From the IMG/VR virus record IMGVR_UViG_3300028405_000011, positions 1 to 33,681 of that record: a stretch of 33,681 nucleotides of DNA. One strand, given 5' to 3'. This DNA comes from a virus (Duplodnaviria > Caudoviricetes). A model generated the notes under the pieces. It was not told the DNA's origin. It saw only the letters and a list, made by a program, of their open reading frames with translations, and made no database searches. Position numbers and translations under genes: made by a program. Every line of letters starts with the position of its first letter. Positions within the stretch are counted from its first letter, which is position 1. Positions 1 to 33,681 of this stretch are shown here, one piece after another.

Positions 1-1
1 T

Positions 2-1462
2 ATGCCGAAGCGTAACCTAGTCAGGACAATAGTAAGCGGCGACGAACTGCAGCAAAAGATCAAGTCTGGTATCGATCAGATCTACGAAGTAGCACTGGCC
101 TCATATGGTGTGAGCTCAGGCAACGTGCTGATCGAGCACCGCTATGGTGAACCACTCGTATCGCACGATGGTATCACAAACATCGGTAAGCTCGTGCTGG
201 CCGATCCTATCGAGAACTCTGCAGTGTCGATCGTACGCCAGGCATCTGAGAAAACGAACCGAGATGCTGGTGACTCCACTACTCTCACCGTCGTGCTCAC
301 GAAGCTGGCCTACGATTACTGGTCACAATTTTCAGCACCGCCTCGTATCGTCCAGGCACGTATGCTGAACTTCGCAGAGTCAGTACGTAAAGACATCAAC
401 GAGAAAAGTATTTCCGTCAATGAAGTCACGCTGAACGGTGTGGCTCGTATCTCTGCAGGTGATCGAGCACTGGGTGATCTTGTGCACGATGCAGTTGCCA
501 AGGTTGGCGGCCTGGGTGGTGTCACGGTGATCGAAGTGGCCGAGCCGTCTATATCATCTGAAGAGATCGCAGGTTTTACATTTAAGAAAGGCCTCAAGGC
601 GATCGCCCTGGCTAATGATATGCAGGCCATCAAGTCTCGATACGACGAACCAGCGATCGTGATAATGAGCAAGCTGCTATCCAAGAACGACGAGATCATA
701 CCAGTCCTGGATAAGGTTATGCGTGCTGGCCACTCGAAGATCGTACTGATCGCCGACGTATCAGGCCAGGCACTCGAGACAATCATCTCGAACAAGATCA
801 GTGGTGCCATCGATATAGCGATCGTCGAGCCTCCTATGGTTGATCGTGATATTTTCCTGAACGACATTGCAGCGTACTCATCCACGAAGCAGTACTCAGG
901 ATCTGCAGACGACTTCGATGTTGAACAGTTCGTCGGTACGGCCGAGTCGGTGTACGTAACATTATCTGAAACTACGATCAATGGCGTGAAAGACACTGAA
1001 GCATTCGAGGCATACATCAAAGACGTTACTGATAAGAAGCGACTCGATCAGCTGAACGGCAAGACTGTGAAGATCTCTGTGGGTGCACCTACGCAGGCTG
1101 AACGACAGGAACTGAAGCTACGTGTAGAAGATGCCGTTTGTGCCGCACAGACTGCCCAGGAGCACGGTGTGCTGCCAGGAGGTGGTGTATTCTTACGTGA
1201 CTATCGGCCAGACGAAGAGATCGCCTACCTAGGCACGCCGTACGAGCTGCTAACTGCAGGCGTTCCAGGCATCGATACGAAACGCCTGAAGAAAGGTGTC
1301 GGCATCGATATATTCAACGGCACCATCATCGATGATATGGTCGCTGCAGGCATCGTAGACAGTGCCAAGGCCATCGAAGAAGCCGTGATCAACTCACACT
1401 CAGCTGCAGCACAACTCATCTCACTACGCCTGGCTCTGCCGTACGTAGAGGATATGGAATAG
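2..1462 (+). CDS. groEL: Phage-encoded GroEL/Cpn60-like chaperonin (divergent)
   Basis: Motifs NVLIE..YGEPLVSHDGIT, ASEKTNRDAGDSTT (canonical GDGTT), ISVGAPTQAERQELKLRVEDA, GVLPGGG and AGIVDSAK are collinear with Cpn60; no GGM tail. Confidence 0.93.
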   Translation: MPKRNLVRTIVSGDELQQKIKSGIDQIYEVALASYGVSSGNVLIEHRYGEPLVSHDGITNIGKLVLADPIENSAVSIVRQASEKTNRDAGDSTTLTVVLTKLAYDYWSQFSAPPRIVQARMLNFAESVRKDINEKSISVNEVTLNGVARISAGDRALGDLVHDAVAKVGGLGGVTVIEVAEPSISSEEIAGFTFKKGLKAIALANDMQAIKSRYDEPAIVIMSKLLSKNDEIIPVLDKVMRAGHSKIVLIADVSGQALETIISNKISGAIDIAIVEPPMVDRDIFLNDIAAYSSTKQYSGSADDFDVEQFVGTAESVYVTLSETTINGVKDTEAFEAYIKDVTDKKRLDQLNGKTVKISVGAPTQAERQELKLRVEDAVCAAQTAQEHGVLPGGGVFLRDYRPDEEIAYLGTPYELLTAGVPGIDTKRLKKGVGIDIFNGTIIDDMVAAGIVDSAKAIEEAVINSHSAAAQLISLRLALPYVEDME

Positions 1463-1465
1463 CAT

Positions 1466-1774
1466 ATGATCGAAGCACTACTCATACTACTGATATTCAA
1501 CGTACTAGGGATGGGGATCAGCCTGGCCTACAATATCCAAAAAGCGGCCGAGAAGATCGCCAATTCAAACGGTGCCGTACTTGATCGCCTGGACGAGATC
1601 CAGGGTGAGGTGAAGAAAAAAGGAACCGTGACACCACCATTTGAAGCAGCGAACAAAACGCACACGCCAGGAGCATCGGGAAGCCATATAATTATAAGAA
1701 AAAGTCCTGATCAAATCCGCAACGAAAACTTTGAAGCCATCAAAAATGGCGGCAAGTACGGCCAGGCTGAATAA
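1466..1774 (+). CDS. Hypothetical protein with N-terminal transmembrane helix
   Basis: Starts 3 nt after the groEL stop; hydrophobic MIEALLILLIFNVLGMGISLAY. Confidence 0.75.
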   Translation: MIEALLILLIFNVLGMGISLAYNIQKAAEKIANSNGAVLDRLDEIQGEVKKKGTVTPPFEAANKTHTPGASGSHIIIRKSPDQIRNENFEAIKNGGKYGQAE

Positions 1775-2010
1775 TGGGCGTGATACGTGATGGCAAGTTT
1801 TACGCCGACGAGAGTATGGTGCCGCAGCAACGCAGCACGACACTTGACGGCATCGCCCAGGGTGGCCGCATCGATCGTGAGTATGAGAACCACGCACACG
1901 ATCTGATCCAGCCACATAACCCAGACGGCACGCCGAACGAGTCCTTTATTGATTACTACCCAGAAGATGCAAAAAACCACGGGATGATCCCAGAAAGTGA
2001 GCAGGAATGA
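1774..2010 (+). CDS. Hypothetical phage protein
   Basis: TAATG coupling to the upstream gene and ATGA overlap with the next gene. Confidence 0.75.
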   Translation: MGVIRDGKFYADESMVPQQRSTTLDGIAQGGRIDREYENHAHDLIQPHNPDGTPNESFIDYYPEDAKNHGMIPESEQE

Positions 2011-2354
2011 TTGCCAAGAAAAAACGCCCAGAGGGTATACCAGAGGACTTTGAAGAGATCCGCATTAAAAACTTCCAGGGTGATACGATCGTTGAAGTAC
2101 TGTCACTATCGACTGGCCTCGATATGGCGATCAATGGAATAAACCCAGGAGAGATCACTAAAAAAGCCAAGGCTGCACTGTCTGATCTGATCGCACAATC
2201 TTATGGGCTGATGGCATACCGCCGTGCTCTGGCGATCCTGCAGGATGAGGGCATAGCAAAAAGCGAAGCCGTGGTGTCCGACTTCGCTTATCGTTTTGAT
2301 CTACCAGATGAAGATCACGATGATCTTGTAATTTACTACAAGTTCCAGTCGTAG
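2007..2354 (+). CDS. Hypothetical phage protein
   Basis: ATGA overlap; last gene before a terminator hairpin. Confidence 0.75.
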   Translation: MIAKKKRPEGIPEDFEEIRIKNFQGDTIVEVLSLSTGLDMAINGINPGEITKKAKAALSDLIAQSYGLMAYRRALAILQDEGIAKSEAVVSDFAYRFDLPDEDHDDLVIYYKFQS

Positions 2355-2379
2355 CTAATACCATCAGTAGGAGTGTATG

Positions 2380-2408
2380 GGGGCATTGTCCATAATGGTG
2401 CCCCTTTT
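2380..2408 (+). terminator. Intrinsic terminator of the groEL operon
   Basis: GGGGCATT-N9-GGTGCCCC stem followed by TTTT, between convergent genes. Confidence 0.65.
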
Positions 2409-2421
2409 CTCATTCGTTTAC

Positions 2422-2799
2422 TCATAGATTTTCTCTGTACTTTCCGTTAGTGTACATCGTCCAGGCGTTGAAGCCGTCGCTATCCCACTTCGCACGTTCC
2501 TGGAATACTCGATATGCAATTCTAATGTTAGTGGCCAGATCGTTCACATCATCGCCAGCGGCGTAGTGCAGGCAGCCGACCTGGAACACTCCATAGCTAC
2601 CAACACATATCACTGATCCATCAGCTCGCCTGTGTGTCTCTGATGATGTTAAGTTGTGGTTCAGGGGGCTGCAGCTTTGGTTCTCTGCACCTGCAACCGC
2701 CATTGCTATGGTATGATCCCAGCCAGGGTATTTCTGGATCTCGCTAAATACGAGATCACATCCTGATAAAACAGGAGCGGCAACCTTTGCAGGTGCCAC
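2422..2799 (-). CDS. Lytic transglycosylase (SLT/lysozyme-like) domain; possibly the C-terminal part of a frameshift fusion
   Basis: AMAVAGAEN (catalytic Glu), GSYGVFQV, NIRIAYRVF and GFNAWTMY motifs; GTG start has no SD. Confidence 0.8.
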   Translation of the reverse strand: MAPAKVAAPVLSGCDLVFSEIQKYPGWDHTIAMAVAGAENQSCSPLNHNLTSSETHRRADGSVICVGSYGVFQVGCLHYAAGDDVNDLATNIRIAYRVFQERAKWDSDGFNAWTMYTNGKYRENL

Positions 2800-2813
2800 C
2801 GCTGGTGCTGATG

Positions 2814-3077
2814 CTATTTCTTCGCTGACTGGGGTTCGGCTTTTAACTGTTCGGCCACTTCAATACGAACTACATTGTCGGTGCGACTTGAGAACGTATT
2901 TGATACTGTACCGTACCAGCCAAGGCCGAGGCCAACGAACAAGGATAGCAGGATTACTGCAGCCATTGCTTTGTTGCGGTCAGATTTACGAGTATACAGA
3001 TCGTCGATTGCTCGTCGAGTCTTCTCGTCTGCTTTGTAAATTACATTGATATTGTCGTTTTGCTTTCGCTTAAACAT
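2814..3077 (-). CDS. Single-pass membrane protein (start probably ATG 3077, not 3113)
   Basis: TM segment AMAAVILLSLFVGLGLGWYG; purine-rich AAAAGAAAGGG just upstream of ATG 3077. Confidence 0.75.
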   Translation of the reverse strand: MFKRKQNDNINVIYKADEKTRRAIDDLYTRKSDRNKAMAAVILLSLFVGLGLGWYGTVSNTFSSRTDNVVRIEVAEQLKAEPQSAKK

Positions 3078-3133
3078 TTTAACCCTTTCTTTTACTATTG
3101 TAGGTAGTTTCATAATTGATTACCCTACTCAGC

Positions 3134-3162
3134 AGTATAGCACAACGCTTGTGCATTGTCAA
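3134..3162 (-). promoter_or_regulatory. Sigma70-type promoter with operator-like spacer
   Basis: TTGACA-17 nt-TATACT; spacer ATGCACAAGCGTTGTGC contains the inverted repeat GCACAA/TTGTGC. Confidence 0.85.
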
Positions 3163-3362
3163 TAGGCTTGAGCATCCTTTCGTTTCTTGCCCCTAGTGGG
3201 GCTTTCACTTTCATATAGTCTAAACTTGATCAGCCAGTTCCTGGCCGTATTGTGTGACACATCAAGATCTTCAGCGACCGCACGAAGCGGTTGCCTCACG
3301 CCATCCCTCCAATATGCTGCGATAAGTCGGTTGCGACTCATCGGGATCTTTCGATATGCCAT
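3159..3362 (-). CDS. Small helix-turn-helix DNA-binding protein
   Basis: LRAVAEDLDVSHNTARNWL HTH pattern; basic tail. Confidence 0.75.
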   Translation of the reverse strand: MAYRKIPMSRNRLIAAYWRDGVRQPLRAVAEDLDVSHNTARNWLIKFRLYESESPTRGKKRKDAQAY

Positions 3363-3368
3363 AACCCC

Positions 3369-3377
3369 AGTATAGCA
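3369..3377 (-). promoter_or_regulatory. Extended -10 promoter (TGcTATACT), probably giving a leaderless HTH mRNA
   Basis: TGn-TATACT 6 nt before ATG 3362; no SD. Confidence 0.55.
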
Positions 3378-3401
3378 AAAACCCCACTTTTCAGTGGGGT
3401 T
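3377..3401 (-). terminator. Intrinsic terminator after the major capsid gene
   Basis: AACCCCACT-GAAA-AGTGGGGTT stem running into a T-tract. Confidence 0.85.
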
Positions 3402-3425
3402 GATATTGCTTGCTCAGATTGAGAC

Positions 3426-4505
3426 TTAGGCGATCGCTGTGATACCAGTGATCTTACCTTGGCGGCGTGGGCTGCGGCAGATAAGGTTTCCTAGTACGAT
3501 CAAGGCACCGATTTCACCGAACTGGTTTACTGGGCTCATAAAGTCACGTAGCTGTAGGAAGCTAGGCATCTCGATGTCCTTGTATACACCCTCAGTGACT
3601 TCGTTACGAGAACCTACGCTCTTGAGATCAGGCGAAGTCAATCGGCGGAACTCGAGGTAGTTTTCGTTGAGCCAGAAGAATGAACCAGCAGGGGCTTTGT
3701 CGTCGGCGACAACAGGTTTACCACGGTAGCTGATAGCATCGACACCGAGTGCACCCTTGAGTGCAGTTGCAGGAACTGATGTACCTACAGGAGTCTTGCC
3801 GCTAACACGATTGTAACCAGTGACAGTCGTTGCTGAGTACTGTGATTGAAGTTTACCGTTAAGGATCTTCTCGAACATACTCCACACTGCTTTAGTTGTG
3901 AGTGCTAGTGTCGGTGCTTCTTGGCCTGAACCAGCTGCACTTACGTTGTCAAACTCTGCACTAACTAGATCGAGTGTCAAGTTACCACCAGATGCTGCTG
4001 TTACGTCTGCATTTACTGCAGGTAGATCAGCACGGTTAATACCACCGTATGCAGATGTAGCTGTACCGTTATCAACGATAAGTCCAAGACCCTCGATGTC
4101 TTTACCGATACCGTAGCCGTAAAGGAGGTCGCCGAGAGAGTCAGCTAGGCTGTTCTTCGCTTCGTCCATACGAGTTGCTACAAGGCTGAGTACTTGCTTT
4201 TCACTGTTACCGTTTACTGCTTTTTCGATGCCTGGAACTACAACGCTTTGCTCGTATGCTTTAACGTACCACGTTAGGCTCCGAGTGTTGTTAGTTGCTG
4301 AAGTGTCAAAAGTATCAAGACCGTCGAATGAACCACCAGTCGTCGAATTGGCGATAGTGATTGGCTGGCTAACAGTTACACCTTTCCAGTTCTTCGGTTG
4401 GGAAGTTACACGTGCGGTAAAGATATTTGAGTTGTTCACGAAGTCTACAATCGACGGCAAAATGTCTTTGTACGTGATCTCTTTTACTCTATCGGTAAAA
4501 ACCAT
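3426..4505 (-). CDS. Major capsid protein
   Basis: 359 aa; coat-protein-like pattern (ILPSIVDFV, GGSFDGLDTFDTS, GLGLIVD, YGGINR, GKPVVAD, RRQGKITGI); AAGGAG SD; strong terminator downstream. Confidence 0.88.
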   Translation of the reverse strand: MVFTDRVKEITYKDILPSIVDFVNNSNIFTARVTSQPKNWKGVTVSQPITIANSTTGGSFDGLDTFDTSATNNTRSLTWYVKAYEQSVVVPGIEKAVNGNSEKQVLSLVATRMDEAKNSLADSLGDLLYGYGIGKDIEGLGLIVDNGTATSAYGGINRADLPAVNADVTAASGGNLTLDLVSAEFDNVSAAGSGQEAPTLALTTKAVWSMFEKILNGKLQSQYSATTVTGYNRVSGKTPVGTSVPATALKGALGVDAISYRGKPVVADDKAPAGSFFWLNENYLEFRRLTSPDLKSVGSRNEVTEGVYKDIEMPSFLQLRDFMSPVNQFGEIGALIVLGNLICRSPRRQGKITGITAIA

Positions 4506-4540
4506 ATTGTGCTCCTTATACTTTAATGTCTTACATATGT

Positions 4541-4549
4541 ATCATAGCA
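4541..4549 (-). promoter_or_regulatory. Extended -10 promoter (TGcTATGAT) for the capsid gene
   Basis: TGn-TATGAT in an AT-rich gap about 35 nt upstream of the capsid ATG. Confidence 0.55.
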
Positions 4550-4579
4550 GACTATTTTTCAAAAACCCTGGGCGTTTTT

Positions 4580-4831
4580 TTACTTTTTTTTTGCGAGCTG
4601 TGCGTAAAGATCCTGCAGCATAGGAGTACCGCCGCCACCAGTGTTACGGATCTTGATATTATCACGGCCAGACAACTTGCGAAGATCTTGAGTTTTGAAC
4701 GCTTCGTCGATATTGCCCATACTCTGCATAGCTTTTTGCTTCATTACGCCAGGGCTCATCGTGTGGCCGAGGCCGTTATATATTGATGAGCTTGCTTTCT
4801 TCAGTAAGTTCGATAGTATACCGCCACCCAT
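4580..4831 (-). CDS. Small putative internal virion protein
   Basis: TAATG coupling; N-terminus MGGGILSNLLKK resembles those of the two upstream genes. Confidence 0.65.
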   Translation of the reverse strand: MGGGILSNLLKKASSSIYNGLGHTMSPGVMKQKAMQSMGNIDEAFKTQDLRKLSGRDNIKIRNTGGGGTPMLQDLYAQLAKKK

Positions 4832-5667
4832 TATTGTTCTCCCATCGCCGCCTGCAGCGTTAATCTATTTGCCAAGCCCTCACCATACCCTGGTGATTGT
4901 TGCATCGGTTGTTTATTCAATGGTACCACGGATGGTGCTCGAGACGGTTGTGCTACTGGTGCCGACGGCTGCGATAAGTTGCGTACAGGTATCTGATGAT
5001 TGCTAGGGATATACTTGATCACCGACTCTGGAACCGAGTAGCTGATGTCGTTGCGGTTGATCTTGAAGTTCTGCATACCAGTTTGCTGCGGTGCTTTTAC
5101 ATCGATCTGAGTCACCTTGCTTTTCGGGATCTGCACGTTCTTCATATACCACTGCAGGTCACGCTTCGATGGCTGGAATGGCTCAGGATCTGGTGCGTAC
5201 ATCGCTTTCTCAGCCTCGAGATCTTTCTGCACTTGAGTGAGGAACTCAGGATCGTTTCGCCGCTCTGAGAGTAGCTGCTTGTTCGCCCTGGCCTTTGATC
5301 GTGATCCGAGTTCACCCTGGACAGACTCCACGAACTGATCAATGTCGTCATATCCAGCCATCGAAGCAAGCTGATCGATGTCCTGGCGGCCAGTGGATCG
5401 CTTGTACTTCGTAGGGATGTCTTCAGTGTGGCCAAAATAACGCTTCAGATCTTCTACGTGCATCCTAGGTATCTGGCTGGATCCACCCTCGCCGAGCATA
5501 TTGCCAGTCATATTAGTGTGAAAAAGATCTGGGCTTTCGTTGTACAGTCTATGGTTTACGGCCGTCTTTAGTTCTTTTCCTGCACTCTTATAATTCAACA
5601 AGCCACCGAGTACCGATGGCTCGTCTAGTTGTTTTGCAAGTATCTTACCGAGAATGCCGCCGTTCAC
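4831..5667 (-). CDS. Putative internal virion/ejection-associated protein
   Basis: GGAG SD plus GTG start; N-terminus MNGGILGKILAK; position in the virion module. Confidence 0.65.
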   Translation of the reverse strand: MNGGILGKILAKQLDEPSVLGGLLNYKSAGKELKTAVNHRLYNESPDLFHTNMTGNMLGEGGSSQIPRMHVEDLKRYFGHTEDIPTKYKRSTGRQDIDQLASMAGYDDIDQFVESVQGELGSRSKARANKQLLSERRNDPEFLTQVQKDLEAEKAMYAPDPEPFQPSKRDLQWYMKNVQIPKSKVTQIDVKAPQQTGMQNFKINRNDISYSVPESVIKYIPSNHQIPVRNLSQPSAPVAQPSRAPSVVPLNKQPMQQSPGYGEGLANRLTLQAAMGEQ

Positions 5668-5671
5668 GACA

Positions 5672-7600
5672 CTACTCCATCGACTGCAGGCTGCTCATAA
5701 TCATCTGCAGCTTAATTTGTGCCTGTTTAGGGTTGTCGCTGAACGTAGGTAGCATCTTGCGGTAGTTCTCGATGTCTTGGTTTGAAAGTATACCTACTTC
5801 ACCGTTCGCTCGAGCCACGGCAACAGATGCAGCCTGCAGCATATCTTCATATGCAGCCTGGTTCGGGTTATACGCACCGAATGTCGCCTTGTTGAGCAGG
5901 TTTCCTAGTGCACCGATCGGGCCTTGAGCACCACCACCCTGCTCATAAACTGACATACCATTATTCATAGCGTTTATGGCGTTTTGAGCTTTTGCATTGC
6001 TTCCAGCTGTTTTAGTGTCAGCACTACGCTTTTCGGTGTTGTCGAGCATGCCGATCATACTGCCAATTGCATCAGCGGCTTCAGTGTCTCCACCCATCAG
6101 TGCGGCAACGTAAGCATCTTCGAGTTGTGTTCGAGAGTATCCACCGACTGTTGGCTCCTGCTCTTGCTGAGCACCGCCGTTCATCATCATACTCATAGGA
6201 TCGTTTTGATCTTGGCCGCCAGCTAGTGCCGACATACTCATACTAGGATCAGTGCCGCCGTCGTTTGTGAGCATATTGAGTAAGCCATACCCACCGAGTG
6301 CACCAGCACCGTATTTCACTAAGTCTGATCCGCCACCTGGTGCTCCGCCACCTGGTGCTCCGCCTTTTCCTGCCACCTGCAGTGCACGGCCGCCAGCTTG
6401 AAGTGCTTTACCAGTACCAGATGCGATCGGCTTGCCGACGGCTTCATTTGCAACTTGCATCAGTGGGTTTGCGAACAGACCATTTGCCTGGCCGCCGACA
6501 CCACCAGCTAGTGGTGCAATCTTGCCTTGCTCAGCAACTTTGCCGAGAGTCACTGCAGGACTTTGCATCGATCGAATGCCGAGATAGTCAGTACCCTTGC
6601 GGATCGAGTCGATAATATCTTTATTCAACTGAGGTGACAGGTTCGCACCCTCGAGTGCAGCGGTAAGCTCCTGGATGTTATCAGGGTTCTGGTAGATCTC
6701 TTGAGCTGTTTCGTTGATCGTTTTCTTCAGATCGCCAGCGTAGTTTCGTAGGATCCTCTGAGCATCATCTGATCCTTTACCAGTAACTTCGTAGGCCATC
6801 TTCTCGATGTCCTGGACAGTTTTGTGCATATCGAAGATGTCTGCTTCGCCCATTACTACGGCACGTTTTTCGCCACGCTCAGCCAGTCGATTGCCCATAT
6901 TACCAGTAGTGACATCGTATGAGTCGTTGATCGCTCGCTTCAGGTTCTTCTTAACGTGCGGCTTGAGTGTGATCGCTTTATCGACGGCCTTGAGTGCACT
7001 TTCACGTGCAGAGTCTGGCATCAATACGCTGCGTTTTGCGTTCTTCAGTGCGTTGTTGTTGAAGTTCGATAGTACGCCCTCGCCACCTGTAAGGATGTTT
7101 GATACGTCTTCGTACTGGTTTGGGCTGAAGCCGTATTTGTCTGCCCATTTAATAGCATCAGGTGATCGCTCGAGTAGCTTGCGATCTCGTACGGTTCCGA
7201 TGATCTGGTTGTTTTTCAGTTTCGTACCAGCCTCTTCCATATTTTTACCGACGTTACTTACTTTCGCTGCGGCACCTTTATTGCTTCGTAGTGCCATATC
7301 GGTTGCACCCTCTACGGCAAGATTATCAGCGATGTTAGGATTGACTGATCGTGGTGTACTCACTCCGCTCTTCAGCTGAGATAGTACGCCGCCAGACTTC
7401 GATGATACGTTGCTCGTCGGTGCAGACACAAGTGAGCTGAGGATTGGCTGAGATGTATCGTCACCGTAGCTGCTCGAGAGTTTACGTGTGATGTCGTCGC
7501 CGTAGTTCGATACTACACGACTAAGAATATCGTCACCGCCTTGCGATGCGATCTTTGATCCAGATTTTCCGAGTAGTTTACTGAGGACTCCACCAAACAT
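5672..7600 (-). CDS. Putative DNA ejection (pilot) protein
   Basis: 642 aa, Gly/Ala/Gln/Met-rich and helical; no Cys; glycine-zipper-like segments; follows tail genes. Confidence 0.65.
   Translation of the reverse strand: MFGGVLSKLLGKSGSKIASQGGDDILSRVVSNYGDDITRKLSSSYGDDTSQPILSSLVSAPTSNVSSKSGGVLSQLKSGVSTPRSVNPNIADNLAVEGATDMALRSNKGAAAKVSNVGKNMEEAGTKLKNNQIIGTVRDRKLLERSPDAIKWADKYGFSPNQYEDVSNILTGGEGVLSNFNNNALKNAKRSVLMPDSARESALKAVDKAITLKPHVKKNLKRAINDSYDVTTGNMGNRLAERGEKRAVVMGEADIFDMHKTVQDIEKMAYEVTGKGSDDAQRILRNYAGDLKKTINETAQEIYQNPDNIQELTAALEGANLSPQLNKDIIDSIRKGTDYLGIRSMQSPAVTLGKVAEQGKIAPLAGGVGGQANGLFANPLMQVANEAVGKPIASGTGKALQAGGRALQVAGKGGAPGGGAPGGGSDLVKYGAGALGGYGLLNMLTNDGGTDPSMSMSALAGGQDQNDPMSMMMNGGAQQEQEPTVGGYSRTQLEDAYVAALMGGDTEAADAIGSMIGMLDNTEKRSADTKTAGSNAKAQNAINAMNNGMSVYEQGGGAQGPIGALGNLLNKATFGAYNPNQAAYEDMLQAASVAVARANGEVGILSNQDIENYRKMLPTFSDNPKQAQIKLQMIMSSLQSME
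6329..6364. repeat. 15-bp tandem repeat (x2.4) encoding GGAPG-GGAPG
   Basis: TCCGCCACCTGGTGC repeated in frame. Confidence 0.85.
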
Positions 7601-8511
7601 TACATTGCTCCCTGACTTATAAGATAATTATACAACTGTTCTTCCGACATCGTGCCCATACTTTGATCCATAGCTGGCTCCTGGCCACCCTGGTTCATCA
7701 ATGAGTTAATACCGTATGCGGCACCACCACCTGCAGCAACCTTGCCGAGCGTGCTTTTTGGAACGAACGATCGTAGTGCTGAAGAGTACAGTGCTTTGTT
7801 CGGGATCGCACCCATCGTCTGATTGATAGCGTTTTGATCCATACCACGGCTGGCCATACCTTTTGATATTACTTTGGATCCACGGCCTTTGAGCATCTTG
7901 CCTGCTATTGGAATACCACCACCGAATGCGGCACCCATACCAGCCTGGCCGAGAACGTCCTGCAGCTGAGTTTCAGATCCACCCTGGCGTAGTGCTTCCA
8001 GGCCACCGAAGCCTGCACCAGTCGCTGCGAGTCCAGGAACGCTAGTCAATGCCTTGCCGACCTTGCCAGCCTTACCAGCCATACCTATGCCAGGTAAAAA
8101 TGTGAGTGCACTCTCGCCAAGTGCACCGAGATCGCTTGCGAGATCACGACCCTCGTAGTTGCCAGTTATTGCATCCATACCAGCATCGAATGTCTGAGCG
8201 AATGGGTTGAGGATCGCACCGAGTACGCCGTTGCCGAAAAAGTTGTTTTTACCAGCTTTCTCTTCCTGGTTGAACATATCATTTGTCTGAGAGTATTGAT
8301 CGCCCAGGCCTCGAGCGTTCGAGTCGAGTTGGCCGTACTGTTGAGATAGACTTGCTTTCGTCGATGCATCCAGGCTTTCCCAGTCTGCATTAGCGATCTT
8401 GTCGTTGTAGAAGTTTGTCGCTTCATTTTTGGCATTATCGAATTGACCATACAATTTGTTTGTATCGTCATAATTTGTCTGTCGTTTAGATCCGAGTAGC
8501 CAGTCAAACAT
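7600..8511 (-). CDS. Putative ejection protein with glycine-zipper helices (start probably ATG 8511)
   Basis: ATG 1 nt after the upstream stop; GxxxG-rich segments GLAATGAGFGG and GMGAAFGGG. Confidence 0.65.
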   Translation of the reverse strand: MFDWLLGSKRQTNYDDTNKLYGQFDNAKNEATNFYNDKIANADWESLDASTKASLSQQYGQLDSNARGLGDQYSQTNDMFNQEEKAGKNNFFGNGVLGAILNPFAQTFDAGMDAITGNYEGRDLASDLGALGESALTFLPGIGMAGKAGKVGKALTSVPGLAATGAGFGGLEALRQGGSETQLQDVLGQAGMGAAFGGGIPIAGKMLKGRGSKVISKGMASRGMDQNAINQTMGAIPNKALYSSALRSFVPKSTLGKVAAGGGAAYGINSLMNQGGQEPAMDQSMGTMSEEQLYNYLISQGAM

Positions 8512-8512
8512 C

Positions 8513-9409
8513 TTATCGCCCCCAGAGGCTTCCGCCGCCAAAGATAGCAAGTGGGCCGAAGTCTTTTACGTTGTTCCATCCATCATTCATCAGGCCGCCG
8601 ATGTTGTCAGTCCAGCTTCGTTTATTGTTCTGTGTTGGTGCAGTAACAGATTGATAAGTCGGTGTGGTTGGTTCTTTGAACTGCATACCTGCAATACGTT
8701 CTTTGCTTGCACCGAGATATTTCTCAAGATCCATCTCTGTAGCACGATCAGCTGCAGCACGTGCGTTGGCTTGCTGCTCTTTCCATCGTTCAAGTTCGAG
8801 CTGTTTGTTTTGCATAAGGTTTTGATCTCGAGCACCGAACTGATCAGCGAGTAGTCCACGATCAGACTGGTTCTGGCCGTAGGCTGTGTTTCGTTGGTTG
8901 AGTAGTGTAGACCAAGCAGATTGCAGTGCGTTGAGGCCGTCTTCCTGGCTCTGGTAGTTGCCACCAGATACGTTGAAAACTTCCTGCAATGCACGGTTCG
9001 ATAGATCGTTATAGTCGGTTGCGGCATTTTGGTAGTTTGTGCCGAGGTAGTTGGCAGTGTTGCTCATCTGAGATTGCTGATCGCCCATAGCACGAGATCG
9101 TTGTGCTTCTGTGAGGCCAGTGCCGCCGTACTGTTGGCGGATCGACTCAGGTAGCTTGTTCATAGTCGTATTCATCTGATCGACGGCATCACGAGCACCC
9201 TGGTAAGTTCCACGTGCGGCGTTGATCTCGTCGGTGTTCATATACTCATTGCGAGCATCGGCATAAATATCGCCATAGTTTTGGCGACCATCGAACGCTG
9301 AGTTGTATTTTTCCCCAGCTGATCCAGCTTCTTTTTCGTACTGATTGTACGACTGCTTGCTGGCGTTGGCTGAACCTTGTGCATCAGATATTCTTTTACC
9401 GAAGTCCAT
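8513..9409 (-). CDS. Putative ejection/internal protein, coiled-coil (paralog B)
   Basis: Gln/Asn/Ala-rich; AAGGAG SD; shares KLPESI.QQ.GGTGLT.AQR with 9466..10302. Confidence 0.7.
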   Translation of the reverse strand: MDFGKRISDAQGSANASKQSYNQYEKEAGSAGEKYNSAFDGRQNYGDIYADARNEYMNTDEINAARGTYQGARDAVDQMNTTMNKLPESIRQQYGGTGLTEAQRSRAMGDQQSQMSNTANYLGTNYQNAATDYNDLSNRALQEVFNVSGGNYQSQEDGLNALQSAWSTLLNQRNTAYGQNQSDRGLLADQFGARDQNLMQNKQLELERWKEQQANARAAADRATEMDLEKYLGASKERIAGMQFKEPTTPTYQSVTAPTQNNKRSWTDNIGGLMNDGWNNVKDFGPLAIFGGGSLWGR

Positions 9410-9465
9410 ACGTCTATTCTCCTTGATTTTATGTTACCACGGATGGATAGAATAACCCTGGCCGA

Positions 9466-10302
9466 TTATGATCGATATTTTCCAGCATCCATACGCTTCA
9501 GGTACTCAGTGGTTGATAATTTTCCAGATTGGAACGCTGCAGTATCGGTGCGGAAGCTGTTATCTGCATCAGCTTTTTTCTTTGCCGAAGACTCTGCATA
9601 CGCCTGTCCAGCTTTCCGAGCGTTGGCCGCCGATTGTGTTTGGCCTGCCTTAAAGTTATTCATCCAGGTTTCAAACTCACGCTCTTCCTGCATCTGCTGT
9701 TGCTGGAACTTATCATTGTCATAGTCCATCTGAGTTTTTTGCAGTTGAGACTTGCTGCTGCCGTAAAGTTCAGACCACTTATCCTGGTTGCCGATACTTG
9801 TTTGCCAGTCGCTATATTTACGACGTACGCCATCCCAGTAGCTATCATATTGTTTATTTGATACATCAAGTGCACTATCAAATGCTTTATCAACGGTATC
9901 ATTATAGTTTGTGAACTGAGTTTCATAGTTGGCATTGTATTGAGTAAATTGTTTGCTCAGATCACCAAGTTGCTGCGACTTCGCCATATCACGCTGAGCC
10001 TGTGTGAGCCCCGTACCACCGAATTGCTGCGTGATCGACTCAGGCAATTTATCGATCTGAGTCTTCAGACCATCGGTTGTCTCTTTCGATTGTTTCCAGC
10101 TATTGTTGAGATCGGCGATCTCCTGAGTGTTCGTGAGGCTTTGTTTTTGCTGCTCGAGCACTGTCTGATATTTTGGTGCAGTAGAAAATGACGTATCATA
10201 AGCAGACTGAGCCTTGCCAGTCTCTTTCTTCGCCTTATCATAGGATGCTTTGGTTTGATCCCTGTAAGTCGTTGCTTCGTTGATGCGTTGCTTAAAGTCC
10301 AT
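9466..10302 (-). CDS. Putative ejection/internal protein, coiled-coil (paralog A)
   Basis: Gln/Lys-rich; aligns with the neighbouring ORF from the MDF..RI..A start. Confidence 0.7.
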   Translation of the reverse strand: MDFKQRINEATTYRDQTKASYDKAKKETGKAQSAYDTSFSTAPKYQTVLEQQKQSLTNTQEIADLNNSWKQSKETTDGLKTQIDKLPESITQQFGGTGLTQAQRDMAKSQQLGDLSKQFTQYNANYETQFTNYNDTVDKAFDSALDVSNKQYDSYWDGVRRKYSDWQTSIGNQDKWSELYGSSKSQLQKTQMDYDNDKFQQQQMQEEREFETWMNNFKAGQTQSAANARKAGQAYAESSAKKKADADNSFRTDTAAFQSGKLSTTEYLKRMDAGKYRS

Positions 10303-10306
10303 AATA

Positions 10307-11692
10307 CTATTCTATTACATACGGCGTATTTAGCACCGTAACTCTTATGGTTACGCCTTGATACCAGATCCAGTCTCGCCATCGAGCACGGTAGGTAGTG
10401 CTACCGATGATGAATGCACGCTGGATCCATTTGTACGGCACCGAGGTTTTTACGGTGAGTATACCAGCGGCATCGATCTTCACTGTCGCTTTTGGCTGTG
10501 TGAAGTAGTATGCATCAAGCGTGCCGCCGTTAAAGCCTGCGAGCGTGTCATATTTTGCAACCGAAGTACCAGTGCCGAGGCTCACGATCCCCTGGATGTC
10601 GCCTGTTGATCCATCAGCCAGATATAGCGTGCTCCACGGTGAAGCGGGTAGTGCCGTCTTTGATTTTGGGTTGAGTAGTGAGTTGATATTGTCGCCAGTA
10701 CCACTGTTGAATAGTTGCTCTCGAGCACGGCCGTAAAACACTGAATTATCAATCTCACTGTTCTGTACGATCACCGACTTTACCGTTGATCCTCCGAGGC
10801 CAGTATCGATAGTGTACGCCGTTCGCTCAGTCACTCCGCTGCCCTGGTAGAAGTTGCCGTCATACGTATAAGCAGGGAATGGTGGACTTGGCTCTGCATT
10901 GAAGCCTGTCAGTGTGAACTCGTATGTTTTGAACTGAGATGCTGGCGATGATATGTCTGCTCCGAAGAGTGGATATTTGCTGTTCATATATGCAGTATTC
11001 TCATCACCCTCTGCGAGCACCTTGAGGCCATAGTCTACGCCCTGCAGCGTTGTCGAGTTTTCTTCGGCCAGATCATCATCTTCGTCGTCATACCACACCA
11101 CGCCAGTACCGCCAGATTGCACCTTGTACGAGCCACTCACGAGATCCCAGTAGCAGTTACTTGGTGCAGGAGTCACTGAATACTCAGTGCTGCCAGTTGG
11201 TACTGGTACACCGTTGAAAACTACGTCGCCACTGGCATTGTATATTATGAAGTCGCTCACATCAGCAAACATCTTCCTGGTGTCGGCCGAGGCACCGTTG
11301 CTGATTGATCCCACCAGGATAGGGTAAGGCGTGGCCACGTTGTCTGTCGGCGATGTCCACTCGACTCCGTTCACTTTCGTGGTTTTACCGAACTCGATAG
11401 AGAATATCATCTTTTCGCCACCAGGTAGTGTCGAGAAGTCGATCGGCAAAGTCGCTGCGGATCCGCTGCCGCCATAGTCTGGTTGCATCTTCGCCTCGTA
11501 GTGATCCACGACAAAGGTGTTCGTATAGAACATATTGAACGATGCAGTTGATGCAGATCCTGAAGATCGAGCACCGAAAAGTGGCATCGTTGAAAATTGG
11601 TTGCTCATCCTTATATTTGTGACTACTTTGAAGCCAGCACCTGGGTTGATGCCTGTACTGATATATTGTCCTGCAAAACGTAACCACTTCAT
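10307..11692 (-). CDS. Tail/receptor-binding-type virion protein
   Basis: Beta-rich (Ser/Thr/Gly/Tyr); N-terminal QYISTGINP lectin-like domain; internal DYGLK motif. Confidence 0.6.
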   Translation of the reverse strand: MKWLRFAGQYISTGINPGAGFKVVTNIRMSNQFSTMPLFGARSSGSASTASFNMFYTNTFVVDHYEAKMQPDYGGSGSAATLPIDFSTLPGGEKMIFSIEFGKTTKVNGVEWTSPTDNVATPYPILVGSISNGASADTRKMFADVSDFIIYNASGDVVFNGVPVPTGSTEYSVTPAPSNCYWDLVSGSYKVQSGGTGVVWYDDEDDDLAEENSTTLQGVDYGLKVLAEGDENTAYMNSKYPLFGADISSPASQFKTYEFTLTGFNAEPSPPFPAYTYDGNFYQGSGVTERTAYTIDTGLGGSTVKSVIVQNSEIDNSVFYGRAREQLFNSGTGDNINSLLNPKSKTALPASPWSTLYLADGSTGDIQGIVSLGTGTSVAKYDTLAGFNGGTLDAYYFTQPKATVKIDAAGILTVKTSVPYKWIQRAFIIGSTTYRARWRDWIWYQGVTIRVTVLNTPYVIE

Positions 11693-11699
11693 AATTTAC

Positions 11700-12593
11700 C
11701 TACATATTAAAACTTGCATTAGTTTTATCTGATGATAGCATCGGCAAACGCACTAGCACAAGCGAGCACTTCGGTGCAAAATACTGGCCATCGAGCGTGT
11801 AATAATTGATCTCTGCAGCTGGAACCGCTGGCCTATAGCCAGATACCGCCTGGATCGATACGCCGCCCATTATCCATCGTCCGTTCGTTTGCTTGATATA
11901 GCTGAATGGCGATAGCTTCTCTGGATCGATGCCTTCAGGTAGGTAGATATTGCGGTTCTTATCCTCGATCGTCGCCACTTTTACGGCCACGACGAGCATC
12001 GATTGCACGTTTGCGTTGAGGCCGAGATCGGCTGGATCCATACTATTTACGTCGTCGGTGAGTAGGTGCTTGATGCCGTAGTCATACTTTTGCCCCCACT
12101 CAGTATCCATGCCATCATCCACATACGGATATTCTACGTCAGTATCGATGTCGATATTGAATACTACAAACGTACCTGTCGGTGCATCGCTGCTGATAAA
12201 AGCGTTGTACTCTGTCTCAGTGATAAATGTCTTCTCGTAGTAAATATACTTGAGGTCCCAGCTGATATTTTTGTCTCCAGATGTCCAGCCAGATGCAGAC
12301 AATGGTGCGATCATAGGTGGATGGCCGAGGCCGTGCAGCCGTCGCATACTGTGCTTCCATCTTGTAGACGTAACGCCTAAGTACTCGCTCCAGAAAGTAT
12401 ATGATCCAGTCGATACAACTTCCCAGTCGGTGTCGTCGGTGATAAACTCCACGATCTGCAGCACTGGGAATGCCGAATTATATAGCAGCTGGTTGTCTGC
12501 AGCAAAACGTAGATCATAGCCTTTTCTGGCTATCTTGAGGCCGTAGTCGCCACGATCTCGCAGCGTACGTTCCATATACCGTGACGGATCCAT
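11700..12593 (-). CDS. Virion tail-associated protein
   Basis: GDYGLKIARKGYD and DYGIK motifs; located in the tail operon. Confidence 0.6.
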   Translation of the reverse strand: MDPSRYMERTLRDRGDYGLKIARKGYDLRFAADNQLLYNSAFPVLQIVEFITDDTDWEVVSTGSYTFWSEYLGVTSTRWKHSMRRLHGLGHPPMIAPLSASGWTSGDKNISWDLKYIYYEKTFITETEYNAFISSDAPTGTFVVFNIDIDTDVEYPYVDDGMDTEWGQKYDYGIKHLLTDDVNSMDPADLGLNANVQSMLVVAVKVATIEDKNRNIYLPEGIDPEKLSPFSYIKQTNGRWIMGGVSIQAVSGYRPAVPAAEINYYTLDGQYFAPKCSLVLVRLPMLSSDKTNASFNM

Positions 12594-12853
12594 TAGAATG
12601 CTCCAGGACTATAGCCGAGCATCACCACAAGACGGCCAGACGGATCCTCTACTTTGTAAAGCCCACGGATTTGTTGATCACCACGTGTCATACCAGTACG
12701 CACGTTTCGTGGTGCTGTCTGGTTCTGCTCAGCGATGTTGCCGATGTTCATATCATCAATCGTAGCGAAGCCCTTTGTCATTTTCGAGGTATTGAGCTGC
12801 TCGTAGCTTGTTTGAATATCAGCTGTGTTCGGGTTGTAAATTGACTCAGCCAT
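12593..12853 (-). CDS. Small virion protein
   Basis: TAATG coupling on both sides. Confidence 0.7.
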   Translation of the reverse strand: MAESIYNPNTADIQTSYEQLNTSKMTKGFATIDDMNIGNIAEQNQTAPRNVRTGMTRGDQQIRGLYKVEDPSGRLVVMLGYSPGAF

Positions 12854-14868
12854 TATCGATGCAATTTACCTTCCTCGCTCAGCTCTCGAGCGTTAAGTGC
12901 AACGCTGGTGACACGTGGCGGCACGAATGTTGAGCCGTCATTTGTTCCATCGAAGCCGAACTGGATCTCGTGAAAACGCTTATTTATCTCGAAGTATACC
13001 TCTGTTTCTGTTGCAATAAGCTCACGAGTATCGATTGTCCAGGGTTGATTGTCGATCCTGTATTTTAGCTTGATCGTTGATCCAGTTGGTAGTGGATCTG
13101 TCGAGATTGCAATACGATTGGCCATCTTCTCTTTCCAGGGCATACCGCCGTCGTACACCAGGCTTTCGTACTTGAACTTCTTTGCAGGCTTCGAGCTGTT
13201 ATTTACGATCGCTATATTGAACTCATCGGTGTCGGCCACTACGTCGTGGATCTTGTAAGAGAAGTACAATGTGTCGCCGAAGTTCCACACGCCGCCGATC
13301 TCATACGTGTAGTCTGCAGTATTATAGCTGCCCACGGCTTCAGGAATGTCGTACGAGTAGTAGAAGCTGTTTGGATAGTTCTTATCGACTGCACCCCAGC
13401 TGTACACGCCGTGCCGCATCGTGATCAGGTTCGTGATACTAGGATATGCCATCAGCAAGATACCACGCCGTACGGTCATTGAGTGGCTGTAAATATCAGT
13501 ATTGTCCTGGATGCCAGTGTACTCGCTTTGAGAGTCCTGGATCGTACGTACTTTCGTGAGTGCTTTGCCGCCAGTATAGGCGTAAAGTGCACCATCGATG
13601 ATCATATACGTGATGTTCAGGTAGGTGTACAAGCTCTTCGGTTCGCCCATTGGCGTATCGATCTTGAAGTTGATTGCATCAGCGAAGCCATCCCAGAAGC
13701 CGAGCATACCACTTTGGAATACTCGAGTACCTGTTTGGCCGACTTTCTCGCAGCCGAGCACGGTGTACTCATCGTTGCTGGTGAGGGTTGTGATCTCCAT
13801 ACCTGTTTCGATGATCACACGGTGCCTGCTGAACTCTGAGGCATCGACTGTCTGCAGGCCACTAGGTAGCCAGTCCACAAGATACTGGCCGTTGCCGATC
13901 AGCAGCTTTGATCCTGCCCAGTTGAGGATCGGGTGGTTCTTCTTCAGTGTGTTGAGCAATAATGCCGAGAAGAAGTAGAAGTGCAGGCCATAAAGCTGAC
14001 TAGCCTCGTACGTGTCTACCGTGAAGCCTGATGTCGTTGCAGTAAGGTGGATGTGATACACCGTACCGAAGTTCTTGTACTCGCCGAGCTCTGTCTGAGC
14101 AAAGGTGAACCGAGTTGTCGCCGCCGTGCTGATCGCTGCAGCCGCAAGCGTTGAGGTTGCAATGACTTTGTTCTGCTCGTCGTGAACGGTGATCGTGACT
14201 GATCCTGCACCTTTCGCTCTGAAGCGTAAGTCGATCGCTATCATAGGCGATTGATCTGGTAGGAATATACATTTGTTCGTGTCCGTTTCTGATATAGCAG
14301 CGGTAGGGATCGTGTAGGTACCTGAGCTGCCATTCTTAAATGTCCATCTACTCGTGCCGCCACCGATCCACTTGTCGTCTCGATCTCTTACGAGGATCTG
14401 AGCCATTGTAGGGTACGTACTATAAGCACCTGTGATCGTAGTTACTGCAGGAGATCCAGCTTTTACAACTGGCGTGTATTGATAGATACGATCAGTACCT
14501 GTGATATAAAGACTGTCTGTGAGTGGCCAGTACGCAAGATCTCCGAACGTGCCTGCAGTCCAGTCGGGTAAGTCGGCCACTTTCGTGATGTCGTTTGTTG
14601 CATCGATCTTATAAAGGCCGCCATTGGTAGCAACGCCCCATCGGATGCCGTCTGGGGTTTGAGTCATTGAATTGATCAGGCCTGCAAGATCTACGTCGCT
14701 GAGCTTCTGAGTGCCTGGAAGCACTGTCATAACGCTAGGGCTCTTACGTGAGTCCATACACTCAGCATCGGCGAAGCTGTTTTTGATACCGATCTTTTTA
14801 TCAGTACCCATACCACCGTAGAACGAAGTCTGGCTAATTATTACATCACCACTGTTACCAACTGCCAT
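12853..14868 (-). CDS. Tail nozzle/head-closure protein (P22 gp10 or tail tubular B-like, beta-propeller-type)
   Basis: 671 aa, beta-rich, directly after the adaptor; GGAGG SD; size and position typical of podoviruses. Confidence 0.65.
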   Translation of the reverse strand: MAVGNSGDVIISQTSFYGGMGTDKKIGIKNSFADAECMDSRKSPSVMTVLPGTQKLSDVDLAGLINSMTQTPDGIRWGVATNGGLYKIDATNDITKVADLPDWTAGTFGDLAYWPLTDSLYITGTDRIYQYTPVVKAGSPAVTTITGAYSTYPTMAQILVRDRDDKWIGGGTSRWTFKNGSSGTYTIPTAAISETDTNKCIFLPDQSPMIAIDLRFRAKGAGSVTITVHDEQNKVIATSTLAAAAISTAATTRFTFAQTELGEYKNFGTVYHIHLTATTSGFTVDTYEASQLYGLHFYFFSALLLNTLKKNHPILNWAGSKLLIGNGQYLVDWLPSGLQTVDASEFSRHRVIIETGMEITTLTSNDEYTVLGCEKVGQTGTRVFQSGMLGFWDGFADAINFKIDTPMGEPKSLYTYLNITYMIIDGALYAYTGGKALTKVRTIQDSQSEYTGIQDNTDIYSHSMTVRRGILLMAYPSITNLITMRHGVYSWGAVDKNYPNSFYYSYDIPEAVGSYNTADYTYEIGGVWNFGDTLYFSYKIHDVVADTDEFNIAIVNNSSKPAKKFKYESLVYDGGMPWKEKMANRIAISTDPLPTGSTIKLKYRIDNQPWTIDTRELIATETEVYFEINKRFHEIQFGFDGTNDGSTFVPPRVTSVALNARELSEEGKLHR

Positions 14869-14878
14869 AATAAGCCTC

Positions 14879-15772
14879 CTATTGGATAATCAAGCCAGCG
14901 AATGGATCAGAAGATGCACCCTGGCTTCGGTTAGGGTTGACAACGCCGCCAGTGGTTTTCGTGCCATAAACTTGCTTGTATTCAGTAAATGCAGCATCGA
15001 ATAGCTGCTTGTACATACTGGCACTCTCGAGATCTTTACGAAGCAGGAAGAACTGGTGGCAAGCGTAGTAAACTGGTGCATCGTGATACTCTTCAGGGAA
15101 TGGTGGGCACTGGCCGATCCGAACGTCGATGTTGGTAGCCGTAGATCCCTGGTACACGTTGTCGATCCAGATGTGAGTCGTATCGATGAACTTTGATACC
15201 TTGTACCAGTTGCCATCGAGTCCGTCTTCAGAGGTGAACCAGCAGTTGTTTGCCACTTTCGGGCTGAACGTCGTAGCGTTTGCCGTGACGATGATGCTAT
15301 TCTCGACCACATCAGCTTTGAGTTTGAAGTCTTCGATCATCATATCCACCATACGTGGCTCGAAGCTCACGACGATGCCATCAGTAACGTCTGCAGATGG
15401 CGTAGGATAGATACCGATCTCGTCGGCACCCTTTACGAAGAAGTACATAGCGTTGCCAGCGAGCATACCTGGTGCAGATGATAGCCTGTTCCACTGCTCT
15501 TCACTTTCGATCTGGGCAATAGGAACATACTGATCGTTTTTCTTCACTTTTACAGTAGAGACTCGAAGCATATCGCTAGGGAATTGATAATAGACCTGGC
15601 CTTGCTTCAGGTTCGTCTTCTTTTCGCTACGAGTCCAGTATCGACGAGCTGCATTCTGAAAACGCTTGACACCAGTGTTGATGTCTCGAGAGACTTTGGC
15701 CATTTCTGGCGAGTCACTATACAAGCCGCAGTTGTCGGCCGCTTGTTTTTTCATCTGTGTCCACGTTAGCAT
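14879..15772 (-). CDS. Head-tail adaptor (P22 gp4 or tail tubular A-like)
   Basis: MLTWTQMK..., YQFPSDMLRV, IGIYPTPS and PFPEEYHDAPVYYA patterns; AAGGAG SD. Confidence 0.7.
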   Translation of the reverse strand: MLTWTQMKKQAADNCGLYSDSPEMAKVSRDINTGVKRFQNAARRYWTRSEKKTNLKQGQVYYQFPSDMLRVSTVKVKKNDQYVPIAQIESEEQWNRLSSAPGMLAGNAMYFFVKGADEIGIYPTPSADVTDGIVVSFEPRMVDMMIEDFKLKADVVENSIIVTANATTFSPKVANNCWFTSEDGLDGNWYKVSKFIDTTHIWIDNVYQGSTATNIDVRIGQCPPFPEEYHDAPVYYACHQFFLLRKDLESASMYKQLFDAAFTEYKQVYGTKTTGGVVNPNRSQGASSDPFAGLIIQ

Positions 15773-15795
15773 AATCGAGCTCCTTTTCTATCCTG

Positions 15796-15804
15796 ATTAT
15801 AGCA
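15796..15804 (-). promoter_or_regulatory. Extended -10 promoter (TGcTATAAT)
   Basis: Perfect TGn-TATAAT in the 33-nt gap before the adaptor gene. Confidence 0.7.
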
Positions 15805-15805
15805 G

Positions 15806-16540
15806 TTAATCATAAAATTGCCGTCGCCATTCAGTCGGTTGTGTGTTACTGCTATCTGACCACTGTTGATCTAAGGGATCATCAGTATCTTGCCAGGTAT
15901 TTTCGGCTCGATCGTCGGCGGCATCCCACTCCTGTTGCAGCTGATCCTCTTCAGTCCACGTTGCAGGCATCTCTTCGTCGCTGTCGATCCACTCTTGCGG
16001 CTGCTTGCCTATCTGATATTCAACAGACTTATCTATCGGACTGGTTGTTTGTATTAGGTACTCGGCAGTCTTTGTGATACCAGTCTGTGTTCCTACTTGA
16101 TACTCAGCACTTTTAGTCGTATCAGTGACTCGTCTTATTGTATAGCTCGCAGTTTTCGTAATTGAATATGTGACACCAGTCTGTGTTCCTACCTGATATT
16201 CTGCACTTCTGGTATCAGCAGTTGTACTCAGCACACTGTATGTTGCTGACCTTGTAGTTGATACTCTTGATATAACAAGGACATCATAAGCAGATTCCTT
16301 CGTGATTGGACTAGTCGTTTTAACAAGGTATGATGACCCTTTTGTTACTGCCGAAGACGTACTAACCTCATATGAAGCACTTTTCGTAATTTCTGCTAAC
16401 GTACTAACCTCATATGAAGCACTTTTCGTAATTTCTGCTAACGTACTAACCTGATATTCTGCACTTCTAGTGATAGCCGTATTACTTAAAAGACCATAAG
16501 TTCCAGGTGCTGACTGTCCGCCGTATGTATAGCCTAGCAT
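15806..16540 (-). CDS. Repeat-rich virion protein (about 11 x 14-aa beta repeats plus an acidic Trp-repeat tail)
   Basis: ITKSAxYxV-type repeats; C-terminal Trp every 10-11 aa; AAGGA SD. Confidence 0.75.
   Translation of the reverse strand: MLGYTYGGQSAPGTYGLLSNTAITRSAEYQVSTLAEITKSASYEVSTLAEITKSASYEVSTSSAVTKGSSYLVKTTSPITKESAYDVLVISRVSTTRSATYSVLSTTADTRSAEYQVGTQTGVTYSITKTASYTIRRVTDTTKSAEYQVGTQTGITKTAEYLIQTTSPIDKSVEYQIGKQPQEWIDSDEEMPATWTEEDQLQQEWDAADDRAENTWQDTDDPLDQQWSDSSNTQPTEWRRQFYD
16357..16452. repeat. Exact 42-bp tandem repeat (x2.3)
   Basis: ACGTACTAACCTCATATGAAGCACTTTTCGTAATTTCTGCTA at 16357 and 16399, partial copy at 16441. Confidence 0.92.
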
Positions 16541-16606
16541 TTAGTTCCTTTATTTAAGTTCTATTGTTTTCATGGTATGGGATAGAGGGTTATTTAGTTA
16601 TTGCAA

Positions 16607-17425
16607 TTAAGCAGTTCTTTCCCAGACGTAGACTGCTTGGTACGGAGGAATGGTAGAAGCTGAGTCTGTTGACCCTTGCAACCTTGAACTACCAGACGTT
16701 GTTTGTATACTAGTTTGGGTTGTATTATTTGTAATTGTTCGGTGAGTAGACGTGAAAGTTGTACCAGTATCTAGGTCGTAGTAGATGTTAGATGATGCTC
16801 CGATACCTAGCGGCGATACGTTTGCTCTAGCACCCGTTAATGCGTGAGTGTGTGTTGCAGACCCACCAGTACCACTATACGTTCCACCCCTAGCGACTAT
16901 AAACTTGTCTGTAATAGCAACCCAAGTGTTGCCAGATTGCCCAGGCAGATAAGTTGATGGGTTAGCTGAGTTACTTTTATTCTCATAGATTGTACCTACT
17001 GGGTAGAAGTCTGGGAACGTGTTGCTTGAAGCAGATAGGTCTTTATTAGTCAAAGAAGCAGTTGCTGCACGTTCTGTAGCGTTAGAGGTGTTGTCTACGT
17101 TGCCAAGTCCTACATCGGCTTTGACTACAGGAATATCGTCTGTGAATATAGCATTGCTAATTCTCCAGCCTACTGCAATAGATTTTGCCGTAGTATCACC
17201 TTGACCCCTAACGATAGTCAATGTATCGGTAGTTATATTTGTGACTTCTATTTTTTCGGAATTGTCGAGGGTTGGTAGTTGGTCTACTGGATGTGCAGTT
17301 GCGTAAAATGGGGTTGCAGGATATCTAGCCCCATGAGTAGAAGTAACCACTAAATCAGTGCCACTAGTGGCAGGAGATGGTGCTGTAGCTACTAAGGCAG
17401 TAGCATAATCTTTTAAGTTACCCAT
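16607..17425 (-). CDS. Tail fibre/baseplate-type protein
   Basis: KADVGLGNVDNTS fibre motif; C-terminal YPVGTIY...TGGSATHTH...PPYQAVYVWERTA domain. Confidence 0.8.
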   Translation of the reverse strand: MGNLKDYATALVATAPSPATSGTDLVVTSTHGARYPATPFYATAHPVDQLPTLDNSEKIEVTNITTDTLTIVRGQGDTTAKSIAVGWRISNAIFTDDIPVVKADVGLGNVDNTSNATERAATASLTNKDLSASSNTFPDFYPVGTIYENKSNSANPSTYLPGQSGNTWVAITDKFIVARGGTYSGTGGSATHTHALTGARANVSPLGIGASSNIYYDLDTGTTFTSTHRTITNNTTQTSIQTTSGSSRLQGSTDSASTIPPYQAVYVWERTA

Positions 17426-17428
17426 TAT

Positions 17429-17836
17429 TTATACTCCAACCTTGTCTATCTGACCAACTCCTAGAACTGTATTAGCATCCGATGTGGATACAATTAAGTC
17501 ATTCGGGTAAACCATCTGAATTACTTTTTCATTTTGCTCGGTGTCTTCATAACCAAAGCAGTAGATGGTTGACTCCTCGATAGCATCGCCGCCCATATCA
17601 GCAGAGCGTAGACGACGATAAAAATGTATAGGCTTCATTGTACCTGATATATCAACAACAATATGACGCACTCCGTCAGTGAGAATCCACTGCTTTAGTG
17701 CGTCAACATTGATTTCTTTGAACTGGTGAAACAAGCCATCATCATCAAATTGCTTTAACTGAGTGTCATCGTTATAGATTGCGACCCATTGCCATTTCTC
17801 TGATTTAACTTCTTCTCCGTTGAATGTGTGAACCAT
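17429..17836 (-). CDS. Hypothetical protein (WxAxY.D..LxQ family)
   Basis: AAGGA SD; resembles 18566..19018. Confidence 0.75.
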   Translation of the reverse strand: MVHTFNGEEVKSEKWQWVAIYNDDTQLKQFDDDGLFHQFKEINVDALKQWILTDGVRHIVVDISGTMKPIHFYRRLRSADMGGDAIEESTIYCFGYEDTEQNEKVIQMVYPNDLIVSTSDANTVLGVGQIDKVGV

Positions 17837-17860
17837 TGTATTGATTCCTTTCGTATTGTA

Positions 17861-18043
17861 TTACTTTTTTAATTGTCCTCGTTCTACAGATGCCTTCTGG
17901 ACGTTGATAAACTGAGAACCAAAATGTTCTGGGTCACGTGGCGTGTAGCCAGTTTCATTACACGTATGTTCCAGATAGTCATCGTTAGTATCGAATATGA
18001 TTAAACAACGACCACAGGTTACTTTCTCGGATTTCTCGTTCAT
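17861..18043 (-). CDS. Small zinc-finger protein
   Basis: CxxC-x12-HxC pattern; GAGG SD. Confidence 0.65.
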   Translation of the reverse strand: MNEKSEKVTCGRCLIIFDTNDDYLEHTCNETGYTPRDPEHFGSQFINVQKASVERGQLKK

Positions 18044-18051
18044 ATTACCTC

Positions 18052-18555
18052 TTACGCAGTTTCATCATATTGATAGTGAATTGTCAAAGTCGCACCAGCA
18101 GTTGTAGCTGCATCTGTCTGTAACTGCATAACTAAGTAATCACTTGAGCCAGTAGCAGTTAGCGAGCCTGTCAATGAGCCACCGATACCAAGGTTTGCAC
18201 CTGTAGGTTCACTGGTTGGCATTGTCTGGTCTGCTGGGGTAGATGTTGTTGCAACAGGTGTTGCGTATGTCTCAGAACCACCGTATGTAGTTTCACGTGC
18301 ATTAGTCTTTAGGGCATCTGAGCCACTAAGCGAACCAGTCATCCACGTCTTTAGGTTGTCTATCGAAGTTGAACCACCTAGAGCAGTAACTTCAATCTTC
18401 TGCCATTTCTCGTATGAGTTATCACCTGCAACGATTGGATTAGCAGATGCACTTAGGTTTACTGCGTCAACAGAACCTAGGTTTGAGTTTGTGATATTGG
18501 CTGTTTTAGTTTCACCAGCACCGTTAAACTCGTTGATTTGTATTGTTGCTGCCAT
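18052..18555 (-). CDS. Putative structural (decoration/fibre) protein
   Basis: Thr/Ser/Gly/Ala-rich beta protein; AAGGAG SD. Confidence 0.65.
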   Translation of the reverse strand: MAATIQINEFNGAGETKTANITNSNLGSVDAVNLSASANPIVAGDNSYEKWQKIEVTALGGSTSIDNLKTWMTGSLSGSDALKTNARETTYGGSETYATPVATTSTPADQTMPTSEPTGANLGIGGSLTGSLTATGSSDYLVMQLQTDAATTAGATLTIHYQYDETA

Positions 18556-18565
18556 ATGATGCTCC

Positions 18566-19018
18566 TTACTTTATCTTTATCATAGCATAGTCGATCGGCA
18601 ACTCGCTCATCAATTTGTACGATCCATCAGGGGCGATTGCCAGGCATCGGCCGTCTATTTTATCAGTAGTATCGAAGCCTCCGAAGCCGATATAAAACGC
18701 CGTATCGAGTGTCGCACGATCACGCTCCATACGGTACAAGAGGTGAGCTGATCGGATCTTCATCTCAGTCATAAAGCATTTACCATCTGGTGCATCAATG
18801 TAGGCATCGCCATCACGATCGAATGATACCGTGTAGTCTTGATCGCCGTTGCTGAGCTTGAACCACAGTAAATAATGCTTTTTTGGATATTCAGCGGTGC
18901 CGTACAGATAATCTACGAGAGATTGAAAAGCCGACGGCTCAGTGGCCGCCGACTGTTCGATCGTGTGTCCGTCTCTAAAGAGTGCGATCCACCCGAATGG
19001 TTTTTGATCACCACCCAC
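18566..19018 (-). CDS. Hypothetical protein (WxAxF.DG..IxQ family)
   Basis: Fills the gap between the holin and the next gene; start uncertain. Confidence 0.65.
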   Translation of the reverse strand: MGGDQKPFGWIALFRDGHTIEQSAATEPSAFQSLVDYLYGTAEYPKKHYLLWFKLSNGDQDYTVSFDRDGDAYIDAPDGKCFMTEMKIRSAHLLYRMERDRATLDTAFYIGFGGFDTTDKIDGRCLAIAPDGSYKLMSELPIDYAMIKIK

Positions 19019-19028
19019 CAGCAGTGCC

Positions 19029-19226
19029 TTATCGTTCGTTGCTCGTGAATGTTTGTTTTAGAGTCACCAGGATCACGTTAATGATCGGTGCGAAGGCTCC
19101 GAAGAGTTCTGGCTGATCGGTAACGACACTGATGAGGAAGCCGAGTACGGCCGAGATCGCAACGTATGCTGCAGTCTTTAGTATCTTTAGTGCTTGTTCT
19201 TTATTGATATTCATAACTTGCTCCAT
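19029..19226 (-). CDS. Putative holin
   Basis: 65 aa with two hydrophobic helices, directly after the endolysin. Confidence 0.65.
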   Translation of the reverse strand: MEQVMNINKEQALKILKTAAYVAISAVLGFLISVVTDQPELFGAFAPIINVILVTLKQTFTSNER

Positions 19227-20573
19227 TTATTTATTAAAGTTTTTGAACATATTGGTGAGGAATGTAACGATTGTATTGACGATCTTCTCGAGTGCGGTAA
19301 GCAGCTTCTCGATGTCGTCGTCTGGGCTTGAGATCTCTGTGTCGCTGAGGTATATAGTCTCGATGATCTCAGATGGCGTTTCGCCACTGAACTGCACGAT
19401 CATATACTGCTTGCCGAGGATCTCAGTCGAGTGAGTGATCCGTACCTTGCTATTGATCGGAAGAATGCGTGCGGTGCCGCCGTCGGTGATCTTGAGTACT
19501 GGTGTCTCTGATCGAGTCCAGAAGTCCATATCAGTGATGTCATTGATGTTCTTGAGCCACTCAGGTTTTTCTTTTGGTGGTTCAACGACTGGTACGCCGA
19601 GCTGATCTGCAGCGATGCCCCACGGTAGGCCGTTAGTCATTGCGTAGCTCGAGAGGTAGTATGTCTTTCCAGCGATCGTAGTCTGCTTCACGATGTCGAT
19701 CTGAGTACCTTTAGGGATGATCGTATCGTTCACTTTCACGAATGTAGTGAGGTTCAGGACTCGAGTACCAGCTGCAGGCAATACCGATAGCTTAGCACCC
19801 TTGTAGTCTTTGATGTTGCGGATCCACTCAGGCTGCGGTGCAGGTGCCACTTCTACTTCTTTCAGGTTGGCGGCCAGGATGCCCCAGTTCAGGTTCTTGC
19901 CTGTTGCGTACTTGCTGCGTACATACAAGTTGGCTCCGATCGTCTTCTTTGTAGTGAAGTCGATTGGCGTACCAGCTTTGATCACGCTGCCCTCGTTCTT
20001 GTTGCTGTCGAGATTGCGTACGTATAGATCTTTTGCGGCCACCATTTTGCGTGGTCGATCCATCTTCACCCATACTGGCTTAGGTGCCTCAGTCTGGTTG
20101 TGCAGGCTATCAGCGATGCGGCGGATGCGTGCCTTGTCGATCGGTGAGCAGGCTGTATTAGAAAACTCTTTGTGAACACGGATGTCGAGCGTACGCTTGT
20201 ATGCTGCCTCCATCGTGTAGTGGAACTCACCCATAGTCTGATAATCGCCATCACTCAGGCGTGGGTTGCACTCGTAGCCGACGTATCGTGCATTGCCTCG
20301 AGCACTTCCAGCGTGCCAGGCGGCATCGATAGCGTTCACAATCCAGGCAAGTCTCATTGCTTCACCGACTACGTGAGCCGATGTATTGCCGTTTGATCGG
20401 CATAAGAAGTTGATAATGTTGAAGAATAGCGGACGTAGTGCTGGATCTCCCCACCAGTGGTAGATGATACCCTCGATGTAGCGATCCATACCGTAGATCT
20501 GTCGCACGAGTGCAGCAGGTGTATAGTTTGGTGAATTATATTGAGTGAGCTCTTGGTAACTAACCTTGGCCAT
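19227..20573 (-). CDS. Endolysin: N-acetylmuramoyl-L-alanine amidase (Amidase_2-like) plus three cell-wall-binding-like repeats
   Basis: IIYHWWG, SAH, AWHAG, GYEC and HKEFSNTAC motifs; three ~85-95 aa repeats starting P.W. Confidence 0.88.
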   Translation of the reverse strand: MAKVSYQELTQYNSPNYTPAALVRQIYGMDRYIEGIIYHWWGDPALRPLFFNIINFLCRSNGNTSAHVVGEAMRLAWIVNAIDAAWHAGSARGNARYVGYECNPRLSDGDYQTMGEFHYTMEAAYKRTLDIRVHKEFSNTACSPIDKARIRRIADSLHNQTEAPKPVWVKMDRPRKMVAAKDLYVRNLDSNKNEGSVIKAGTPIDFTTKKTIGANLYVRSKYATGKNLNWGILAANLKEVEVAPAPQPEWIRNIKDYKGAKLSVLPAAGTRVLNLTTFVKVNDTIIPKGTQIDIVKQTTIAGKTYYLSSYAMTNGLPWGIAADQLGVPVVEPPKEKPEWLKNINDITDMDFWTRSETPVLKITDGGTARILPINSKVRITHSTEILGKQYMIVQFSGETPSEIIETIYLSDTEISSPDDDIEKLLTALEKIVNTIVTFLTNMFKNFNK

Positions 20574-20713
20574 TACGATCTCCTGCTCTTTAGCTTACGA
20601 TATAATGCACGAACGCCGAGTGCGGCCATCGTACCGAAAAATGCACCGAATGCAGCTGCAGAAGCATACCAGAGTACCCAGACTTGTAGTAGCGTATAGC
20701 TTAACTCACTCAT
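20573..20713 (-). CDS. 46-aa single-TM protein missing from the ORF track
   Basis: Translates as MSELSYTLLQVWVLWYASAAAFGAFFGTMAALGVRALYRKLKSRRS; overlaps the upstream stop and is TAATG-coupled to the endolysin. Confidence 0.75.
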   Translation of the reverse strand: MSELSYTLLQVWVLWYASAAAFGAFFGTMAALGVRALYRKLKSRRS

Positions 20714-21152
20714 TGATAATTTCTTTCTTTATGACTTGCTGTGTGCTACCTACAGTATCTACTTTTTGCTGTAGGCTGTCAATCTGCTTCTGGTAATTAA
20801 GATATACACCAAAAATTACTACGGTGATCACACCTGTACCTATGATCTTGACGATGGCGTTGTCCAGGAATGCGGCCACTTTGCTAGTGACTGTGTGCTC
20901 ACGAATGTCCATTGCATCCTGTATGTGATCGATCTTGTCTTCAGCGGCCACGAGTCGATCTTCGTGTGATACGTGAATAAGATCGGTTGCTTTAGTTCGA
21001 GCCTCGTACACCGAATACGGCACTACACTCTGCTCTTTAATAGCTTGCTTTACCTCATTGAATTGCTGCGTGACGTTTGTTTCAAAAGTATTGAAGCGAC
21101 CCTGCAGTTCGCCCAGTTGTTTGTACATTTCTGGATCCATTATAGTATTCAT
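20706..21152 (-). CDS. Coiled-coil membrane protein of the lysis cassette
   Basis: Coiled-coil N-terminus; TM segment IIGTGVITVVIFGVYL. Confidence 0.7.
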   Translation of the reverse strand: MNTIMDPEMYKQLGELQGRFNTFETNVTQQFNEVKQAIKEQSVVPYSVYEARTKATDLIHVSHEDRLVAAEDKIDHIQDAMDIREHTVTSKVAAFLDNAIVKIIGTGVITVVIFGVYLNYQKQIDSLQQKVDTVGSTQQVIKKEIINE

Positions 21153-21198
21153 ATTTTCTAACCCACCAAAGAGTGAAGCGTGCTACCTTTCTCTCTAT

Positions 21199-21212
21199 AT
21201 GGTAACACGCTT
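21199..21212 (-). promoter_or_regulatory. Putative late promoter AAGCGTGTTACCAT
   Basis: 13/14 identical to 23244..23257; contains TGt-TACCAT. Confidence 0.5.
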
Positions 21213-21234
21213 CATCTGTATTGCTTGTGGCTAT

Positions 21235-21894
21235 TTACTGATTTTGTTGATCAAAACCAGGTGTTTGAGTCTGATCACCGAGTGGTGGGATCACTGGCGG
21301 CGTTGTCACCGTTTCAGTGTCATTGCTGAAGCCGAGGTTTTCATCTTCAGTTGGCTTTGGCGGCACAACTGTAGACTCAGCTACTGCAGCACGGTTGTTG
21401 CTGCTGTTCACTACTGGTGCAGGTGTCTCACCCTCGAAGCCGAGTGCTTTGGTTCCTGCTGCTCCACCGACACTATCTGGATCGAATGTACCGAGGTACG
21501 CTTTACCCAGGAACGCATCCATCTCTTGTGGTGAGGTGAGTACGAAGCTGATTTTTTCGATGTCGATCTGAGCGTATGCTTTCCACATACGTTCAAGTGC
21601 GATGTACGCTTCCCATCCAGGGATCGTACGGCTTGCACCTGCTTCGAGCGTGTGAGCCTTTGGTGCTCCGAACTCTACACGACGAGTCGCTGAGTCTGGT
21701 TGAGTGATCACTGTTTCTTTTGGATCAGTGTACACCCAGCCGAATGCTTCAGGTAGGATGTTCTTGATTGTAACGAGATCAGTGGCCGTGAATGTCTTTG
21801 CCAGACGTTCGAGCATATTCTCTGTGCTATTTTGTACGCCTCGAGCACCTTGTAAAAGGTTGGACTCGAGATCTGCAGTGCGATCTTGTGCCAT
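21235..21894 (-). CDS. Hypothetical head-module protein (start probably ATG 21894)
   Basis: TAATG coupling to the upstream stop; acidic Pro/Thr-rich tail. Confidence 0.7.
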   Translation of the reverse strand: MAQDRTADLESNLLQGARGVQNSTENMLERLAKTFTATDLVTIKNILPEAFGWVYTDPKETVITQPDSATRRVEFGAPKAHTLEAGASRTIPGWEAYIALERMWKAYAQIDIEKISFVLTSPQEMDAFLGKAYLGTFDPDSVGGAAGTKALGFEGETPAPVVNSSNNRAAVAESTVVPPKPTEDENLGFSNDTETVTTPPVIPPLGDQTQTPGFDQQNQ

Positions 21895-22136
21895 TATTTT
21901 GTCCTGTTCTGCGGATATGTCACCGCTTTTACTGCCCACATCTGAGCTGTTTGTGCTTCTGTTATTGCTACTGAAGATAAGCGTGCTCGCTCATCACGGT
22001 TGTCACCACGATCTTCGTTAAGAATATCAATGACTGCAGCAAAATGCTTCTTGATCTCTGCTACCTTTTCATCACCGCTAGGGTTGAATGATAGGCCGAC
22101 GAGTTCTTCGTTGTATGTTGGTGATAGATCATCCAT
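21894..22136 (-). CDS. Acb2/Tad1-like helical-hairpin protein (candidate immune-signal sponge)
   Basis: VGLSFNPSG..VAEIK..A.VID...R..SVAITEAQTAQMWAVKAVT pattern; ATG 1 nt after the scaffold stop. Confidence 0.6.
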   Translation of the reverse strand: MDDLSPTYNEELVGLSFNPSGDEKVAEIKKHFAAVIDILNEDRGDNRDERARLSSVAITEAQTAQMWAVKAVTYPQNRTK

Positions 22137-22137
22137 A

Positions 22138-23205
22138 TTAGTCAAGATCCTGGCTGTAAAAGTCTGCTATATCTGATGCACTGGTTCCTGGTGGGAACTT
22201 AGGCCGATCACCTTTTTTGGCACCAGCTGGCGTACCACGGCCGCCGCCTGAGACATTCTTTGATGCTTTCTTACGTTCAGCATCGCCCTTTGGTGCAGGC
22301 TTTGCAACGTACAACTCTGGGTGATCTGCTTTGAACATCTTACCTGCAGATATGATCGATACGTTTTCACCTGTCTTCAGGATCTCCGTACGGTATGCAA
22401 GGATCTCGTTCGCACGTAACACGCCTGGATCTTTGTCGAACTCTGGCGTACCAGGCTTCGCAACGATCTTAGGAATGACACCAGTCTCTTGCAGCTTTTC
22501 AACGCCGCTGATGATGGACTCATTCTCACGTTGCTGAGCTTGCTGCTGCTGAGTTTGCTGCGAGGTAGTTTGGATCTTACCGTACATCTGATCAGCACGT
22601 TTGTTTTGCTCGAGGAATGCATCGTCGGCGATCTTTTCATCACGCTTACTTGCGAACTCGAAGTTTTCAGGGATCTGCTCAGGAGTCTTGACAGTGATCT
22701 CACTAACATTGCCCTCAGCATCTTTACCCTTGAGTGTGATGTACGGAAGCTCTTGATAGATGTACTTCTGGACTGGCTTCATACCATCCCATACACGATC
22801 AGGCAGCTCGTCCGGACGTTTGAACTCAGGTGCTTTTGGCTGCTCCTGTTTCTCTTCGTCTTTTTTGGCTACCTTGAGGTCACGCTTTTCAAGTTCGGCG
22901 ATCAGTTCATCGTCAGTGAGCGGCTTCGGTGCTTCATCGCCTTTCGGTTTTGCTGCATCAGGGTTCGGTTCTTCGTCCTCACCTGGGTTTTCTTCCTCAT
23001 CGCCCTCTGGCTGATCTTCTTCGTCTTCGCCGTCTTCTCCACCGTCGTCGCCTCCGTTAGGTTGATCTTCGTCTTCGTCACCTGCTGGCGGCTGATCGTC
23101 GTCTTCAGGTGGCTTGCCTGCATCATCGGGGTTGGGTTGTTGCCCAGCCTCTTCCGCTGCAATGGCTGCATCCAGTTTGTTTTCTGCATCTGTGATTAGA
23201 TCCAT
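22138..23205 (-). CDS. Capsid scaffolding protein
   Basis: Very acidic disordered N-terminus, helical core, basic C-terminal patch; follows portal; AGGAG SD. Confidence 0.7.
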   Translation of the reverse strand: MDLITDAENKLDAAIAAEEAGQQPNPDDAGKPPEDDDQPPAGDEDEDQPNGGDDGGEDGEDEEDQPEGDEEENPGEDEEPNPDAAKPKGDEAPKPLTDDELIAELEKRDLKVAKKDEEKQEQPKAPEFKRPDELPDRVWDGMKPVQKYIYQELPYITLKGKDAEGNVSEITVKTPEQIPENFEFASKRDEKIADDAFLEQNKRADQMYGKIQTTSQQTQQQQAQQRENESIISGVEKLQETGVIPKIVAKPGTPEFDKDPGVLRANEILAYRTEILKTGENVSIISAGKMFKADHPELYVAKPAPKGDAERKKASKNVSGGGRGTPAGAKKGDRPKFPPGTSASDIADFYSQDLD

Positions 23206-23243
23206 TTGTGGCTCCTATGCCTATTAAATGTTGATGTACTTAG

Positions 23244-23257
23244 ATTGTAACACGCTT
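23244..23257 (-). promoter_or_regulatory. Putative late promoter AAGCGTGTTACAAT
   Basis: TGt-TACAAT extended -10 upstream of the scaffold gene. Confidence 0.55.
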
Positions 23258-23372
23258 ATGAACAAAAATTAAGCCAGTCGGTGTAGCATCATATGGTGCT
23301 TCCTACATAGCCATAGAACATCAAGAGGCTTCGAGTAGTCATAGTGATGTGCCTCTTACCTGGGTTCATAGC

Positions 23373-25493
23373 CTACATCCCTGGCAGTAAGCCGCCGAGA
23401 ACCCCTGTTGGATCCATCTGGCCGCCGCCTGCGTCCATCACTGGTGCACCGCCTTGTGGTGGCATCGGTGGTTGGCCGCCGCCTCCTGGCATTGGTGGCA
23501 TCCCACCTGGCATCGGTGGTGGTGGCGGTGGAAGTTGTGGTGCTTCAGGTGTGATAGGTGTCTTCGGATCGATCAATAGGCCTGCTTGATCAGCGGCTTC
23601 GAGCTTCGAACGCTGCGATAGCATTTGCACTTCAGCTTCGATGTGCTTGATAAACGCTTGCTGCAGTTCAGGCTTAGCGTATAGGAAGCGATCAGTCATA
23701 AGCTGTTCACGGTGTGCGAGGATGTGAGCAGGCTGGATGTCCTGGCGTGGCTCTGCTTCTTTACCGTTGAGGATCACTGCGAAGTCAATGTATGCATCAC
23801 GATCTTGCACTTCACTCTTAACGTCTGATACCAGTTGATCAGGTGCCATCTTAAACTTGACGAGTGACTCGTATCGTTTGTCAGCATCTTTGAGGCCGAG
23901 GTCTTTGAATAGGTTGTATGGATCGATGAGCCCCATCTTGGCCAGTGTCATACTGATATTCTCAGTACGTTCTTTGTCTGGTCGTAGGATCGAGCCGTGT
24001 GATACGGTGATCGCTGCGATGTTTGGCATACTCTCACGTGATAGCTGGACATACATAAACGTACCGTCGTTGTTTCGAGCAGCAAACGGCTTCTTGTCTG
24101 TGTAGTGGACTTTCATCATCTGCACGAGTAGGCGGAAGTAACGATCGAGGCCGCTTTCCATCTCACGTACGATCTCATCTTGTCGGCCACCAGCCTGGCT
24201 GTTCATCATCTTCGCTTCACCGAGTGTACCAACTTCACGGTGCGAGTCGTCACCACGGAACTGTGACGGTGTACCGAGGATATTGTGGATGCCGTTCTTG
24301 ACATCTTGCTTGTCCTGCAGCACGTATGATGGCAATAGGTGTGGTGGGATCTCACCGAATGCTTCTTGCACTGGTCGTTCAGGTGGCGTGTCGAGCATCA
24401 GTACCTGGTTCGGATCACGTGTCACGTTCGCTGCATCTTCTACTGGAATAGATCCACTCTTGAGTACGAGTAGTGAGTTGGCAGTGTCAGCGTTCTCTAC
24501 GATCTGGCGGCCACGCTTGTTGAGAATATCCTGCAGCGGTACCGCCTGCTCGATCGGTGTTGTCTGGTCAATCAGCTTGCTACCGTCGTTGAGGTAGTTG
24601 AAGAATACGTATGGCTTCGTAGGTGCATCGAGGAAGTTCATAATGCTGAGCCCCTCGTTGTCGTACAAGTAGTTCGGGTTCTTGCTCTTCTCGAGGATCT
24701 CACCGTTCAGGTACCAGGCAACACACTCTTCTTCGCCATCATCAGCAGTCTCATCAGTGAACCATACCTCGTTGTAGGCAACGATCTGGCCGAGCATCTT
24801 CGGTGTCTTACGGCTGCGGCCGAGTGCTTTCATAATCTTTGCTTCAGCATCAGGGAACCGTTTGATCAGTCCAGCTACTGAGTCAGTACAGATCTCAGCA
24901 ATGAAGCGTGACTCTTCACCGAGTTGGCAGTCTTTATCGAGGATAAGGTTGTTTGGATCCACGGCAACAGGAATGATGTCACCGATCTTCGGATCGTATC
25001 GTAGCTTGATCACACCGACACGCTTCGTGTACATGTTCTTTGCAGCAGTCTTCAGCTTCTTGGCCAGGTTCCACTTCTCAGTGTGAATGTTTACGGCAGT
25101 CTCGAGATCTTCGGCCATCACCTGGCTTTGAGGCGTGTCGTCTTCAGGAGTGATCTCACACGATGGGTTCGAGCCAGTGACGTACGACATAATCGCCTGG
25201 GTACCGACATAGATCTGGTTGTCTACATATGGTACCTGGTAGGCGTATAGCTTGCTCTTGTCGATCTGCTTGCCGAGATAGTAGCGTTCGTTCTGGTTGC
25301 GTACACTCTCGAGATCATAGCCGCTCTTGTCGTTCCAGTAGGCTTTGCTTTCAGAGATCCAGCGGCCGAAGTTGGCTGCAAGTTCACGATCATCAGTGGC
25401 TACACTCAGGATAGGGCGATCATCGATTACGCCTGTTTGGTCAGTAATATCGTCCACGGTTGAGTCATTGTATAGCCTAGTATCGTCGTCCAT
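23373..25493 (-). CDS. Portal protein (P22-like) with Pro/Gly/Met-rich tail
   Basis: 706 aa after TerL; PLQDILNKRGRQI, ILGTPSQFRG and TLGEAKM patterns. Confidence 0.85.
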   Translation of the reverse strand: MDDDTRLYNDSTVDDITDQTGVIDDRPILSVATDDRELAANFGRWISESKAYWNDKSGYDLESVRNQNERYYLGKQIDKSKLYAYQVPYVDNQIYVGTQAIMSYVTGSNPSCEITPEDDTPQSQVMAEDLETAVNIHTEKWNLAKKLKTAAKNMYTKRVGVIKLRYDPKIGDIIPVAVDPNNLILDKDCQLGEESRFIAEICTDSVAGLIKRFPDAEAKIMKALGRSRKTPKMLGQIVAYNEVWFTDETADDGEEECVAWYLNGEILEKSKNPNYLYDNEGLSIMNFLDAPTKPYVFFNYLNDGSKLIDQTTPIEQAVPLQDILNKRGRQIVENADTANSLLVLKSGSIPVEDAANVTRDPNQVLMLDTPPERPVQEAFGEIPPHLLPSYVLQDKQDVKNGIHNILGTPSQFRGDDSHREVGTLGEAKMMNSQAGGRQDEIVREMESGLDRYFRLLVQMMKVHYTDKKPFAARNNDGTFMYVQLSRESMPNIAAITVSHGSILRPDKERTENISMTLAKMGLIDPYNLFKDLGLKDADKRYESLVKFKMAPDQLVSDVKSEVQDRDAYIDFAVILNGKEAEPRQDIQPAHILAHREQLMTDRFLYAKPELQQAFIKHIEAEVQMLSQRSKLEAADQAGLLIDPKTPITPEAPQLPPPPPPMPGGMPPMPGGGGQPPMPPQGGAPVMDAGGGQMDPTGVLGGLLPGM

Positions 25494-25515
25494 TGCGTGT
25501 GCCTTTCTTTATTTC

Positions 25516-25524
25516 AATATAGCA
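25516..25524 (-). promoter_or_regulatory. Extended -10 promoter (TGcTATATT) before the portal gene
   Basis: TGn-TATATT then GAAAGG SD in a 50-nt gap. Confidence 0.55.
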
Positions 25525-25543
25525 CACTACTTATGTTTGGCCT

Positions 25544-25765
25544 CTATTGAATTAAGAGAGAATATATACATTCACAACCACGACACTTCACCTCGACGGC
25601 TGGTACATCGGCGTTTATGATCACCTCCTGGCCTGCAGGTGCATCGAGTTGGATCGCTTTGATCTCACGGTTCACATTGCAGAACTTGCGGCCACACTTT
25701 ACGCAGCGTACATCGTGCCAGTCCTGGCTGTTTTCTTTGTCGAGTAGTATAACGATTGCGATCAT
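25544..25765 (-). CDS. Com-like zinc-ribbon protein
   Basis: DVRCVKCGRKF...EVKCRGC as in the Mu Com family; ATGA overlap with TerL. Confidence 0.7.
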   Translation of the reverse strand: MIAIVILLDKENSQDWHDVRCVKCGRKFCNVNREIKAIQLDAPAGQEVIINADVPAVEVKCRGCECIYSLLIQ

Positions 25766-27393
25766 TGTGTTTTCCAGTCTCCGCCGTGGCGTTTATTTGC
25801 GTTCATAATCAGTGAGGTAGTATCGATACCGAGATCCTTACGAGTGACGTTGGTGCCAGCTACGTACGACGGCTTCACTTTCTTGAGCATCTCACTCTTA
25901 CCGAATAGCTTACCACGTGTCTTGGATGCAGTCTGCAGCGTGTAGAACAATGCATCGAGTGCGTGATCTTCGTTGCCCTCATCTAGTCGCTCGCCGCCAG
26001 ACTCCTTGGCGTACACGATCGTCGGCAGCGTATCGATCAGGTAGGTACACGTACGGTGGATCTGCAGGCCAGCTTTGCCGTCGGCCTGGATCGCCATCAT
26101 ATCGTGCGTGGCATTCACTGCAGCTTTCTTGATGTCTTGAGTGAGCTTGTCGGCCTTGACGATACGTGGTCGCTTGATCTCTGGGGGCATAAGATCGAAT
26201 GCTTCTTTGATCCTGTCGGCCACTGGTTTGTTGCCGCCCAGGTGTGAGAATGCATCGTGCGGCAGTGCCAGCACATCGACTGGATCTATCTGTTGCATCT
26301 TGGCGATCTCATCCGCCCACCACTTCGGGTGCTTCTTGCTGTTGTGCATCTCACGGTATATGAATGATCGCTCGTCTTGCTCCGTGATCTGATCGAACGT
26401 AGCCCAGAGTACGACACACATATCGTTGTAGCCCCAGTCCATACCAGCGATACGGAACGACGTATCGAACCGCTCCTTGCTATAGCCCCACTCAGCGAAT
26501 GCGTTGAACACGTGCATATAGTCACGGAACTCTTCAAACACTGCACCAAACTGGATGTTCCAGTCACCCTCACGCCAGGCACGATATAGATCGGGGTTGC
26601 TTGTCTTCAGTGCTTCGAGCTGCATAACGTACTGAGGGTCGGCCTCCATCAGTATCGGGTTGCTATCGATCGTAGCTGGAATGTAAGCACGCCAGATGCC
26701 AGTGGCCTTGTCGATGATCGTTTGCCAGTGAGTGATCTTACGCTCGCCCTCTGCGGTGTACCAGACGTACTCGTGCTTGATCACATAGTTGAGCTTCAGG
26801 TCAGGTGTTACAAACCGCTTCTTCACCCAGGCCATACCGATACCACCAGGGTTGGCCGTGTTGAATATCTGAGGGAATAGATCCTTGTACTTCGATCGAG
26901 CCGAGCTGATCAGCTTCTCGTACATATCTTGCTTCGGGATCTGCGTGAGCTCCTCGATGTTAATACGGCAATACTCGTGCCCTTGGTACTTGGTGTAGGC
27001 ATCGTCATCTTTCAGGTGGCCGCCCAGGACACGCCCCAGGCCTTTACCTGATAAGATCATAGGGTTTCGGCGTAGCTTGCTTCCCAGGTGCTTGTACGCT
27101 TGCGAGGCACGGTCTTCAAAGTCTGAGAGATCCCCAGCATTGCGACGGATCACCAGCTGCTTCGCACGTGGATCAGGATAACGATCACCGATAATGGCGA
27201 TACTCAGGTCAGTCTTGCCTCCACCTCGAGCACCACCGTACAAGATCTCACGGTATCGTTTGTCTTTACTGATCACTGATGCAAGCTGTTGAGGGCCTGG
27301 CATCGGCACCCAGTAGCCCATCTCACGCATAGTAAGAGACTTGCTAACACGTAGCATCTGATCGAGATCGTCGCTAGTAGCAGCCTCTTCCAT
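25762..27393 (-). CDS. terL: Terminase large subunit
   Basis: Walker A GGARGGGKT, Walker B INIEE, TANPGG, nuclease motifs GMDWGY and EDHALDA. Confidence 0.95.
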   Translation of the reverse strand: MEEAATSDDLDQMLRVSKSLTMREMGYWVPMPGPQQLASVISKDKRYREILYGGARGGGKTDLSIAIIGDRYPDPRAKQLVIRRNAGDLSDFEDRASQAYKHLGSKLRRNPMILSGKGLGRVLGGHLKDDDAYTKYQGHEYCRINIEELTQIPKQDMYEKLISSARSKYKDLFPQIFNTANPGGIGMAWVKKRFVTPDLKLNYVIKHEYVWYTAEGERKITHWQTIIDKATGIWRAYIPATIDSNPILMEADPQYVMQLEALKTSNPDLYRAWREGDWNIQFGAVFEEFRDYMHVFNAFAEWGYSKERFDTSFRIAGMDWGYNDMCVVLWATFDQITEQDERSFIYREMHNSKKHPKWWADEIAKMQQIDPVDVLALPHDAFSHLGGNKPVADRIKEAFDLMPPEIKRPRIVKADKLTQDIKKAAVNATHDMMAIQADGKAGLQIHRTCTYLIDTLPTIVYAKESGGERLDEGNEDHALDALFYTLQTASKTRGKLFGKSEMLKKVKPSYVAGTNVTRKDLGIDTTSLIMNANKRHGGDWKTQ

Positions 27394-27930
27394 TTATTGA
27401 TCCATACGTTGCTGCTCAGGCAACTGTTCACGAATATCTTTGTCGATGAAGTCTTCAGGTGCAATAGGTAGGATGAAGCCACGGATCAGCGGCACGCCAT
27501 CTTCGGCCTTGAGGTTGGCATCCAGTTCACTCTTCGAGCCGTATACCATATACATCAGGCTATCGAACTCTTTGCTGTTCACACTCATCTTGCCAGTGTC
27601 TTCCTGCACGGTGAATACATTGAGTAAACGGCCAGAGGTTGCGACATCACCGATCTTAGCAGTGAGGTTGGTGTCCATATTGTGCTCAGTCTTTGCAAGC
27701 ATAATATCAGCGATCGTCATATCCTCGAGCATCGCCTCGAGCTTAGCACGTGGTGTCTTTGCTTTGTTCCACGATCCATCGTTACGGTTCTCAGGGTTGT
27801 CACTGAAGCCACCAACGCCAGCTGGATTACCTGATTGTCCAGGTGCAAACTTACCCCCCCCAGTTCTTTGTATCTCACCTGCTTGCTTTGTAGCAGGTTG
27901 CGTATCTGTTGTTTCTATGTTGTCGCTCAT
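27394..27930 (-). CDS. terS: Terminase small subunit
   Basis: GKFAPGQSGNPAG motif; abuts TerL; GGAG SD. Confidence 0.8.
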   Translation of the reverse strand: MSDNIETTDTQPATKQAGEIQRTGGGKFAPGQSGNPAGVGGFSDNPENRNDGSWNKAKTPRAKLEAMLEDMTIADIMLAKTEHNMDTNLTAKIGDVATSGRLLNVFTVQEDTGKMSVNSKEFDSLMYMVYGSKSELDANLKAEDGVPLIRGFILPIAPEDFIDKDIREQLPEQQRMDQ

Positions 27931-27939
27931 ACAACTCCC

Positions 27940-28230
27940 TTACCCTTTCTGCTCGCTACGCTCTATAGCTGCAGGCTTATTGATTAATCTCATCTTCTCA
28001 CGGTTCTTCTGTCTATGGCAAGGCATACACAGTACCTGCCAGTTGGTCATATCGAATGGATCGACTCGTGGATCCTCCACATCTTTGATATGGTCTACGG
28101 TCATAAGAGGTTTTGATAACTTATCGCCGCACTTCGCACACGACTGGCCGTACTTAAACACTCGCTTCAGTTCTTTGAACGCACTGTTGAGCTCAGGTGT
28201 ATTTGCTATCGATTGATAGAACAGACTCAT
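27940..28230 (-). CDS. HNH endonuclease (terminase-adjacent)
   Basis: CAKC...VDHI...NWQVLCMPCHRQK. Confidence 0.88.
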   Translation of the reverse strand: MSLFYQSIANTPELNSAFKELKRVFKYGQSCAKCGDKLSKPLMTVDHIKDVEDPRVDPFDMTNWQVLCMPCHRQKNREKMRLINKPAAIERSEQKG

Positions 28231-28287
28231 AGAGTTTTATTTTTCATCAGCTGGCTCCTGGCCTGTTGCTTTAATGTTTGTGCTTTA

Positions 28288-28296
28288 ATCATACCA
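28288..28296 (-). promoter_or_regulatory. Extended -10 promoter (TGgTATGAT) for the packaging operon
   Basis: Lies just after a terminator hairpin, upstream of HNH-TerS-TerL. Confidence 0.5.
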
Positions 28297-28300
28297 TATG

Positions 28301-28327
28301 AAAAAGCCACCTCGTGAGAGATGGCTT
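28301..28327 (-). terminator. Intrinsic terminator-like hairpin
   Basis: AAGCCATCTC-TCAC-GAGGTGGCTT then TTT. Confidence 0.7.
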
Positions 28328-28382
28328 GATCAGGCGTATAGTAACATAGCATAGCTACATTACTTATAATATCATACGCTGC

Positions 28383-28412
28383 AAAAAAACAACCACCTTT
28401 TTCCAGGTGGTT
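28383..28412 (-). terminator. Intrinsic terminator
   Basis: AACCACCT-GGAAAA-AGGTGGTT then GTTTTTTT. Confidence 0.8.
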
Positions 28413-28547
28413 CTTTTCCATAAAGGCTCTCAGGCTTATTGCCTACCGCAGATGCGACGAGATACAGGTGCCTACATCTCACATTGGCTGCTACAAGCTA
28501 GGCGGTAGTCCTCACTTGGTTCATTGAGCTTTCGCTGCCGCACCTAC
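28383..28547 (-). ncRNA. Candidate ~165-nt structured non-coding RNA (family not recognised)
   Basis: 11-bp closing stem enclosing three hairpins, with several G-U pairs valid only on the minus strand; TGaTACTAT upstream and a terminator downstream. Confidence 0.6.
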
Positions 28548-28551
28548 TGCT

Positions 28552-28560
28552 ATAGTATCA
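28552..28560 (-). promoter_or_regulatory. Extended -10 promoter (TGaTACTAT) for the candidate RNA
   Basis: Overlaps the upstream stop codon; 4 nt before the first stem. Confidence 0.5.
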
Positions 28561-28764
28561 CTTCCATCCTTTCTCATAATAGTGATCTTTCTCGTGGCTC
28601 CTGTTGATCTTGGCCGCTTTGTTGCGAGCGTGGATCTGAGCACCTCTTGCTATCTTTGGATCGGTACCTGCAGGGATCCGCAGCGTAACGACACCCATAT
28701 AGCCCAGCCTGGCGAGCCGCTTGTAGTATGGTACCAGCGGCTCGAGTTTCTTACGCTTTGCCAC
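28558..28764 (-). CDS. Basic hypothetical protein (start probably GTG 28764)
   Basis: Lys/Arg-rich ORF overlapping the upstream stop. Confidence 0.55.
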   Translation of the reverse strand: MAKRKKLEPLVPYYKRLARLGYMGVVTLRIPAGTDPKIARGAQIHARNKAAKINRSHEKDHYYEKGWK

Positions 28765-28960
28765 TGAATGATGACATCTCTTTACAGTCGCCGCATCGCC
28801 CCTCGACTGCATCTGATCCGATCATAGTCAGGTTACTTGGCTCACCCTGCATCGTTGCACCGCAGCAGTTGCTGAGCTGCTCGTCACACCTGCCGCACTT
28901 GCAGTCTTGCAGTACGCCATCATCATCGTAGTAGCTAGGACACTGATACATTTCTACCAT
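28751..28960 (-). CDS. Small Cys-rich zinc-binding protein
   Basis: CxCxxC, SNCCGA and GRCxxCKE; GAAAGG SD. Confidence 0.65.
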   Translation of the reverse strand: MVEMYQCPSYYDDDGVLQDCKCGRCDEQLSNCCGATMQGEPSNLTMIGSDAVEGRCGDCKEMSSFSGKA

Positions 28961-29202
28961 ACGAATGATACCTTTCGGCCGCCGCCAACTACGTGCTCGT
29001 ATGCTGTGCCGCTGTAAGCCAGGCTCTTTGCATCGGCGATAGCTAGTGATCGAGTAGCGTATGCCATCTCGTACGTGTAGCCATCGGTGCTTTCGAGTGT
29101 GTAGTATTTGATCGCACGTGTCTCACGATAGTGCTGCACGACTGCAGCAACTGCAAAACTCAGTGCGAATATGATTGCTATCTTTGTGAATAAAATATCC
29201 AT
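28954..29202 (-). CDS. Small protein with N-terminal TM helix
   Basis: IAIIFALSFAVAAVV; first gene after a promoter. Confidence 0.7.
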   Translation of the reverse strand: MDILFTKIAIIFALSFAVAAVVQHYRETRAIKYYTLESTDGYTYEMAYATRSLAIADAKSLAYSGTAYEHVVGGGRKVSFVW

Positions 29203-29240
29203 AATTTTATAAACCCTTTCTTTATTACTGATCTGTATTC

Positions 29241-29270
29241 AATATACCATATGCACGAGCGTAGTGTCAA
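29241..29270 (-). promoter_or_regulatory. Sigma70-type promoter with operator-like motif
   Basis: TTGACA-18 nt-TATATT; spacer holds ATGCACGAGCGT on the + strand (29251-29262). Confidence 0.8.
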
Positions 29271-29334
29271 TACTTTTTATCAATAATCTTTTCTTATTTT
29301 CATTTAACAGAGGTGAAAAAGAAGGACGATAAGC

Positions 29335-29709
29335 CTATAGCTTACCGTCCGTCTCTTTTCTGTGGCACGTTCTGCATAGCAGCCGTACGTTTGTGATCAC
29401 CATTTTCGTCGCTGCACTGCGGCCACGGCCGATGATGTGTGCGACATCCAGGTTCTCGTACACCAGGTTGCCCAGGCTATCGTGTGCAGCCCTGGCTGGC
29501 CTGCTGCACTCCTGGCATATATTGCCGAAGACTCTGATCAGATGAGGCCTGGCGATCGTATCACGCCACTTCTCATACAGTACAGTCCGATCACCCCGCT
29601 GTTTGATCGGACTGGCTGACTTGATCGTGTGCTCACGGCATTTGTTCTGGATCGTATTGTACGCCATAAACGTGTTGCTGCAGCCTTTGATCTTGCAGGT
29701 ACGTTCCAT
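29335..29709 (-). CDS. NinG-like HNH endonuclease
   Basis: N-terminal C..C..F...N..Q..C finger, CQEC, LDVAHIIGRG and NVRLLCRTCH. Confidence 0.8.
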   Translation of the reverse strand: MERTCKIKGCSNTFMAYNTIQNKCREHTIKSASPIKQRGDRTVLYEKWRDTIARPHLIRVFGNICQECSRPARAAHDSLGNLVYENLDVAHIIGRGRSAATKMVITNVRLLCRTCHRKETDGKL

Positions 29710-29949
29710 CTACAGCAGGCTTGTCTGTGGATCGTCGTACTCGACTTGCCCCATAAACTCTGCAATATCATCATCGCTGCCGAACTTCAGCTCGTGTGGC
29801 CGTAGTGCACCTTTGACTTTGACATCGACTGTGACATCGTAGCCTGCCACCTGGCCAAGTTCTTCATCAAACACTGGCTTGTTGATCACGGTTACTTTTA
29901 CGTTCGGGTTCGGGATGTAAATTGTCTTGCTTGTTAATGATTTTTTCAT
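29710..29949 (-). CDS. Hypothetical protein ending in QTSLL
   Basis: Abuts both neighbouring genes. Confidence 0.7.
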   Translation of the reverse strand: MKKSLTSKTIYIPNPNVKVTVINKPVFDEELGQVAGYDVTVDVKVKGALRPHELKFGSDDDIAEFMGQVEYDDPQTSLL

Positions 29950-29950
29950 A

Positions 29951-30244
29951 CTACTCTCTTTCTAAAATAGTTAGGTCGTCCATCGGTACCATATACAGGT
30001 AGATGTTCGGATAGTTTTTTAATGGCTCGAGTGGGTAGGTCTTAATGTCCTGGCCTTTCATATAGAATGGCAATGGATAGATCAACTGGTCGTCTGTCTT
30101 CCGCTTATACTCGATCTCGATTTGGTTATGAGTACCGATGCGGTGTGGTGCGATACCGATTGATCGCTTGCCTCCATTCCATATCGGGAACCTGATCTTG
30201 ATCACGCTGCAGGGTGTGGTTCTACTTAATGTCGTGATCTGCAT
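29951..30244 (-). CDS. Hypothetical protein (start probably ATG 30244)
   Basis: The longer ORF overlaps the KGG-like gene; MQITTLS start lies near that gene's end. Confidence 0.6.
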   Translation of the reverse strand: MQITTLSRTTPCSVIKIRFPIWNGGKRSIGIAPHRIGTHNQIEIEYKRKTDDQLIYPLPFYMKGQDIKTYPLEPLKNYPNIYLYMVPMDDLTILERE

Positions 30245-30458
30245 CTTTGTTCCCCCACCTGGCGTTAGCTGCACGGCGTGCTGCTTCAGGATCTTTGAAT
30301 GGTCGGTTGGTACTATTCTTGCCGCCCTTGCTACCGTTTTTATGGTAGAAGTCTGGCCGAGTTTTCTTGATCGTGTCACGGCGTTTCTGGCCAGGAGTAC
30401 GTACGTCGATGTTCTGCGGCTCCTGGCTGTTGTCTTGGACTGGTATGTGTATAGGCAT
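30222..30458 (-). CDS. KGG-motif-like small basic protein
   Basis: PDFYHKNGSKGGKNS...F.DPEAARRA; GGAG SD; TAATG coupling. Confidence 0.65.
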   Translation of the reverse strand: MPIHIPVQDNSQEPQNIDVRTPGQKRRDTIKKTRPDFYHKNGSKGGKNSTNRPFKDPEAARRAANARWGNKDADHDIK

Positions 30459-30673
30459 TACTCTACTCCCTCTCTGTATTTACCGTTAATTGCATCGTAG
30501 TCACCAATGGTCTGTATCACTTCGAGCTTTAGCTTAGACTGTGCCAGGTTTGCAACCAGTGTGGCTGCAATAACTTTTACTATATTGTCGAGTACTTTTG
30601 CGGTAAACCCATTTGTTGTACGACCAGATATTGTGATCTGATATACGTTCTTATACTTAGCATTCTTCGCCAT
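30458..30673 (-). CDS. Hypothetical protein
   Basis: TAATG coupling on both sides. Confidence 0.7.
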   Translation of the reverse strand: MAKNAKYKNVYQITISGRTTNGFTAKVLDNIVKVIAATLVANLAQSKLKLEVIQTIGDYDAINGKYREGVE

Positions 30674-31863
30674 TATAGTTTCTCCACGTTAGTTTCGATG
30701 TATGCGTTGATCTTCTCGATCATATCGTACACGTTGGCCACGATGTTCTGAGCTTTTTGATCCTTGGTTGCTGGTAGATCGAGCTTGATCGCTTCGAGTT
30801 TTACGGCAACGGCTTTGATCTTATCTTTCTCAGGTGCGAGTAGTGCAGCGTGCTCTGCAGCTTCACGATCAGCGATAGCTTTCTCTTCTGCAGCACGGCG
30901 ATCGGTTTCAGCTTTCTCGAGCTCTTCACGTTTCACACGCTCAGCTTCAGCAGCTGCACGTTCTTTGGCAAGTGCTTCATCACGTGCGGCTTTCTCTGCG
31001 GCTTCCTTAGCAGCGATCTCTTCCTGGTGAGTTGTGAATACCATTGAGACTTTGCTGATCAGCTGTCGCCACTGTACGTCGTTGAGGCCGAGTATATCTG
31101 CAGCAGCTACTGTTTGATCGAGTTGCTCGTACGCCTGGTTGTCTGCGTTCCACATCATACCGAGTCGAGTGACTTCATTTACACGAGCGATCTTACGATC
31201 CTCGATAGCCTGGCGTTCTTTTGCTTCACGGTTCAAACGATCATTTTCTTCCTGGATCTTGAGCTGGCGTTCACGCTCAGCCTTGGCTTCAGCTTCTTGA
31301 TCTTCGAGTGCTTTGCGATCTGCAGCAGCAGCATCGGCCGCTTCTTTCTCGAGTTTGATCAATAGCTTTTGGAATGCTTCCTCTTCCATATCGTTGAGGT
31401 TGTACATATCAGGATCAGAAAACTTCACGATCGCTGATGTACGTGCAGCCAGGCGTTCAGCTTTTTGTGCTGCAGCCTTGAGTTGCTGGTATTTCTCTTG
31501 AGTCTCGAGGTACTGTTCTGCAGGTTCGATCGTCTCTTTTACGAAGCGAGCCACTGCATCAATAGCACGGCCAGTTTTGAGTGAGTCCTCTTTCAGCTCT
31601 TTACGCTTACGCTCCACGGTGGTGCGTGCGTTCTTCAGTGCCAGGCGTTGCTCACGAGCGTGTAGCACTTCCTCTACAGTACTATCATCAGTGATCACGA
31701 TCTTCTCATAGGTAGCAAGGATGTCACCTACTTCGTTGAACGGCCCACCGAATGCAGCGACGAGTTCTTGTGCACCCTTATCGCTTACACCCTGCTCGTC
31801 GAGTATCACCTGCAGTTCGTGCTTGATGATCTCACCCTCAGCTGGTTTTGTTGTGTCTGGCAT
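30673..31863 (-). CDS. Long coiled-coil protein (DUF1351-like N-terminal region)
   Basis: AREQRLALKNARTTVERKRKELKEDSL..GRAID pattern; Glu/Ala/Lys/Arg-rich. Confidence 0.7.
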   Translation of the reverse strand: MPDTTKPAEGEIIKHELQVILDEQGVSDKGAQELVAAFGGPFNEVGDILATYEKIVITDDSTVEEVLHAREQRLALKNARTTVERKRKELKEDSLKTGRAIDAVARFVKETIEPAEQYLETQEKYQQLKAAAQKAERLAARTSAIVKFSDPDMYNLNDMEEEAFQKLLIKLEKEAADAAAADRKALEDQEAEAKAERERQLKIQEENDRLNREAKERQAIEDRKIARVNEVTRLGMMWNADNQAYEQLDQTVAAADILGLNDVQWRQLISKVSMVFTTHQEEIAAKEAAEKAARDEALAKERAAAEAERVKREELEKAETDRRAAEEKAIADREAAEHAALLAPEKDKIKAVAVKLEAIKLDLPATKDQKAQNIVANVYDMIEKINAYIETNVEKL

Positions 31864-31902
31864 ATAATAGTTCCCTTTCTTTTATTACTTAGACTCTTTT
31901 AT

Positions 31903-31929
31903 ATTATACCAACGCTCGTGCATTGTCAA
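31903..31929 (-). promoter_or_regulatory. Sigma70-type promoter with operator-like motif
   Basis: TTGACA-ATGCACGAGCGTTGG-TATAAT (15-nt spacer, TGn extension). Confidence 0.75.
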
Positions 31930-31930
31930 G

Positions 31931-31951
31931 AAAAAAGCACCGAAGTGCTTT
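31931..31951 (-). terminator. Intrinsic terminator after ssb
   Basis: AAAGCAC-TTCG-GTGCTTT then TTT (C-UUCG-G tetraloop). Confidence 0.85.
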
Positions 31952-31957
31952 AGTTTC

Positions 31958-32389
31958 TTAGAATGGGATCTCACTGAGGTCGATCGGCTTGTCCAGATCT
32001 TCTTCAGTAGGTATGTTGTCTGGCTTCTTGTCTTCCTGCTCGTACCGCTCGCTGGCTGGTGCTGCGGATGATCCGTCACCTTTGCTGCCGAGTAGCTGGA
32101 ACTGATCAATCACAACTTCAGTGGCCTTGCGTTTGATGTCGTCCTTTTCCCAGTTGCGAGTTTGGATGCGGCCAGTGATACCGATCTGTTTGCCCTTGGT
32201 AGCGTACTGGCCGAGGATCTCAGCCGCCTTGCCCCAGGCTACACAGTCGATGAAGTTCGCTGGCGAGTCCTTGCCGTAGCCATCCACCGCAAGTGCGAAT
32301 GATGCTACTTCTTTGCCACTCGTGGTTGTCTTTACCTCGAGGTCACGTACGACACGGCCTACCAGTGTTACGTTATTGATCGATGCCAT
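31958..32389 (-). CDS. ssb: Single-stranded DNA-binding protein
   Basis: INNVTLVGR, FIDCVAWG, ITGRIQTRNW; acidic tail ending EIPF. Confidence 0.96.
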   Translation of the reverse strand: MASINNVTLVGRVVRDLEVKTTTSGKEVASFALAVDGYGKDSPANFIDCVAWGKAAEILGQYATKGKQIGITGRIQTRNWEKDDIKRKATEVVIDQFQLLGSKGDGSSAAPASERYEQEDKKPDNIPTEEDLDKPIDLSEIPF

Positions 32390-32613
32390 TACTTCTCTCC
32401 TGCTTCTGTGGGGTTCATATTGATTTTAGTGCCGTCGTATGTCTGTAGTTCGTCTACACCGTTCACAACGAATAGCTTTCTGCCCACTTTAGTGATGTGT
32501 GTTACTTTTGGGGTATCTTTATCTGATTGTTCTGTGGGGTCTGCGTGAGAAGTTAATCCCCTAAAAGCTTCTGTCTCTGAAATATCTACTTTTCTTATTG
32601 GTGTATTACTCAT
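32389..32613 (-). CDS. Cassette-array hypothetical protein
   Basis: MSNTP start preceded by the shared junction with AAGGAG. Confidence 0.7.
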   Translation of the reverse strand: MSNTPIRKVDISETEAFRGLTSHADPTEQSDKDTPKVTHITKVGRKLFVVNGVDELQTYDGTKINMNPTEAGEK

Positions 32614-32642
32614 TACTTATTCTCCTTTAGTTGGGCTAGGCG
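32598..32642. repeat. Cassette junction repeat, copy 1
   Basis: Minus strand CGCCTAGCCCAACTAAAGGAGAATAAGTAATGAGTAATACACCAA. Confidence 0.85.
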
Positions 32643-32936
32643 GCGATCAAACCATGAGGTGAACTTAGCTTTTACGTGACTGTCTTCGCACCCACCGTTT
32701 GTATCAGGTAACTCTAAGATTTCTTCTATTAGCTCTATCCTTGCTTCTATCCTTGCTTCTGTTATGAGGGCTTGGATTTGAACTTTTAGTGCGTTTGGCG
32801 AAATACCACAGATGTAACACACATCTTTCAGGTCGCCATGACCACGCCCGCCCAATTTATTCAACTTACTTAGCTTGTCTAGCCACTCAAACGTCTCATC
32901 TAGTGTATTAGCTTGGGGTTTGGGGGTGTTACTCAT
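32613..32936 (-). CDS. Cassette-array hypothetical protein (IxALIxEAR family)
   Basis: MSNTPKPQANTLDE...QLKENK; internal 12-bp tandem repeat at 32734-32760. Confidence 0.75.
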   Translation of the reverse strand: MSNTPKPQANTLDETFEWLDKLSKLNKLGGRGHGDLKDVCYICGISPNALKVQIQALITEARIEARIELIEEILELPDTNGGCEDSHVKAKFTSWFDRRLAQLKENK

Positions 32937-32957
32937 CTACTTGTTCTCCTTTAGTTG
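32894..32957. repeat. Cassette junction repeat, copy 2
   Basis: Minus strand CAACTAAAGGAGAACAAGTAGATGAGTAACACCCCCAAACCCCAAGCTAATACACTAGATGAGA. Confidence 0.9.
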
Positions 32958-33368
32958 CTTAAAAACAATTATTGCACTTGGAAATGGTGCAGAGTTTTCT
33001 TGGTCGTTAAACTTTAATCTTCCTTTAATAAAACGTATCTCTGTTGCTTTCATACAGTAGTCGTGCCAGTACCTTGTATCTGTTCTGCTTGGTATCAGCA
33101 TTACAACTGTTTTACCTTTCTGCCACTCTGCGTAGGCTTTCTCTACCCACTTGGGCAACTCTTTTCCGTATGGTGGATTTACATAGTTGGACTGCCCCCA
33201 CTCGCTCGTAAGTCCGTCTATTTTATAGTTTGGCGGGCAAGGATCGTGGTCAAATCTAAACTCTGCGTCTAATATCTGGTACACAGCTTTAGGTGTTTTC
33301 CAGTCCATTTTTTGTGACATAAAGTGTACCTTTAGCGTATTAGCTTGGGGTTTGGGGGTGTTAGTCAT
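32937..33368 (-). CDS. Phage DNA N6-adenine methyltransferase (phage Dam family)
   Basis: WKTP, FDHDPC, DGL..EW, NPPYG, LIPSRTDT, FIKGRLKF and APFPS motifs. Confidence 0.92.
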   Translation of the reverse strand: MTNTPKPQANTLKVHFMSQKMDWKTPKAVYQILDAEFRFDHDPCPPNYKIDGLTSEWGQSNYVNPPYGKELPKWVEKAYAEWQKGKTVVMLIPSRTDTRYWHDYCMKATEIRFIKGRLKFNDQENSAPFPSAIIVFKQLKENK

Positions 33369-33398
33369 CTAGTTATTCTCCTTTAGTTGGGTTAGGCG
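33333..33398. repeat. Cassette junction repeat, copy 3
   Basis: Minus strand CGCCTAACCCAACTAAAGGAGAATAACTAGATGACTAACACCCCCAAACCCCAAGCTAATACGCTA. Confidence 0.9.
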
Positions 33399-33681
33399 AT
33401 CTGAATTATCTTGTCTAGGCTGGTCGGGTACTTGTAAATTGCTTATTACCATATGTTCTATGCCATCAAGTATCATTTCAGCATCTAGGTCGTGAAGTTT
33501 CGCCCAATTCTCTAAATCTAGCAAACTGTCGTTCCTTGCTTCGTTTATGAGGGCTTCTATGGCTAATTTGGCTGATTTTAATTCAGGGTACATAGCATAG
33601 TGTTCTGCAACGCTGAAATCAACACCACCTCGGTTAAGTTTATATTCGTCAAGGTTTATTAGTATCTCATCTAGTGTATTA
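33369..33681 (-). CDS. Cassette-array hypothetical protein, 5'-truncated by the window edge
   Basis: Frame is open to the window end (NTLDEILINLDEY...MYPE...AIEALINEAR...QLKENN); 33665-33681 matches the junction repeat. Confidence 0.75.
   Translation of the reverse strand, partial: NTLDEILINLDEYKLNRGGVDFSVAEHYAMYPELKSAKLAIEALINEARNDSLLDLENWAKLHDLDAEMILDGIEHMVISNLQVPDQPRQDNSDRLTQLKENN

Follow-up and report, generated by a model that had tools for sequence, protein, structure and literature searches.

A candidate structured RNA as variable cargo in a small-RNA slot upstream of the packaging genes of a phage with a likely Saccharibacteria host

The element at positions 28383-28560, minus strand, of the virus record IMGVR_UViG_3300028405_000011 (Duplodnaviria; Caudoviricetes) is best seen, from comparison with related phages, as a small-RNA slot in which promoter, tail and terminator are conserved and a 114-nt domain is variable cargo. 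The window, i.e. the whole stretch of DNA analyzed, is this record of 33,681 bases, and coordinates refer to it unless a relative is named.

The window phage belongs to one clade with the TM7 phage DolZOral124_53_65 (L190). Their large terminases (TerL) share 67% identity, many window genes have orthologs in that phage, and its record states a TM7 host. The host of the window phage, as judged from TerL and the record of this relative, is likely a member of Saccharibacteria (TM7); TerL was found in none of 401 genomes of the host order, Saccharimonadales. L241 has a TerL 70% identical to that of the window, and an alignment of 10037 bases with the sister strain L267 shows 97 differences (about 1% divergence). 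The phage genome also carries a GroEL-like chaperonin (2-1462; phrog_5725, E 7e-91), which is kept in L190 and G402 and lies on the strand opposite to the structural genes.

Anatomy and predicted fold of the element

The features of the element and its surroundings, all on the minus strand, are as follows.

28558..28812: basic ORF of 84 aa, no family assigned; at least 7 proteins among the matches listed, itself included
28552..28560: predicted extended -10 promoter, TGATACTAT, from sequence; predicted start about 28548-28545
28433..28546: variable cargo domain, 114 nt, missing in L241 and L192
28448..28547: predicted multibranch fold closed by P1; folding z -2.23 on the minus and +0.42 on the plus strand
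28547-28537 with 28458-28448: P1, 11 bp, three G-U pairs; pair probabilities 0.99-1.0
28527..28536: P2, 3-bp GNRA (GAAA) hairpin; pair probabilities 0.85-0.98
28494..28518: P3, 8 bp by folding, one G-A mismatch, 7-nt loop ACUACCG (28509-28503)
28459..28480: P5, 9-bp stem by folding, GCAC loop, two G-U pairs
28443..28447: GGUAG, candidate pseudoknot partner, by complementarity, of loop CUACC (28508-28504)
28418..28432: conserved tail UGAGAGCCUUUAUGG, consensus UGAGRGMCUUUAUG, from comparison with relatives
28383..28412: intrinsic terminator, 8-bp stem 28412-28391 and U7 28389-28383; related stem in L241, L192, L278 and L199
28299..28374: second cassette, with extended -10 TGATATTAT (28374-28366), 11-bp hairpin (28364-28340) and terminator (28327-28304)
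28288..28296: predicted own extended -10 of the HNH-TerS-TerL operon, TGGTATGAT, by motif
27940..28230: HNH endonuclease gene (PF01844, E 1.7e-08)
27394..27930: probable small terminase (TerS), by position; no family match; 31-37% orthologs in L190 and G402
25762..27393: large terminase (Terminase_3), by family match and the identity to DolZOral124_53_65 given above

The helices, the five G-U pairs, the promoter-like motif and the U7 terminator described in the first-pass annotation were reproduced at their positions by sequence inspection and folding, and the anatomy of the element is confirmed. P1 starts 5 nt after the extended -10, which overlaps the stop codon of the 84-aa ORF; the TGA of this stop is the source of the TG in the motif and serves as an anchor for orthology with L241. 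Main pairs of the predicted fold have probabilities above 0.9.

Support for the fold against chance is moderate and depends on the boundaries. The whole region gave z -3.27, with 0 of 200 shuffles as good, a value inflated by the included terminator. For the P1-closed 100-nt domain the minus-strand score of -2.23 was reached in 21 of 1000 shuffles, and the plus strand gave +0.42. Other boundaries gave -1.91 (28420-28547), -1.19 (28420-28550; 24 of 200 shuffles) and -0.37 (28434-28546, which clips P1). Shuffling produced a helix of at least 11 bp 17 times in 500 and a loop-to-tail duplex of at least 5 bp 451 times in 20000, in both cases with boundaries picked after the fold was seen. Regarding the proposed pseudoknot, the complementarity of CUACC and GGUAG and the competing local hairpin both hold, and the pseudoknot itself is a candidate; its pairing amounts to -8.1 kcal/mol as a duplex, versus -7.0 for the hairpin. 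GGUAG also has predicted alternatives, in the hairpin 28444-28432 and, for GGU 28447-28445, in pairing with the tail (probability about 0.6).

Lacking a -35, the element's site was not listed by the promoter scan. The minus strand of the window has 17 copies of the strict TGnTAYnAT motif, several of them within ORFs, so the motif is weak evidence alone. The real support for the promoter is its position, since the extended -10 is found at the same place in L241, L192, L278 and L199. A 9-mer identical to TGATACTAT also heads short units in L194 and L276. A stand-alone RNA with its own promoter and terminator, as originally proposed, is supported by the conservation of both positions in relatives and is also favored by the separate promoter-like motifs of the downstream cassette and the HNH gene; the element is probably transcribed as such an RNA. 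What had been described as one RNA of about 165 nt holds as a promoter-to-terminator unit and fails as a single conserved RNA, in that a 114-nt variable domain precedes the conserved tail and terminator.

Several features of the neighborhood were recorded. The 84-aa ORF has a 53% ortholog in G402 and shares its C-terminus with L241; used as a query, it found 0 viral loci. Four protein homologs of this ORF are 74-92% identical to it, and two homologs of TerL reach 84-88%. The portal gene also lies downstream of the element, after HNH, the probable TerS and TerL. Upstream, a strong consensus promoter at 29270-29241 (11/12, extended) would drive three small ORFs (28954-28558), among them one for a Cys-rich 69-aa protein, and its transcript would continue into the RNA cassette; these ORFs have no Pfam or PHROG match. 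A second HNH gene farther upstream (29335-29709), conserved in L190 and G402, has a terminator of its own behind it. On the plus strand, a promoter-like site at 28341-28370 faces the terminator, which scores on that strand too; this site may be a mere reflection of the AT-rich -10 of the second cassette.

The slot and its cargoes in related phages

At the orthologous site of L241, a relative reached through a weak profile match, the ORF ends in the same C-terminus and its stop codon again forms part of an extended -10; the tail UGAGGGACUUUAUGG begins 5 nt farther on and leads to a related terminator. The 114-nt domain is lacking, and the slot of L192 is likewise empty. The distance from -10 to tail is 119 nt in the window versus 5 nt in L241; the domain is therefore a 114-nt indel. 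In L199 a looser tail stands 6 nt after the -10, and in L278 a small hairpin occupies the empty-slot position and the tail lacks AUG. The tail of L241, L192 and L199 starts 5-6 nt past the -10, at the predicted 5' end.

With at most one mismatch, the tail was found in 4 of 21 TerL clusters (80 loci) versus 0.02 expected, a count that overstates significance because the motif was derived from the same loci in which it was counted. A looser tail precedes a related terminator in 2 further clusters, and 15 of the 21 have no tail before the terminator. Only 2 stretches in the whole viral collection matched the tail-plus-terminator pattern, both within the clade. With its AUG, the tail looks like a ribosome-binding site, but conserved reading frames are lacking. 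Its word occurs in 27 of 201 host genomes at scattered, mostly same-sense sites, several of which look like gene starts. Among the start regions of three phage genomes, no conserved mRNA or antisense target of the tail was found.

Other cargoes were observed at or near this site. In the slot of L190, a promoter-like motif leads into a multi-stem domain (about 190 nt) and a 66-nt tRNA-like module; the tail comes next, and a different terminator closes the unit, which has a folding z of -3.97. The multi-stem domain (about 8210-8025, minus strand) has a 10-bp closing helix, and inspection by eye suggests that two of its hairpin loops could kiss via UGUCAA and UUGACA. Homology between this domain and that of the window was considered and rejected after comparison. 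The unannotated tRNA-like module (8020-7955, minus strand), identical in the L273 cassette, has no D arm and carries G3-U70, A73 and CCA. It resembles the tRNA-like domain of tmRNA without the message, and its acceptor is like that of host tmRNA. ARAGORN misses it, and a tmRNA T-arm match has E 0.0017. Mimicry of a host RNA is suggested for this module only.

A rod-shaped RNA occupies neighboring cassettes in L192 (3585-3810), L241 (1410-1630) and L193 (6672-6850). Among the three sequences 8 of 23 pairs are changed on both sides, i.e. the rod covaries; its apex is conserved, and two small hairpins swap order between members. It has no Rfam match and was not found in 40 host-order genomes. A model of the rod (R2), searched over 55 sources including the window, matched nothing beyond the 3 sequences on which it was trained; although the two have one 10-nt word in common, membership of the window domain in the rod family was rejected. 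In the sister strain L267 (296-560), the hairpin loop of the second cassette contains a 191-192-nt rod insert (z -1.9) that ends in the word CUUUAUG, and the hairpin still pairs through two one-sided changes. Structured modules thus come and go at this site even at a strain identity of about 99%.

Searches for homologs and known RNA families

The search for homologs of the domain returned identical copies only, in L267, L269 and L283, along with the related slot in relatives of the clade. Between the window and L267 the domain has zero changes, which is uninformative at about 1% divergence, and the searches yielded no diverged homolog from which covariation of the domain could be read. A covariance model of the domain gave 0 matches in 92 clade loci, 5 whole relatives, 151 host-order genomes and 90 pattern-matched viral loci; 94 further loci yielded only 4 fragments of the seed hairpin, and 7 loci searched with filters off returned the sister copy only. 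No homolog was found by blastn against 50,697 phage records or in viral pattern scans (94, 90 and 65 stretches), and a plasmid search gave one chance match of 47 nt. Searches of host-order genomes found no host RNA resembling the domain or the rod. A DNA search of 401 such genomes gave 7 short matches, of which one was inspected: a 20-mer in a Saccharimonadales genome, in-frame and same-sense inside an ORF that is presumably pyrB-like. About one such match is expected in 596 Gb, and it was rejected as a chance hit.

The window has no match in Rfam 15 at the gathering cut-off, and the best sub-threshold scores were 15.5, 15.1, 11.4 and 11.3 bits (E 2-6). ARAGORN likewise reported 0 genes, in agreement with the earlier view that the element falls outside known families. 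A tRNA or tmRNA was rejected: the fold is four-way, but it has an 11-bp P1, no T-loop word and no CCA. The element words 28524-28510 and 28492-28487 presumably resemble the loop strands of SRP RNA helix 8 (RF00169), but they are predicted in a different helix and there is no model match. A mimic of SRP RNA was also rejected: the helix-8 covariance model gave 0 candidates at E <= 10, and the Ffh M domain (PF02978) was missing from all 101 Saccharimonadales genomes searched, against its detection in 14 of 14 controls, a count that depends on the inferred host and on genomes that may be incomplete. In the host-order genomes (G001-G401), SRP RNA exceeded the cut-off in 0 of 41, tmRNA in 3 of 4, and cas1 was present in 1 of 401; on this last count, a CRISPR mimic is unlikely as the main reading.

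The known self-cleaving ribozymes (hammerhead, HDV-like, twister, twister-sister, pistol and hatchet) gave no Rfam match at E <= 10, and a comparison by eye with their catalytic cores gave none either; on a ribozyme reading of the fold the evidence is neutral, neither supporting nor excluding it. Group I and group II introns require particular end nucleotides, which the insert boundaries do not have, and both were rejected. A 6S link was set aside with RF00013 in 0 of 4 host genomes, a weak result with only 5 of 14 controls positive. Type III antitoxins, as described in PMC12283969, have tandem pseudoknot repeats between promoter and terminator. The promoter-RNA-terminator layout is present here, but the domain is single-copy in the window genome, there are no tandem pseudoknot repeats and no toxin family lies downstream, and an antitoxin or its mimic was rejected.

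Possible functions and related systems

Fast turnover of compact folded modules, a constitutive site and one tRNA/tmRNA-like member favor, as a tentative best explanation, a decoy RNA that would act in trans by binding a protein factor of the inferred Saccharibacteria host, carried as one interchangeable cargo. The host sigma-70 polymerase would start near 28547 and stop at 28383, early and without phage factors. P1 would join the 5' end to 28448 and form a compact, nuclease-resistant domain, whose shape may titrate a host RNA-binding protein, e.g. a defense nuclease or a translation-rescue factor. Differing host targets would account for the fast cargo turnover, and the tail could serve as a common handle, either bound by a protein or stabilizing the RNA. 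The slot indel, the conserved tail, the different cargoes at the site and the strand-specific fold speak for the decoy; the singleton domain, a z of only about -2, the absence of a similar host RNA from the searches and the 15 of 21 clusters without the tail speak against it. A broader version, which is unlikely, would make the site an RNA payload slot before the packaging genes, with constitutive promoter, swappable modules, shared tail and terminator, as an all-RNA counterpart of anti-defense hotspots. Its modules would be a four-way pseudoknotted domain, a D-armless alanine tRNA/tmRNA mimic and covarying rods, a picture equally hard to credit in which each new fold would act against a different host protein.

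The functional RNA may instead be a short sRNA of tail plus terminator, with the cargo as its switch or processing module. A ligand or protein could induce the pseudoknot of loop and GGUAG and free the tail, or an unknown ribozyme fold could restore the 5' end of the empty version. This is an unlikely reading in either variant. It fits the tail at the predicted 5' end in L241, L192 and L199, the GGU-tail pairing (about 0.6), the competition of the pseudoknot (-8.1) with the local hairpin (-7.0 kcal/mol) and the tRNA-like processing signal upstream of the L190 tail, but no ribozyme or riboswitch family is significant (the best, Guanidine-I, reaches 11.3 of the required 63 bits, E 5.9), and the tail has no conserved mRNA target in the three phage genomes and only the scattered, mostly same-sense sites in 27 of 201 host genomes. 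To a similar degree it is doubtful that the insert is neutral or decaying sequence from phage recombination, with a fold partly due to chance and only promoter, tail and terminator of importance. The singleton domain, z values from -0.4 to -2.2 by boundaries, and the loose match between the insert's 3' end and the promoter region of L241, as though an older promoter had been displaced, would agree with this. Yet P1 opens at the predicted start and has its closing strand just within the indel, the fold is strand-asymmetric, and other cargoes at the site are clearly structured, one of them covarying.

Two further readings connect the element with the downstream genes. In an arrangement comparable to the antitermination of lambda pR'-tR', it could be a cis attenuator controlling read-through into HNH-TerS-TerL, being on the same strand directly upstream of these genes; a 64-aa ORF from the tail AUG overlaps the HNH start. 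This is improbable. The terminator pairs have probabilities of 0.97-1.0; the cheapest fold without the terminator costs 12.2 kcal/mol and leaves the domain unused. Between the element and these genes lie another promoter-terminator pair and the -10 that belongs to HNH itself. The 64-aa ORF is interrupted by a stop in L267 and has no homolog in other loci, and it was rejected as a gene. With no competing antiterminator and this unfolding cost, the suggested regulation of late genes through termination control is disfavored by the folding models. Least probable is a packaging part, either an RNA partner of HNH or terminase like pRNA, or a tail acting as a DNA signal (pac, operator). The element adjoins HNH-TerS-TerL and the tail is conserved by sequence rather than structure, but relatives with orthologous HNH, TerS and TerL have no domain, and the tail is missing from most clusters, all of which must package DNA. 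The partnership with HNH or terminase proposed at first is disfavored because relatives with the same gene block lack the domain. Tail-like words at the end of terS were rejected as a signal, being coding sequence (LRGF).

The pRNA of phi29 is essential to its packaging motor. The cabRNA of staphylococcal phages is reported to arise from terminase genes themselves (PMC10686824). Both resemble the present element in being structured phage RNAs tied to packaging genes; the element, however, lies upstream of the terminase genes with its own terminator, unlike cabRNA, and its domain is missing in close relatives, unlike pRNA. In ykkC/Guanidine-I (RF00442), P3 and the 3' end resemble the hairpin 28447-28427 and the tail in a local match (E 5.9). 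In contrast to that riboswitch, the element scores 11.3 bits against 63, the P1 core is skipped in the alignment, and a constitutive terminator is present with no regulated gene before it.

For the preferred decoy reading, two phage RNAs are of interest: the pseudo-ToxI of PhiTE is an RNA decoy (PMC3475682), and the tRNA-Tyr of T5 is reported to act against retrons (10.1101/2023.03.15.532788). Like these, the slot is a non-coding phage locus that varies fast among relatives, with a possible pseudoknot and, in L190, a tRNA-like module; unlike them, the element has no tandem repeats and no identified copied host RNA, toxin or defense system. Racr and Cracr (10.1101/2024.10.29.618823) are likewise small RNAs of phages, arranged in multiplexed units, that combine a short single-stranded stretch with a hairpin, but in the element no repeat-spacer layout was seen by eye and the tail is conserved, not variable.

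The literature searched on phages of Saccharibacteria or Patescibacteria and structured RNA gave no description of such an ncRNA or slot, and phage handling of Saccharibacteria hosts is little explored. A fixed slot with exchangeable folds provides natural presence/absence pairs (window and L241, window and L267), and its several uncatalogued folds can be made and tested in vitro. Should they act as decoys, whatever they bind would lead to unknown factors of defense or translation in these bacteria; should the domain fold be chance, leads would still be left in the covarying rod, the tmRNA-like module and the conserved tail RNA.

GOLLD, ROOL and the T4 stable RNAs C and D are orphan structured phage ncRNAs, and the candidate structured RNAs of PMC10690425 were compared along with them. 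The element is like them in its intergenic position, its own promoter and terminator and the tRNA-like neighbor in one relative; it differs in that it has no Rfam match, is far smaller than GOLLD or ROOL and places exchangeable cargo ahead of a common tail. Some cassettes, especially the abundant block of the oral clade, may be among those published candidates. Two further intergenic units were seen in the clade. One, of about 100 nt, comprises promoter, hairpin and terminator with variable loops upstream of the terminase genes (L230, about 9370-9470; also L297, L231 and L209). The other, a conserved block some 320 nt long, lies roughly 2 kb upstream of TerL in L328 (7749-8075), L242, L208, L226, L294 and others; it has no Rfam match in L328, and its many variants in a large sub-clade make it suited to covariation analysis.
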